DNA from: Corallochytrium limacisporum Hawaii
Lineage: Eukaryota > Protista > Pluriformea
Direction of reading: 5' to 3'
Length of the DNA: 64,000 nucleotides
Assembly: GCA_002811645.1 (NCBI GenBank)
Contig: PDIP01000067.1
Span: 54,550 to 118,549 of the forward strand
The notes below the pieces were generated by a model. It saw only the letters and a list, made by a program, of their open reading frames with translations. It made no database searches and was not told the DNA's origin. Of the stretch, positions 1 to 64,000 are shown in pieces (the stretch's first letter is position 1; every line of letters begins with the position of its first letter). A program made the translations under genes and the position numbers.

Positions 1-971
1 AAACGAAGCTTTCAAACCATAATGTAAATTATGCACTTTTTTATTGAACAGAGGTTGGTACGTCTTTGTGTATTGCAATCTTGGGGGAGTGTGTTGAAGG
101 GGAGGGGGGGGGGAGGATGAAAATGAAGGAGAAGGGGGGGGGTTTAGATCCTGGGTCTCATTTCCTCACGCCCCTCCCGCATCTTTGCTTCCTGTTCCTC
201 TTCCACGATCCGTAGCAGAAAGAGAGGAAAAAATTTATCCACAACGCGCATCCGGGAATATAGACTCCAAATAATTTCAATAGGCGATCTATTGGAAAAC
301 CCAAATGACGCACGGGCGGGAACTTTTTGGACTGGGTAAGCACTGGAGACAGCATTCGGGCTGGCGTGTCGCTAGTGTGCGGGTGTGTCGTTGCCTTCGA
401 CTGAAAACTGTCCAGTGTCGCATTGGCGTGCGCAGTTTTGGCGGTACATCGGTGTAGAAGGAAGCGGAGTATACCAATGGTACTTGTTGTGCCAATTTCA
501 AGACGGAATCCGCTGTGCAGCAGCTGTTGTGTACAATTCTATACCACCGTATAATCACAAGGGTGTATCTGATCAATTAGAAGATGACTCCAGCCCCACT
601 GGAGACACACGCGGATAGATATCCCGACGAGGTGAGGGAGTGCGCAGCCTCCCCCGGCTATCCCCCGTGAAGGACAGGTGGGGCCGGGGGGAAGAGGGGG
701 GGAAGGACTGGCAGCCAGTCGCAGACATACGCAGACTCTACAGCTCATAAACTGAATTGCGGCATCGGCTCCTGTGCCTGACCGATGGATGATTGGTACA
801 TTCAGGGACATATTTACAAAGCAAATGAGATGTATACATTTACATGAGCAGGTCAAGGAGCAGTACGTAGGTATTTAATTGCTTTTCTGTGAGGATAACT
901 CGGGGCCTCAGTTTTCTTCTGCCAACCTTGTTCAACCCGGATCTGCGTATTTTCGCTTCATGTCTAGCACC

Positions 972-2314
972 ATGTACAGACACAACTTCGTCTACGGTCT
1001 TGTTCTCGCATCTCTGTCCTCTCATACGCTGGCATTCTCTTCAGCAGAGCACAAAGCCATTGGAGATGGTCTCAATTTGCGGTTCCTCTCGGATCCCACT
1101 GATCCCCATTCCGAAACCGTTGAGCGTTTGGCCGGCGACTACCCTCTAATCGATGTTCCCGATGTAGGCACCATTACTTATGGTGACCTTGTTGCTGCCC
1201 CCGACTACTTTGGTCTGCCTAGCGATCCGCTGGCTGACTCCGATGACAATGACAGGGACATGGAGACGCGCGCCCAGGGGTGGTTCCAATCCTGGTACCA
1301 AATCATGGATGGCAAGAATGAGTTTGGTTTCGGATCCAAATCATACCAAAACCTCATTTTCAACAAAATCTATCCCACCGAGAAGGAGCATGCCTTCCAG
1401 GCCATTGCTGAAGGCAAGGATCCAGCCATTAACTGGCCCTCTTGGGAGAATGAACTGCGCCTAATGACAGCTCTCAGAGACTGGGACGCCTCTACCTACC
1501 TGACCCTGGAGGGTCACAACATTGACCACTGCCAAGACCACGGAGATGCCAAGAAGGCCTACAGGGCCATGCGACTGCTGGCCCTCCAGACGGCCCTAGA
1601 AGCGGGTCGGAACAAGCAGGAAGACGGACTGCGAATGGCATACATGATGAATGCATTTGCGGATCACTTCCTCAGCGATCAATTCGCTTCCGGACACACG
1701 CGCGTGCCTCGCAGGAAGCTCATGGATGTCCTTGGACCCGACTGTGGCGGACAATGGACCTTGAAGGAGCATGACTATGAAAATGAGGTTGGATTGTTGC
1801 TCCAGAATCAAAATGAGACATGGCGTGCCAGGGGTGACAAAGAGTATTTCACCGACAAGAACGCAGCTCATCTCGCCGTGCCAACGCGACCGTGGCCGTA
1901 TCAGCGCAGGGTGTCTTCGATATGTACCTTGGTGCGATGCGTGGGGATCCGATTGACATCGACGATCCCAAATGGTTTGAGGCCTGGGACTACGTTCCCA
2001 GCTCAGACCTTTTCCAGAATTTCCCGCCTCTGTTCAAGGTGGCCGATGACGGTACTCTGTTGATTCGCAGCTCCATTACCGACATTTACGAGCGAAACTA
2101 TGTGCCAATGGGCGACCACAGTTTTCTGCTATGTGAGATGAAGATGGAGTGGGACGGACATAAACTGAAGGATCGCGAGTACAAGGGTGATGTCTGCAGT
2201 GATGAAATACCATGCGCTAATGGCAACAAGTGCTCTGACAGTGAATACGGTACTTGTGGTGTGACCCCAGACACCAGTCGACGCCGCCGCAATGTGGAGG
2301 ACATGGGCTTCTGA
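972..2314 (+). CDS. Secreted zinc-dependent phospholipase C (Legionella PlcA/PlcB, Pseudomonas PC-PLC-like) with a one-base frameshift near 1874 and a small Cys-rich C-terminal module
   Basis: Signal peptide MYRHNFVYGLVLASLSSHTLA, then FSSAEHKAIGD, YGDLVAAPDYFG, HNIDH, NAFADHFLSDQFASGH, HDYENEVGL, WRARGD. ORF 879-2063 joins ORF 1892-2314 by a -1 shift at CTC/CGC (about 447 aa when reconstructed). Confidence 0.72.
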
Positions 2315-2490
2315 AGAATTGATTTCCCTTCGTCTACGTGAGACTTGTAGTGTCTTGACACACAGCACACTCTAAATACAAGCGCAGAAAATATTGTACT
2401 CTTATCGATGTCATATTGATGTGGATGTTGATTGTTCGCACCTTCACCGTTCTTGCCGTCGTACCGAGCTGTTTTTCGACGTGACAGCAA

Positions 2491-3627
2491 CTACAGTCGG
2501 GACAGGTACTCAACAGCATTCTTTACCATGCTGGGCTCCAAATCACTGACCTTACTGGCACCAACAAGGGCCATGCTCAGCTTCAATTCCTCTCGCAGAA
2601 TTTGCAAGATATCGTATGCTCCCTGTTGCCCGTTGCATGCCATACCCCAGAGAATGGGACGACCAATGAATACGGCCTGCGCACCCAAAATCAGTGCCTT
2701 CATGGCATCGGAGCCGCGGCGGATACCACCGTCGATCCAAACTTCACACTTCTTGCCCGATTGACGTACCGCTTGCACCACCTCGGGCAAGGCATCAATG
2801 GTTGCAGAGACAGTGTCCAGTTGCCTTCCTCCGTGGTTGCTCACCACGATCACATCCACTCCGTACTTTACAGCCATTGTAGCGTCCTCGTGGGTGAGGA
2901 TACCCTTTGCTGCAATAGGCAGCTTGGTGATACTGCGTAGCCACGCGATGAAATCCCAAGTCAGGCGAGGGTCGATCTGGTTGGCAATATAGGCGGCAAG
3001 ACCACTGTCCTTGTCGTTCCCGGAAGCACCACTGAATTTCTTGTCCGACTTAAGCTCTTGGAAATTTGCAATGCCTAGGTTTGGAGGAAGAGCAAAGAGG
3101 TCTCGCTGGTCCGCGTCGCGTTTGCCCAAGAAGGCAGTGTCCACTGTGACTACAATGGCCTTGTATCCCTTTCGCTCCGCCCTCCGAACCAGTTGTTCGG
3201 TGATCTTTCGGTCCTTATACACATAGAGCTGGTAGAACCGCAGACCTGCATCTGCATTGTCTGCGACATCTTCAAGGGAGGTGGTACTGAGACTGCTGAG
3301 GATAAAAGCAGTCCCTTGGCGAGCAGTCGCAGTGGCGGACCCAATCTCCCCGTCCGGGTGGGCCATTCGATGAAATGCAGTCGGGGCCACACATATTGGC
3401 ATGCTCACGCGATGGCCCAGAACAGTAGTTGACAGGTCCACGTCACCTACATCACGCAGAATGCGAGGTCGCAACCGCAAACGTTGGTAAGCTTCCATGT
3501 TGTCTCTCAATGTGATTTCATCCTCAGCACCAGACTTGTAGTACCCGATAGCATTCGAGCCAAGCTTTTTCAGGGCTAAAGTCTCATAGTCATTCACGGT
3601 GACCAGCCGGTTTCCCAGTTGAGCCAT
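2491..3627 (-). CDS. HAO1: Peroxisomal FMN-dependent (S)-2-hydroxy-acid oxidase (glycolate oxidase)
   Basis: 378 aa; APTAFHRMAHPDGE, FYQLYVYKDR, VVSNHGGRQLD active-site motif, DGGIRRGSD; C-terminal PTS1 SRL. Confidence 0.95.
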   Translation of the reverse strand: MAQLGNRLVTVNDYETLALKKLGSNAIGYYKSGAEDEITLRDNMEAYQRLRLRPRILRDVGDVDLSTTVLGHRVSMPICVAPTAFHRMAHPDGEIGSATATARQGTAFILSSLSTTSLEDVADNADAGLRFYQLYVYKDRKITEQLVRRAERKGYKAIVVTVDTAFLGKRDADQRDLFALPPNLGIANFQELKSDKKFSGASGNDKDSGLAAYIANQIDPRLTWDFIAWLRSITKLPIAAKGILTHEDATMAVKYGVDVIVVSNHGGRQLDTVSATIDALPEVVQAVRQSGKKCEVWIDGGIRRGSDAMKALILGAQAVFIGRPILWGMACNGQQGAYDILQILREELKLSMALVGASKVSDLEPSMVKNAVEYLSRL

Positions 3628-3794
3628 TATGAAACCGTAAAACGTATCTAATTTGTTCGCTTCTGGGCACTGATGATTCCTCGTTCTGATATGCTCTCAG
3701 TAATCTTAAACACGCACAAATACCCGCAAAGACTACCGAAGCGGGACAGCCACTTTGCGATCACACAGTTGATGTCCCTTGGGACTGTCCACCA

Positions 3795-3838
3795 ACTTGG
3801 TTGAAAACCCCCCCGGGGGGGGGGGGCTTCAACCAAGT
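3795..3838. repeat. Inverted repeat: perfect 11-bp arms around a C7/G12 core
   Basis: ACTTGGTTGAA (3795-3805) and TTCAACCAAGT (3828-3838) are exact reverse complements; about 170 bp upstream of the HAO1 ATG. Confidence 0.85.
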
Positions 3839-5956
3839 ATTTGGGATGGCCATTCGTCAGACATTTGCCCTGTGGCAGCTAGAGACTTCACTCGTCACCG
3901 TCCCAATGCTTCCTCCCTCGCTCCGGAAGGGCGGCCCAGCAGTGGCGATGAGTTATCCAATGAAGAAAATAAACAAAAAAATTAACAGCTGGTGGGGTCA
4001 GTGACACGGCATCGGCCAGCAGAAGCGTTTGCTCATCATTGAATCGTGCAAACACTGCCCTTTGTCCCAAAATTAGACACCCACAGCTGTTCATTATTTT
4101 CGTCAGCAATCGACAAACTGCACAATATACGAGTGAGCCCCCACTGTGGACACCCGCGATCCGATCTTGTTCACAATACCCGCGGTCCGATGCGCATGTC
4201 GCTTCACCGCCGCGTTCAGCAAACGTCAAGGCCACCTGCAGTAAGTCAGGGTACCAGATGGTGTACAGTGCGCAACGAAGAGGAGTCCGAATCGAGAGTC
4301 CGCGGCCCGTGCGAACTGAACACAAAAGGAGGGTGTGACGTACTTGTGGGTCCCTTTGCCGATAGAAAATGCCCCGCTGAAGCAATGGGCCATCGGTCAG
4401 GCTACAGGCAGAGCACTACCACCTGTCTTCCACCGCAATCGCCGGCCTAGCGCCCCTTTCCTTACCCATTTGCCTCCCCTTCCTATCCTGGCCCTCACAC
4501 CGATGCCCTGTCGGTATATTCGCTATAGACTTCCACCCTGTTCATTACTATCGGATTCAATATTTCAATAACTTCGTGATCTTGATTGGGGGAAGGGGGG
4601 ACATTGTAAATAATAGACTCCCATTGGGCCCCCCAGCGGCCAGCCCTTCCCAACGATCCGAAGTTCAAAGTTGGGGGAGGGGGTGGCACGGGTGGGGGGG
4701 GGGCTCGAGGCTGCTGTGCCATTGGCTGTGAGCTCGCTTGCTGCCTGCTAACACTGGAACTGAGTGAGTACCTGACCGTTCGAAATTGGAACCCCCCCCG
4801 GTGGGGTTCACTTTGTGAAAGGGAAGTACCAGTGGTACCGTTGATTGGGGGGGGAGGAGGTTAGATATCGCAGTTTGAATGATAACAGGGAACCAAAGAA
4901 GAAAGGAATCAAGAGGACAGGTGGTAGGCACTGACACCAGCTGAATTCACAGAGCGATGGACGCAAAGGGCAGGATACTCAAGACAGGCGAAAGAAAAAA
5001 CAAAGGAACACAACTGTATTTCCCGAGACAAACACGCCACCACCACGGCCATGCCACAACAAGTTTGGTCGTTTTCTTGCCCCCTTCCCCATATCCTTTC
5101 TACCATCGCTCCGGCTTCTTCTTTATCGGTTCCACCGTCCTCTGCAGATACATACTCGTACGTACTATTACAACCCAAGCACTGGCGAGTGTCTCCATTT
5201 GGTGTTGGATGGTTGGGGTGTTGCTAGTTCCTGTTGCTCCCTGTTCTGTTCCGTCGTTTGCTCCATTTCGTTCCACGGGACACCTACACTCTCACCACTC
5301 AGACTGCGGTGTTGTCCAGTGGTGCCGCTGTTGCTGTGTTCTCGTGCATGAGAATATTCGACCCAATGTTCGACCCCGTACTACCACTAAACGTTGTTAC
5401 CACTGGAATCTTCGGCAGTGTCACAAGGCGGCGGGCACAACACCACTGTCCCCACCACAACCAACCAACAGGGAGACCTAATAAGAGGGGGCTGGACAGA
5501 CCGCCATAGCATATGAGAGGGGCCAAAAGCGGTGTGAGGCGGCCATCTCACTTGGAATAGTAACTCAGTGCGAGTGGCTTTGCTGAGAAAGGAAAGAGAG
5601 TGTGGGAGATGAGGCGATGGTGTGAGTTTCAGAGACAGTCGCATGAGCACAGAAGTGCTTTTTAGATGTTTGGCCATTTTAGCAGCGTGGATGGTTGTTA
5701 CAGTTTCAAGAAATGGACAACAAATGGACACCCAACACAGCTAGCTGTAATTGCACTGCTCTGAATTGATGGGTATAAGGGCACTGATATTGCAATGACT
5801 TAGGATACGTTTGGTGATAGACCTGGTTGCTAGTTCACGAAACATCCAAGGACCACGACTTTCGGAGCAATTTATGGCTATGGAATCTGGCATGAAAAGC
5901 AACAGTTCACTAGTGGATAGAGGATAGGTTACGATAAGGACAAGTTTGCTTTGTTC

Positions 5957-7420
5957 ATGGGTTGCAACGGGTCCAAAAACCTTCCAGTGGAGCAGCCCCC
6001 GAAGGACCCGAACAGCGAAGACGAGAACAACGACCCTCGCAACGGCTCTGATCCAGCTGGTCAGTCAAAACAGAACCTCGCCGACGACCACTTCGAAAAG
6101 GACAACATGGGTGGCGGTCAGAGTAAGGACCAAACGGTCGCCAAGGCCAAGTCAATGCTTAGCACAGCTGAGTACAGATGTGTTTGTGAGGCATTTGAGA
6201 ACCTTACAGGAAACTCCAAGGATCCTGATGCTGCTATCACAAAACGCCAGTGGGTGAATTACATAACCACTCTCAGTGTGCCAGTGGGTGCTGGCTTCTT
6301 TGATGCTTTTTTGAGCACAGGACCGCCCCTAGACGAAGATCCTGGCACGGTCATCAAAGGCATGCCCTTCAGTGCATATCTAATGGGATGCGCAATATTC
6401 CTTAGTCGCAACGTGGAGAAGATCAGTCTGCTGGTGGCACGTATGCTCATCGGTGAAAATGTGCAGTTCACCATGGAAAGGCTGGCAGAACTTTTGCAGG
6501 CACTGATCGCGTCGGCAATGAACATGGATGAGACGGCGGAATCGGCGGGCAGGTTGGCGCAATATTTCCTGGAGCGCATTAAGAAGTATGAGCAGGAGGC
6601 AGAGACGCATACTGTGGTACCCACACATGGCATCACCACTCTGGCACGGTTGGAACCCATCTTTTGCGACATACTGTACGTTATTGTCTCACAAAGCATC
6701 ATTGCTCCCTTCAGTACCAGTGCCCAGGACGTACTCTCTGCACCGGCCCTGTCACCTAACATGAAGGGCGGTAGTGGTATGGGACTACTGGACACGCCAA
6801 TGGCCTCACTACTGTCCTACCAAATGTCTGCCGAGTGCCGCAAACGGTGGTCAGTGGTCTACAGCCGCCGCAAGGATGGAGCATCCTTTGCCAAGTTCCA
6901 GCAGACCCTTCTGAAGAGTGGACAGTGCGTTGTGGTGATTCGTGACAGGGGTGGATTCGTGTTTGGATGCTACAACTTCACTCGCTGGAGGCAGGCTGCA
7001 CAATTTTACGGGGACAGTCGATCTTTTGTGTTCAGTGCGAAGCCGAAGGTAGCCATCCATACCCCACAAGGACATAATGACAACTACATGTACCTGAACT
7101 TTGGACAGCAGACCCTGGCAAACGGGTTTGGTGTGGGTGGACAGATGGGCTATCATGCAATTTGGATTGACCAAAACTTTGAAGATGGGCACTGCAAGGG
7201 CAATCCGAGCACAACGTATGGAAATCCTCAATTCACAGAGAACGAAGAATTTGAGGTTGCAGATATTGAAGTCATTGAGGTGTGCCCGCCGCCCAAGGAT
7301 GAGGACGAGGAAGATGGCGCCGGCACCTCCATCTTGGACAAGGACCAAGAAACGAACCTGGTTATGGAACTAGCCGGACGTGGACAAAAGTCAAAGCACA
7401 TTCGGCAAGCAAAGGATTAG
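5957..7420 (+). CDS. MEAK7: N-acylated TLDc-domain protein (MEAK7/TLDC1-like)
   Basis: Starts MGCNGSK (myristoylation/palmitoylation pattern); C-terminal TLDc motifs DGASF, GFVFG, FYGDSRSFVF, NDNYMYLN, STTYGNPQF. Confidence 0.8.
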   Translation: MGCNGSKNLPVEQPPKDPNSEDENNDPRNGSDPAGQSKQNLADDHFEKDNMGGGQSKDQTVAKAKSMLSTAEYRCVCEAFENLTGNSKDPDAAITKRQWVNYITTLSVPVGAGFFDAFLSTGPPLDEDPGTVIKGMPFSAYLMGCAIFLSRNVEKISLLVARMLIGENVQFTMERLAELLQALIASAMNMDETAESAGRLAQYFLERIKKYEQEAETHTVVPTHGITTLARLEPIFCDILYVIVSQSIIAPFSTSAQDVLSAPALSPNMKGGSGMGLLDTPMASLLSYQMSAECRKRWSVVYSRRKDGASFAKFQQTLLKSGQCVVVIRDRGGFVFGCYNFTRWRQAAQFYGDSRSFVFSAKPKVAIHTPQGHNDNYMYLNFGQQTLANGFGVGGQMGYHAIWIDQNFEDGHCKGNPSTTYGNPQFTENEEFEVADIEVIEVCPPPKDEDEEDGAGTSILDKDQETNLVMELAGRGQKSKHIRQAKD

Positions 7421-7545
7421 GAGTAAGTGGTAAGAGATGAGAAACAGAAGGTTTGTTATAGTTTATAGTACAGAAAATTACATGATTTCGATTTCAGAAA
7501 AGCCGACTTTTTGCATGAACAGATAGGCTTGGTACTGGCATTTTC

Positions 7546-9462
7546 CTAGGTCGCAGATGACGATTTCTCCTTGGTCTTCTCCGAATCTGTTTCGTAGTCC
7601 CTGTGCATCATCTGCGCCATCACCTCTTGTCGATCTGTCCGGGACCTGAATGCATTGGACTCCATTGCGGCTTCCCACTCGTCCTGCTTATGAGGTGCCG
7701 CCTGACCAGCAGGGGCTGTAAAGTCTGGCTCCCGTCGCTTCTTGGCCTGGTCTTCTAAAGTCGTTCGACAATGCAAGGGCTCCAGCACAGGCTTCAAGGC
7801 CTCGAGGTAGCGCTGCAGAAGTCTCTCGCCGCCCATGCCATCGATAGCGCGACGAAGGTTCTTATAGTGACTGAACCGTGCGCCCTCATCGGTCATGAAT
7901 CGGTACAGTACATCTGTCGTGTCGGCGGCATCCCGAACCACCAGCGTGCGGTTGGCGCTGTCAAAATTGAGGTGGTCTACAATTTCCTTGAAGTTGGCCA
8001 TGTGCGGTCCGTGAAGGACAATAGAGCCGCTTCGAACCGCTTCAATAAAATTGTGACCACCTATGCCTGGCTGCAGAGATCCTCCAACAAAAGTTGCATC
8101 TGCAAGTTGGTAAAACAGTGATAGTTCACCCAAAGTGTCCACAATGTACACGTCCACGCCGTCCCGAATCGGCTCTCGTTGGCTGCGACGGGCACACCAA
8201 AGATGGTACTTATTGGTGAGCTCTTTTGCAATCGCTTTACCACGTTTCGGGTCACGTGGAGCAATGATGGTCAATGGGTTCGCTAGGTGCCGCTTCTGCA
8301 GTTCTAAGTGGACATTGGCGCACATATCTTCCTCACCTGAGTGCGTACTCGCTGCCAGCCAGACGTGACGTCGCTTTAGTTTGCGCTCCAGCAAGTCTCG
8401 TTCTACCTCGTCACAAGGCAAGTTTGGTGCACTCAATTTGAGATTGCCAATATACGCACTATTGGTGAGTTCAAGGTCAATGTAACGGCGCAGATCCTTT
8501 CGGCTGGCAGCCAGAATGACTTCGTATTCAGACAGCAGACCACGAACTGCACTACGCAGCGGCCAGCGCTGCCAGAGGCTCATGCTGCGCTTACTCATGC
8601 GCCCGTTCACCACTGCTACAGGAACTGCCCGATCAATGGTGGTGCAGAGCAGATTCGGTGTAACATCTGGCTCGAAAAGCAGCGCAGCATCCGGATTCCA
8701 ATGGTCCATGAACCGTTTTACGTATGCCGGTATGTCATAAGGCGCATACTGAATGCAGGTCCGGTCGGGCAGCTTCGGTGCCAGCACATTGTACGATGAC
8801 ACACTGTTTGTGGTCATCAGTACATGCAAGTCTGGGTAGCGATTGACTAAGGTCTTGACCAGGCCAATACAAGCTACCGCTTCACCAACGTTTGCACCAT
8901 GGACCCAGAGCAGTGGATGCTTGCCGTCTGCGGGAGGCCGTTCCACCGTCGTTAGACCGTAGCGGTTCTGAAACCGCTCCGGCTCTGTGTCTTCCAGGCC
9001 CTGGTCTTGTCTCCGTCTGGCGTAGAACGGCGGAATCAATGGCGTAGCCATGGCTGTGAGCGCGGTGTATACTTTGAATACCCAGTGGCGGCGACTGAGG
9101 AACATCATCCCAAATGTGGAATCCGTCAAAGACGCGGTTAAACTAGTCGATTTTTCTCCCCTGGCTTTTGATCTGCTATTAGAACCTACGAACTCTTCCT
9201 TTGATCCTCCTTTCGGTGGTCCCCACAACCCTTTCTTTTTGACTCCTGCCATTCTCTGTCCTGCCACCTGTCTCTGTTTTTTAATTCTACCTGGATACGC
9301 CCCTGCCGAGCGGATACCTCCGGCTCCTTGGTTCGGATCATCATCGAAGGCCGTTGCATAAGGACGAAGACTGTGCAACACACCAACGACAGATCCAGTT
9401 GGGAGGTGTTTTCCAGCGGTGCTCCGTCCTAGCTTTGCAGCAGTTGATGCCAACTGGAGCAT
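7546..9462 (-). CDS. kdtA: 3-deoxy-D-manno-octulosonic acid (Kdo) transferase, GT30, with mitochondrial-type presequence
   Basis: WVHGANVGE, QYAPYD, NGRMSKRS, GNLK, WLAASTHSGEE, IIAPRDPKRG, DTLGEL, FVGGSL, GGHNFIEA, GPHMANF. The N-terminus is basic, rich in hydroxylated residues and free of acidic residues up to RPYATAF. First ATG at 9462. Confidence 0.92.
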   Translation of the reverse strand: MLQLASTAAKLGRSTAGKHLPTGSVVGVLHSLRPYATAFDDDPNQGAGGIRSAGAYPGRIKKQRQVAGQRMAGVKKKGLWGPPKGGSKEEFVGSNSRSKARGEKSTSLTASLTDSTFGMMFLSRRHWVFKVYTALTAMATPLIPPFYARRRQDQGLEDTEPERFQNRYGLTTVERPPADGKHPLLWVHGANVGEAVACIGLVKTLVNRYPDLHVLMTTNSVSSYNVLAPKLPDRTCIQYAPYDIPAYVKRFMDHWNPDAALLFEPDVTPNLLCTTIDRAVPVAVVNGRMSKRSMSLWQRWPLRSAVRGLLSEYEVILAASRKDLRRYIDLELTNSAYIGNLKLSAPNLPCDEVERDLLERKLKRRHVWLAASTHSGEEDMCANVHLELQKRHLANPLTIIAPRDPKRGKAIAKELTNKYHLWCARRSQREPIRDGVDVYIVDTLGELSLFYQLADATFVGGSLQPGIGGHNFIEAVRSGSIVLHGPHMANFKEIVDHLNFDSANRTLVVRDAADTTDVLYRFMTDEGARFSHYKNLRRAIDGMGGERLLQRYLEALKPVLEPLHCRTTLEDQAKKRREPDFTAPAGQAAPHKQDEWEAAMESNAFRSRTDRQEVMAQMMHRDYETDSEKTKEKSSSAT

Positions 9463-10268
9463 TGTGTTATGTTTTGTTCGAAATGCTTTCACTCTTAGGT
9501 CTCAGAATGCGTTGAGGTCGCCACAGACAGACTAAGAAGGCCGCTCTTGTTGTACCTTCTTCTAGTCGAAACACTTGCCCGGGGGATTGTGAATCAGGGC
9601 CGGTGGCGCCCCTTCCCCGTCACCTTCCCTCCATCTCTCATTCCAAAACCGCCCCCCTTGCAATTTTCTTCCCAGTCTCGCACTCTCGCTGTGCGCCATG
9701 GCTCTCTGCCTCAGTTCTCCGTTCCAATGCCTTGCGTTTGTTGGGGGGTGGGGGGGGAGTAGTTGGTTAACCCGGTCGGCTTGCTCTCCCTCTCTCCGTC
9801 TCCACTGCGTGAATTCCATGGGGGCCTATTTGCCGGGAAGGGAATGCCACCCGTCTGGAACCAAGGGGCCGAGTGGGACCGTCCACTCCCCGCCCCTCCG
9901 GGACGGTCGAGTGTGTGGAGTCTGTTCGGAGACCCGCGTGGCTGGGCGGGCGGGTTCAACGCCAAGTGGGCTAGAGAGTTTTACTATGTGCCTCAGCGCA
10001 TTGGAATTGGGTTTCATCGCCTTTATTTGCATTTGTATCGAGTACTCGTGTCTTGGACCGTTTCAGGTATTTAACAATTTGAGTTTTGAAGTAGATATTT
10101 AGACAAGAGGATGGATCGAATCAGATGTTGGCTCATGGTGCCATGTTTCGGAACAGACTGGGGAAAATCTAAACCATGTGAGAAGCACATTGGATAAAAG
10201 ACAATTAAGATTGACGAAATTGATACCCAAGCTCGGTTATTCAACCCTTGCCCGAAATACGAATAGCA

Positions 10269-12242
10269 ATGAATGATTCGTTCTTTAGAGTGGCCCGTAG
10301 CGGCGGGTCAAAGCGGCTGGCCAAGACTTCGCAGTCAAAGGGGGGCGGCCGCGGAAGATCCAAAACGAGCGGTAACATAAGTAAACCCAGGCGTTATGAA
10401 AACGAGACCGACAATGTTTCAGATGACTACGTAGATGATGAGGATGACGATCTGGGGGTAACCTTTGACAGTGACGACGAAGAAAGGAGAAAACGGGATC
10501 GGGCCGACGGCTCTGAATACGACGATGACACCGAAGATGAGAAGGAGACAGCGCAAGAGAAACGTATTCGGCTGGCCAAAAGCTACCTTTCCAAGCTCGC
10601 TGCTGATAAAGATGAATACGGAGAGGACCGGGACGTCGACGCGGAAGTGGCTATCACCCGACGCCTAGCAGATGACGCCCTTGACCGTAAAGGCCGGCTT
10701 GTGCGGTCAGTTGCTGGAGAACTGGAACCACTGTTCACGGATCCCAAAGACGAGAACGATGTTCTAACACTTGACATTGCACGCTTTACTCGAGGTCATC
10801 ACCGCAGTCCGACGTGCATCGCCGTGGACGCAAACGGGACTGTGGCCTTCACAGGGGGTAAAGACGCAGCGATAGTGCGCTGGGAGCTCAAGGATGGCAT
10901 GCCATGTCGCACACACTTTGTTGAGGGAAAACCGAGTGCAACGCAGCTCAAGAAACGGCAACTCAAGCGTGAACGCGCGCTACAAGCGCAGCTAGCAAGG
11001 CGCATTAAGTCTGAGGGTCTGTTGCCTGATCAGGAGCAAGCAGAAACGATGAAGCGGAACAAGGCCGTGGAGAGTCGCAAGGTCGATAGAGACACCAAGC
11101 CCGCGGACAGAACTAGTAGTGGCCATGCAGGCGCCGTATTTGCAATCGCTGTTCACGGTTCTGGCATGTCCGACCGAGGCATTGTAGCCAGCGGCGGCGC
11201 AGATGCGATTATCCGTCTGTGGCGTGCCACAGACTTATTCCCGCTGGGTACTCTAGATGGGCATCGTGGTGCAATCACAAGTCTTACTTTCCGCCTCGAC
11301 TCTGCCGCCGACCCTCAAGGCACACTGTATTCCACATCGAGGGACAAGCTTTGCAAAGTCTGGTCTGCTGTGGACCAGAGCTATATCGAAACTCTCTTTG
11401 GGCATCAGGAGCCTGCGCAGTGGGTCGCCGCGCACCCCCACCGTGAGCAATGCCTCACTGCAGGCGGTCAGGAGCGCTGCTTGCGGCTTTGGAAAATCCC
11501 AGAGGAGAGCCACTTAGTGTTTTTGCTAACGAATGTGGGGGCAGAGTGCTGTTGTTTTGTGGGCAACGGGGACCATTTCGTGAGCGGTGGTGATGACGGG
11601 AGCATCAGTCTGTGGAATGTGTCACGCAAGAAGCCTTTGGTTACAGTGCGACCCGCACACCACGACCAAGAACAAGGACGAAACGATCGTGAAGATAGTG
11701 AAGACACTGACGAGGGAGATCACTCGAATACAGTGGACATGGAGGACAACGACGGCGACGATGATGAGCAAGAGAGTGTTGCCAACTCGAAGGCTACTCA
11801 GGACCTCCGCCTCAACGGAGCCATTATTGGCCACCAGTCTGCCAACCTGGATTATTCCGCCGCCGATCCGCGAGACCCGCGTCTGAGCTCATTACTCAGT
11901 AGCAGTTCCTATGCTGCAGCAAATGCCGATCGTGAGCTGCATGGGACCATGCCGTGGGTCACTGCGCTGGCCGCAGTACCGAAGAGCGATCTTGTCGCGT
12001 CCGGTTCAAGCGACGGTTTGGTCAAGCTCTGGCGCGTGGACACTGAGGGCCGATCGTTGGATGAGATAGGTTGCATTGCCGTCAATGGCTTCATCAACGG
12101 CCTTGCCTGGAGCAGCACGATGCCCCCGCGCCTAGTCGCGAGCGTGAGTCAGGAGCATCGATTTGGTCGCTGGGAGAATTTGAGAAAAGTAAGGAACGGA
12201 ATGGTCATGGTGGATTTCAAAGACCTTTTGAAAGGCAAGTGA
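10269..12242 (+). CDS. RRP9: U3 snoRNP WD40 protein U3-55K/Rrp9
   Basis: ETAQEKRIRLAKSYL, WD40 repeats, SYIETLFGHQ, RLWKIPEESHLVF, QEHRFGRW. Confidence 0.93.
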   Translation: MNDSFFRVARSGGSKRLAKTSQSKGGGRGRSKTSGNISKPRRYENETDNVSDDYVDDEDDDLGVTFDSDDEERRKRDRADGSEYDDDTEDEKETAQEKRIRLAKSYLSKLAADKDEYGEDRDVDAEVAITRRLADDALDRKGRLVRSVAGELEPLFTDPKDENDVLTLDIARFTRGHHRSPTCIAVDANGTVAFTGGKDAAIVRWELKDGMPCRTHFVEGKPSATQLKKRQLKRERALQAQLARRIKSEGLLPDQEQAETMKRNKAVESRKVDRDTKPADRTSSGHAGAVFAIAVHGSGMSDRGIVASGGADAIIRLWRATDLFPLGTLDGHRGAITSLTFRLDSAADPQGTLYSTSRDKLCKVWSAVDQSYIETLFGHQEPAQWVAAHPHREQCLTAGGQERCLRLWKIPEESHLVFLLTNVGAECCCFVGNGDHFVSGGDDGSISLWNVSRKKPLVTVRPAHHDQEQGRNDREDSEDTDEGDHSNTVDMEDNDGDDDEQESVANSKATQDLRLNGAIIGHQSANLDYSAADPRDPRLSSLLSSSSYAAANADRELHGTMPWVTALAAVPKSDLVASGSSDGLVKLWRVDTEGRSLDEIGCIAVNGFINGLAWSSTMPPRLVASVSQEHRFGRWENLRKVRNGMVMVDFKDLLKGK

Positions 12243-12622
12243 AACTGCCCCTCAGGATTCCAAGCATTGCGCCCAGTGTACCCACCAAACCCTGAGTATC
12301 AGTTATCAAGCAGACAAAGGACGGAAGCCAGCGAGTGGGGTATTGACTATTATAGTATTATTGTTGATTCCTAGTATCATTATTGTAATCCTTTTCGGAG
12401 AGAAGGAAATGCGGCTTAAGTGCATGATCTCATTCGGAACAAGATATCACCTGGAATGTGTCCCAGTGGTCGCAGCTCTTTACTTGTTCTGCTCAATCGC
12501 AATACAACGGTTGCTGTCTAACCTCGCATTGATTTCATCGTCTCTCGCACCGTGGCTCATTATAGTCCTCAGTCTCTCCACGTTTCGTGTCCTGTTGAGG
12601 CCCCTCTTTCTCCTAACCCGAG

Positions 12623-13192
12623 CTAACCCGAGTACATGTGTCCTCCAGAACCGATCATGTCACGCAAATAGCGCAGCTCCGTATCCTGACCTTCTGCCAT
12701 GGCCATCATTATGTCACGGATGGACAGAATATTAATAATGTCGGTCTTGTTCGCGACGGGCAAGTGACGCAGGTTCTGGCGGGACATCAGATTCATGCAC
12801 TCCGCTGCGCTTTGATTCTCATCCACGGCGATAATGTCTTTAGTAGTGATGGACTCCAGCAGCTCGGACTTTGGGTCCTTGGAAGCCACCACCAGTCGAG
12901 TCAGGAAATCGCGCTCGGTAACAATTCCCAGGATCTTGCCGGACTTGGTAACAATAGCACTGCCGACGGACTTCTCGGTCATAGCCTTGGCAGCATCCAT
13001 GGCACTAATCGTGCATTCGAGCTTGAGCAAGGGAGTGTCGGAGCTCTTCTTGCGCAGAATGTCCTTCACTCTGAGATCCTTACCAGCCTCCATGGCATCT
13101 GCACCGTACCAGCGTAGGGTTTGGACGGTCCCGACCTTCGACCAGGTAGTCCATGCAGGGACAACACGGCGACTCAACTGGTGTAAGAGCAT
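12623..13192 (-). CDS. Tandem CBS-domain protein, probably mitochondrial (CBSX3-like)
   Basis: Presequence MLLHQLSRRVVPAW...LRWYG; GIVTERDF, ECMNLMSRQNLRHLPV, ILSIRDI. Confidence 0.85.
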   Translation of the reverse strand: MLLHQLSRRVVPAWTTWSKVGTVQTLRWYGADAMEAGKDLRVKDILRKKSSDTPLLKLECTISAMDAAKAMTEKSVGSAIVTKSGKILGIVTERDFLTRLVVASKDPKSELLESITTKDIIAVDENQSAAECMNLMSRQNLRHLPVANKTDIINILSIRDIMMAMAEGQDTELRYLRDMIGSGGHMYSG

Positions 13193-15325
13193 GATGGTGG
13201 CCTCTATAAATGTATAGGTGTACAAACTGTTTAGGTCGCTGTGTGTGGTTTCTGTTTCCTAAAAATGCCTTTGAACTACAGGTAACAACACGCCAGAGTG
13301 GGAGGGCAGAAGCATGTTTACGATCACAACAGATTCGAATGGAAATCAACGGGTGGAGCCCTTGACGTACCTTTCATTGCGCTGTGTGACTCATTCCGCG
13401 CTCATGCTTAGCCCGAGAGTGCGCAGTCCGCAGGAAGCAGTGTCAATATTTCGTTGAACTGTTTTGCTTCAAATCCGGTGCATCGGATCAGCCACTGCAG
13501 TCAACTGGCTGCGGGTTGAACCAGCAGGGAGGCCCATTGCGCAAAAATCCTTCAGGATTGATGTGCACAGCGGACCATACAGTGATCTGAAGACAAACAA
13601 ACCATAGTCACCAACTGCGCTACGCACCACAAACAGATCCCATCTCGTCCACCCGATCACTAATCCCGTCAACCCTCCCCCACACACAATACACTCGTAT
13701 TTGCTCCGCTGTACTATCTACGCATTCTTTCATTCTTGCTTCTTCTTCGTCTCTTCAGAATATGAAACAGGACACCCAAACCGTTCCCAGCTCGGAAGTG
13801 TATGTAGCACCAAGGACCTCATACATGCAGACAAAGTCTGGCTACTGCCTGTGTCTCCTCAGTCTCAGTAACATTTACCGAGCACAACTGTCATCTCCGT
13901 GTTTTGCTCTCTTTACCGCAACATCACATCATTCCCTGAACGGCTTTGCGGTATAGAAGGAAACAAAATTGGCACTCTAACAATCCAGGCGCCGGTCACC
14001 GGAGCGAAACACAGTGGTGCGAGAGTCTGTCTCGCCCCCTGGGGATGCCACAGTGATGTCACTTTCGATGTTGACTGCGTTGGCCCCAAGGAAAAGTCAT
14101 TTCAGCTCCAGTTCGTACCCGGCGAATGGTGCCCCGAATCCCATTCTCAAGTTGGGGAGTTGCTCACAAAGGATTGTTACACATCATCAATCGCCGGTCC
14201 TTCCTCGCCTTTCATGCAGCATGCACATGCGCATGCTCATCATGAATCTTCTTGCATCTTGCATTGCTCTCTTGGCTACTTTCACTTTTGCATTATCATG
14301 TCAGACAGGGCCAGCCAAGTGGTGGCGGTTGGGCGGTGAAAGACCCCTGAGAACGCTGGGCTTTACGCGACTGCTCTCCTTCCGTTCGCACTCTTGGCGG
14401 GTGCAAAATCTGCAAAGCACCAAAACGTAAACTCCAAGGGAAATGGGTGGCCAGAAGACCCGTGGATCGCAACCAAATCTTTGTTTCTCTCTACGTCTGC
14501 GGCTCGGAAAAATGTTTCGTCTTTAGTTTTTGTTTATGCTTTCTGTTTTTTTTTGGGGGGGGGGGTATGGGCTTTGGTCCTTTCCTCTCTTTTTTTTTTC
14601 TTTTTGTTTTTGCTTTTGCTTTCCCTAAACTCGCACCGGACTTCCGAAGCCAATGGCATGCTTGTGCACGTCATGAGTTGGGAGCATGTCACCCTTTGCT
14701 CCCAGTGCCGCTCAGTCAATGTCAATCGAATGGATCACATGCACAGAGGCTGTCGTTTCCTACAGTTTCCGAGGCAGCGGGACCGGTGGTACGTACAGTC
14801 TAGAATATCAAAGGTATGGCGGAGATAAGGGGCCAAATGCCGCAGTCACTTTGCAGCCTGCCAGCCAGTCCAGAGCAGCAGCACTCGGCGGTCTCTTTCG
14901 TTTTGGTAGTATTGGGGCACTGGCCAATACCAACCTCCACATTCTGCACAATACGTGAAGTGGACTCTCAGTTTCAACTTGCTGCCGGCTGCCATTGACT
15001 CTCTGTCCCGTATGCACCACCGTTGACCGAGCAGCCAGACAAATGTCCATACCAACTTTGGGTACTCCACAGAAAGCACAAGGCATAGTGCCACAGTCCC
15101 CCTTACCCTCGTCAGTGTTGAATCCGCACCATCGGACACCAACTCCTGTTTCGCAGAGCAATAATGCTGACGGAATCCAGTCCTATTTTTTTTTATTGCA
15201 AGGGTTTTTCATCGCGCGAGACAGGTTGTTTATCCGCGTGCAGGCTCCGGGGCACTCACACTGGGTCGCCCCGAATTGCTCCTGCGCCCACCCCCCGGCG
15301 CCCCGGGGGGGGGGGGGGCGGGGGG

Positions 15326-15371
15326 NNNNNNNNNNNNNNNNNNNNNNNNNNNNNNNNNNNNNNNNNNNNNN
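15326..15371. other. Assembly gap (N run); other gaps at 33741-33975, 38968-39131 and 56006-56082
   Basis: N characters; each gap starts directly after a G- or C-rich tract. Confidence 0.99.
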
Positions 15372-15772
15372 GGGGGCCACCCGCTGCGGTTCTTGGAAGA
15401 CTGAAATAAAAACGCGAAGCGCGAGGGTGAAGCAAAGGGCGGATAGGTAAGGTGGAGGCGGGGGAGGGGTACTCGATCAATGAAATATATTCTGAATCAC
15501 CCATGGGCAAGGGAAGGGTGGTACCCATAGTTCAAGCATGTGAAGGGGTGTCGCGCCGGGTCTAGATCTCTCAGAGAGCTTGATCGCGGCCAGGGGAAGA
15601 AGGACACACATGGCAGTTATGATATGGTTGTGAAACTATGCTTATCTTTCCTTTGCAATACTATAGTACAAAATCCCTCGTTCTGTATGGTTGAATGTCA
15701 GATGCTGAATGATGGTGATGTGGATGATACCAAACTAAGTGCCTTTTGGGAGAGCTTCCAGGTACGACACAT

Positions 15773-16687
15773 CTAGTCACGCGGGAAGATGTACGTTTTC
15801 ATGAACTCGTATACTGTAAAGCTCACACTCACCTGCGGCACGGCCTTGATGTAGTTCAAACTTAGTCCGCGGTAGAGCGCTAGGAACCCTTCCTGTCGCC
15901 AAACTAGTCCAATGGACCGCACCGTACCTTCGTAATGCGATTTGACCGACCCTTCCATGCCCTCCACCTGCATTCTGCGTCGCACCACATCAAAGGGATA
16001 GCTGCCTGTCTGTGCGACCAGACCTGCTACCGATCCGCTCATCATGTTCATGATTGCTGTGGTACCATGGCCTGCATTCTGGTTCCATTCCCGTGACTTG
16101 GCTTTCAGCACCTCAAAAGTAAAGAAACTCAGTCCTGCGTACGGAATCATACCCCAAATTGTAGGCAGGAAGCCACGGTACAGTCCCCCAATACCTTCGT
16201 TGCGCACAGTCTGGACAATCACATCACTGATGCCCGAGTACTGTTTGACTTTAGTCTGAAACGCCAGCCGGGCCCGAACCACGTCAAGCGGATACGTCGT
16301 GCTGACCGAAGTGATTCCAGCCATAGAACCCGCCAAGAAATTGTGATATGATCCGGTCAGACCGAGTTCATAGTGTAGTAAGTGCTTGTACGTCTCAAAG
16401 CTCAGAAACTGGACGCCAGCATAGGGAAATATACGCACAATCTGTGCTCCGTTACCCTTGTAGTAACCCATCAGCCCTTCATATTTCATTACTTTCATGA
16501 ACGCACGCGGCAGGCTCAGATCTGCATAGTGGGCATTGTGTGCCTGCAATAGAATCTTCACTCTGTCCATGGGTGCAACTACGGTTTTGGCGCAGCACCC
16601 AGCGACACCGCCGTTGACCAGTGTCTTGGCCACGTCCGTGGCATTACGAGCGAGGCTGCTCTTTGTTCCACTGTCGGACATGCTCAT
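15773..16687 (-). CDS. SLC25A16: Mitochondrial carrier, CoA-transporter subfamily (SLC25A16/SLC25A42/Leu5-like)
   Basis: Three PxDxxK/R motifs (APMDRVK, YPLDVVR, YPFDVVR); GGVAGCCAKT, KILLQAHN, RIFPY, GMIPYAG. Confidence 0.88.
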   Translation of the reverse strand: MSMSDSGTKSSLARNATDVAKTLVNGGVAGCCAKTVVAPMDRVKILLQAHNAHYADLSLPRAFMKVMKYEGLMGYYKGNGAQIVRIFPYAGVQFLSFETYKHLLHYELGLTGSYHNFLAGSMAGITSVSTTYPLDVVRARLAFQTKVKQYSGISDVIVQTVRNEGIGGLYRGFLPTIWGMIPYAGLSFFTFEVLKAKSREWNQNAGHGTTAIMNMMSGSVAGLVAQTGSYPFDVVRRRMQVEGMEGSVKSHYEGTVRSIGLVWRQEGFLALYRGLSLNYIKAVPQVSVSFTVYEFMKTYIFPRD

Positions 16688-17181
16688 CTTGTGTTCTATC
16701 GTCTTGCCAAGCTGGATCTACATATATTTGCTTGGTCTAACTTTCTTGCTGCTTTCGTCACATGATTACCTTTGTATCGTCCCGACGAGAACACACAAGT
16801 ATCTTTTCTAATTTACAACTTGTGCAACATTGACACTCGTGGTGCGCCAATACTATTCTGCCTACCCCAAACTATTAACCGTACTATGTTTGAAATACCG
16901 CTCGGTCTATAGATCGAAGGTAATTAGCAGACAAGGCTGTATACGCACAATCTGGACTCAACATCTTATGGTTCCGTGCCAAACTGTCAGCGACTATAAA
17001 GCCATCCAAAGTCCCTTGTTCACACACTTCCCATCTCTTCCACCAAACTAGGAAAGATGGGAGCGGACGATTCGGGTAAGTCGCCTCAGTGACCGGGCCG
17101 AGGGCCGGGGGCTCCACGCAGCTCGCGTAGCCCAAAAGGGAGAGTCTCCATCTGCACAATGTCCTCCCATCTCGTTTCCAG

Positions 17182-17185
<4 letters not shown>

Positions 17186-17259
<74 letters not shown>

Positions 17260-17260
17260 C
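17186..17260. repeat. (CA)n microsatellite, about 33 perfect units plus a degenerate tail
   Basis: Seen directly in the sequence. Confidence 0.98.
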
Positions 17261-18336
17261 ATATACGCACTCACTGTCACTCGCAGTATCTCTCTCTCTC
17301 TGTCTCTCACGGAGGCGCCGCAACCCGCTGAACGGGCCCATAATTAGAACGCACTGGCCTCGGTAGTGGGAAAGCCGGAGAAAAAGAGAGGAGGGCTTCC
17401 ACCCGCTCCGGTGGTGGGGCTCTCCAGACCCCCAAACGGAGAATAGAATCTTTCACCCGCCCGCCCAGTTCCAGACCGACCCACTGAAGCCCTCCCTCGT
17501 CCACGCCGCACGCTTGTGCCAGCGCCCGACCGCATCGCATCCCCCAGGCGGGTGGAAGAAGCGAGGGATGGAGGAGAGGAAGGAAAAAGGGGGGGGTGTG
17601 GAGCTGTCTAAGGGAAGTGTGGAAGTTGTGAAGGTTTTGACACCCGCACACTATAAATTAGGCCCCCAATGAAGCCGGGGGGATTTCGGCCAATGGGAGT
17701 CCATTTTGTCTCTTTCATTTTTATTTCACTTTTTGCCTCCAATCTTGCCGCCATTGTTTACGTCCCTTCCTGTGAACAGTTCGGTATGAGGGACAGGTCG
17801 CCAGCGAGATCGGGCCACAGACCGTTCAGAAACGATAGTGACACCGACCCAAGACGAGGGCGTAGTTACTGGGAATTGAGGCTCACTCGCAGTCTCTTTT
17901 GGATGATGATTGGATGGCAGATGCCTCAGCGTAACTATTCATTCTCCGAATTTCCAACCTTCCGTCCTCGTTCTTTCGCGCATCTTTCCGTGCCTCCGAG
18001 ATTTTGACACACCCGCCGTAGTGTAATACACCCGCGCACACAGTCTGTTCACCAAATACACAGCCGCAAAGCAAGGGGGACTCTCCGTGCGCAGTTTTCC
18101 AGGGAAGATGAATGTGGGTCCGGGCTAGTATGTCCGGACAAACCTGGGGTACTTGGATGTGACCACTGTCTATCGGTTACAATGTGAGTGGTACAAGTGA
18201 TGTGCCCCTTGAAGGAGATTCGTAGCGCTATCATACAATCGTTGTACTGTCATATTTTCTGTTTTCAGCAGCAATTTCGACATGGTCTAGTCAGTGTGAG
18301 ACGCAAGTGTTGAGAACAAATAGCACACACAAGAAG

Positions 18337-20040
18337 ATGTCTACTCCTCGTGCCAATATGAAAAACCCAGAGACGATTCTTAATGCTTCTGAGTGGGGCC
18401 GAGAAGAGACCAATGAGGACGACACAATCAGCGGTTCCGCCACTCCGGCAAAACTCTCTGCGAAAATGCAAGCAAAGCTGCGAGACAGCGTCAATCGCTA
18501 CAATGGAGCCCAAGGTTCTAGGTCGGCAGGAGTAGCAAACAACAGTCCAAGCCCACAGTACAAGTCAGTATCCGACCTGGCGTCAGAGTCACACAGCGAG
18601 ACACGGATGTCTCTACAAAACATCTTCGCGGCAACAGTCGAGGACAACCGTCAGCGGGAGGGTATGCTCAAGACCGCAATTGAGCGCGGATACCAACTAG
18701 CTCTCTTGGGTTTGGTCTTTGCTCTGGTGTATGGTAATTTTCTCATGCTCCTAGACTTTGTGAATCCGGTGTTGCTAGCCTTTTTTGTAGCAACAGCACT
18801 CCGGACTCTGAATCTGACCTTGCGGGATGTCTGCTTTTGGGTACGCTCTTGACATTTGAGCGGAATGAGGGGCTACACTCTGCTCGCAATTACTAGTGTG
18901 ATCACAGCAGGGGCACTAACGGTTGAAAAGACAGCAATTCCTCAGTGGTTCCCGCTGTCTGAGGCAATTCTGGCTCTGCTGACTGCGGATCTCGCCCTTG
19001 TTTGTCTCCTTTTCCTCGACGATGCCAACGCGAGCGCCAGCTTTGTAACGCTGGGGCTGATTGTTGCTGTGGCGGGTCCGGTAAGTTTTGTGGCCCTGAC
19101 CTGTAAGGACGAGGCGATCGAACTACAGCACCATGTCCAGCAAATCACCTCCAAGGCGTCCTCTGACGTCGGTGCGCTGATCGGTACTGTGCGGTCCACG
19201 CGCCAGTATGAGCGATTCATGGAGGCAGTGGAACCGCTGGGACTGGTCACGGACGCGGATGTCGTGGAATTCGCTGCCAACAAGGCTGAATTGCAACGCA
19301 TGCTCAACGAGGCGGGTACGGCGGTGTCGGAGCGTGCCTTGACCTTCTTTGGTTCGGCAGTGAGCTTTTTGGGATCATTGGGATCCTTGCTCGGTGATTC
19401 GCTCGTCTTCTTGTCAGTGCTCTACTATCTCCTTGCCTATCAGCAAGCACTGGAGCGGGAACTAGAGCGATTGGTACCTATTCCCATCAAGGATGCACGC
19501 ATGATTGGGCGTACAGTGCATCGGAATGTGCGGGAAATGTTTGCGTCTGTTGGGCTCGTTATCGGATTGCACTTCACGGTGAGCTACGGACTGTTCTCGG
19601 TGACGGGTATGATCGCGCCTATGCTGCTGGCCACTCTATGCGGGGTGCTGGCCCTGATTCCAGTCATCAGTTCGTGGATCATTTGGGTGCCGGCCGTGCT
19701 GCTGCACTATGCTGTCACCGGACGGACTCTGGACGCTGTCATTATTGTCGTCGGTGAGCTGGTGGTTGGGTATGTCGCTTCGTACAGCTTCCTTTTGATG
19801 AAAGAATCACATTACTACGTTGTGGGGATGTCGCTGGTGGCTGGATTCGGACGATACGGCTCAATTGGTGTGTTATTGGGACCTGCTCTATGCACGGGTT
19901 TGATGATTCTACGCAACATTGTGCTAGCATACAGACGCACAGAGTTCACGCCGCGCAGGGGATTTAGTGGACCAATTAATCCTGCCACTGCGTCTCCTCA
20001 TCACCACCACGATAGTCACGGTCATAGTGACAAGAAATAG
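18337..20040 (+). CDS. AI-2E/TMEM245-family multi-pass membrane protein, interrupted by an in-frame TGA at 18850-18852
   Basis: Two same-frame ORFs (18307-18852 and 18856-20040). N-terminal TM pair with FVNPVLLAFFVATAL; C-terminal FLSVLYYLL, LALIPVISSWIIWVPA, GSIGVLLGP typical of AI-2E/TMEM245. Confidence 0.75.
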
Positions 20041-20252
20041 ATATTCCTTTGTTTTGTGTAAAATAATAGGAAAATTTGTCATTTTGTGTACCACCGTAAT
20101 GAAAAGTGTTCTGCTGTGAGTTGACAAATGGTATGAAGATGGTGAGAGAACGGAAATGCTTTGGTGGTGGAGGTGCTTCCCTCAAGGAACGCCAGCATCC
20201 TTTACGCGATCAATTTCTCCAAAATCAAATTGTCACTTTAAACTTTCATGAA

Positions 20253-23200
20253 TCACTGGCCTGCTTGACCCTGCTTGATCTTGTTCAGACGGTCGCGGAG
20301 GGCAGCGACTTGATCCTTGACATCGACTTTACCAGGGGTAGCAGTCGGTGCAGCTGGAGGGGGCACACCAGTTTCGGAAGCAGCAGCAGGCAAGGGCTCA
20401 ATGACTCCTGTGTTGTTCTGGCTCTGACTGCGCATAGTCTGCATCTTGGACTGTAGCGCTTTCAGTTTCTCGCGGTAACTCTCTCCTTGCTCTTGTTGTT
20501 GGCCTGGGTGGGGAGAGGCAGCGGTCAAAGAGACCGCACCAGTGCCAGAGTTGGTGGGGCTGATCTGAGGGTTCGCTGCAGTGTACGTCAGATGCCTCGC
20601 AACACTTGGGGTGGAGTTGGCATCGGGTGCGCCCGCACCGGGGGCGACAGAACCGGAAGCCATGGGTGTGCCCGGAGCAGCTTGTCCCGCGGCGGTACCG
20701 GACACAGAGCGCCGTTCTGCTTCGTTTCGCAGACCACGCTGAATGTAGTTCTTGAAGACTTCGCTAGCGTTCACGAGGAAGGGCTCCAGGTCTTCGTTTG
20801 GATACTGCTGCGTGAAATCATACAGTTCAGCGAGACCTTCCTGAGACCGTTCACGGGTACCAATCTTGGTGAAGATCTGGCTGAGCAGTTTGTTGGGGGA
20901 ACGCTGCGATCGAGTGTCGGCGATGCGGCTTTGAGCCGTCTTTGAACGCGGAGTGTGACTGCGGCGCGGACTCTCGGAGCGTTCGCGACCCCCGCTGGCA
21001 GCGGTAGTCGCGGAGTGTCCAACGGCACCTACGCCAATCGCATCAGCGGGCAAGGCAGCGCCAGTGTCAGCCATAACTGACCGCAGGCTAGCATTGAGAT
21101 ACGCAACGATGCGAGAGCCTTCGCGCTTCTCCACAGGGATCAGGCTTAGGTGGTCGAGGCAGCTGGAGCCTAGCACACGGGCAATTTCGTAGATGATTGT
21201 CTTTACGGTGCGAAGGGGACGGTCATCGGCTTGTTCCTTCCACATGGAGGGAGGGTATGTCTCCAGGAATCGATGGAGATCGTAGAAAATCTCTGAAACA
21301 CGCAGCTTGGAAATGGTCGTGGGAAGGGCCTTGGTCTGCTTCCAGATGCACTTTTGTACCAGTTCGGTGTACTTTGACACAGAAGAGGTGGTGCGGCTGT
21401 CCGGCGACTCCAGGTCTTTGCCGCACGCCGTGTAAAGCAGAGAAAGTAGTGCACGGAAGGAATTATTGCGATTGCAGTTGTCCAGGATCCGCATTGTTAG
21501 AGTGTTGATTGCACGGACCATATTGGGGCCATCGTCAGCGCTCTTGAGTTTTTCGTCCAGGAGCAAGTGCAAGAGAGTGTGTAACAGGCTCTCAAGACAG
21601 TCCATACTCAGGGCACGCGCCAGTAGCGAGTTAGTGGCAATCAACATAACCAGATTCAGCAGATGTTTTGCTAACTTGATGACAAGGTTCGACTGCAGGT
21701 TCTCGTTGCCAAGCATGTCCTCAAAGCAAGTCTTAAGCTGCAGAGTCGCGGTAGTCACGATCTTTTCCACGCGGGCGTGCACGGCAACAGTCTCCTGCTG
21801 TAGCACCACCATCTGGCCGGACGGGTTGGGGTCGTGCATGTCAACGCTCTCGAGCAGACTAAGACGGTCTTCAAAATACTTCAGAGCACGCACTGATGTA
21901 CCAATATCAGCATTGCCAATTTGAGCAATGATCACGTCCAAGCGCTGGGCGTCAGCTTCGTCAAAGCCGGTCACATCGCCAGTGGAGCCCAAGGATGAGG
22001 CAGCCGCAGCGGAGGTAGTGCCAACCGCCGCTCCTGCAGTAACCCCACCAACTGCGGCCATACCTTGCGAACTGAGACTTGGCATCTGTAGAGCATCGAG
22101 TTCGAGGTCAAATTCTTTGCGGCTGCTCGCGCGGCGCAGGGCTGCGTCGGCGCGAGAGGACGGGCTGCCGCGCCCGAGGTCGCCCATGGACCTGGCCTTG
22201 ATCGCGGCCACTGCAGCAGGTTCGGCCTGCACTTGGTGCGCCTGGGGATCACTAGCACTACGCTTAATGCGCTCCTCGAGTAGACCCCGGTCCTTCGTAT
22301 TCAAGTCGTTTAGGTGCTTCCAGACGACCTCTCCAAGGACAGTGTAGAGCTGTACACAGCAATTCAGAGCGGCGTTGCGCACACCAATATCACGGTCGCC
22401 GATAAAGGATCCACACAGCTTGGCCGTGCGCCCTGGAGACGGTTGGCAGACATCCAGGCCTTGGCGCTGCATCATAGCCTGCATCTCTTCCAAGCACTCG
22501 GATCGGACGCGGGCGTTTTTGTGGTCAAGGCCGGTAGAAGCTAGAGTGGCAAAGATCTTTGAGGCCGGGTACATGCCACAGAGCAAGCGGAAGTAGCTAC
22601 GAACATCCTTGCGGACATTCTCCTGCTTGTCACCGACCTTGTTGATAAGCGACGGAAGCAACCATTGTGCCTCGCCCTCAGCAAGACGGTAGCCATTGGC
22701 GCTCAAGGCAGGAATATAGGCATTGAGCAGCTCGACAACCTTGAACAGAATCTGATTGTTGTTGTCCAGGAAGCGCAATACAGCGTACTTGAAGATGACA
22801 TCGGCACAGTCCATCATGGCCTGTGCGCCATTGTCACGGTCATCCATGTTCTCCAGGGTGAAATTGACCAAGGCACTAAGACCTGCAATCTGTTGCTTAA
22901 AATTGGTGGCATTGAACAGCTGTTGGTTGACCAAATCATGATTCATGACATCCTTGGATAGGGCCTGGTCGCGGACGTGGTCTTCCAGATCGTCACGCGG
23001 CAGATCATGGATAAGTTTAAGGAAGCGTCGGTCTTTCTCTAAGCGACGATCCTTGCCGTGGTTCTTCATAAGCAGAGGACGAATGTCCTGCTCGGAATTG
23101 TTGCCCTGGTCATCAGCGCTGGTGTCCTTGGTACCAGCAGGAGACTCACGGTTGGAGCCCTTGCGGTTGACGCGGGCGCCTGCAGCAGCGGCCGTGGCTC

Positions 23201-26200
23201 CTCCCTTGGCTCCTCCCGTAGTGCGGTCATTGGTCGGAGAGGACTTGGAGCCGCTGTCGACGGCAGCACTGGCAGGACGGTACTTGTCGAGAGTGGTAAT
23301 CAGAGACTTCTTTGCCGCAGGCTTGAAGTCATCTGCCGCACGGATGACCATTTGGTAGTCGACAGAAGCCAGAACGGCCGGAATTAGGCCTTGGGTCTTT
23401 TTGCGCACTTCCACACTACGGTCCTCCAAACAGCTCAACATGGGCTTTACTAGAGGGCCATAGTCCACAGTCTCGGTCTCACCCTTGGCAGTAAGCCAGT
23501 CAAGGATCATGCTGCGCTGGTGCGGGTTGTCGACAGCTAAAGCTGTGGCAAAGCCACCGTGGCTGATCAGGTGGTTGAGGGGCACGACTTCACTCCATTT
23601 TTCGACGGTGTTGATTGCGGCATTCCGGACCAAGGTCTTGTTGTCACTCAAACAGGACAAGACGTCAGCAAATTCCAGGGTTTTGATGTGCTTCTCAATC
23701 GGCTTGCCCATGGCAGTTGCCAGCATACCGTAAATGTTGAGAGTGGCAATGCACAGATTCTTGTTGGAATCCTGCAGACGGCCTTTCAAAGGAACAGTTA
23801 GGTCCTGTAGGTTCGAGGTGATCCGCTGTGCAGTCTGAATGGCTTTAGTAACCTGTTCTAGGGCTTCGTTGCGCACCTTCCAGTTTGAATCACTGATTTC
23901 CCGGATCACTTGGGTTCCTAACAGTTTTGGAAGGTCCTTCTTCTCGACCAAATCATCCAGGGATGCAGGCGCAGCCGCAACGGGAGCAGCGCCCTTCTTG
24001 GTGCCCTTGCCACCTTTGGCCCCACTGGCGGAAGCCATTGTCACACGCTCGGTGCGGGAGGTCTCCGGCTTTGGCAAGTCCTTCACTCGTTCAAATTCCG
24101 CGTCGATAAGTTGCAGTAAAGCGGGCTTTTCGTCAACCAGAAACTGACGAACCATCGGTCCCAAGAACATGCGCAGTACACCGGCAACATTGATAGCGGC
24201 CAGACGGACTTTCTCGTTGGTAGATTTAAGAGCATTGCGCAACGCCGCCAGCACAGCCTTGGGTTCGACACGGCACCCAAAGTCGGCCAGAGCCTGGCTC
24301 ACAAAAGTCAGACACTGTTCCGGAATCTTTGGATTTTTGGCCGCTTCGCTGCGTTGGAGGACCTGCAGAACGGTGAAGTTGAGGGATACGCGTTCCGCCA
24401 GGTTCTTTAAGCAGGTGGTGGCGCGCTCACGTTGCTTAATGTCCGCGAGCTTGTCAGCCAAGAGTGGGATGATCATCAGCCCGGTACGCATGCTGAAGGT
24501 GTAAGCCCCGTCAGCCATGGCAGAGACGAGTTCAATTTGCTTACCCAGTACCTGGAAGTTGGCCTCTTTCTCCATTCCGCAGGTGTTAACCAGGAACGAA
24601 ACCACGGCCTGGGCCTGTTCGTTCTGCATGGCATTGGCAGCCGGCTCAGCACCGTCAGCCACACGCTCCAGGGTATAATTAGCCTTCACCGCATTCTCTA
24701 GCCATTCCATCGCTGCAAGACGCTCCTTCCAGGCCTTAGATTTAAATTCGCCGTCAATCTTTTCCTGGCTAATCTTCAGACTTTCTTCGATTACCTGGTC
24801 CAGCACGGACTGGGGCAGTGGGCTGTCCACTGCGTCCGCCACACGGCTAGCAGCAGCGGCCACGGACGCTCCACCTAGGGAAGCGGCTTCCTGTGCAGGG
24901 CCGGCAGAGGCCGCTTTGGCCTCTGCCACAGCAGTGCCCGGTCGTTTGGAGCCGCCGGCACTGCCCGGTTTCGCTGCGGCGGGGCGGGGACGGCCTTTGG
25001 CACCCGCAGCACCCTTTTTGGGCGGTTTGCTGCTCATTTCGTTCATAGAGTAGTGGCCTTTGGCCTCCTTATGCCCCGGGGATGGATAGTGAATGTGGCC
25101 AGCGGTGACATTGAGGGAGGCCAGGCTGCTATGTTTGTCCTTGTACTCTGCAATTTTCTTCTTCTTCTTGTCATCCAAATCGCTGATGAGCGGATCCACC
25201 ACAGACTGCCCGCAGCGTTGCATAAGCACGCCGATGCCCTCGTAGCCAACCTCGCGTGTGGCAGGCATCGGGTCGTCAACAGCCTTACGTAAGCAGCTGA
25301 CGAGGTCCTTTGCCAATTCCTTTGGAACGGACTTGGTGACTTTAGAACTGAGGCAGCGAGTCACGTACAGAGTCGATTCGCGCTTCACATCCGGATTCTT
25401 GTGACCCAAGAAGCTGGTTAATGTATCTGCCATTTGCTTGAGATCGGTACCCGTGTACTGGTAAATTGCATCCAGAGCATCCCGGATGGCAGTGACAACA
25501 ACTGTCTTCTTCTCCTTAAACTTAGCCATCAGAGCATCCAGGAAATGAGAAACAAATGGATGAAACTCGCGGCGCAAACCCTTGCTGAGGCGTGCAATTG
25601 TGCGAGCGGCAGCGGCCACAATGAGCACATTAGAGTCTCCCAGAGAGTCCTTTAGAATACCCAGTAACTCATGCATATCTCCACCACCGATTTCGAGTTT
25701 GGGGTAGTCACAGGCGTTGCTGAATTCCTCGAGAGCATCGCGGCGGATGCTCCACTTCTTTTCCTTCATGGCCTCGAAGAATTCCTTTGTCAATAGCGTC
25801 TTAAGACTCTTGGGCTCGGCGAGGTCAGATATATCATCCTCTTCTTCATCCTGTGCCCCGGCTCCTGGAGTTGACTTGCTCGGAGTTCTCATGGTCGCAT
25901 CGGACCCACCCGTCGCAGGGTCGGCTCCCTCCTCCACCGCGGCAGCTGCTGCTGCCTGTGCCTCTGCAGCTGCGCGCTTGGCCTCGGCTGCGGCCTTCTT
26001 ACGTTCAGCAGCCAGAGTAAGGCGCTCGGGCTTCTTCTTTCCGGCCTCGTCCTTCTGACTGGCCATGGCCTTCTCCAACTCCTTGACTTGTACCTCCTTC
26101 AGTTTCTCACTGACGAGTTGTAGCACCTGGTCTCCCATGTAGAGGTGCATAGCCAACAGCAGGCTGTTACCCTCGGCGCGCACCTTGCCATCTTTGTGAT

Positions 26201-26729
26201 CCAGAATAGTAGGCACAGCAGCTACCAATTGTTTCACATCCCCGGTTTGCTTCGGGCCAAACACTTGAACAATCTCCTTGAGGGCAGAAGCAGAGCCAAG
26301 CACCACCTTTGGCTGCTTTGCTTTAAGTCCCTCGTCGCACAGTACCTGCAGAACCTCCTTACCTGCGTCGACGGCGACCAGTTCTTTGCACAGACTATTA
26401 CATTTCGCTTTCACGCTGGGCTTCATTGATCCAAAGCCCTTCGCAACAATGCCACTAGTGATCTCATCGGCATGTCGAGCTGTTGCTTTCGGGTCTGCCT
26501 GAATGAAAGCTTCGACGGCACCAAAGCCGGCCTCCTGTGCCACGGCATTAATGTCGGCGACAAACTTTCCAAGTTTTGGCGAGTATTGATGAAGAGCATC
26601 TGCATCCCTAGCTGTGAAGAGTTTTGTCAATTCATGGTATCCACTCTGACGGGCCTTCCAGTTCTTGTGACATAGCCGGTCGTCGACGGGAAGCTTGTCA
26701 AAATCATCTTCCTGCGGTGCGTCACCCAT
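20253..26729 (-). CDS. CKAP5: XMAP215/ch-TOG microtubule polymerase
   Basis: 2158 aa single ORF; TOG signatures HKNWKAR, EKKWSIRR, SKAWKERL, DSNWKVR and a degenerate fifth (NFKQQIAGL); conserved C-terminal LVQKCIWK and PLRTVKT. Confidence 0.95.
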   Translation of the reverse strand: MGDAPQEDDFDKLPVDDRLCHKNWKARQSGYHELTKLFTARDADALHQYSPKLGKFVADINAVAQEAGFGAVEAFIQADPKATARHADEITSGIVAKGFGSMKPSVKAKCNSLCKELVAVDAGKEVLQVLCDEGLKAKQPKVVLGSASALKEIVQVFGPKQTGDVKQLVAAVPTILDHKDGKVRAEGNSLLLAMHLYMGDQVLQLVSEKLKEVQVKELEKAMASQKDEAGKKKPERLTLAAERKKAAAEAKRAAAEAQAAAAAAVEEGADPATGGSDATMRTPSKSTPGAGAQDEEEDDISDLAEPKSLKTLLTKEFFEAMKEKKWSIRRDALEEFSNACDYPKLEIGGGDMHELLGILKDSLGDSNVLIVAAAARTIARLSKGLRREFHPFVSHFLDALMAKFKEKKTVVVTAIRDALDAIYQYTGTDLKQMADTLTSFLGHKNPDVKRESTLYVTRCLSSKVTKSVPKELAKDLVSCLRKAVDDPMPATREVGYEGIGVLMQRCGQSVVDPLISDLDDKKKKKIAEYKDKHSSLASLNVTAGHIHYPSPGHKEAKGHYSMNEMSSKPPKKGAAGAKGRPRPAAAKPGSAGGSKRPGTAVAEAKAASAGPAQEAASLGGASVAAAASRVADAVDSPLPQSVLDQVIEESLKISQEKIDGEFKSKAWKERLAAMEWLENAVKANYTLERVADGAEPAANAMQNEQAQAVVSFLVNTCGMEKEANFQVLGKQIELVSAMADGAYTFSMRTGLMIIPLLADKLADIKQRERATTCLKNLAERVSLNFTVLQVLQRSEAAKNPKIPEQCLTFVSQALADFGCRVEPKAVLAALRNALKSTNEKVRLAAINVAGVLRMFLGPMVRQFLVDEKPALLQLIDAEFERVKDLPKPETSRTERVTMASASGAKGGKGTKKGAAPVAAAPASLDDLVEKKDLPKLLGTQVIREISDSNWKVRNEALEQVTKAIQTAQRITSNLQDLTVPLKGRLQDSNKNLCIATLNIYGMLATAMGKPIEKHIKTLEFADVLSCLSDNKTLVRNAAINTVEKWSEVVPLNHLISHGGFATALAVDNPHQRSMILDWLTAKGETETVDYGPLVKPMLSCLEDRSVEVRKKTQGLIPAVLASVDYQMVIRAADDFKPAAKKSLITTLDKYRPASAAVDSGSKSSPTNDRTTGGAKGGATAAAAGARVNRKGSNRESPAGTKDTSADDQGNNSEQDIRPLLMKNHGKDRRLEKDRRFLKLIHDLPRDDLEDHVRDQALSKDVMNHDLVNQQLFNATNFKQQIAGLSALVNFTLENMDDRDNGAQAMMDCADVIFKYAVLRFLDNNNQILFKVVELLNAYIPALSANGYRLAEGEAQWLLPSLINKVGDKQENVRKDVRSYFRLLCGMYPASKIFATLASTGLDHKNARVRSECLEEMQAMMQRQGLDVCQPSPGRTAKLCGSFIGDRDIGVRNAALNCCVQLYTVLGEVVWKHLNDLNTKDRGLLEERIKRSASDPQAHQVQAEPAAVAAIKARSMGDLGRGSPSSRADAALRRASSRKEFDLELDALQMPSLSSQGMAAVGGVTAGAAVGTTSAAAASSLGSTGDVTGFDEADAQRLDVIIAQIGNADIGTSVRALKYFEDRLSLLESVDMHDPNPSGQMVVLQQETVAVHARVEKIVTTATLQLKTCFEDMLGNENLQSNLVIKLAKHLLNLVMLIATNSLLARALSMDCLESLLHTLLHLLLDEKLKSADDGPNMVRAINTLTMRILDNCNRNNSFRALLSLLYTACGKDLESPDSRTTSSVSKYTELVQKCIWKQTKALPTTISKLRVSEIFYDLHRFLETYPPSMWKEQADDRPLRTVKTIIYEIARVLGSSCLDHLSLIPVEKREGSRIVAYLNASLRSVMADTGAALPADAIGVGAVGHSATTAASGGRERSESPRRSHTPRSKTAQSRIADTRSQRSPNKLLSQIFTKIGTRERSQEGLAELYDFTQQYPNEDLEPFLVNASEVFKNYIQRGLRNEAERRSVSGTAAGQAAPGTPMASGSVAPGAGAPDANSTPSVARHLTYTAANPQISPTNSGTGAVSLTAASPHPGQQQEQGESYREKLKALQSKMQTMRSQSQNNTGVIEPLPAAASETGVPPPAAPTATPGKVDVKDQVAALRDRLNKIKQGQAGQ

Positions 26730-27940
26730 GCTGAAATATCTGTTCCAAAAGAATGTGATATGCTATGAAGTATGAATGTAAGCGAAACAGGAAAGCAGTT
26801 TCAATGTGTACAAAACAGTTTGCTTTTCCTTTTCAGACCATGACCTGATCCCTACATATGGTCGTGGTCAACCTGCCTATGTCCTTCAGTCCAATAGCTG
26901 AAGTACGGATGGGCTAAGACTTTACTGTGATAACAAGAGGCTTTGTGCTCACTTGCAATGCTAGTGTTCGATCTGAAATACGAGCCCTTAGCAATTTTCT
27001 CTGGCGAATTGGAGCAGATGCTTCGATAGAAGGACTGAACGTAACGGAACCGTGGAGAAACCAAGAGACAAAGGCTCTACACATGCCCACAAGCCACTGC
27101 ATAGCCACCCATAGGTCGTCGTTGCTTGTCAGCTCCCAAGAATCGCGCCCTTCGGTCACGAATGGATCCAGCCAGAGGTTGTGATCCCGCCAAAACTTTC
27201 CACTCTGCAGTCCCTATAGTCTGCCGTAGTAGTCCGCGGAGGTCGTGGGGGGGGGGGTGCTGGAGTGGGGCGGCGCCCTTAAGCCCCCACCCACCCCGCA
27301 GCGCGCACTCGGCAGGTCTCAAAAGGCGGAGGCAATAGCAAACGCACCTGCACCGCCGTGCATTCGGACGCGAGTCCATTTTTTCCTTCCCGTTTTTCTG
27401 GCTTTCCGCCCAAAGAAAAGGCTTTTAGAAATTTTGGCGCGGATTTTTCTCCGTGGTACCCCCCTATAAAGCACGGAAGTTGGGCGGCGGTGGATTCGGG
27501 AGGGCCCGAAAAGGAGAGGGAAATGCTGGTCGCGAAGGGTTCCCCCGCTGCGGGTGGCCGAGGGCCAACATATTTCAAAAGGCCAAGATATCCCTTCCCC
27601 TCCGGGGACGGGGGGAACCACTCTCTCTGTTTTTGTCGCCGGTGTTTAAAATTGGACTCCCGGTAAGCGGCCTGGCAACGCGAGTAGAAAGTGCGAAGGG
27701 TAGGGGACCAGGTTTCAGCACTCTTTGGGTGAGCTGGGTACCCTGGGTAGAACTCTCAAAGCTCATGGGTACGCCACGTAGCTGACTACAGGGGACGCCA
27801 CTGCTGTACAATGATACCGGCGATGGGCCTGTGTGTCAAGCAAGGAGCTGTGAGAGAAATTTCAAAGAAAACAAAGGTAAACTGAAGTCAAATGCTATGG
27901 GAGTGTTACACTAGTTTATTTCATTCACAGGCCGGAGTCT

Positions 27941-28489
27941 TCACTGTTTCCGGCTGTTGATGGCGTTCGCCAGCCATTCCATGGCCTCGTTCAGACCTTG
28001 GCCTTTGATGGCAGAGGTCTTGAAGATCTGCCAGGTACGGTTCTTGAGCAGACTGAGTCCAAGGGCCTCGCTTACCTCCGCTGGGGTCATAGCACCCTCC
28101 ATATCCTGCTTGTTGGCCAGGACAAGTAGAAGTGCATCTTTAAGCTCGTCCTCCTGAAGCATTTGAAACAACTCTGTTTTTGAAATTCCGACACGGTCGC
28201 GGTCTTGGGAATCTACGACGTAAATTATTGCATCAGTATTCGCATAGTAGCACCGCCAGTACGGCCGAATGCTTGTCTGACCACCCAGATCCCATACCTG
28301 GAACTTCAGGTTGTTGAATGTGACAGTCTCCACGTTGAATCCGATGGTTGGAATTGTTGTCACTACTTCACCAACCTGCAGTCTGTAGAGAATTGTAGTT
28401 TTACCCGCATTGTCAAGCCCCAGCATCAACACCCTGAGCTCCTTGTTCCCGAACATGCGGGAGAACATTTGTGAAAAGAAGTTTCCCAT
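27941..28489 (-). CDS. ARL1: ARF-like GTPase 1
   Basis: MGNFFS myristoylation start; [52 protein letters not shown]. Confidence 0.96.
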
Positions 28490-29143
28490 GTTCGATCCGC
28501 GCTTCTGCAATTTCCGGCTTCCTTAGCCTCGTATGCTATCTATTTCCAGCGTTGGCCCCTGTCGTTTACGAGAAGTCTGCTCCGATATATTTCTTGAGAT
28601 GTATTTCTATGGTCGCCAACATTCGTGTATGGAAACGCCAAAGTACTTTGGCTTCAAATGTTTACGCTATGCACTGCTTTATACCTCTAACTCAAAATCT
28701 GTTTCATGAGTGTCGTTCGAGGCTGTAATTCCGAGCACGGGGTTCGCCAAACACGACTGCGCAAGACGAGTTCCTAGGCCACGTCAGCCAACCTTCCCGT
28801 GCCGCCACCGCTTCAGGAGGGTGTTATTGTTGGCACCGGTTTGTCCCCCCTCCCAACATCAGAAGAGCAATAACAATACCCTCACTAATCTTCGGCAGTC
28901 ACCGCAGTATACGTGCTTTGCTCGCTTCGTCACCCACCCACTGCGGGAGCTCAGATTTCTCTCCTCACCGTTCCCTATAGTGAATACACCCCATTTTATC
29001 CCGCCTGACTAGTTTTTATTGTTTTGGCACCGCGCGCTTCTAGGGCCCGCCAGGTCTCTCAGGCTCCGCAAGCTGTTCCGTTGCAACCTAACCTGAGAAT
29101 CAAATTACAATCACGGCCAAAAATATACCAAATCAATTAGTCC

Positions 29144-29387
29144 GGAATGCTTCCTGTTCCCTTGATTTTGGGGCCGGCAAAAAGCAACCCTAACCCACTC
29201 CTGCCCGGTTAGGCAATTCTTTAGGTACTTGAATATAGCGGAGCGCGCGTAGCGAGTCCGCCCACTCGGACCGACTCTGCAGAGTGCAAGCGAGCCAATC
29301 AAAGGCTAAATCAATATTGAAATGTATGGTCAAGTGGACCAAAGTGGAATTGCTTCCGTTCCCTTGATTCTTAGGCACCCTAACCCC
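29144..29387 (+). repeat. Imperfect direct repeat (about 200-bp spacing), each copy ending in telomere-like CCCTAACCC
   Basis: GGAATGCTTCCTGTTCCCTTGATT...AACCCTAACCC (29144-29196) versus GGAATTGCTTCCGTTCCCTTGATT...ACCCTAACCCC (29346-29387). Confidence 0.7.
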
Positions 29388-31158
29388 AAGTTGGCAGCGG
29401 AGGGTTCTGTATACTGAATGTACGGAAGTCCCAAAGCTGGGTTATCGGATTCCTATCTCTCAAGGGAGTCTGATTTCTTTTTTGAATATACTGACCAGGC
29501 TCTACAGTGGATATGCGAGACGTATATCCATTGGTAGCGACCAAGGCGCGCGGTGGTATAGTACTGAGAGTACTAGACTTCCGGACAGACTCGGGGCCCG
29601 GGAGGGGGTCCGTAGAGACGCGGGACGAACGGACCCAACAATACACTTGGGCCCCTGCGGAACTCTCGTCTGGGAGAGGTGTCATGTATCCTGATCTCTG
29701 TGGCTTATGCATAGGCATGTTGATGCATGCTTACAGTATGCTGCACTCATCTTCCTCATCACACAAGTTTCAAGGGGCCTGCTGTGAACAAAGATCAGTC
29801 GTGTAAGTTCCCTCCTTTGGTGATCCAAAATGAGGCGCGCCAGGGGTGCTCCTTCTGCCAAGGCTCCCGTCCCGTGCGTTCGGCAGTGGACTGTGGCATT
29901 GGCACGGTTAGGTTTTTGCTCTGCCAGTATGGCTCCGTGATCCTTGCTCTCTTGACAGACGCCAACTGTCCTTTCTATGGGTTCTGTAGCGCCGGTGATC
30001 ATCTGCTGTCGTTGCGCCGAGAGATCTTTAGAGAGCCATCGCTCGTCATTTGCACCGTGTCCCTTGATTCTACTGGCCCATACACCAACCCAATCGCTGG
30101 AACGCAACATGACGCACTTCCTTGTGTCCTCTTCCCTGTCTTGGAACCACGGCACTAAACGTAGTGCCCTTATCCAGCTATGGGCATGTTAGATGCTCGC
30201 CAACGACACTTTCGATATCTAACCCTGGTCTCCCAGATTCTTTATTGTTTCAGTAAGCTCTCCCCTCCCTCCCGTTACCCAGGCGTGCCATAGAAAACAC
30301 GTGGGCAAGGAGGGAGGGGTGACACGGAAGGCGCCGGTGATTTTTGTCCATTCAATTATCGAGCACGCTTGTGAAGTGTATTCGGGGCAGCAACCTGGAG
30401 ACGAGGGCACGGCATTTGAAGAAGAGCCGAAGAGAACAACGGAGATTCTCGTGTCCGGTACTAATGCACCGACATGGCGAGCAAAACTGACCTTCATCTG
30501 AACTCATCGTCATCAAACGCGCCACTTCCCACTTCAGTGTGATGTAACACCATGGCCCGTTTAGAGTCGAACGAAAGGAAGCAATGAACAAGCAAACCGC
30601 TCTCAAGCAAATGTAACATCACCACAACCCAGGTGGAGTGTGATTCATGGTGCTTCTTGTCGAATAGATGACCAACCATCACATGCAGTGATGCTGACTT
30701 CTTCTGGTTCCTGGTCCTTAGGGCTTCACTTGAGGAAAGAGAAACTCCATTTCCTATGAATCTTCTTGGCCTCAATCGCATTCGAATGTGAAACAGCGAG
30801 AACATTGGTGGGCGGAGGACTTTGGGGTTTTCCGGTCCTTTCCAAGAGAGACGAGCACGAAGGCAAACGATCAAAAGCAAGAACAGACCAAACCAAGAAA
30901 ACAACAAGCTTAGATTAAGGTCTGATTAAGCAAGCAACAAGACGCAACGCGATCTTGAACCCGCCGATCCCGACAGCACCTCAATTACACAATTCCAGCA
31001 AGCACACGAACCGAATGAAATCAAAGCCGGGAAGCGGGATGAAGTGGAACTCACACACACACACACACACGGCCCACCCCAGCTGCCTCCAAACCTGCGC
31101 CGAACTTGGAACGTGGTGGTGGTGTAGTGTGATCAAACGAAGCACAGAGAGCGAAGTT

Positions 31159-31217
31159 TAAAAAAAAAAAAAGGAACTCCGCTCTCTCTCTCTCTCTCTC
31201 TCTCGCTCTCTCTCTCT
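31159..31217. repeat. Poly-A tract followed by a (CT)n microsatellite
   Basis: Seen directly in the sequence. Confidence 0.9.
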
Positions 31218-34200
31218 GTGTCGCAGTGCGCAAAGCACATTCCAACCAGGCAGGGGGAGGGGGGGGGGCACCTTGGAGCAAAAGAGGGGAAGGGTGGCAA
31301 TGGGGTGGACGGGGCTCCGCCTCTCTTTCGATGGGCCGGGCGGTCCATCTGCCACCCACCGAAGACCATCCGAGACACCCCCGAGCCGACAACGAGGGCA
31401 CGGGAAGGGGGAGGGGGGTGGCACGTTCGGTACCGAATGGGAGCATACACCGGAAGGTACGCGCGGCCTCAGAAAACCTACCTCGTCCGAACGACCTATG
31501 AATTCTACGTACTGTCGCTATACTTTTGGGGCGGTGGTGAGTTTTGGGGACCTATACATTGCCCCAAACCCGAGAGGATTTCGTAATAAACATAGGGCGC
31601 CACAAAGCGCGAGAACAAAAAAGCTGAAAGAGTGATGTTGCAGAGCAAACACGAAAACTGGCGTCCGAAATTTTGGTTGCGGCGCTGTATTATTTGTTCC
31701 AGACCAACCCCCTTCAACAATTTTTTTTTAGTTCTCTTTCCAATTTTTTTATTCCCCTTTTTTCACCTTTCTTGGTCGTCCGCGATAGAATACCGCACTT
31801 CTCTTTGCTGCGTATTCGCGAGGACAAGACAGTGTGTCCCAGTTTCGCTGGCAACCCCCACCCCTGGCTGCTGTCTCCACCGCTCTCTTGCCCCAGTGCG
31901 ACCGACCATACGTGGTGGTACCGTTTCTCCGTGTGTGCTCCACGCGCTTCAATTGGGTCCCCTCCCTGGCCCCCCACCCCCAGCAGGGAAGGAAAAGAAG
32001 AGAGGGGGGAAGGGAGAGACGGGAGGGTGGGGGAGGGCCGTTCATTTGAAAAACTGCGACAAAACAAGGGAAAATAAAAGAAAAAGGACCGAAAAAAACG
32101 GCCCGCGCGGGAAGAGAGAGCGGTGAAAAAAGAGTGTGTGTGGGGTGCGGTGGTGGTGCGGTGCCTGCGGTGCGGTGCGTTGGCACTGGCAAACCCCCTC
32201 CCCAGCGGGCGGGTTTTCGGGCATGAGCAGCAGAGGGTGCAGAAACGAACGGCCATGGTTCCCGTGCGCCTTTGGGTCCCCGGAATGTTGGAGGCCACAC
32301 CTCACCTTTGCTCAATCTCAACAGCCGGTATATTCACTACTGCCGGAGGATGACATGACTGCGCAGCGGTTTGAAGAGAGCGACGACGGTGACAGAACAA
32401 CCACCGCTCCCGGCGCGACCCCAAGGCAGACGGGGCAGTAGAGCTACAAGGAAAGGAACGAACGGTAGCAACTGGACCGGCCGACAAACGCCACGGTGCA
32501 AAACCAAAAGGGAAACACGCACACACACACACGCGGCCAACACCACCGCAACTCTCTCGCTCTCTCAGCTCTTTTGGACCACGCCATGCCGGTTCGCCTT
32601 GTGGAGGGAGGCAACGGGGGGACTTGACTGCGGCAGTGTTGGGACTATAGCCGTGAAAGAGCGTAAATAAAGGGGAAAATGGGGAGGGGAACGGTATAGT
32701 AATTGTGGGAGAGAGAGAGAGAAGGGGGGGGAGTGAAGGCAGGTGGAGGGGGGGGGGTTGTTGGGAGAGGGCAGGATTTGCAAAAGGCATAACAAATCAA
32801 GGCCGTATGGAAACAAGAACTGGTTCCAAAGTTTTGGAACAGAAAACCCGGCAACACAGGCCCCCCCCCCGCCGGGGGGGGAGGCCTTTCCGTGGGGAGG
32901 TGGGTAGTAGGGCCAGTCGGGGGCTGTGTTGTTGGAGAGGGCGTGTTTGAATCTTGCTGACCTCCCTCCTCCTCCCCCCCCTCCGTCTTCCCTTGGTCAC
33001 CGTTCTCTCCTCCCTTCTTCGCCATACAAACAGAAGCAGTCCTAGAAGAAGAAATCGCCAATGCTTCTTCTTCTCCCATCTCTCACTCTCTCTCTCTTTC
33101 TCTCTTTCTCTGGGTTGTTCGCTCCCGGTTCGGTTGCTTGGCCCACGGGCCCATACTCCCCCGTGCACGGCGGATAGTGACAGGGGGGTCCGGGTCACCG
33201 CAGCAAAATTCCACCCCCGTGCGTGTGTGTTGTGTTTTACGCTTTTGTTTCTTTTTTTTTGGTTTCCTTTGCCATCAAAACATTCCGGGGCAGCAGGCAG
33301 GGAGGGTCGGTGGAGGGGGGGTGGGTGTTTGGCACTGTAAAATTTTGCGGAAGAAGAAAAAAATAATGGACCGGGTCGGTGGTGGTCGTCGGCCCGTCCC
33401 TTCCTTAGTGAGTGCATGTGCTTGCGTTGCCCTGCTCAGTCTCACTCTCTCTCTCTCTCTCTCTACCACCGTACCTCTCTCTCTTTTGGCTGTCGTGTGT
33501 TTCAGTGGTAGTGCACCAAGCGAACTTTGGTTGAGTGTGCGTGGCCCGCTCGTCTTTTTTTTTTCATTTCTTTTTTGGTTGGGTTGGGAGAGACAGGCCA
33601 ACAACAACAATAACACCGCCCCTACCTTTCTTTCTTTCTTTTTTTTTTATTCTTTCTTTCCTTTGTGGTGTGTCGGGTCTCAAAGGGGAACCCCCCTCTC
33701 TCCCCCCCGTCAACCCCCCCCCCTCCTCCCGCCCCTCCCCNNNNNNNNNNNNNNNNNNNNNNNNNNNNNNNNNNNNNNNNNNNNNNNNNNNNNNNNNNNN
33801 NNNNNNNNNNNNNNNNNNNNNNNNNNNNNNNNNNNNNNNNNNNNNNNNNNNNNNNNNNNNNNNNNNNNNNNNNNNNNNNNNNNNNNNNNNNNNNNNNNNN
33901 NNNNNNNNNNNNNNNNNNNNNNNNNNNNNNNNNNNNNNNNNNNNNNNNNNNNNNNNNNNNNNNNNNNNNNNNNNNGTTGCCTTCCCCGGTGTTGTACTTT
34001 GCGATATCGTGGCCCCCCCCCCCCACCACCATCCCCGCCACAAGAATTTCTTTCTTGGCCCTGACGGTATCTGGTCGAATCGCACGGGAAAACGAGGATC
34101 GCACGGTGCTATACTAAATCTATAGCCAATGAGAGCAGAGTCTGGGTCGTGTAGTGTACCGGAAGAGGGCGGGCCGTTGTGTCCAGGGATAAGGGGAGGT

Positions 34201-34650
34201 AGGATCTCGGTGGTGCTGTGGTTAGGGTCCGAGTGTTGATACCATGTTTTGTTAGTTGCTTCCTACTGGTGCTGCTGCAGACTTCTTGTGGACCAGTAAA
34301 GGCAGGAGAAACAGCAGCGCAAGCCGCATTCCGCGTGACCGGGCCCTTCTGCTTGGCTGCAAAGGTAGAAAGGAAGTGCACACCGACATCATGGTGAGTC
34401 AGACGCATTGTAGACTGCCGAGCACCTTTTTCTGGTAGTTGTTTCTCTGTCCGCCGCGGGGAAACTGCCTTAGCTCTGTAACCCACTCAAAAGAAAGAGA
34501 ACTAAGTCCAAGGTCTTTTTTGCGTCTGTTTTTGGTTTGTTGCTTCGCATCACCCTTCAAACCATTTCCTGTTCAGATTCAGAAACCCTTTCCATACCCT
34601 AGAGAATTCGGTATATTTTGTGAAACCTACTTTTTAAATCATCCACAACA

Positions 34651-37600
34651 ATGTCTGCCAAGCCTATCTATGAGGTCGACGCCAAGGCCATGCTGGTTGC
34701 TTACTTGCACGGCTATGGTGGTACCGACTATGCTCTGAACCGCAGCGCTCGCATCACCCCTGACACCGACTGGGACAAGGTTGTCGCGGACCACCCATGG
34801 CTCAAGACCGAGAAGCTTGTTGCCAAGCCCGATCAGCTCATCAAGCGCCGCGGTAAGCTTGGCCTGATTGCCATCAACGTCGACTACGAAGAGGCCAAGG
34901 CGTGGATCCAGGAGCGTATGATGAAGACCATCAACATTGGCCGCGCTTCCGGTACCCTCCACAACTTTGTCATCGAGCCGCTGATTAAGCACGAGCAGAA
35001 GGAAGAGTTCTACCTGTCCTTCTACTCCACCCGCACCGGTGACAACATTCTGTTCTACCATGAGGGTGGTATTGATGTCGGTGATGTCGATGCCAAGGCC
35101 GAGGTTCTGCCCGCAGTGGTGGGTGAGGCGCCAACCGACGAGCAGTTGAGGGCGCTGGTCTCCAAGGCCGATCCCGCTGCCCAAGATGCCCTAGTCCGCT
35201 TCATTGGTGCTCTTTACAAACTGTACGCTGAGCTGCACTACACCTACCTCGAGATCAATCCCCTGGTCTACACCGGTGGCAAGATTCACGTTCTCGACGT
35301 CGCGGCCAAGATTGATCAGACCGCTGACTTTGAGGTTGGTGACAAGTGGGGACAGATCTCCTTCCCCCCTCCTTTCGGTCGGGATGCTACTCCAGAGGAG
35401 GCCTACATTGCCGAACTGGATGCCAAGTCGGGTGCTAGTCTCAAGCTCACGGTGCTGAATCCCAAGGGCCGCATCTGGACCATGGTTGCCGGTGGTGGTG
35501 CCTCCGTCATTTATGCTGATACCATCGTTGAGCTCGGCGGTGCCGATGATCTCGCCAACTATGGTGAATACTCTGGTGCGCCCAGTGAGAGCCAGACCTT
35601 TGAGTACGCCAAGACAATTCTGGACCTTATGACTCGGGAGAAGGATGAGCGGGGTAAGATTTTGATCGTCGGTGGTGGTATTGCCAACTTCACAAATGTC
35701 GCTGCTACTTTCAAGGGTATCGTCCGTGCGCTTCAGGAGTACAAGCGTCTGCTCGTTGAGCACGGAGTCTCCATTTACGTTCGTCGTGCCGGTCCCAACT
35801 ACCAGGAAGGTCTCCGCATCATGCGCGAACTCGGTGGCAACCTGGGAGTCCCGATTCAGGTCTACGGTCCTGAGACCCACATGACTGCCATTGTCGCGTA
35901 CGCCCTTGGAAAGAAGCAGCCCCAGAGTGCTGAGTTCCTGACCGACGGTGCCGACAAGTGGGCCGCCAAGCGCAAGAGTTCCGGCTTCAACATGGGAGAG
36001 CCTGCCGGCACTGCCATTGGCAATGCTGTCGAACCCCAGCAGAATGAGTTCCGCGACCATGGCCGTGCCGTTCTGGAGCCTGAGGATACTACCGGCGACA
36101 AGAAGCCTCTGTTCACCAACGAGACCCGGGCCATTGTTTTCGGTATGCAGCCCCGTGCCGTCCAGGGTATGCTTGACTTTGACCACATGTGCAAGCGCTC
36201 CAAGCCCTCTGTTGCCGCCATGGTGTACCCCTTCAGTGGTAACCACATGCAGAAATTCTACTGGGGTTCTAAGGAGATCATGGTGCCCGTGTTCAAGTCC
36301 ATGGCTGAGGCCCTGAAGAAGTTCCCTGAGGTCGACACCATGATCAACTTTGCCTCCTTCCGTTCCGCCACCGAGGCCACCATGGAGGGTCTGCAGTTCC
36401 CGCAGCTGCGCTCCATTGCAATCATTGCTGAGGGTATCCCCGAGAACAAGACTAAGATGATGATCAAGGAAGCTGAACGCAAGGGTGTGTTCATCATTGG
36501 TCCCGCCACGGTCGGTGGTCTGAAGCCCGGTTGCTTCAAGATCGGTAACACCGGAGGTATGCTTGACAACATCATCGAGTCCAAGCTGTACCGCCCCGGA
36601 AATGTTGCCTATGTGTCCCGTTCCGGAGGTATGTCAAACGAGTTGAACAACATCATCTCCCGCACTACCAATGGTGTGTACGAGGGTGTCGCCATCGGTG
36701 GTGACCGCTACCCGGGCTCTTCCTTCATTGATCACATTATGCGCTACAATGACAACCCCAACATTAAGATGATTGTCCTCCTGGGTGAGGTTGGTGGAAC
36801 CGAGGAGTACAAGATTGTTGAGAAGCTGAAAGACGGAACTATCAAGAAGCCTCTGGTCGCCTGGTGCATTGGTACCTGCTCAACTGCCTTCACTTCTGAT
36901 GTGCAGTTCGGACACGCCGGCTCCATGGCCAACGCCGCCGCTGAGACCTCTGTGGAGAAGAACCGCTCCCTTGCCGAGGCCGGTGCCGTCGTGCCCCCCA
37001 ACTTCGATGAGCTTGACCGCGTCATCAACGAGACCTACGAGAAGCTGTACGAGGCCGGAACCATTAAGGAGCAGGAGGACATGGAGCCCCCGAAGGTGCC
37101 CATTGACTACTCCTGGGCTCAGGAGCTCGGTCTCATCCGTAAGCCTGCCGCTTTTGTCACCACCATCACTGACGAGCGTGGTGAGGAGCTGCTGTACGCC
37201 GGTATGCCCATTTCTGCCGTGTTCAAGGAGGACATCGGTATCGGTGGTGTACTATCCCTGCTGTGGTTCAAGCGCCGTCTGCCCGCCTACGCGTGCAAGT
37301 TCATCGAAATGACCCTCATGGTCACTGCCGATCACGGTCCCGCCGTGTCTGGTGCCCACAACACCATTGTCGCCAGCCGTGCCGGTAAGGATCTGATCTC
37401 CTCTCTGTGCTCCGGTCTGCTGACCATTGGTGACCGCTTTGGTGGTGCCCTTGATGGCGCTGCCCAGCAGTTCAGCACAGCCTACGACGCTGGCATGAGC
37501 CCCCAACAGTTCGTCAACACTATGCGCAAGCAGCACAAGCTCATCATGGGTATCGGACACAAGGTCAAATCCATTAACAACCCTGACATGCGTGTGGAGA

Positions 37601-37950
37601 TTATGCGCAACTACGTCAAGCGGACATTCCCGGCCTGCCCCTTGTTGGACTTTGCCTCTGAGGTTGAGAAGATCACCACTGCCAAGAAGCCCAACCTGAT
37701 TCTCAATGTCGATGGTGTGATCGGTATTGCTTTCGTAGATCTGCTCTTCAACTGTGGTGCCTTCAACCCTGAGGAGGCCCAAGAGTACATCAACATGGGT
37801 ACCTTGAACGGTCTCTTTGTACTGGGTCGCACCATGGGTTTCATTGGTCACTTCTTGGATCAGAAGCGTCTGAAGCAGGGTCTGTACCGTCACCCATGGG
37901 ACGACATTGCCTACTCTCTGCCGGAGTACGGCAACGTGGAACAGGCCTAA
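34651..37950 (+). CDS. ACLY: ATP-citrate synthase (ATP-citrate lyase), single-chain fused form
   Basis: 1099 aa; [27 protein letters not shown] (catalytic His), [22 protein letters not shown]; strong C-ending codon bias. Confidence 0.98.
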
Positions 37951-39131
37951 ATCTACATGTTCATTAGGGCCACGGTGCGGGAAGCGATGTGACTTACGAT
38001 TGAGTTCACAACCCGGGACCATTGCTTCGAAACTGTTTTAACTTTTTGCATGCATGAAAGAATTCAAACAAAACACAAACGCCAACATAACTTAAGCTCA
38101 GACCGGAAAAGGAGGCCTGGGAGCCGGCAGAGTGGCAAATGTGGGCAGAACGCACGGGAACAATCAGCCAGTAAAGGGATGACCATGATGCTTTTGGAGA
38201 GGATTTGGTGATGCTGTCCTCTTTATAAAGAGTGCTTGTTCATGCTCCTGTCTTGGATTGTCCCCCAGGTTGCACTCTTGCACGTCTTTCAAACTCTTTG
38301 CCCAACGACTTTTCCATTTTTTCCAAATACAAGCTTTTAACATTCAATACTAGCTGTCACTTTGTTCTTTGATTTCCTTTGAGGATACCAGGATCATATC
38401 ATGCTGCTCCTCTGCCCTGCGCTTCCACTCTGATCGCGGGTAAGAGCTGAGGTTAGCCTAGCCTGACCGCCACCCCGGTGGTGGACCGACACCGGGCGGG
38501 GCGAACGGAACGGGCTCAGTCCCCCCTTTTCATGACCCAAGGTGCGAAAGGGCCGGAGGGTTTAAAAATATCCACAGTATATTCGCCATAGAAAAGGCCC
38601 CATCGACCCAGAACAATTTGCCCAGAGATCTCTCCCCCCCTCCCTCCGCGGGGCCCGGATGTGAAGGTTGGGGCGGTTGTGTGCGGGGTTTGCCTTAGTT
38701 TTTGTTGGCTCGGGGGCGGGGTTGGAAGGGAGAGAGTCGGCCATCCCCGCCAACTGCGGCGGTGTGAGTGCAACAAAACAAAAAAAAAAAAGCGGAAGTA
38801 AAAAGAAAAACTCCCCGCCGACAAACGGTGCCGCCAAAAACCTTGGCTCTCCGACGGATGGATGATGAGGCAGGAAGAGTCCGAACGTGCACGCACCGGC
38901 ACACTGACACAAAAACCTCACTCTCACTCCGTCACAACAATCACACACAAGCCAGCCCGCCCCTCCCNNNNNNNNNNNNNNNNNNNNNNNNNNNNNNNNN
39001 NNNNNNNNNNNNNNNNNNNNNNNNNNNNNNNNNNNNNNNNNNNNNNNNNNNNNNNNNNNNNNNNNNNNNNNNNNNNNNNNNNNNNNNNNNNNNNNNNNNN
39101 NNNNNNNNNNNNNNNNNNNNNNNNNNNNNNN

Positions 39132-39219
39132 CTTCATTCTTAATTTCCCAGCTGCCCGGTTACAACCACTCTTCAGACAAATGGAACCATCTTTGCTCCA
39201 GAACCCGCCCTTTCCCCCC
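39132..39219 (+). repeat. 88-bp dispersed repeat, copy A (identical to 52629-52716)
   Basis: CTTCATTCTTAATTTCCCAGCTGCCCGG...GAACCCGCCCTTTCCCCCC; begins exactly at a gap edge. Confidence 0.9.
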
Positions 39220-39558
39220 CCCCCCCCCCCCCTTTGCCCCCTTGGTGCGAGCTAGAAACTAATTGTCGAAGTTCCCCTCCATCAGTGCTGACAAAAGCCA
39301 CAACAAGAACGCGCGGATGCGATCTTGGAGAGCGCTCTGTTGGTAGTGTTGTTGCGCAGCTTCGATCACCGCAAATTTTCGGTGTCAGATGGTCCTCTCG
39401 GATCGGTTTATAGGTGTTATCGCCGACGACCACGACGACAATGATGATGGTTGACCTGGAAAGTCCACCGTGAGAAATCGGATCAGGGGTATAAGAGCAA
39501 ATGACTTGACCAACAGTGATGGTACATTACTCGTTCACCACAACCGCCACAGTAGATA

Positions 39559-41370
39559 ATGTTGCGTATTGGAACCCCTAACCTTCGGTTCATTACACAA
39601 CTCCTGCGCTCGGCAGCAACAACACCACCCGCAAGGAGTTATCACATCATCACAGGACAGACTCAGTGTAGTTCTTCCTCATTCTTGAATACTGCCAGCA
39701 ACAGTAAGAGAACTATTATTGCCCGCAACCTCAGCATCAGAACCATGTCAACCATCAGCGCTAAAGTAGCTAAGGTTGGTGATCTGGCCCCCAACACCAT
39801 GAAGGAGGTCGAGGTCGGCGACTACAAGGCCCTCCTGATTAACGACAACGGCGAGTATCGCGCTCTTGGTCACAAATGCTCTCATTACGGTGCACCCCTG
39901 GCCAAAGGTGTGCTCAGTGCAGGCCGTGTGCGCTGTCCCTGGCACGGTGCCTGCTTCAGCGCCAAAACCGGCGACATTGAAGACTTCCCCGGTAACGAAT
40001 GTGTGGAGAAGTTTGCGGTCAAAGTCGAGGGCGACGACGTTGTGGTCAGCGGTGAGAAGGCTTCATTCGAGCGGGCACTACGCACTGCGGTCCACGCTGC
40101 CGGCGACGGGTCTGATGAGCGTGCTTTCGTCATTGTCGGAGGCGGGCCAGGTGGCTGCATTGCGGCCGAAACACTGCGCAAGGGAGGCTTCCAAGGCAAG
40201 GTGATCATGCTCACGCAGGAGGCTAACCTGCCGTATGACCGAGTCAAGCTGAGCAAGGCTATGAACATTGACGTCGAGAAGATCACACTGCGGGACCAGA
40301 CCTTCTGGGACGAGATTGGCGTGGAAGTGCGCACGGGTGCGGAGGTCACAGAGCTTGATCCTGCTTCCAAGACCATCAAGCTTGCGGACGGCTCTAGTTT
40401 AACCTACGACGGCTGTCTAGTTGCAACTGGAGGCAAGCCTCGCGTACTGCCCATCGGCGGCACCGATGGGTGCTCTGTCTATACCCTGCGCAGCCCGGCG
40501 GATGCCTCTAAACTGTGGGCTGAAGCTGAGGGTAAGAAAGTCGCCATCCTTGGTGCCAGTTTCATTGGCATGGAGAGCGCGTCTGCCCTTCACAAACATG
40601 CTGCAGAGGTGCACGTGATTGGACTGGAGAAAACACCTTTTGAGAACATTCTGGGCCAGACAGTGGGCGCTAGCATCCAGAAGCTGCATGAGGAAAACGG
40701 TATCAAATTCCACTTGTCCAAGGCTGTGGATGTGATCCACCGGACAGACGGCAAGATTTGTAGTGTAAAGCTAAAGGATGGGTCTGAGGTGCCGGCCGAT
40801 GTTGTTCTCATGGGGGTCGGTGTCGTGCCGAACACGGGCTTTGTGAAGGCCACTGGTGGTGTGGAGATTGGCAAGGACGGTGGCATTACTGTAAGCGCCG
40901 GCATGAAGGCTGCTGACGGTCTGTGGTGTTCTGGTGATATTGCGCGCTACCCATTCCATCTTGAGAACGGTGCTCCTGTCCGAATTGAGCACTTCCAGAT
41001 CGCCGAGAAGAGCGCCTCCATTGCGGCCAAGGATTTCCTCGGCAAGGAGGGCGCCGTTATGCAGAGCGTACCTTACTTCTGGACTGTCCAGTATGGCAAA
41101 TCATTCCGGTACACAGGCCACGGTGTCGGTTTCGATGACATTGTCTACGAAGGTTCCGTCGAGGAGGGCAAATGGGCTGCGTTCTACGCCAAGCAGGGCA
41201 AGATCATTGCCGTTGCGTCCCTGGGATACGATCCCATGGTCAGCCGCTGTGCTGAACTGTTTGGTTTGGGACTGATGCCCACTGCTGAGGCTGTGAAGGC
41301 TGGAGGCGTCGACTGGGCTGCTCTTGACAAACAGATTGCTGCTGCGGGAAAGGTAAGCAGCAGTCTTTGA
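39559..41370 (+). CDS. AIFM3: Rieske [2Fe-2S] plus FAD/NADH oxidoreductase (AIFM3-like)
   Basis: CSHYGAPL and CPWHGACF Rieske ligands; VIVGGGPGG, LPYDRVKLSK, GASFIGME, RIEH, VPYFWT; N-terminal presequence. Confidence 0.9.
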   Translation: MLRIGTPNLRFITQLLRSAATTPPARSYHIITGQTQCSSSSFLNTASNSKRTIIARNLSIRTMSTISAKVAKVGDLAPNTMKEVEVGDYKALLINDNGEYRALGHKCSHYGAPLAKGVLSAGRVRCPWHGACFSAKTGDIEDFPGNECVEKFAVKVEGDDVVVSGEKASFERALRTAVHAAGDGSDERAFVIVGGGPGGCIAAETLRKGGFQGKVIMLTQEANLPYDRVKLSKAMNIDVEKITLRDQTFWDEIGVEVRTGAEVTELDPASKTIKLADGSSLTYDGCLVATGGKPRVLPIGGTDGCSVYTLRSPADASKLWAEAEGKKVAILGASFIGMESASALHKHAAEVHVIGLEKTPFENILGQTVGASIQKLHEENGIKFHLSKAVDVIHRTDGKICSVKLKDGSEVPADVVLMGVGVVPNTGFVKATGGVEIGKDGGITVSAGMKAADGLWCSGDIARYPFHLENGAPVRIEHFQIAEKSASIAAKDFLGKEGAVMQSVPYFWTVQYGKSFRYTGHGVGFDDIVYEGSVEEGKWAAFYAKQGKIIAVASLGYDPMVSRCAELFGLGLMPTAEAVKAGGVDWAALDKQIAAAGKVSSSL

Positions 41371-41932
41371 GATTGCAATCTTGTCATGGGCTTTGACAGA
41401 CCATAGCTATCATCATCAACAATCCAAGTCGCCCAACTTTTTGCGATCCACTGTGCTGAGTTGTATTCTGCTCACGATTGGCACCTATGTATCGAACACA
41501 CGTATGGAATTATAAACAAAACTTTGGCGTTTCAAAGTACAACCTCTCTCGACTGTCTGTAAGTAAATCGCTGCACAAACCGGGCCCATCCCAAGCTTCG
41601 TGTTGCGAGTTAACAGCCAACCAAAACTGCGCTCGCACCGCCCGCCGACGTTCAGGCTGGCCTCCCGGTGAGGGGGCCCTCCCCAGTCCCAACCCCCCTA
41701 TCGTGCGTGCGTGCGCTCTTCCAAAGTTGAGCCAACGGAGGCTTTCGGGGAGGGTCGCCTGTCAGTTCGCTGGGCCGTCGTCTTGCGGGCCAACAAGGAG
41801 GGCCATGTCAGATGATTGAATTGCGTATGCATTGTATCTTTAACAAACTACCATCTTTTGAGATTAGAGAATTGTTTTCTTTATTGTCATGCAGTACTTG
41901 AATTGACTATTTGGGTACGTAGGATTACGACG

Positions 41933-44689
41933 TCACGTCAGGCGTTGCCAATCCTCCCGCATTTGCGGGTAGAGCGCGATGAAAATGTTCCCAATATTTG
42001 TAGGGAACGCCTCCATGAGATCCGCTACCTCCGTCGACGGCTGCAACCCCATGCGCTCCACGAGAGCCTGGAAGGAGCGCAGTGTTTCGCTGATGCGCGG
42101 ATCGGTGTCGCACACGTCCGCCAAACGCTCAGCCAGGAGTTCCAGGGCAAACAGACGAGGAACTGCTTGCATCGCCACAAAGGACTGACGAGCACTCTCG
42201 ATGTATTCAAGTACGTCGTCGATCAAAGTCTCACGATTATGATCACCACCCTGTCCGTGTACTATCTCTGCCAAGTGCATGATTCCCAGGTCCGCATGCA
42301 ACATCCAGATCTCTCCATGGGACAGATGGTCATCGCAAGCAAGTAAACGCGGGGTGGCCAGGTCAAGCAGTGCCTGCGCCTCCTTGCGGTTACCCAGGCG
42401 GGCATGAATGCGCGCTTCGGCAACATGCAGTCCCGGAACTAGCGCCTCGAGCGCCCGTCCCTCCGCAATGCTCAGTCCGCGCCTGACCACGTCTAGGCCA
42501 GCAACGTGTGCCTCTGTGTGGCTCAGGATTTCCGCCTGCATGGCCAGAAGACCGCACTGTTGAAGAGGGTTCATGGACTCGCGTGTTGTTTTCATGGCTT
42601 CCCCTCCGGTGGGTTCGTTGCTGTCCCCCCCGCCGTGCGATCTCTGCAACAGACGGTCTAGGATCTCTGATGCCTCTGCATACTGTCCGTCCCAGAACTC
42701 AATTTCAGCGGCTAGTTGCCAGAGCACGTCGCCGCCGCCGGCGCTCAGCGACAGTCCAAAGCCACCGATCGAGCGCTGTGTCACGGCAGTGGCCAAAAAG
42801 CTGCGAGCTTCTTCCGTCTCTCCGCGGAGACAGAGGGCGCGGACTGTGAGGCGTGTCAAGCACTCGCACCACGGTTCGGCGAGGGCTGGTTCCGCCTCCG
42901 GAAAACGTTCACTCAGTCTACGCAGCAGAGCAAACGCCCGTAGGAAATCCGCACCGGCGAACCCATCGTAGACTCTCTCCAAGCTCGCCATCAGAGCAAC
43001 TGCAGGATTGACGCCATCTTTGCGGCGATGGTAGAGGGTAGTCAGAGACGCCTGTAGGAGAGCTTGGCTCACTGCCTCTCCACCGTATCCGAGGCGCCAG
43101 TGCCGCCAGCGGCTGGCCTGAGCTAGGAAAATAGCGTCCCCATCACGCACAGTGCTCACCGCCTCGACACTGGCACGGACAGTGACTGTGGCATATGCCT
43201 CAGATCGCTCTCCGCGCAATAGTGATGCATCGGCGGCCATGACGTGAGCCTCGACGGCCAGATCACGCGGATGTGCGAAGCCCACACTCTCACTCTCTGA
43301 AGCGCGCTCAAGGAATCGCTGGAGCATCCGCGCACGCACTCCGGTATCTGGAGAAAGTGATCCGAGCCAGAGCAACGCGCGGCTAAGAGCGGCTTCGTCA
43401 CCGACGTCCTGTGACGCCCGCACCGCCTCGCGGATGTACTGTTCTGCTTGCGTGGGTAATCCAAAGGCACTGAACGCTAGCGCCATGGCCAACAGAGCGT
43501 AGTGAATTGTTGCCTGTGCATGACTAGCAGTGGACAAAACTGTCGCGGGATTGAGCAGAAGGCGCGGATTTGGCTTTGATCCCAACATCCCGCCACTGGG
43601 AAGCATGCCCACACCTCCGGTGCCCGGGCCGGATCCGCCAACGAGAGCATTTCCAGTCGCGCCACCACTTCTGCCGGCGGCGTTCGCAATGTTCGCGCCT
43701 TGGCCAGCCGCAGAATGTGGTCCTTTGGCCCCACCTGGTCCCACAGAGGACGGTGATGCGAGGTCGAACATTCGGTGCAGTTCCTGGAGAGCGGTGTCCA
43801 TGTCTGTCCGACGGAGGGCGTCCAGGAAGGTCAGATACGAATCCCACGGGCTGAGGCACTGATCTGCGCGAGCCGTCAGTTCCACGGCTCGCTCTTCGGC
43901 ATCCTTTTCTGCGCCTTTGGCTCGTGACGGTGAGGTCAGGGAGGTTTGCAGCCGATGTGGGCTGCCGCTGCCACCTTCAGCCATGATCGCACGTTCAACG
44001 CGCTCACGAAGCAACGTCGACGGTTTTGGTCGACGCTGACTGCGAAGATGCAGAGCAGGGGTCACACGGCTCGGTAGCTGCGAACGGCGCACAACGGAGC
44101 TTAGGTCTGGGTTCGAATTCAGTGCCTCAAAGCTCCCTTCTTCCAGCTCTGGGAGATGCACAAAGACCTCTTTGACCCAAGCGGCGAGGTCAGCGCAGGC
44201 GTGTGTCAGGGTCTCAAAGCCAGCCGCTTGGTTGGCAAGGGCTAGGTACTCGATCACCAGGCCAAGAGACGCCGGAATTGTGTGTGAGGATTGCATGACA
44301 ACGTTCCCATCTTCGTCCACACCAGTGCTCTGGGTTGTCCATTGGGTCTTGATTTCTTTGATGGTTGTGATTGCCACCGTCTCACTCTTGCTGACCTCAT
44401 TGCATCGCGTGAGGAGGTTTCGCGCTTCCGTATTATGGCCCGTTTGGCCTAGAGATGCAACGATAGGCAGCAGTTCTCCACCCGATTTTGCTCCAACAAA
44501 AGCATCTATTCCATCTACATCCGCGGAAGTGAGTCGGTGTTTCTTGATCATATGCACCACTTGATGCGAAAAGTTGGGATCCTGAACTTGCAAAGCACGC
44601 AGAGCCAGCTCGGCAGCCACCAGGCACCCTGCAGTGAGCGTTACATCGTAACCGATTGACGATAGACCGAGTATATCTACGGACGGCAT
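41933..44689 (-). CDS. ANAPC5: Anaphase-promoting complex subunit 5
   Basis: YLTFLDALRRTDMDTALQELHRMFD and HYALLAMALAFSAFG...IREAVRASQDVGDEAALSRALLWL (Apc5 domain); TPR-like C-terminal half. Confidence 0.8.
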   Translation of the reverse strand: MPSVDILGLSSIGYDVTLTAGCLVAAELALRALQVQDPNFSHQVVHMIKKHRLTSADVDGIDAFVGAKSGGELLPIVASLGQTGHNTEARNLLTRCNEVSKSETVAITTIKEIKTQWTTQSTGVDEDGNVVMQSSHTIPASLGLVIEYLALANQAAGFETLTHACADLAAWVKEVFVHLPELEEGSFEALNSNPDLSSVVRRSQLPSRVTPALHLRSQRRPKPSTLLRERVERAIMAEGGSGSPHRLQTSLTSPSRAKGAEKDAEERAVELTARADQCLSPWDSYLTFLDALRRTDMDTALQELHRMFDLASPSSVGPGGAKGPHSAAGQGANIANAAGRSGGATGNALVGGSGPGTGGVGMLPSGGMLGSKPNPRLLLNPATVLSTASHAQATIHYALLAMALAFSAFGLPTQAEQYIREAVRASQDVGDEAALSRALLWLGSLSPDTGVRARMLQRFLERASESESVGFAHPRDLAVEAHVMAADASLLRGERSEAYATVTVRASVEAVSTVRDGDAIFLAQASRWRHWRLGYGGEAVSQALLQASLTTLYHRRKDGVNPAVALMASLERVYDGFAGADFLRAFALLRRLSERFPEAEPALAEPWCECLTRLTVRALCLRGETEEARSFLATAVTQRSIGGFGLSLSAGGGDVLWQLAAEIEFWDGQYAEASEILDRLLQRSHGGGDSNEPTGGEAMKTTRESMNPLQQCGLLAMQAEILSHTEAHVAGLDVVRRGLSIAEGRALEALVPGLHVAEARIHARLGNRKEAQALLDLATPRLLACDDHLSHGEIWMLHADLGIMHLAEIVHGQGGDHNRETLIDDVLEYIESARQSFVAMQAVPRLFALELLAERLADVCDTDPRISETLRSFQALVERMGLQPSTEVADLMEAFPTNIGNIFIALYPQMREDWQRLT

Positions 44690-45299
44690 AGCTGCAGTAA
44701 CACTTTGCTTCCCTCTGATACTCTCTCTATGTTTTGATTCCTCTGTGTATCATGGTTGCCTTTCAATCAACTCCAATCGCAAAGTGATGCAATCGATTTC
44801 CTTTCTCTCTACAGGATGGGTATTTCGTTCAATAATTTGGAACCTTTCTAGTAGACGAGAATTGCTTTCCTTTTGAAGTACCTGGAATGCGGAACGCAAG
44901 AGAATGAACAAAGGAGACAAGAACCCCAGCAGGTCTCAGGAGACAGATTGTCCGGGGTGTGCCAAATTGCGCGCGAACCCTTTGGTCTCGCAGCGCAGGT
45001 GATTTCTCTGCTCGCCCCTCCCCCCTGGGGAGGGAGAGGGGGAAGGGGAAGGGGAAGAGCAGCCTTTGGCCGGTTGAGACCCACTCTTGCCCTGTGGTGT
45101 GACCGATCACGGCGTCCGGGCGTTCATTCGAGCCTGTAACAGAATGGCTACTTCAAAAGAGATCCGTACTTGCTGTCGGCACAAGGTTCAGTAAGGCTTG
45201 ACGATCAACATAAACCATATATCAGATGTCTAGTGCGACCATAAAGAAAGACAACGGTAATGTAGTAGTCCTTTTGTTAAGCACTAGAGATTTGACTGT

Positions 45300-47786
45300 A
45301 TGCCAGTGCCGAGGGTCCAACCGGGTCCTGGTCCGGTCCCTCCGGGCTGGAATCTGCACTTCCCCGGAACATCATGGGATGAGTTTGAGCACAGTGCCAT
45401 CATTGAAGAGTTCAGAGTCTTCTTCAGGGCCAATCGGGAGGCTCTGCTAGATTCCGAGACTGTGGAGCAGACAAGTGTGGTCACGATTGAGTACGACGAA
45501 CTGATTGAAGGCATGCGCAATGCTTGTCCAGAATTCCGCTTGATTCTGCACGATAATGCTGGAGTCATCCTGCCCTGTATGGCGCTGGCCGCGTTCGGGG
45601 AATTCTACGGTGAGGATGCTGGGACGATGGCAGGCGATCCTCACACACGACCGTTCTGGGTTCGTCTGCTGAATGTCAATCCACAGGTGAGCATGCGATC
45701 TCTCAAGGCGTCCCAGATCGGCAAGTTCATTTCGATCAAAGGCACTGTAGTGCGCGTGGGTAGTGTGAAGCCGCAGGTATTATGTCTGGCCTTTTTGTGC
45801 AACACTTGCTGCGAGCAGCAGATCCTTTACGTCAAGGAAGGGAAGTACGACAGTCCTACCAGCTGTCCAACGCAGGGCTGCCAAAGCCGAAACTTCACAC
45901 TTGACCGCAGCGGCATCTCGACTGTCACGCAGGACTGGCAACGCATTCGCATCCAGGAGATCATCGGTGATGGAGACACGGACACTAGTGAATCCATGGA
46001 CGAGGCAGGTCGCATCCCACGTTTGCTCGACTGTGAGCTCATGGCCGATCTTGTTGGTGCTTGCGTGCCGGGTGATGTGATCACAGTGGCTGGTGAGATG
46101 AAAGTGTCGAATCAGGACATGGGATCAATTGGAGGCACAGGTGGGGGTGGAAAAGGCGGAGGTGGAGGTAAAGTCAGCGCTGGTTCGGGTGCGAATCCGC
46201 TCTACTCGCTATACCTTGACGCCAACTCCCTGACCAACACCAAGAGGTCACAGGGCCAAACGGACTTTGCCGAGTTTACCATTGACGAATGTTACGGTAT
46301 CCGGCGCCTGCAGGCCACCCCCAATCTGCTGCAATTGCTTGTACACTCACTCTGTCCTTCCATCTATGGCCTTGAACTCGTGAAATTGGGCATGCTTCTG
46401 ACTATTTTCGGCGGTTGCGGGCGGAACCAGAAGACTCGAAATGGTACAACGGTGCGCGGGGATCCTCATTGTCTCATTGTCGGTGATCCTGGACTGGGCA
46501 AATCGCAGATGCTCCGTGCAGTCCACAGTCTGAGCAACCGTGGTGTATACGTCAGTGGCAACACAGCCACTACCGCGGGCCTGACGGTGACGCTAGTGCG
46601 TGACCTGACCAGCGGTGACTATGCACTGGAAGCCGGTGCGCTAGTTCTCGCAGATCAGGGCCTGTGTTGCATTGACGAGTTCGACAAAATGGGGAAGGAC
46701 CATAAGGCCCTGCTGGAGGCCATGGAGCAGCAGCAGGTAAGTGTGGCGAAGGCTGGAATTGTCTCGACCCTGCCGGCCAGGGCGAGCATCATCGCAGCAG
46801 CGAACCCGATCGGGGGCCACTACAATCAAACCAAGACCGTGGCTGAGAACTTGAAAATGAGTGCGCCCCTTTTGAGCCGGTTTGATCTCATCTTCATCAT
46901 TCTCGACCGACCGGACGCGCAAATGGACGATCTTTTGGCGCGTCACGTGTTGAACGCACGCAAGAGCGCTGTATCTTTTCTGCAACAGAAACGTCGGCGC
47001 CTGGGCCAGGCACGTGGCCAGAGTCCACGGTATTCACAGTCTAGGGGTAGTTGCAGCGGTAACGGAGCACTCAACAACACACCATCTGGTGCAGCCAATG
47101 CCGTAGCTCGCAGCACCCCTGTCTCCACCACTGGCCACCAAGAGCTTAGCACCCAACAGACGCCGGCCCTGCGGTCACTGCTAGACCGCATCCGTCTGCC
47201 CAAGGACCAATGGACCACGATGGACCCCGTGCCCCAGTCCCTTCTCCGCAAGTATATTGCCTATGCACGGAACTATGTCTTCCCAAAACTTTCCCGCGCC
47301 GCATCGGAGGTCTTTGCACAATTTTACCTTGAGCTTAGGGCGAAGACATTGGGCCCCGACATGACACCAGTCACCACACGGCAATTGGAGTCGCTGATCC
47401 GTCTCGGAGAGGCAAGGGCGCGCGTCGAATTACGCACCGACGTAACTCAGCAAGATGCTGAGGACGTAGTGGAGCTCATGCGCAGCTGTCTTCGTGATGT
47501 GCTGGGCGACGATGCGCCTGGAGCTGCACCGACTCCGAAGTCCTTCGAAATCGCTTCTGGTAGGGCCAAGGGCGCCGGAGCCATCAAAAAACTAGTCTCA
47601 GCGATGATGCGGCGGGCCGAGGTAAAAGGCAGCAGTGTGTTTTGGAAGAGAGAGATCCAAGAGCTGGCCACTGGAATTGGAATCAATCCACTGGAGTTCC
47701 ACCAAGTCCTGGACCGTATGAACAACCACGGTTTTGTACTAAAACGCGGTAAGGATCAGTTCAAGCTTACGAATGCGGACTACTGA
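45300..47786 (+). CDS. MCM8: MCM8 helicase
   Basis: N-terminal GWNLHF, Zn finger CNTC..CPTQGC, Walker A GDPGLGKSQ, IDEFDKM, LSRFDL, TTRQLESLIRL, EAGRIPR. Confidence 0.9.
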   Translation: MPVPRVQPGPGPVPPGWNLHFPGTSWDEFEHSAIIEEFRVFFRANREALLDSETVEQTSVVTIEYDELIEGMRNACPEFRLILHDNAGVILPCMALAAFGEFYGEDAGTMAGDPHTRPFWVRLLNVNPQVSMRSLKASQIGKFISIKGTVVRVGSVKPQVLCLAFLCNTCCEQQILYVKEGKYDSPTSCPTQGCQSRNFTLDRSGISTVTQDWQRIRIQEIIGDGDTDTSESMDEAGRIPRLLDCELMADLVGACVPGDVITVAGEMKVSNQDMGSIGGTGGGGKGGGGGKVSAGSGANPLYSLYLDANSLTNTKRSQGQTDFAEFTIDECYGIRRLQATPNLLQLLVHSLCPSIYGLELVKLGMLLTIFGGCGRNQKTRNGTTVRGDPHCLIVGDPGLGKSQMLRAVHSLSNRGVYVSGNTATTAGLTVTLVRDLTSGDYALEAGALVLADQGLCCIDEFDKMGKDHKALLEAMEQQQVSVAKAGIVSTLPARASIIAAANPIGGHYNQTKTVAENLKMSAPLLSRFDLIFIILDRPDAQMDDLLARHVLNARKSAVSFLQQKRRRLGQARGQSPRYSQSRGSCSGNGALNNTPSGAANAVARSTPVSTTGHQELSTQQTPALRSLLDRIRLPKDQWTTMDPVPQSLLRKYIAYARNYVFPKLSRAASEVFAQFYLELRAKTLGPDMTPVTTRQLESLIRLGEARARVELRTDVTQQDAEDVVELMRSCLRDVLGDDAPGAAPTPKSFEIASGRAKGAGAIKKLVSAMMRRAEVKGSSVFWKREIQELATGIGINPLEFHQVLDRMNNHGFVLKRGKDQFKLTNADY

Positions 47787-47968
47787 AACCATCAGAGGTT
47801 GGACGTGTTGTGGTGACCGTATTTTGACCTACATGAATCAATGAATATATTTGAAACACCCGTAAACCTGAAGCGATCCGGGTCCACGCAACTCCAACCG
47901 TCCTTGACCTGGTACACTCATAGCGCTTCTATTTCGTTCGTGTTGCAGGTATCGTTCTGCGCAAAAGG

Positions 47969-49411
47969 TCATGGCTGTACCACCACAAACGGCACGTCCC
48001 CAGCCTCCGCAAACGCAGCTTCGTGGAGCATGCGGTATGTATCCGCGCCCGTCATGGTCGAGGCGCGATAGTCTGGGACAGTCGTTCCTGCCATTCCCGG
48101 GCGAGACTCCAGGTTCGTCCGCAGGGTCGGCAGCGCTTTCGAAAGGAGCTGTTCTTTGACACTCCGTCGCCAACGCATGAGGTCGTGCTCGTGCGTGAGA
48201 GTCAGCAGCGTCACGAGCTCGGAAGGCGAATCAAACCCAATAATCCGCTCGCCCGTTGATGTCACAGTTGGTTCGGGCTCCAACATACCACCGTCCCATG
48301 TTGCGGTGAAGGAGTCGGTGGGATTTGTGTCTGGACCAGGGTTTGGATTTTCACCTACGTCGTCTCTTCGCACCACCGCCGTGCCATCTGCGCCCGAGTG
48401 CCAGCACTGCGTCGCATGGATCACGGACGGCGGCAGCCATCCCTCTGTCACGCCTCCTGCCTCGCCCACAACTCCCCGCAGCACGCCCTGTGCCGTCGGA
48501 TACAAATCATCAGCTCGTGCTCCCAGCCCTAGACTGCGCGTGACCTGGGCCATGCTGCACGCTAACTGGCAACGCAGTAAAGTCAAACGCTTCAGAGTTT
48601 CCTTTAGCGCCGGGTTCGGGTTGCCAGCCTGGCGCAGGCGCTCCATAAGGGCCCGTGCCAGTGCTTTGTACGCCTTTTTCACAGCGTTGAGCTGTGTGAT
48701 CACTGATCTCTTTACCTCTGCAATTGTTAGCAAGCCCAGATCGCCCACGGATTCCCCCCCGACCGGATCAGCTGCAGCGCGGTGTCTTTCGTCCGTTTGC
48801 GCCCGAAGAATCAGTTGGCGATGCAGGGCCATAATGGTGCCGTAGAGGCGCTGGCGGGACTCTGCATAACCCTTTGGCAGCCCTCGTAATTCAAAAATGG
48901 CGTGGGGCTGTGTGGGTGCTGTCTTTGCTGACGCTGCCGGAGACGGCTGCTCCATTCTCGGAACCGCTGCTGATTGTGAAGCGGAGGCCAGGGATCCTCG
49001 CGATCCTCTGCGGGTTTGCTTCGATTCTGAAATCGGTGTGGTACCGCTGGTTTTACCACCAGGTCCCCTCGGTGTGGGCCTTTTTGATCCTGTTGACCCG
49101 GCCGATTTCGCGCCTGTTGCATGTGTCCGGCCCGGTGTTGCCCTTGGAGAGACCTTTGAGGTGGGATTCTCCCTTGTAAGCCGTGCGCGCCGTAGAGCGT
49201 CCGCGATCGCTGCCTCTTCCTGCTCCACTGCCACTGTTGCTGCCTGTTCCGTAGCCTGCAAGGCCTTGTCGTGGCGCTTTTCCGCCTCTCTTCGGGCCTT
49301 GATCCGCTCAAGAATTTCCTCCAAGACAGCCAAGCTCACACGCTGTTGTCGGTGCAGGGCCCTGACATTTTCAAGAGTATGTCGACCTCTGCACTCAAAC
49401 TCTCGGTCCAT
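47969..49411 (-). CDS. TEDC2: Putative tubulin epsilon/delta complex protein 2 (TEDC2/C16orf59)-like protein
   Basis: 480 aa; IADALRRARLTR, basic low-complexity linker, LRGLPKGY, and C-terminal FDSPSELVTLLTL...LLSKALPTL...YRMLHEAAFAEAG resemble blocks I recall from animal TEDC2. Confidence 0.55.
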   Translation of the reverse strand: MDREFECRGRHTLENVRALHRQQRVSLAVLEEILERIKARREAEKRHDKALQATEQAATVAVEQEEAAIADALRRARLTRENPTSKVSPRATPGRTHATGAKSAGSTGSKRPTPRGPGGKTSGTTPISESKQTRRGSRGSLASASQSAAVPRMEQPSPAASAKTAPTQPHAIFELRGLPKGYAESRQRLYGTIMALHRQLILRAQTDERHRAAADPVGGESVGDLGLLTIAEVKRSVITQLNAVKKAYKALARALMERLRQAGNPNPALKETLKRLTLLRCQLACSMAQVTRSLGLGARADDLYPTAQGVLRGVVGEAGGVTEGWLPPSVIHATQCWHSGADGTAVVRRDDVGENPNPGPDTNPTDSFTATWDGGMLEPEPTVTSTGERIIGFDSPSELVTLLTLTHEHDLMRWRRSVKEQLLSKALPTLRTNLESRPGMAGTTVPDYRASTMTGADTYRMLHEAAFAEAGDVPFVVVQP

Positions 49412-50638
49412 GTTTTCTATTCTTCGTTCTAGATCTCTCTATGCACAGTGCTTTGCATGATCTGTGGTGACGGTCCTATAGCGGTGTAGTATGGCCCGTG
49501 AACGGCTCTTGCTGGTGCATATCTTCAGTTCCTCCGAGCTCTGGTCGAAGGTATGTTTCTGGAACTTAAAATTGAATGGAATGCGTATAATATCCATATA
49601 ATTTGTTATCTCCTCCGACAGCCATGAACCGTAGGGAACGTGCCACGGGACATCGTGTCTCCTTCGCGCCCAAATAGCCACACATTGCACACAACACAGC
49701 CCCCCCCCCCCCGGGGGATCGCGACCGCTCGGGTTTTGAAGGGGCACCAGGGCTTGGAGGAGAGAGACCACCCCCTTTTCCAAAACTGTGGGACTCTCCC
49801 CTTCACCTGGCGCAGAGTGCGGCCAGCCCGCGTATCCAAACTGCCCAATGTGTCATCAAAGTCTTCGGGCACACAAAGCGAGGGGAGGGTGAGGGGGGGT
49901 TAGGGGAGTGCGGGACCAGCACAGTCAAAGAAAAGAGGAGTTCGGTACCACACAACCCCGGGAAGAAGAGAGGGTGGGGGTGGGCGGGAGTGCCACCAGC
50001 TCCCTATGGCCAAGAACGGTGATTCAAAAACACCCCTTCTGCGCACCACCAGCGGCCCAAAAAAAAAAAAAAAACGGTTGTCATTTTCTTTCCTTCGGCC
50101 TCCCCCCCCCCGGACGGTCGGAAAGCTGAGGTCAGGTGGCAACCCAGGGGGCAAGCGAAGAAAACCAAAGGGAATTGGTGAACACACGCTTTCGCTGAGA
50201 GGGAGCGAGAGACAGAGACAGAGAGATAGAGAGAGAGAGAGGGGGAGGGTAAAGAGAAGGGAAGGGGAAGAGGAATTGTGAGAGAGCGAGAGTTTGGGTT
50301 CTAGAAAGGGACTTGACCGGTGTCATGTGTCCGAGCGGGAGTGGAGGGTTAGGTGACAGGTGGAGGGTACGGTTGCTGTGCGCATGACCCACTGGAATTC
50401 TGTCATGTCCTTTGGATGAGAAAAAAATTGAACATCATGTTATGGATCACACTGCAACGGAACACATAAGTGTGGGCACTCCTGACCATGGTGATGATTT
50501 GAACAATAGAGATTTTCTTAACGAATGAATGCATGTATGACAAAGTAAATTAACCCAAATACAAAAAGGCAAGGAAACTGTTTTTCAAACAAAAGTAATC
50601 AAACACATGAGCTCAATCACCTTCAGGGCCGGCAGACA

Positions 50639-51997
50639 TCAGCTTTTGCTGCCGGAGCGGCGCCTTGATGCGGTTACTTCTACTTCCTTGACCTTTCTCT
50701 GAAGTGCCATGACCTTCGCGTTCAGCTGCTTGATTGTCTGATCACGCTTCTCCAGGGCAGACCTGGTGTCTTCCAATTCCTTCTGGAGGTTGGAGATGTA
50801 CTCTTTCTTGCGAGCACGGGCGAGTCGTGCAGCCACACGATCCTTCTCCATCTTGATGGCCTTACGGCGAGCCTTCTCCGCGGCAATGCGCTGCTTCTCC
50901 TCCTCTGTAAGGTTTGGCTGTTTGCGACGGGTCCACTTCTTCTTCGGCTTCATTCCGCCGGGAATTGACGTGGTAGCGGCACCGACCGCAGCGGCAGCGG
51001 CCTGTGCAGCTGCGGACTTTGGTGGGCGGCCGCGGCGCTTCTTCATCGCTGGTGCAACCATGCCGACATCGTCGTCCATACCGGCAGACGCCTCAGTTGG
51101 AGAGCCAACGGTGACGACGGACGGCTGCAACTGTCCCGCAGCGATTGCGGCCTTGACATCATGAGATTCACCTGCGGCAGACGCCGCGGCAGCCGCCTGT
51201 GCGGCAGCACTGGCGTGGTGGCCAAGGTTGCTGAGCGGACCACCGGCACCACCGTGCTGCTGCTGTGCGGCAGGATGCTCATGGAAAAGATTGTTGTCAT
51301 TGTAAGCGTATTCATGCATCTGTTCACTGTGCTCGTTGGCATTGCCGCCAAAGATGTCGCCAGCCAGGATGCTGTTAATGTCGGATTCGATCGTGTCGCG
51401 GCTTCCATGCTCCCACATCATGTTCTCGCCAAACGGCAGATGGGAATAGGCATAGTGCCCGCTGTTGGGATGCTCACCAAAGCCACCGGTGCTGTGACGA
51501 TGCGCAAAGGTGCCCATGTTGTTGTCGTCTTCGTTGGGGCCTCGGTTGTTGCCGTTGCCTGGATGGCCTCCAGCGATGTCTAGGAGTTGACTAGAGCTGT
51601 GGTGTCCGGATGCAGCCGTTGCACTGGCCCTGTGGCCGTGTAACTGATGGAAGGGGACAGGCACCGCGGTTGTGGAATCCTTGGTGCTCGTACTGCCTGC
51701 GGAGCCGGGATTCAGAGCACTTGATCCCGTCGCTGCTGCTGTGAGGGCGGCCTGATGCTGAGATGAGTGTGACGCGCGACTGAGTTCGTTGCTTTGCAAG
51801 CCGTCAGGGACCACCAGGTCGTCGTCCAAGAGATGCAGTTCGTTGTAATCAAACAACCCCTTGTTGTTTGGCTGCGCCTCCTTTTGCTTTGTATCCGGAA
51901 TGTTGTCGGTGTTGTTGGTAAAGTTGCTGTTCACGGATCCGCTTTCCAGTTGAGTGTTTGGTAGATGATCGAGACCGTAAAGTTGGTCGCCGTTCAT
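50639..51997 (-). CDS. bZIP transcription factor with AT-hook
   Basis: KKRRGRPPK AT-hook; basic region RRKAIKMEKDRVAARLARARKKEYISNL followed by a heptad coiled coil. Confidence 0.85.
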   Translation of the reverse strand: MNGDQLYGLDHLPNTQLESGSVNSNFTNNTDNIPDTKQKEAQPNNKGLFDYNELHLLDDDLVVPDGLQSNELSRASHSSQHQAALTAAATGSSALNPGSAGSTSTKDSTTAVPVPFHQLHGHRASATAASGHHSSSQLLDIAGGHPGNGNNRGPNEDDNNMGTFAHRHSTGGFGEHPNSGHYAYSHLPFGENMMWEHGSRDTIESDINSILAGDIFGGNANEHSEQMHEYAYNDNNLFHEHPAAQQQHGGAGGPLSNLGHHASAAAQAAAAASAAGESHDVKAAIAAGQLQPSVVTVGSPTEASAGMDDDVGMVAPAMKKRRGRPPKSAAAQAAAAAVGAATTSIPGGMKPKKKWTRRKQPNLTEEEKQRIAAEKARRKAIKMEKDRVAARLARARKKEYISNLQKELEDTRSALEKRDQTIKQLNAKVMALQRKVKEVEVTASRRRSGSKS

Positions 51998-52628
51998 AAC
52001 AGATTACAATTAAACACTCCGTTGTCCGGAAGTACGTTGTCGGATGATACCCGATCTGTGTTTCAAAAATACGTGACTTTCGCGGATGAGGGCGCTGTCA
52101 CGTAGTGTTTCGTTCTTTACTGTTCTTGCTTTTGATCTCTGCTTGGTTTTAGTACCAATTAAAGTTCCTGTCTTAGCACAGAGCGCACCTTTTCTTTGCA
52201 ACAGTTGCGTTTAAATTTTTCCTTCTTAATTCTTTACCCAATGTCGAAGAGACTTCATTAAAGGCTTGGAACGTCTTATAGCTGATGTTGAACTTGACTT
52301 CTAAGAATATGATTTACACTTAGTACCTCTGTCCTCTTGCATTTCTACCTTTTTGGGTCCCTTAAGAAGACTTAACTTCGCCGTTCATCCTTGTACGTGT
52401 TCCTATGTTTCCCTATCACCACACACCGACGGGCTGAAACCATTCGGATCTCCCCATTATTGATGCCAATTAGTTGTCTAGAGGCACCGCCATTCGGTGG
52501 TGGGGGGTTCACGCTTGATTATCATCCTGATATGTGCACCCCAGTGGCGGGCAGCCAAGCAAGTCAGTATGCGAAAGGGACAATACACTGGCATAGTTGT
52601 TAGAGGCAGATGTTAATGTTAAAGGGAG

Positions 52629-52716
52629 CTTCATTCTTAATTTCCCAGCTGCCCGGTTACAACCACTCTTCAGACAAATGGAACCATCTTTGCTCCAGAA
52701 CCCGCCCTTTCCCCCC
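52629..52716 (+). repeat. 88-bp dispersed repeat, copy B
   Basis: Identical to 39132-39219. Confidence 0.9.
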
Positions 52717-52900
52717 TCCCCCCTCCCCCTTCCTCCAGGCTATTCTGGCGTTACCCCCCTCCCCTTTTCCCCTTTTCCCCACGCCTCAGCTCCGAAGTTT
52801 CGGTACTTTCACTATCCAGCCGAGTGCAGCAAAGGAGAGCGGGGAAGACCAGGCGCAGAGAATTCGGGGGGAGGGGGGGGGGGGGTGGGGGCAAAGAAAA

Positions 52901-54288
52901 TTAAGCCCCCTCTTCTTTCTCCCTTCCCTGTCTTGGGCAATAAAACTGACCTCTATATACTTCATTAGGATAGCCGAGTCGCAATACTTTTGTGGGTACG
53001 ACCGCAACAATTGGGACACAATGACTTTCATAGCCAATCGGGCTTCTTCCTTGATGTCCTTCAGCGCCGCGAAGTCGCCCCCCCTTGGTAAGGTTGGAAA
53101 CCTCTCCAGTAGGTATGTCAATAAAATCGCCCTGGATCCAAGCCTTAACACCAACTCTGTCCTCATTGTAGACCACGTCACCGGCAATGAAAACGTGAAC
53201 TTGGGTCTGTGCAGTGTAGACAGTAACGTTCACAATGGATAGTGGTGGGATATGGATGGTGGAATCCCACTTCTGGGAAACTGTTGTGCTTGTGGTTCCG
53301 GTATTTGTTGTTGTATACGCCGTGGCAAACGTATTGGATAGGCCTGTCTTGATAGTAGAGGTAGCCTCGACATCAGCAATGCCCCCAAACTTTGTGCTAG
53401 CTTTCGTACTGTATGGCATCTATGGCTGGACTCCCATTGTGGAAACAATGCTGGGTACAGGTATAGTTCTACCGTTCCGGGGGATGGGGTGGGGGGGGGG
53501 GCTGTCAGTTTTTTTTTATTGGTTTTTCCGGCCCATGTTGACCATTTCGCTCTCCACCAATCACCTGTGGTTCTCCAAAAGAACAATCGTGGACAAAGGT
53601 TATCGAGAAAACGGTCCCAGTTCCGGTGGTACATTAACTACCCAATTTCATCCAGCACAGATGGTGACCCGGTCATCAGGTCCTGAGCAGCTGACGTCCA
53701 TCTTTGTTCCTAAAACTCAACATGCGTATTGGATGGCACCAGCCATACACGCCCCATTCCCCCGTTTTCTTCAATGCTCAGTCAGGGGGGGTTCCCTATA
53801 TGGCCATGTGGATCTTTTCGTCCGCCCAACAGACCGCTTGTCGTGTGCACAGAGTCACTTTCAAGGTTTGCCCCAATATGCCGTCAGAGTTTGTTTCCCT
53901 TGCTGTCCATGTGTCAATAGTAAGACTATAGGTCCAATTTCATCGAATAGGGGGTGTGCATCTGTGGCATTACGATCGTCCGCTGCTAAAAGATCTACTC
54001 GCATCCAAAATACACTCTTACCAGGTTCCTTTTTGGTTCATCATTGCTCATTGACAATACTAAATGTACTGGACTAAATGGACAGTGTTTACAATTTCTT
54101 GCATACCCCCTATTTGGTCACATTCTGGTCAGGCGTCGACCCGTATTACGGCAAACAGAGACGGCGAGTAGACAATCTGCCACCAGACACTGTCACACAG
54201 TACATTCTGTTCGTGCCCATCGATTGCCTGTTTGAGTCAAAGCGACGAAGAGCCAAAGAACGAATGGCGACCGGAACTCGGACCTCAT
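52901..54288 (-). pseudogene. Decayed aerolysin/ETX-MTX2-type beta-pore-forming protein gene
   Basis: ORF 52901-53419 has STKASTKFGGIADVEATSTIKTGLSNTFATAYTTTNTGTTSTTVSQKWDSTIHIPPLSIVNVTV. Upstream fragments lie in other frames with stops; a signal-like MRSEFRSPFVLWLFVALTQ starts at 54288. The 5' limit is tentative. Confidence 0.6.
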
Positions 54289-57200
54289 ACTGAATGTACA
54301 CAAAATTGTCACCGCGGTTGCCTTTGGTCGGCCGGGTGTTACCCGTCGGAGCTCGCGCTCAACGCCCACAGAGGGGCTGTGCCAATACTTCTTACATAGT
54401 AAGCGCACCAAAATTTTGCGCTTCACAAGAAATTGGCGGGTCACTTTATGTCTTTTCTCTTTCGTCTTCTCGTTTCTTATCACTGAGCGAGCGCCATCCC
54501 GCTGGTCTCCACCCAACGGACCTTCGGTAGTAGCAAAAAATATTGTACGTGTTGTCCCCCGTCCGCAACCGGCGGCCACAGGGCTGGTTGACTGACACCC
54601 ACTAAGCACCTACCAAAAGCTGCGCCCCTGCCACCTTTTTGGGCCACTACCAATGTTAGGTTCTTTTGAATTATCTTTTTTTTGGGAACGTAACAGAATA
54701 TTGTCCCTAGCAATGTATTTTCTATTCATAATCTGAGTGCGGAGAATGTTAGGAGCATCTTATCCGATTGGACCATCTCGGTGAGGGCCCCGTACCAACG
54801 CCTATGTGTAGCATTCAGGAGCGATTGATACGGGAACAAACACACGGCGGTTAAGGAATACAGGGACAACTTGAAATTCATTGCACCGTAGCATACGTTT
54901 GCTCTCTCAGTGATGATCGATGAGTGCGGGCAGCTATGCGATGCTACTGGATGCGACCACCAATCCCGACGTCTGATATGATCAATTCCAGTTTGCAGCT
55001 TGATATCCGTAAGTCCCTACTCGAATGTGTATCAACGGAGCATATGCCAGGTCAACCAGGTGCGCGAGTCGGCGGAGTTGCGAAACAATCCATGCACCTA
55101 AAGGTTCTCGATTTCAAGCTGTGCATGCTAAACATGCAATGTAAAGGCTCATAAACGAAATGAGGTGCCTCGCGCACCCCGGACTTTTCTGTAGGGTGTG
55201 CGCACACGTTTTCCTTACGTGCTATTCCGCTATCGAGCGTTTCATGTATGTTCTACCGCGGGTGTTCTGTGTCTTCTCTATCGCATGCTTCCAAGATTCC
55301 CAGGACAATGAATAGTACCGAAAGGGAAAGCCCCACGCTTCTTTTTTCTCCAGACAGCAGCGATGACATAACAAGCCGCGCATTGAAACACCATATACGC
55401 ACTATGGAGTATTGTCGACCTTAAATGCAGAGATCAATATGCTGCCAACTTTCTGTTTCAAAGACATTTCTTATGTTTCAGAACACACACCGCAAGAAAA
55501 AAAATTTGCTCTCCACCTCATAGCCTCTGACCTCGCAGGCCCCACGCAGGCTCATTCATACATAGTGTTTTACTGGCATGACCTTCACACAGCAATTCTG
55601 TGGGGGAGGGGGGAGGGTTTTGTTGCGGAGAGAGAACTTTGATTCCAGAAGGGAAGCCAAGGGAGGCGGCGGGCCGAAACGGAGGGGTTGGGATGGGGGG
55701 GGTTTTGGGAGCACTGAGAATCTCTGGCCTCGAAAACGATGAGACTGCAGGGCATCACTGTAATTCCTGAAAAACAGACTGGATGGCAAGTGACTAAATC
55801 TCGTGGAGTGTGATTAACAGCTCTGATAGTCCCTGTCTGTTTGCGTACTATCCGTAGCCGTTCTCCCCGTAAGAAGTCTTCGGGATTCTAGTTTCGAAAG
55901 CGGTGGTGCCAAACACCTTGCCTCTGCTTTCCATCGTGGGTTGAAGCCCTTCCTTCAGGGTTCTGAGGAGAAGGGGGAGGGGGGGGGGGGGTGGGTTGGG
56001 GGGGGNNNNNNNNNNNNNNNNNNNNNNNNNNNNNNNNNNNNNNNNNNNNNNNNNNNNNNNNNNNNNNNNNNNNNNNNNNNNNGAGGGGGGGGGGGGTTAA
56101 TTGGGGGAGGAGTCTAATTGCGCCGACACGGCGGATCGTCTCGTCCGACCACCGAGCAGGCCCCTACAGACGGAACCTGCTCTTCGTTGAGTACTCATGC
56201 CAAAACCCATGCTCTCCATTCGGGTAGAGCGGAGTGTGTGTGTCTTCTCTCTCGTGGCCCCCGCTTCTTCTCTCCCCCCTTGTCCGTTGTTGTCGTTTCT
56301 CTCCAAGGGTCCGCTATATTTGGTATTGAAAGAACCGATCTAGTTCGCGATTTCTTATTTTCGAGGACCCCAGAGGCTGTTCTTTGTTCTTCCTGTGCCC
56401 CGAAGGGGCGGGGGGATAGGTTGGGTAGCGGTCGGAGAGACGAGAGCAGGGGGGAAGGTGCAGACAGCCAATAGCCCTTCTTGTATTATATTCCCCTTGT
56501 CCGCCCATAGTCGCGGGGTACAGCCCAGGGTGGGCACCATTAACCAGGAGATGCTCTGTGGTACAGGTCGGCACGGCCGCTCTGATCGGCCCCCAGGGAA
56601 TAAAACCAACCCAAAAGCCAGCAACAGGGCCAATGTTCTGTCCTGTGGCCCATGTAACCGGCTTCACCATATATGCCCGGGGAGTATTATCCTTTAAGAG
56701 ATCTGAATGTATATAACAAATATATATTATTTTTTTGCCGCTGACCATTCACTTTCATATTTGGTGTTTTCCACTCCAACCCATAGTTTCCGCATTAGGT
56801 TCCACTTGCTCTCGGGTTGGTCAAAGAGGATTGCGTTCGGGTGCACGAATGCGAGAGAACATTTGGGGAAGCCATTCCGATGTTCCGCACCGATTCTTAT
56901 AGGTCCTTATCAGTACAAGACGGTATCATGCATACTCAATATACTTACGTTTATACTGCTCTGAGGAGAGTCTGTAGTCTTATCTCAGAAACGCCGAAGA
57001 CGTTTAGGGGGGGGGGGGAAGAGCACGAGCATTGGGAGGGAACTAGCGAAGAAGGAGAAGGGGGAAAGGGATCAGTTCCCACCTTGACACTGTTGTATTG
57101 CCGTGCGCGCAATTGAAATTGGACACCCTTGGCCTTGGGTCGAGGCTCACCAATGGGCACAGAGCGAACAGCCGATGGTCTTGAGAGTGAAGTTTCATCC

Positions 57201-57339
57201 GTAGGTGAAATACAGTTTCTACTACTTAAAATTGTAATGTGAACCATGTGTATATGGCAGATGCCTTTCCAATAGTAATCTCGGTGCATTTCGGGAACGG
57301 GACATAGTAGTCCCTTTGAATACGGAACACACAGCAGAC

Positions 57340-60300
57340 ATGTACATAACACAGACGAACACGTCGGTGCGGGCGCTGACGAGTGTGCTGCTGGCGGCCA
57401 CTCTGGGATACGTCTCCGCTGCAGAGGTCAAAGTTGACCAGCGGTGCCTGATCGTGAAGAAGAACACCGCCAGTGCATCAAAATGGTTTCACGACCCTCA
57501 GAGCGAGTTCCCAATTCTCCAGCTCGACTGGATGGAGCACCCATATGAAGTGCTGGTTGTTAATGCTGATGGTAGTCGATTTATCCAGCGTTTCGACCCC
57601 ACACAGGAGCACTACGCAAACGATGATCCTTCCTGCTGTGACCTACCCACATGGTACAAAGACTACGGGTTCAGCTTTGACACCGACTTATACATTGATG
57701 GAGACAAAGACCATGGGCGGTACTCTTGTTTCTGGTTCGCCGCCACTCAGTACACCAACGACGGTTCTTACTACTACGACGCCATCCCTGAAGCTGACTA
57801 TCTGAAGGTTGACGACTACATGGCGAAGTTTGGAGTACGGGCCGTTTACAACACTCCTGATGCTGAGCGCTTGCCGGGTATTGTCGGTGTCAACAATGGG
57901 CAATGGTTGCCTACAGAATTGAATGCTAACATGCGCCCTAACAAAATCGCCCAGCGCTGGACCAAGGCTTTCAGTAACGAGACTCTGGACGAGATTATCT
58001 TTGACTTCTCTCTCCCATCGGTGACTTCCCACAACTCCGTAACTGTCCGTGGCGACCGCGCCACTGCTGTGGTACAGGAATCAACCATGAATGCCACTTT
58101 CCTGTCCCATCATGAGCTTGAGAACGGTGCCGAGGCCATGGCCATTTGGCTGGATACCAGCGCCTGGATGCAGGCCCATGTCGAAATGAGCTACATCTAT
58201 TTTGATTTTCTCATGCATGGAGACTGGAAGGACAGGAGCGGTCCCATCTGGCCAGGTCAGCGCCGTCTGCATATGCTGTCCAAGGTCTGGAATCACAAGG
58301 CCTTTGTTGAGATCCGTTCTCCTCTCTGTGTACATCTGTCATCCTTCTGCAGATACGGTGAGGGTTCCGGTCGTTTCGTGCACGACATTGTCGACATCAC
58401 GAGCCGCCTGGAATACCCCGAACCGCCGTACATCTGCTGGTGCCGCGACATTGAGGTTTGCAGTTGTGCTCTGGACGATCCCTATTGGGGTGAGTTCGAG
58501 GGTGACAACGTGAACTGGGAGATCTACGATGGTCGCCGTGACTGTAATCTAGTTGTGACCACCACTGTGGATGTCCAAGACGGCAAGATGGACGAGATCA
58601 CTGGCCTAGAAGTTAATGCTGGCCGCTCTGGGTGCACTCTGCCCTTCACTAACATGCACAAGATCCCCAACCTGATTATCCCAGACGTCGAGCAGCACAT
58701 TGATGGGTTGCGTGACAAGAATGGTCCTGAGTTTACCATTGAGATCCCCATTACCGAGGGTCGCACGGTATTTGAGTTTGGCGAGGACTATGGTATTGAC
58801 TGTATCACCTCCGAATGGTCCGAATGGTCCGGTTGTGACGACGCCTGCCTGCGGAACCGGACCCGCGAGGTTCTGTTTGAGAACACCGGCAACGGTGCAG
58901 AGTGTGGCGATCTCTTGGAGGAGGACGAAGAGTTTTGCGAGCCAGACAAAGATTGTGCCTTGCACTGCACTCTTGGTGACTGGAGCGACTGGGGTATCTG
59001 TGAAGAGTCTTGTGAGCAGACCCGCACCCGCGAAATCATTGAGCAGTTCGGCCCTGTCTGTCCTGATCGTCTCCTGTCCGACACCCGGGACTGCTTCGCC
59101 GATGAATGCATCAGCTACTGTGAAATGACGGAGTGGTCCGAATGGGACCCATGCGGCCCGGACTGCACCCAGACCCGTGCCCGCTCTATTCTTAATCTGC
59201 CGTTGAACACACCTGACTGTCCCAGTGAGCTCGTTGACGAGCGCGTATGCTCCGATGGTCTCTGCCCTGGCCCAATTGACTGCGAGGCCGGTGAGGAATT
59301 CCTGCTCACAGGCACCTGCAACTTGGAATGTCAGTTGCCTTACAGTCGGCAGATCGAGCGCGAGGCAAACGTGCTAGGTCAGAACTGTACGGACCTTCAA
59401 AAGGCCGACACGTGCGATTCCGGTACTTGCCAGGATGGTGATGTCTTTGCCCGACCCGATCGTACTATCAAGATCATCTTCAATCCCGTTGTGGCCGTGC
59501 CTGAAGGTGCACCCGCTGAAGGTACCCCCGAACTCGATTCCTACATGGAGGACATGATGTTCGACCAATGTGTGCTTCAATTTGAGGGCTTGATCCTTGA
59601 TGCTCTTGAAGAAGATGCAACACCGTTTGAGGTTCACGATGTGGTCGTCACCGGTGTATTGATTACCCAAATGGTTCCCGCACGTGGCAACGCCTTTAAC
59701 AGCACTGATGACACCCTGTTTTACCGTGCGCGAACTGAGATAGAGGCTTTCATGGTAGACCGCACTGCCCGCGATGACTCGAAAGGTGCTGTGGAGGGCA
59801 CAAATAAGAATGCCAACATTGCGAAGACCGAAGAGGGGGCCGCGTTCCTCAATGTCCACACCAGCGCGATTCGTTCAGATTCACTAACTGTCGATCCTAG
59901 CAGTGGAAGTGACGATAAGACCACCATGATTATTGTCATCGTGGCCTCAGTGTGCGGTGGCATCCTCCTGATTGGTGGTTTGGTCTTTGTACGCAAGTAC
60001 CGTAAGAAACAGATGAAAAAGAAGCTTATGGGAGGTGATTTCAAGGACCCTGTCTCTGACTCCCATCGCGACGACAGCCACGATGGCTCCGAGTTCGACT
60101 CACAGATGGTCTTGCCCGAGCCTGCCGCTGTGCCGGTCACTGAACGAAACGAAAGTCTTACAAAGCGCCGCTCCGAAGGCTCCCTAGACGAACTCTTCGC
60201 GAACCTCGACGATGAGAACTACCGGCCTAGTCGCAGCAGCGGTGAGAACCGCACGGATCCCACTTATGAGCATGATACCGAGGCTGATGACTGGTGGGAA

Positions 60301-60342
60301 CCTAACCGTGCCCGCCACACCAAGATCACCACCGTCTTGTAA
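57340..60342 (+). CDS. Type I membrane protein: signal peptide, Agd3-like N-terminal region, four spondin-type TSP1 repeats, TM helix, acidic tail
   Basis: Signal peptide ...VLLAATLGYVSA; WSEWSGC, WSDWGIC and WSEWDPC each followed by RxR; TM MIIVIVASVCGGILLIGGLVFV then RKYRKK; tail ends ITTVL. Confidence 0.88.
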   Translation: MYITQTNTSVRALTSVLLAATLGYVSAAEVKVDQRCLIVKKNTASASKWFHDPQSEFPILQLDWMEHPYEVLVVNADGSRFIQRFDPTQEHYANDDPSCCDLPTWYKDYGFSFDTDLYIDGDKDHGRYSCFWFAATQYTNDGSYYYDAIPEADYLKVDDYMAKFGVRAVYNTPDAERLPGIVGVNNGQWLPTELNANMRPNKIAQRWTKAFSNETLDEIIFDFSLPSVTSHNSVTVRGDRATAVVQESTMNATFLSHHELENGAEAMAIWLDTSAWMQAHVEMSYIYFDFLMHGDWKDRSGPIWPGQRRLHMLSKVWNHKAFVEIRSPLCVHLSSFCRYGEGSGRFVHDIVDITSRLEYPEPPYICWCRDIEVCSCALDDPYWGEFEGDNVNWEIYDGRRDCNLVVTTTVDVQDGKMDEITGLEVNAGRSGCTLPFTNMHKIPNLIIPDVEQHIDGLRDKNGPEFTIEIPITEGRTVFEFGEDYGIDCITSEWSEWSGCDDACLRNRTREVLFENTGNGAECGDLLEEDEEFCEPDKDCALHCTLGDWSDWGICEESCEQTRTREIIEQFGPVCPDRLLSDTRDCFADECISYCEMTEWSEWDPCGPDCTQTRARSILNLPLNTPDCPSELVDERVCSDGLCPGPIDCEAGEEFLLTGTCNLECQLPYSRQIEREANVLGQNCTDLQKADTCDSGTCQDGDVFARPDRTIKIIFNPVVAVPEGAPAEGTPELDSYMEDMMFDQCVLQFEGLILDALEEDATPFEVHDVVVTGVLITQMVPARGNAFNSTDDTLFYRARTEIEAFMVDRTARDDSKGAVEGTNKNANIAKTEEGAAFLNVHTSAIRSDSLTVDPSSGSDDKTTMIIVIVASVCGGILLIGGLVFVRKYRKKQMKKKLMGGDFKDPVSDSHRDDSHDGSEFDSQMVLPEPAAVPVTERNESLTKRRSEGSLDELFANLDDENYRPSRSSGENRTDPTYEHDTEADDWWEPNRARHTKITTVL

Positions 60343-60895
60343 GGGAGCAACACAGACTACCACAATTCCATTTTCCATCATTCTCCATATAATTCCATAC
60401 ATGACATCCTATTCGAAAACCCTTTCGATTCTACAACATAGAATAGATTACGCTATAGTAACTGTACAAATTAGTATCGCGAGCGCTTGTTTTTGACCAC
60501 TTTTTTTCTTTTCTCCTCGGTCTGTATATGCTCATCGAGTGTGCAAGGGGCCTTTCATGTTTCACGTCACCCCGTTTATGTGCAATTTCAGTCCCGTGTC
60601 ACCAGACCCAACTCGCCAGAGATGGGAGGAGAAAAGGGGAGGAACGGACTGCTGCCCCCCCCTTCCAAGGGCTGGGCAAGGGGGAACCCGCGTGTACCCT
60701 TGCAAGGTCCAAAAGGCAGCAGGGGTTAGAAAGGATTTTATCGATTTTATCCTTACCATAAATCGAACATTACTTGGTTGATCACCATACAGAGCACGCA
60801 TACAAGGTATGGTGAAAGCACATGTTACAGCCATCGGGAGATCATATTGAGCAGACTATGTGAAGCAGACAACGATGCTTCAAAATTGATATATC

Positions 60896-61909
60896 ATGGG
60901 CAAATCCAAGAAACCCGTGGACCGGGCTGGGACGGATCAGAAACGGTTGAAGCTGGCGATCGAAAAACAGACACCTTGTATAACTTCGAATCCGAAGCTC
61001 TCCAAAGGACAGAAGAAGCGCATCCGTTTGAAACGGAGAATGGAAGAAGCAAAGGCCAAGGGGGTGACCTTGAAACCGACCACGCAGCAGCTCAAGAAGA
61101 AGGAACGCAAGAGGGCCAAAAAAGAGGCGAACACAGGTGCAAGGTCTCCAGCACGTGAGAACCAACAGCAAGCCAAAAATCAGGCAGAGTCTGTCAATAG
61201 AAGTGCAACAGGATCAGACAAAACCAAGAGAAGTAGCGGAACTATTCTGGATAAATTTAGGGAGAAACTCTCCGGTAGTCAGTTTCGTATGATCAACGAA
61301 AAACTCTACACTACGCACAGTAAGGAAGCCGTCAGCATTGTCAAGCAGAATCCGGAGCTCATGCATGCCTACCATCGTGGTTTTGCACGCCAGGTTAGTC
61401 TGTGGCCCCAGAATCCGGTGGATTCTTGCATTGCTTTGCTCAACAAGAAGGCGCCAGGTCTACACATTGGCGATTTCGGGTGCGGTGAGGCCAAGATTGC
61501 AGCAACCTATCATCAAAGGCACATTGTGCATTCTTTCGACCTTGCGGCGGTAAACGAGTACGTGACAGTTTGTGATATTGCTAATGTGCCCCTGGATGCT
61601 GGAACTTTGGACGTGGCCATCTTCTGTTTGTCGTTGATGGGGTCAAACTACGGTGAGTTCTTGGCAGAGGCACATCGCACGCTAAAACCAAAGGGTGAGC
61701 TCGTCATTGCTGAAGTCAGCAGCCGGATCACTTCTAACGATGACTTTGTGCGCAGTGTGGAAGACATCGGATTCGAATGTAAGAACGTCAGCACAGGCAA
61801 TACGCACTTTGCCATGTTCCGGTTCACCAAGGCCGGGGGAAAAGCTCCAGGCAGGAAGGCTGCCCGGTCTGTCGTGCCTCTGAAGCCGTGTATCTACAAG
61901 CGGCGGTAG
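60896..61909 (+). CDS. RRP8: rRNA m1A methyltransferase Rrp8/nucleomethylin
   Basis: FRMINEKLYT, YHRGF..QV..WPQNPVD, DFGCGEA, FCLSLMG, IAEVSSR, LKPCIYKRR. Confidence 0.96.
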   Translation: MGKSKKPVDRAGTDQKRLKLAIEKQTPCITSNPKLSKGQKKRIRLKRRMEEAKAKGVTLKPTTQQLKKKERKRAKKEANTGARSPARENQQQAKNQAESVNRSATGSDKTKRSSGTILDKFREKLSGSQFRMINEKLYTTHSKEAVSIVKQNPELMHAYHRGFARQVSLWPQNPVDSCIALLNKKAPGLHIGDFGCGEAKIAATYHQRHIVHSFDLAAVNEYVTVCDIANVPLDAGTLDVAIFCLSLMGSNYGEFLAEAHRTLKPKGELVIAEVSSRITSNDDFVRSVEDIGFECKNVSTGNTHFAMFRFTKAGGKAPGRKAARSVVPLKPCIYKRR

Positions 61910-62025
61910 ATTGGAATAGTAACAGTTATTCATGTAGTAGTACTTTGGCATGGTATTTTGATTTGTATTGTCGCTTTTGAAGAGATTCCTCTGTTGGATT
62001 TCTCTCTGTCGGGAGTGTCAATATC

Positions 62026-63210
62026 CTACTGCAACTTCTGCATAGCACGTGTAGGATCTTCATCCCACTCCGCTTTGCTAATCCAAAAGTCAGGCCGGTC
62101 CTTCATAATCTCAGCAAGGACAGCACCGCCATTAAACACCATGTGCTTACGGTTCGGGGGGTCCATGACCTTAATCTTAAATTTGGACAACCGGGAAAGG
62201 TCACCCTTCAGGGTACGCTCGGCATATAGCTGCTTCATCTCACGCTCAATGCGACTTGGGGTGCCCGGATACATTGTGGATCCACCACTGAGCACAACAT
62301 TCTTGTAAAAGGTCGACCGTGTGTCAATATCTGTACTCTGAATGGAGTTGAACAACTGCTCGGCCATGCCGGCCTGTTCGACGTTGATCAGGTGGGGTTG
62401 GAAGAGGGCCTCGGCAGCCTCGAAGCGCTCACTGCCCAACGAAATCACGCGACCGTCTGGTAGCTCGTACTTCTCCATTAGAGTGGTGGTTTCTAATGCG
62501 AGTTTTTGTTCCTGCTTAGTGTCATAGGCTACGTAGCAGAGTTTCTCCTTGATCTGACGCACCGTCTCGTAGTCAGCGCTCTGGTTGAAAGCGTATCCCC
62601 GCAGGAGCAGTAGCTTAATCAAGTAACGAGTAATGTCGCGGCCTGCCACATCAAGACGGCGCATGCTATCCTTCAGGACATGACCCTCATACACAGGAAT
62701 AATATGAGTAACACCATCGCCAGAGTCCACGACCACACCGGTTGTCAGACCCTGGGCGTACAGCACTAGCACGGCCTGGGTACCCACGTACACGCTTTGG
62801 AATCCGTACTTCTCAAACATAATGTCAATCATCTGCTTACGGTTGCTGATTGGATTCCGTGGGGCCTCGGTGAGAAGAACCTTGCATTCCTTCGGGTTGC
62901 TCTTCATACGATCGTAGAAAGTGTGGTCCCAGATCCGCTCCATGTCATCCCAGTGTTTAATGATACCATTCTCCATGGGGTAGCGGAGGTCAAGGTTTGC
63001 CCGATTGTCACTAGCCTCCTGTCCGACCATGATATCATCCAGTTTTGTACTTCCCACAGTGGAGTCTACGCGAAGGAATGGCCGTCCGACCAAACTCGGG
63101 AACATGTCCCGAGGGTACTTGTCGTCGGCGTAGCCGCACTTAACGAAACCGGTACCATTGTCGCAGACAATAGTTGTCTTGCGTAGTTGCTCTACTGTCT
63201 CCATGCCCAT
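62026..63210 (-). CDS. ACTR2: Actin-related protein 2
   Basis: [56 protein letters not shown]. Confidence 0.96.
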
Positions 63211-64000
63211 GATCTGGTATGTGACTGTTCTAAAGACCCGCCGTTGCGATTACCTATGATCACTCTTTTCGCAATACAGAAAGACAGTGAATGGTTTTCC
63301 ATTATGAAATGATTTCCTGCTTCTCGTACCTTCTGCTCATCAAGGACGCACAACGAATATTTACACTGCACCGTTGTTGAACAGTGACTATCATTGGGCT
63401 GATTTGTGACAAGAGGAGAAGCAAGCTCATCTAGCGAAGAGTGCGGATATCTCGGTGGAGTGTTATGGCTTTTGGTAGTCGGTCTCCCCTCTGCGCTGCT
63501 TTCGAAACCGTGAAAGACCTCACAGACCTAAGCCAATTCGCAGGATCGCAACTCCCCTCTGTGACTATTGGCTGAAATTCGTGGCTAGAATTGTATCTCT
63601 GCTCTCCCTCTCCCCCAAAGCGTCACGTTCAGACCCGCCTTGCAGACACGGAAACCAAAACAATGGAAGCGCGCAACCCGGATCCGAACAGGTTCAGTTT
63701 CAAGGCGCCCAGCATTTCTCTCCGCCATTGTTTTGCTTTTTTGTCCCTCTTTTTGCCGGTACCACACAGAGCTCTTGCCGACTTACCAACATTGACTAGG
63801 AAAAACAACCCAAATCCAATAGGAACTCTTTTTTTACCTATGAAACAGCTAACTTTCCCAGCTTTATGGAAATAACTGAAATCCTCATTTCATTGAGTTA
63901 AAGCTAATGCGATATCGCTTTGTCGTATATGCACTATGGAGATTTATTGTGGGCCTTGTACTAACACCATGCGACTTCGGTGCCAACGGTCACCGGATTT

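Follow-up and report, generated by a model that had tools for sequence, protein, structure and literature searches.

An intact nuclear WaaA/KdtA homologue without recognisable lipid A/Kdo partner genes in the assembly of a holozoan protist

Introduction

What might a bacterial envelope enzyme do in a close relative of the animals? The question is raised by a gene of the GT30 WaaA/KdtA family that lies in a stretch of 64,000 nucleotides from the assembly of Corallochytrium limacisporum Hawaii (contig PDIP01000067.1)—hereafter the window, to whose first letter all positions refer. Outside bacteria, the literature discusses nuclear KdtA for plants and green algae, within a mitochondrial lipid A-like pathway of undefined product and purpose. 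For opisthokonts, no report of the GT30 KdtA family was found in the literature, nor any paper joining Kdo and Holozoa, and two papers on the Corallochytrium genome and on horizontal gene transfer (PMC5560861, PMC13345962) are silent on this gene. A first-pass annotation of the window had proposed a mitochondrial lipid A-like pathway, with a repurposed enzyme as its fallback. Here, we describe the gene, its setting, its relatives and its missing partners, and weigh the explanations for its presence.

The gene and its genomic setting

The longest open reading frame at the locus (7546–9492) encodes 648 residues from a GTG start. Its first ATG, at position 9462, corresponds to residue 11, and all residue numbers of the homologue given here follow the 648-residue frame. 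The gene, its parts and its neighbours are collected in Table 1. The public gene model P0001 comprises 501 residues and starts at M148 (position 9051); because this start falls within the helix of residues 129–160, the model truncates the N-terminal helix.

Table 1. Positions of the WaaA/KdtA homologue, its predicted parts and its flanking genes within the window.
Feature	Residues	Positions	Strand	Remarks and evidence
TLDc/MEAK7-like gene, N-terminal MGCNGSK motif		5951..7420	plus	PF07534 1.1e-35; 7u8o mEAK-7 6.9e-45
WaaA/KdtA homologue CDS, GT30		7546..9462	minus	Intronless, 638 aa from first ATG; stop 7546-7548; ORF list, start-codon scan, Pfam, NCBIfam
Presequence-like N-terminus	11-45	9358..9462	minus	Composition, R-3-type cleavage motif, low-pLDDT helix; rule-of-thumb reading
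Basic Gly/Ser/Lys-rich linker, predicted disordered	46-128	9109..9357	minus	pLDDT <50, composition
Amphipathic, moderately hydrophobic helix, corresponding to bacterial WaaA start	129-160	9013..9108	minus	NCBIfam match from residue 136 (profile position 7); conserved Tyr142
GT30 N-terminal (acceptor-side) domain	173-353	8434..8976	minus	PF04413 6.4e-43; 2xci alignment; holds G203/E204, S230, E274, K352
Asn201 codon	201	8890..8892	minus	Ser in 509/512 homologues, both algal proteins included
Thr278 codon	278	8659..8661	minus	Replaces Trp (Aquifex W102); Trp in 512/512 homologues
C-terminal CMP-sugar-binding domain	372-535	7888..8379	minus	Conserved R413, G455, N481, E484; 4bfc match by sequence and fold
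Charged C-terminal tail	591-648	7549..7722	minus	Composition; pLDDT 40-72; absent from bacterial WaaA
RRP9/U3-55K WD40 protein gene		10248..12242	plus	7mq8 U3 snoRNA-interacting protein 2 8e-68; Rrp9 5oql 2.7e-47

The MEAK7-like gene is convergent with the WaaA gene, with 125 bp between them, and the RRP9 gene is divergent from it, their start codons lying about 0.8 kb apart. The first-pass annotation had held these eukaryotic neighbours to argue against contamination, and matches to 7u8o and 7mq8 confirm both of them as flanking genes (6.9e-45 for MEAK7-like; 8e-68 for RRP9). Its reading of the host as an apparent holozoan likewise fits, the assembly being 24.1 Mb in size and free of introns, as published for Corallochytrium limacisporum. 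The published assembly derives from an axenic culture and covers 83.4% of BUSCO genes. At third codon positions, the GC content (GC3) of the core of the gene is 0.58, as compared with 0.58–0.70 in host genes and 0.90 in the nearest bacterial gene; correlations of relative synonymous codon usage (0.58 for the core vs 0.57 for E. coli waaA and 0.69 for a bacterial homologue) are uninformative on foreign origin, and GC3 alone is useful here. The WaaA homologue is an intact gene that resides in the nuclear genome of a holozoan protist, and this protist is most probably Corallochytrium limacisporum.

Family identity, fold and conserved residues

The locus encodes a GT30 homologue of the WaaA/KdtA family with the two-domain GT-B fold. 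The Pfam profile PF04413 (Glycos_transf_N) is matched at 6.4e-43, with 146.8 bits against a gathering cut-off of 23.9, and aligns over nearly its entire length (profile positions 2–177 of 179, residues 173–353). Five NCBIfam models of lipid IV(A) Kdo transferases match residues 136–585 (best 2.7e-88); their alignments cover the whole profile, and all five stay below the curated equivalog cut-offs (best 296.6 bits vs 617). The AF2 model of the protein shows pLDDT values above 90 in the core, and Foldseek returned as top matches Aquifex WaaA (2xci, 1.7e-19) and the CMP-Kdo-binding domain of Acinetobacter WaaA (4bfc)—the latter also being matched by sequence at 2.7e-18 and by fold with a TM score of 0.89 over the C-domain.

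On the level of single residues, the complete set of GT30 WaaA motifs that had been noticed at first pass is indeed present: VGE corresponds to G203/E204, the Glu of FEPD to E274, NLK to K352 and PR to R413. The GGHN..E motif is likewise found, with N481 and E484. Counted over 512 homologues, to which all residue counts given here refer, G203, E204, D253, E274, K352, R413, R417, G455, N481 and E484 occupy invariant or near-invariant positions. For Aquifex WaaA, roles in catalysis or CMP binding have been assigned to G30, E31, E98, K162, R212, N273 and E276 (PMC6286764), and the equivalents of all seven are kept (G203, E204, E274, K352, R413, N481 and E484). Among the highly conserved bacterial columns, the protein retains 60 of 73; two algal KdtA proteins retain 62 and 60.

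The motif deviations remarked upon earlier (ANVGE, EPDVTPN and PRDPKR) proved to be real and unusual. The first places N201 where 509 of the 512 homologues carry Ser; the second comprises P275, D276 and T278, the last at a position that is Trp in all 512; the third places D414 where His is found in 495. [quoted passage not shown] The equivalent of S28 is N201 and that of W102 is T278; among S28, S54 and W102, only S54 has a compatible equivalent, namely S230. Judged by these alignments, the donor-binding and catalytic residues are intact while the motif deviations hit residues assigned to lipid IVA binding.

The N-terminal extension

Ahead of the start equivalent to that of bacterial WaaA (M129/M130) lie 118 residues (11–128) with 19 Lys and Arg against seven Asp and Glu, which bears out the basic extension of about 100 residues described at first pass. 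Its frame is free of stop codons, as is the case in only 0.14% of shuffles. The GC3 of the extension is 0.42, against 0.58 in the core, and the extension could be untranslated.

A presequence-like character had also been ascribed to the N-terminus. By rules of thumb only, this description holds: the 39 residues from Met11 to residue 49 contain no acidic residue, and an R43-P44-Y45/A46 motif follows the pattern of a cleavage site. Residues 11–50 carry a net charge of +3 plus two His, their composition having been set against that of the 18 other open reading frames of the window, and AF2 places a helix of low pLDDT at model residues 2–14. Taken by such rules, the N-terminal 35 residues resemble a mitochondrial presequence. 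A similar N-terminus is seen in an AIFM3-like gene of the same window.

The helix of residues 129–160 reaches a best 19-residue Kyte–Doolittle average of 1.12. A reading of this segment as a type II transmembrane anchor was rejected because its hydrophobicity is too weak.

Relatives and ancestry

The closest relatives of the protein are alphaproteobacterial WaaA proteins with 43–48% identity, and among about 15 billion proteins, neither word searches nor an exhaustive HMMER search returned any that is closer than 48%. The best matches sit in msbA-DUF374-waaA-lpxK-lpxL operons. Homology searches yielded bacterial-type proteins and two eukaryotic ones, P0204 (eukprot) and P0465 (Spirogloea muscicola). 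Further candidates were singled out by an N-terminal offset: P0357 was rejected as a eukaryotic relative since it sits in a bacterial operon, P0371 since its contig, high in GC and carrying a frameshift, is bacterial, and ten others are metagenomic or, where named, alphaproteobacterial. A search seeded with P0204 returned bacterial-type proteins only, those that bear a name being from Alphaproteobacteria, and plant sequences were absent from its results. The eukaryotic rows of the trees are the Corallochytrium protein, P0204 and P0465; Arabidopsis KdtA was left out.

A tree with alphaproteobacterial and algal KdtA, of the kind proposed at first pass, places the protein in an alphaproteobacterial-type clade (100/99) that also contains named Alphaproteobacteria and both algal proteins and leaves E. 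coli, Acidobacteria and Planctomycetes outside. This careful tree has 64 rows. A quick tree of 101 rows was poorly searched, and our conclusions rest on the 64-row tree because the constrained 101-row tree scored 65.9 log-likelihood units better. Within the 64-row tree, the protein stands weakly beside Spirogloea (83/0) in a group of six rows (84/89). Monophyly of the three eukaryotic proteins—three long branches, with only two eukaryotes besides Corallochytrium—is not rejected by the AU test (p 0.445 for 64 rows, 0.926 for 101 rows). The end branch of the Corallochytrium protein (1.59) exceeds the median of 0.8, and the amino-acid make-up of the protein deviates. Such a long branch and deviant make-up are compatible with relaxed constraint.

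The trees thus support an ancestry of alphaproteobacterial type, as for plant and algal KdtA. Both a lineage-specific transfer and an ancient acquisition common to algal and plant KdtA would be compatible with them, neither being shown nor rejected. A published list of mitochondrion-derived eukaryotic families includes kdtA (PMC4198247).

Missing partner genes

To search for the pathway, the whole assembly was scanned in six frames for its families. In these scans, no match to LpxA (C-domain), LpxC, LpxD, LpxB, LpxK or LpxL was found in the published assembly (BUSCO 83.4%), and family scans of the same genome gave no match to KdsA (KDO8P synthase model), NeuB or DUF374. As positive controls, the scans recovered WaaA itself, two AroFGH DAHP synthases and one CTP_transf_3 gene. 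This single cytidylyltransferase gene, which is fused to a dehydrogenase, resembles CMP-NeuAc synthetase (4e-11), PseF (1e-15) and KdsB (about 1e-7 to 1e-11) similarly weakly, leaving its specificity ambiguous.

No other recognisable gene of a lipid A/Kdo pathway accompanies the WaaA homologue in the assembly. The lipid A-like pathway put forward by the first-pass annotation is therefore not borne out, with LpxA, LpxC, LpxD, LpxB, LpxK, LpxL and KdsA all undetected; the annotation itself had named a lack of further Lpx and Kds genes as grounds for giving that pathway up, and none was detected in the genome bar the one ambiguous CTP_transf_3 gene. Since the partner genes are absent, the enzyme probably has a different role. 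With neither KdsA nor NeuB found and the cytidylyltransferase ambiguous, an active CMP-ulosonate transferase would hence be one without a demonstrated substrate supply.

Discussion

The explanation we favour, and to which we would give roughly an even chance, is that of an orphan and probably repurposed enzyme: an active CMP-ulosonate transferase with a new acceptor, delivered to an organelle. The fallback of the first-pass annotation, namely repurposing for a new acceptor, thus turns out to be the better fit, as the deviations concern lipid IVA residues and the donor and catalytic residues are intact. The homologue would still act as a monotopic GT-B enzyme at a membrane surface, presumably with a CMP-activated ulosonic acid as donor. 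The sugar might be passed to an acceptor other than lipid IVA, which would therefore make the enzyme a repurposed one. The N-terminal extension may route the protein to an organelle; as with plant KdtA, the mitochondrion is the likeliest destination. Either the single ulosonate-type cytidylyltransferase gene or salvaged Kdo could supply the donor; Kdo made de novo would be precluded because KdsA is absent.

A doubtful, though serious, rival is a non-catalytic relic left behind by a pathway since lost or by an isolated transfer, which would have a structural or moonlighting role or be decaying, and would not transfer glycosyl groups in vivo. Neither a donor nor an acceptor pathway was found, the protein sits on a long branch and is of odd composition, two invariant residues (Trp and Ser) have been lost, Asp takes the place of His414 beside the phosphate-binding Arg, and no relative above 48% identity is at hand to demonstrate purifying selection. 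However, the frame of 638 codons is intact with host-adapted codon usage, all catalytic and CMP-contact residues are kept, conserved columns are retained to the same degree as in the presumably functional algal KdtA, and the core fold is predicted with pLDDT above 90.

Also unlikely is an enzyme of the secretory pathway, in which a basic cytosolic tail and a signal-anchor helix would hold the catalytic domain in the ER or Golgi lumen, where it would decorate a wall or surface glycan with ulosonic acid. The succession of basic tail, hydrophobic helix and catalytic domain is indeed that of type II Golgi glycosyltransferases, Corallochytrium is walled and osmotrophic (PMC13345962), and CMP-Kdo is used in the Golgi by plants and prasinophytes. 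Yet the moderately hydrophobic helix (1.12) matches the monotopic helix of bacterial WaaA and is no clear transmembrane anchor, the extreme N-terminus better fits a presequence, and the Golgi Kdo transferases known so far are members of GT29 rather than GT30.

A more specific scenario, for which we see a slim chance, takes the gene as the last remnant, in an opisthokont, of a mitochondrial Kdo-glycolipid pathway that passed from the alphaproteobacterial endosymbiont to the first eukaryotes; plant and algal KdtA would stem from the same acquisition, as the trees allow. After loss of the Lpx and Kds genes, the enzyme would have been retooled (Asn201, Thr278) to place a CMP-activated acidic sugar on another mitochondrial membrane lipid. 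In that case, the mitochondrion of a holozoan would contain an as yet undescribed kind of glycolipid.

That the gene is the lipid IVA Kdo transferase of a persisting, plant-like mitochondrial lipid A/Kdo pathway is very improbable. The family and its alphaproteobacterial-type ancestry are those of algal and plant KdtA, the N-terminus is presequence-like and the assembly is incomplete (BUSCO 83.4%). Nevertheless, seven independent families (LpxA, LpxC, LpxD, LpxB, LpxK, LpxL and KdsA) went undetected though the positive controls were found, to miss all seven by chance would be very unlikely at a completeness of about 83%, and both replaced residues (N201 and T278) are at positions assigned to lipid IVA binding. 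Finally, an assembly artefact—contaminant bacterial DNA mis-joined into a eukaryotic contig, or a chimera—can hardly be entertained and was rejected: the nearest relatives are bacterial, but the frame is contiguous with the MEAK7-like and RRP9 genes 125 bp and about 0.8 kb away, no bacterial protein among about 15 billion exceeds 48% identity, GC3 is host-like, the N- and C-terminal extensions are non-bacterial and the sequenced culture was axenic.

An intact KdtA in a close relative of the animals, without partner genes and changed at the lipid IVA contacts, amounts to a natural experiment. It illustrates either the way in which a bacterial envelope enzyme acquires a new acceptor in a eukaryote or the length of time over which a gene from an endosymbiont or from a transfer can survive as an orphan. 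Should the gene prove orthologous to plant KdtA, the ancestral eukaryotic mitochondrion would have had a Kdo-lipid pathway, lost many times since. If it stems from a lineage-specific transfer, its value would be mainly biochemical, as a GT30 enzyme with a new substrate.

Comparison with known systems

With bacterial WaaA/KdtA (E. coli; Aquifex aeolicus, PDB 2XCI/2XCU), the Corallochytrium protein has in common the GT-B fold, the N-terminal helix at the membrane surface and the G-E, E, K, P-R and G-G-H-N-x-x-E motifs. In contrast to the bacterial genes, it is encoded in the nucleus outside any lipid A operon, and the protein adds an N-terminal extension of 118 residues—bacterial WaaA having no counterpart of the linker of residues 46–128—and a C-terminal tail of 58 residues.

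The nuclear KdtA of plants and algae (Arabidopsis At5g03770; Spirogloea muscicola P0465; eukprot P0204) is closer in kind: it is also nuclear and of alphaproteobacterial-type ancestry, the algal proteins are similar in conserved-column retention and branch length, and P0204 likewise bears a presequence-like N-terminus. However, the algal proteins still carry Ser and Trp at the invariant positions where the Corallochytrium protein has N201 and T278, and plants keep LpxA, LpxC, LpxD, LpxB and LpxK as well as KdsA, KdsB and KdsD, whereas the Corallochytrium assembly is without a detectable Lpx set or KdsA.

A further parallel is offered by the CMP-Kdo transferases of the plant Golgi (GT29, e.g., Arabidopsis MGP2). 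These form an unrelated family with which no sequence relationship is expected, and the likeness is one of function only: they, too, are eukaryotic enzymes that use a CMP-ulosonic acid as donor and serve an acceptor other than lipid A, as the Corallochytrium enzyme may do.

Family, fold and genomic setting

Read as one uninterrupted frame without introns, the WaaA gene spans 648 codons counted from a mechanical GTG start; the first ATG, at 9462, encodes residue 11 and is also the start chosen by the first-pass annotation, leaving 638 residues. The product is matched by Pfam Glycos_transf_N (PF04413, 6.4e-43) and, end to end over residues 136–585, by five NCBIfam "lipid IV(A) Kdo transferase" models (best 2.7e-88), with all NCBIfam matches under the curated equivalog cut-offs. 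Sequence matches are found to both solved WaaA structures (4bfc, 2.7e-18; 2xci, 2e-14). An AlphaFold model with 43 aligned sequences as input has a core pLDDT above 90, and Foldseek ranks highest Aquifex WaaA (1.7e-19) and the CMP-Kdo-binding domain of the Acinetobacter enzyme (TM 0.89). Domain, fold and catalytic residues all place the protein in GT30.

The gene is flanked by a TLDc protein, whose top solved match is mammalian mEAK-7 (6.9e-45), and by an RRP9/U3-55K protein (8e-68). The first-pass annotation described a Kdo transferase with motif deviations between MEAK7-like and RRP9 genes, and this observation is confirmed in full. The assembly comprises 24,109,830 bases in 286 contigs, with the window on contig C250, and the long genes of the window are single uninterrupted ORFs. 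For Corallochytrium limacisporum, an axenic culture, a genome of 24.1 Mb with 7,535 genes, an intron density of 0.0 per kb of CDS and an assembly BUSCO of 83.4% were reported (Grau-Bové et al. 2017, PMC5560861). The sole database copy of the protein is in EukProt.

Two further genes lie less than 10 kb from it: one for a Mito_carr mitochondrial carrier protein (2.3e-75), the other for a homologue of AI-2E-family transporters (PF01594, 2.1e-18), called TMEM245-like in the first reading of the window. For an ORF first read as a bacterial-type zinc phospholipase C, a quick Pfam scan returned nothing at E <= 1e-4.

Coordinates of the features discussed (window positions unless a locus or contig is given)
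Feature	Position	Strand	Remark
WaaA open frame	7546-9492	-	648 codons
Met11	9460-9462	-	candidate start, first ATG
Met129	9106-9108	-	candidate start
Met148	9049-9051	-	candidate start, public model P0001
N-terminal stretch	9109-9462	-	118 codons
ORF	879-2063	+	
Mito_carr protein	15773-16687	-	
AI-2E-family homologue	18856-20040	+	
AIFM3-like protein	39559-41370	+	Rieske + Pyr_redox_2 + Reductase_C
CTP_transf_3 gene	L002:1348-3207 = G000:C186 about 354396-356255	+	619 aa, other contig
msbA-DUF374-waaA-lpxK-lpxL blocks	L007:7258-11683; L005:3460-9112		alphaproteobacterial relatives

Donor and acceptor sites

Residue roles were taken from Aquifex WaaA as given in a review (PMC6286764) summarising Schmidt et al. 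2012, and conservation was assessed first over 98 bacterial rows and later over 512 homologues. In the alignment, the positions for catalysis and CMP binding are all kept: G203/E204, E274, K352, R413, N481 and E484 correspond to Aquifex G30/E31, E98, K162, R212, N273 and E276, and D253, R417 and G455 are likewise conserved. Bacterial rows agree at 90% or more in 73 columns; the Corallochytrium protein keeps 60 of these, compared with 62 and 60 in two algal KdtA, and bacterial rows keep a median of 72, with a fifth percentile of 57.

The changes cluster on the acceptor side. Asn201 occupies the position of Aquifex S28—the proposed binder of the lipid IVA 1-phosphate (PMC6286764)—where 509 of 512 homologues have Ser, and Thr278 that of W102, a Trp reporting acyl-chain binding (PMC6286764) and present in 512/512 homologues, both algal proteins included. 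Pro275 and Asp276 are further substitutions nearby, and Asp414 stands where 495/512 homologues have His; all five fall within the deviating motifs (ANVGE, EPDVTPN, PRDPKR) listed in the first-pass annotation. An intact donor side, an altered lipid IVA side and a genome without lipid IVA genes form the pattern expected from an acceptor change, and from this combination we infer that the acceptor may have changed from lipid IVA.

Pathway partners

Family models were run against the whole assembly in six frames. In this ~83% complete assembly, no match was found for the LpxA C-domain (PF13720), LpxC (PF03331), LpxD (PF04613), LpxB (PF02684), LpxK (PF02606), LpxL (PF03279), KDO8P synthase (TIGR01362), NeuB (PF03102) or DUF374 (PF04028), the customary neighbour or fusion partner of waaA in Alphaproteobacteria. 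As positive controls, the same scan recovered one copy of the WaaA gene, two DAHP_synth_1 genes and the one CTP_transf_3 gene of the genome. Chance loss of all seven pathway families at ~83% gene-space completeness is very improbable. A lipid A-like pathway had been proposed, together with a search for lpx and kds genes; this search returned none of LpxA/C/D/B/K or KDO8P synthase and one ambiguous cytidylyltransferase. Measured by the refuting condition set out with that proposal, the WaaA gene is, on the ~83% complete assembly, an orphan and not part of a pathway.

Both DAHP_synth_1 genes are AroFGH DAHP synthases and are ruled out as KdsA. The CTP_transf_3 gene encodes an ulosonate-type cytidylyltransferase fused to a D-2-hydroxyacid (glyoxylate/phosphoglycerate-type) dehydrogenase, and the cytidylyltransferase half gives comparably weak scores with PseF (1e-15), CMP-NeuAc synthetases (4e-11) and KdsB (1e-7 to 1e-11). 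Neither KdsA nor NeuB was found in six-frame scans of the genome carrying this fusion.

Start site and N-terminal extension

In the NCBIfam alignments, the first residue covered, 136, pairs with profile position 7, and M129/M130 therefore matches the bacterial start. Public model P0001 (501 aa) begins at M148, within the conserved N-terminal helix and downstream of the conserved Tyr142; as this cuts into the WaaA fold, the annotated start lies probably too far downstream and the model is probably too short. Upstream of the bacterial-type start, the frame stays open to the first ATG—stop-free in only 0.14% of shuffles of the same bases, with stops in the two other frames. Its GC3 of 0.42, against 0.58 in the core and 0.58–0.70 in neighbouring genes, counts against translation. 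The stretch may be a young exapted coding sequence or an unusually open 5' leader.

If translated, it begins with the presequence-like N-terminus seen in the first pass: 39 residues from Met11 without acidic residues, a net charge of +3 plus two His over the first 40, a short helix predicted by AF2, and an Arg-Pro-Tyr\|Ala end, which we take to be an R-3-type mitochondrial processing motif. Residues 46–128 are basic and predicted disordered. Hydrophobicity of the helix after residue 128 is no more than moderate (1.12), as it is for the monotopic helix in alphaproteobacterial WaaA; the helix does not look like a clear transmembrane anchor. Of the window's 19 long ORFs, one alone, that of an AIFM3-like Rieske flavoprotein, starts more presequence-like. 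Mitochondrial targeting of the WaaA-gene product appears plausible, with the chances about evenly balanced.

The AIFM3-like protein, expected to be mitochondrial, has a 74-residue N-terminus without acidic residues that contains Arg-Ser-Tyr\|His—a local example of an apparent mitochondrial presequence in Corallochytrium.

Relatives and origin

Searching by words, and exhaustively with HMMER over 1.84 billion representatives of some 15 billion proteins, yielded 17,120 homologues. Identity reaches 48% at most by BLASTP, and 45% at most among the exhaustive-search representatives; the Corallochytrium protein is the lone member of its cluster. The best matches sit in bacterial msbA-DUF374-waaA-lpxK-lpxL operons, named, where at all, as Alphaproteobacteria, and the only eukaryotes identified among the best 150 are the algal KdtA P0204, an entry of EukProt (37%), and P0465 of Spirogloea muscicola (38%). 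The operon block is conserved in alphaproteobacterial relatives, where DUF374-WaaA fusions of ~640–690 aa are common and longer forms occur; proteins of this set are P0344, P0345, P0347, P0343 and P0352. P0343 has 768 aa, and P0352, at 866 aa, carries 460 extra residues at its N-terminus.

A tree, a step also suggested in the first pass, was calculated with IQ-TREE (64 rows, LG+C20+F+G4). It places the Corallochytrium protein and both algal KdtA inside an alphaproteobacterial-type clade (100/99) that leaves out E. coli, one acidobacterium and one planctomycete. Within it, the Corallochytrium protein groups, with weak support, with Spirogloea and a MAG from Alphaproteobacteria (83/0; group of six 84/89), and P0204 attaches to a long Rhodobacterales branch. 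A constraint that joins the three eukaryotes lowers the log-likelihood by 2.8 units (p-AU 0.445); for a 101-row set, the forced eukaryote tree even scored above the quick free one (p-AU 0.926). Since each of the three rows has a long branch, mutual attraction is possible. Three scenarios fit here: one ancient, mitochondrion-related acquisition, in line with the listing of kdtA among mitochondrion-derived families (PMC4198247), alga-to-protist transfer, or separate bacterial transfer. That the gene has long resided in the Corallochytrium genome is suggested by host-like GC3 in the core (0.58; nearest bacterial gene 0.90), by the added extensions and by the long branch.

Proposed function and comparison with known systems

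The intact GT-B fold, kept donor and catalytic residues, altered acceptor site, orphan context and nuclear residency suggest a membrane-surface glycosyltransferase of GT-B fold that would still use a CMP-activated ulosonic acid, now with an acceptor other than lipid IVA, and would probably act in mitochondria. The donor is the weak point of the proposal: no Kdo or nonulosonate synthesis genes are present, and the ambiguous cytidylyltransferase would have to supply it from a salvaged or unknown sugar. The main rival, a non-catalytic or decaying relic, shares the orphan context and is set against the kept catalytic residues; we consider it unlikely.

No paper linking Kdo and Holozoa was found in the literature searched, of incomplete coverage, and the Corallochytrium genome and HGT papers PMC5560861 and PMC13345962 do not discuss the gene. 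Compared with bacterial WaaA, the Corallochytrium protein stays under the NCBIfam equivalog thresholds, does not keep the lipid IVA contact residues S28 and W102 and lacks the pathway context; hence, the annotation "lipid IV(A) Kdo transferase" should be avoided for it. Plant and algal KdtA resemble it in ancestry and layout, whereas the Corallochytrium protein stands without any partner genes and bears a changed acceptor site.
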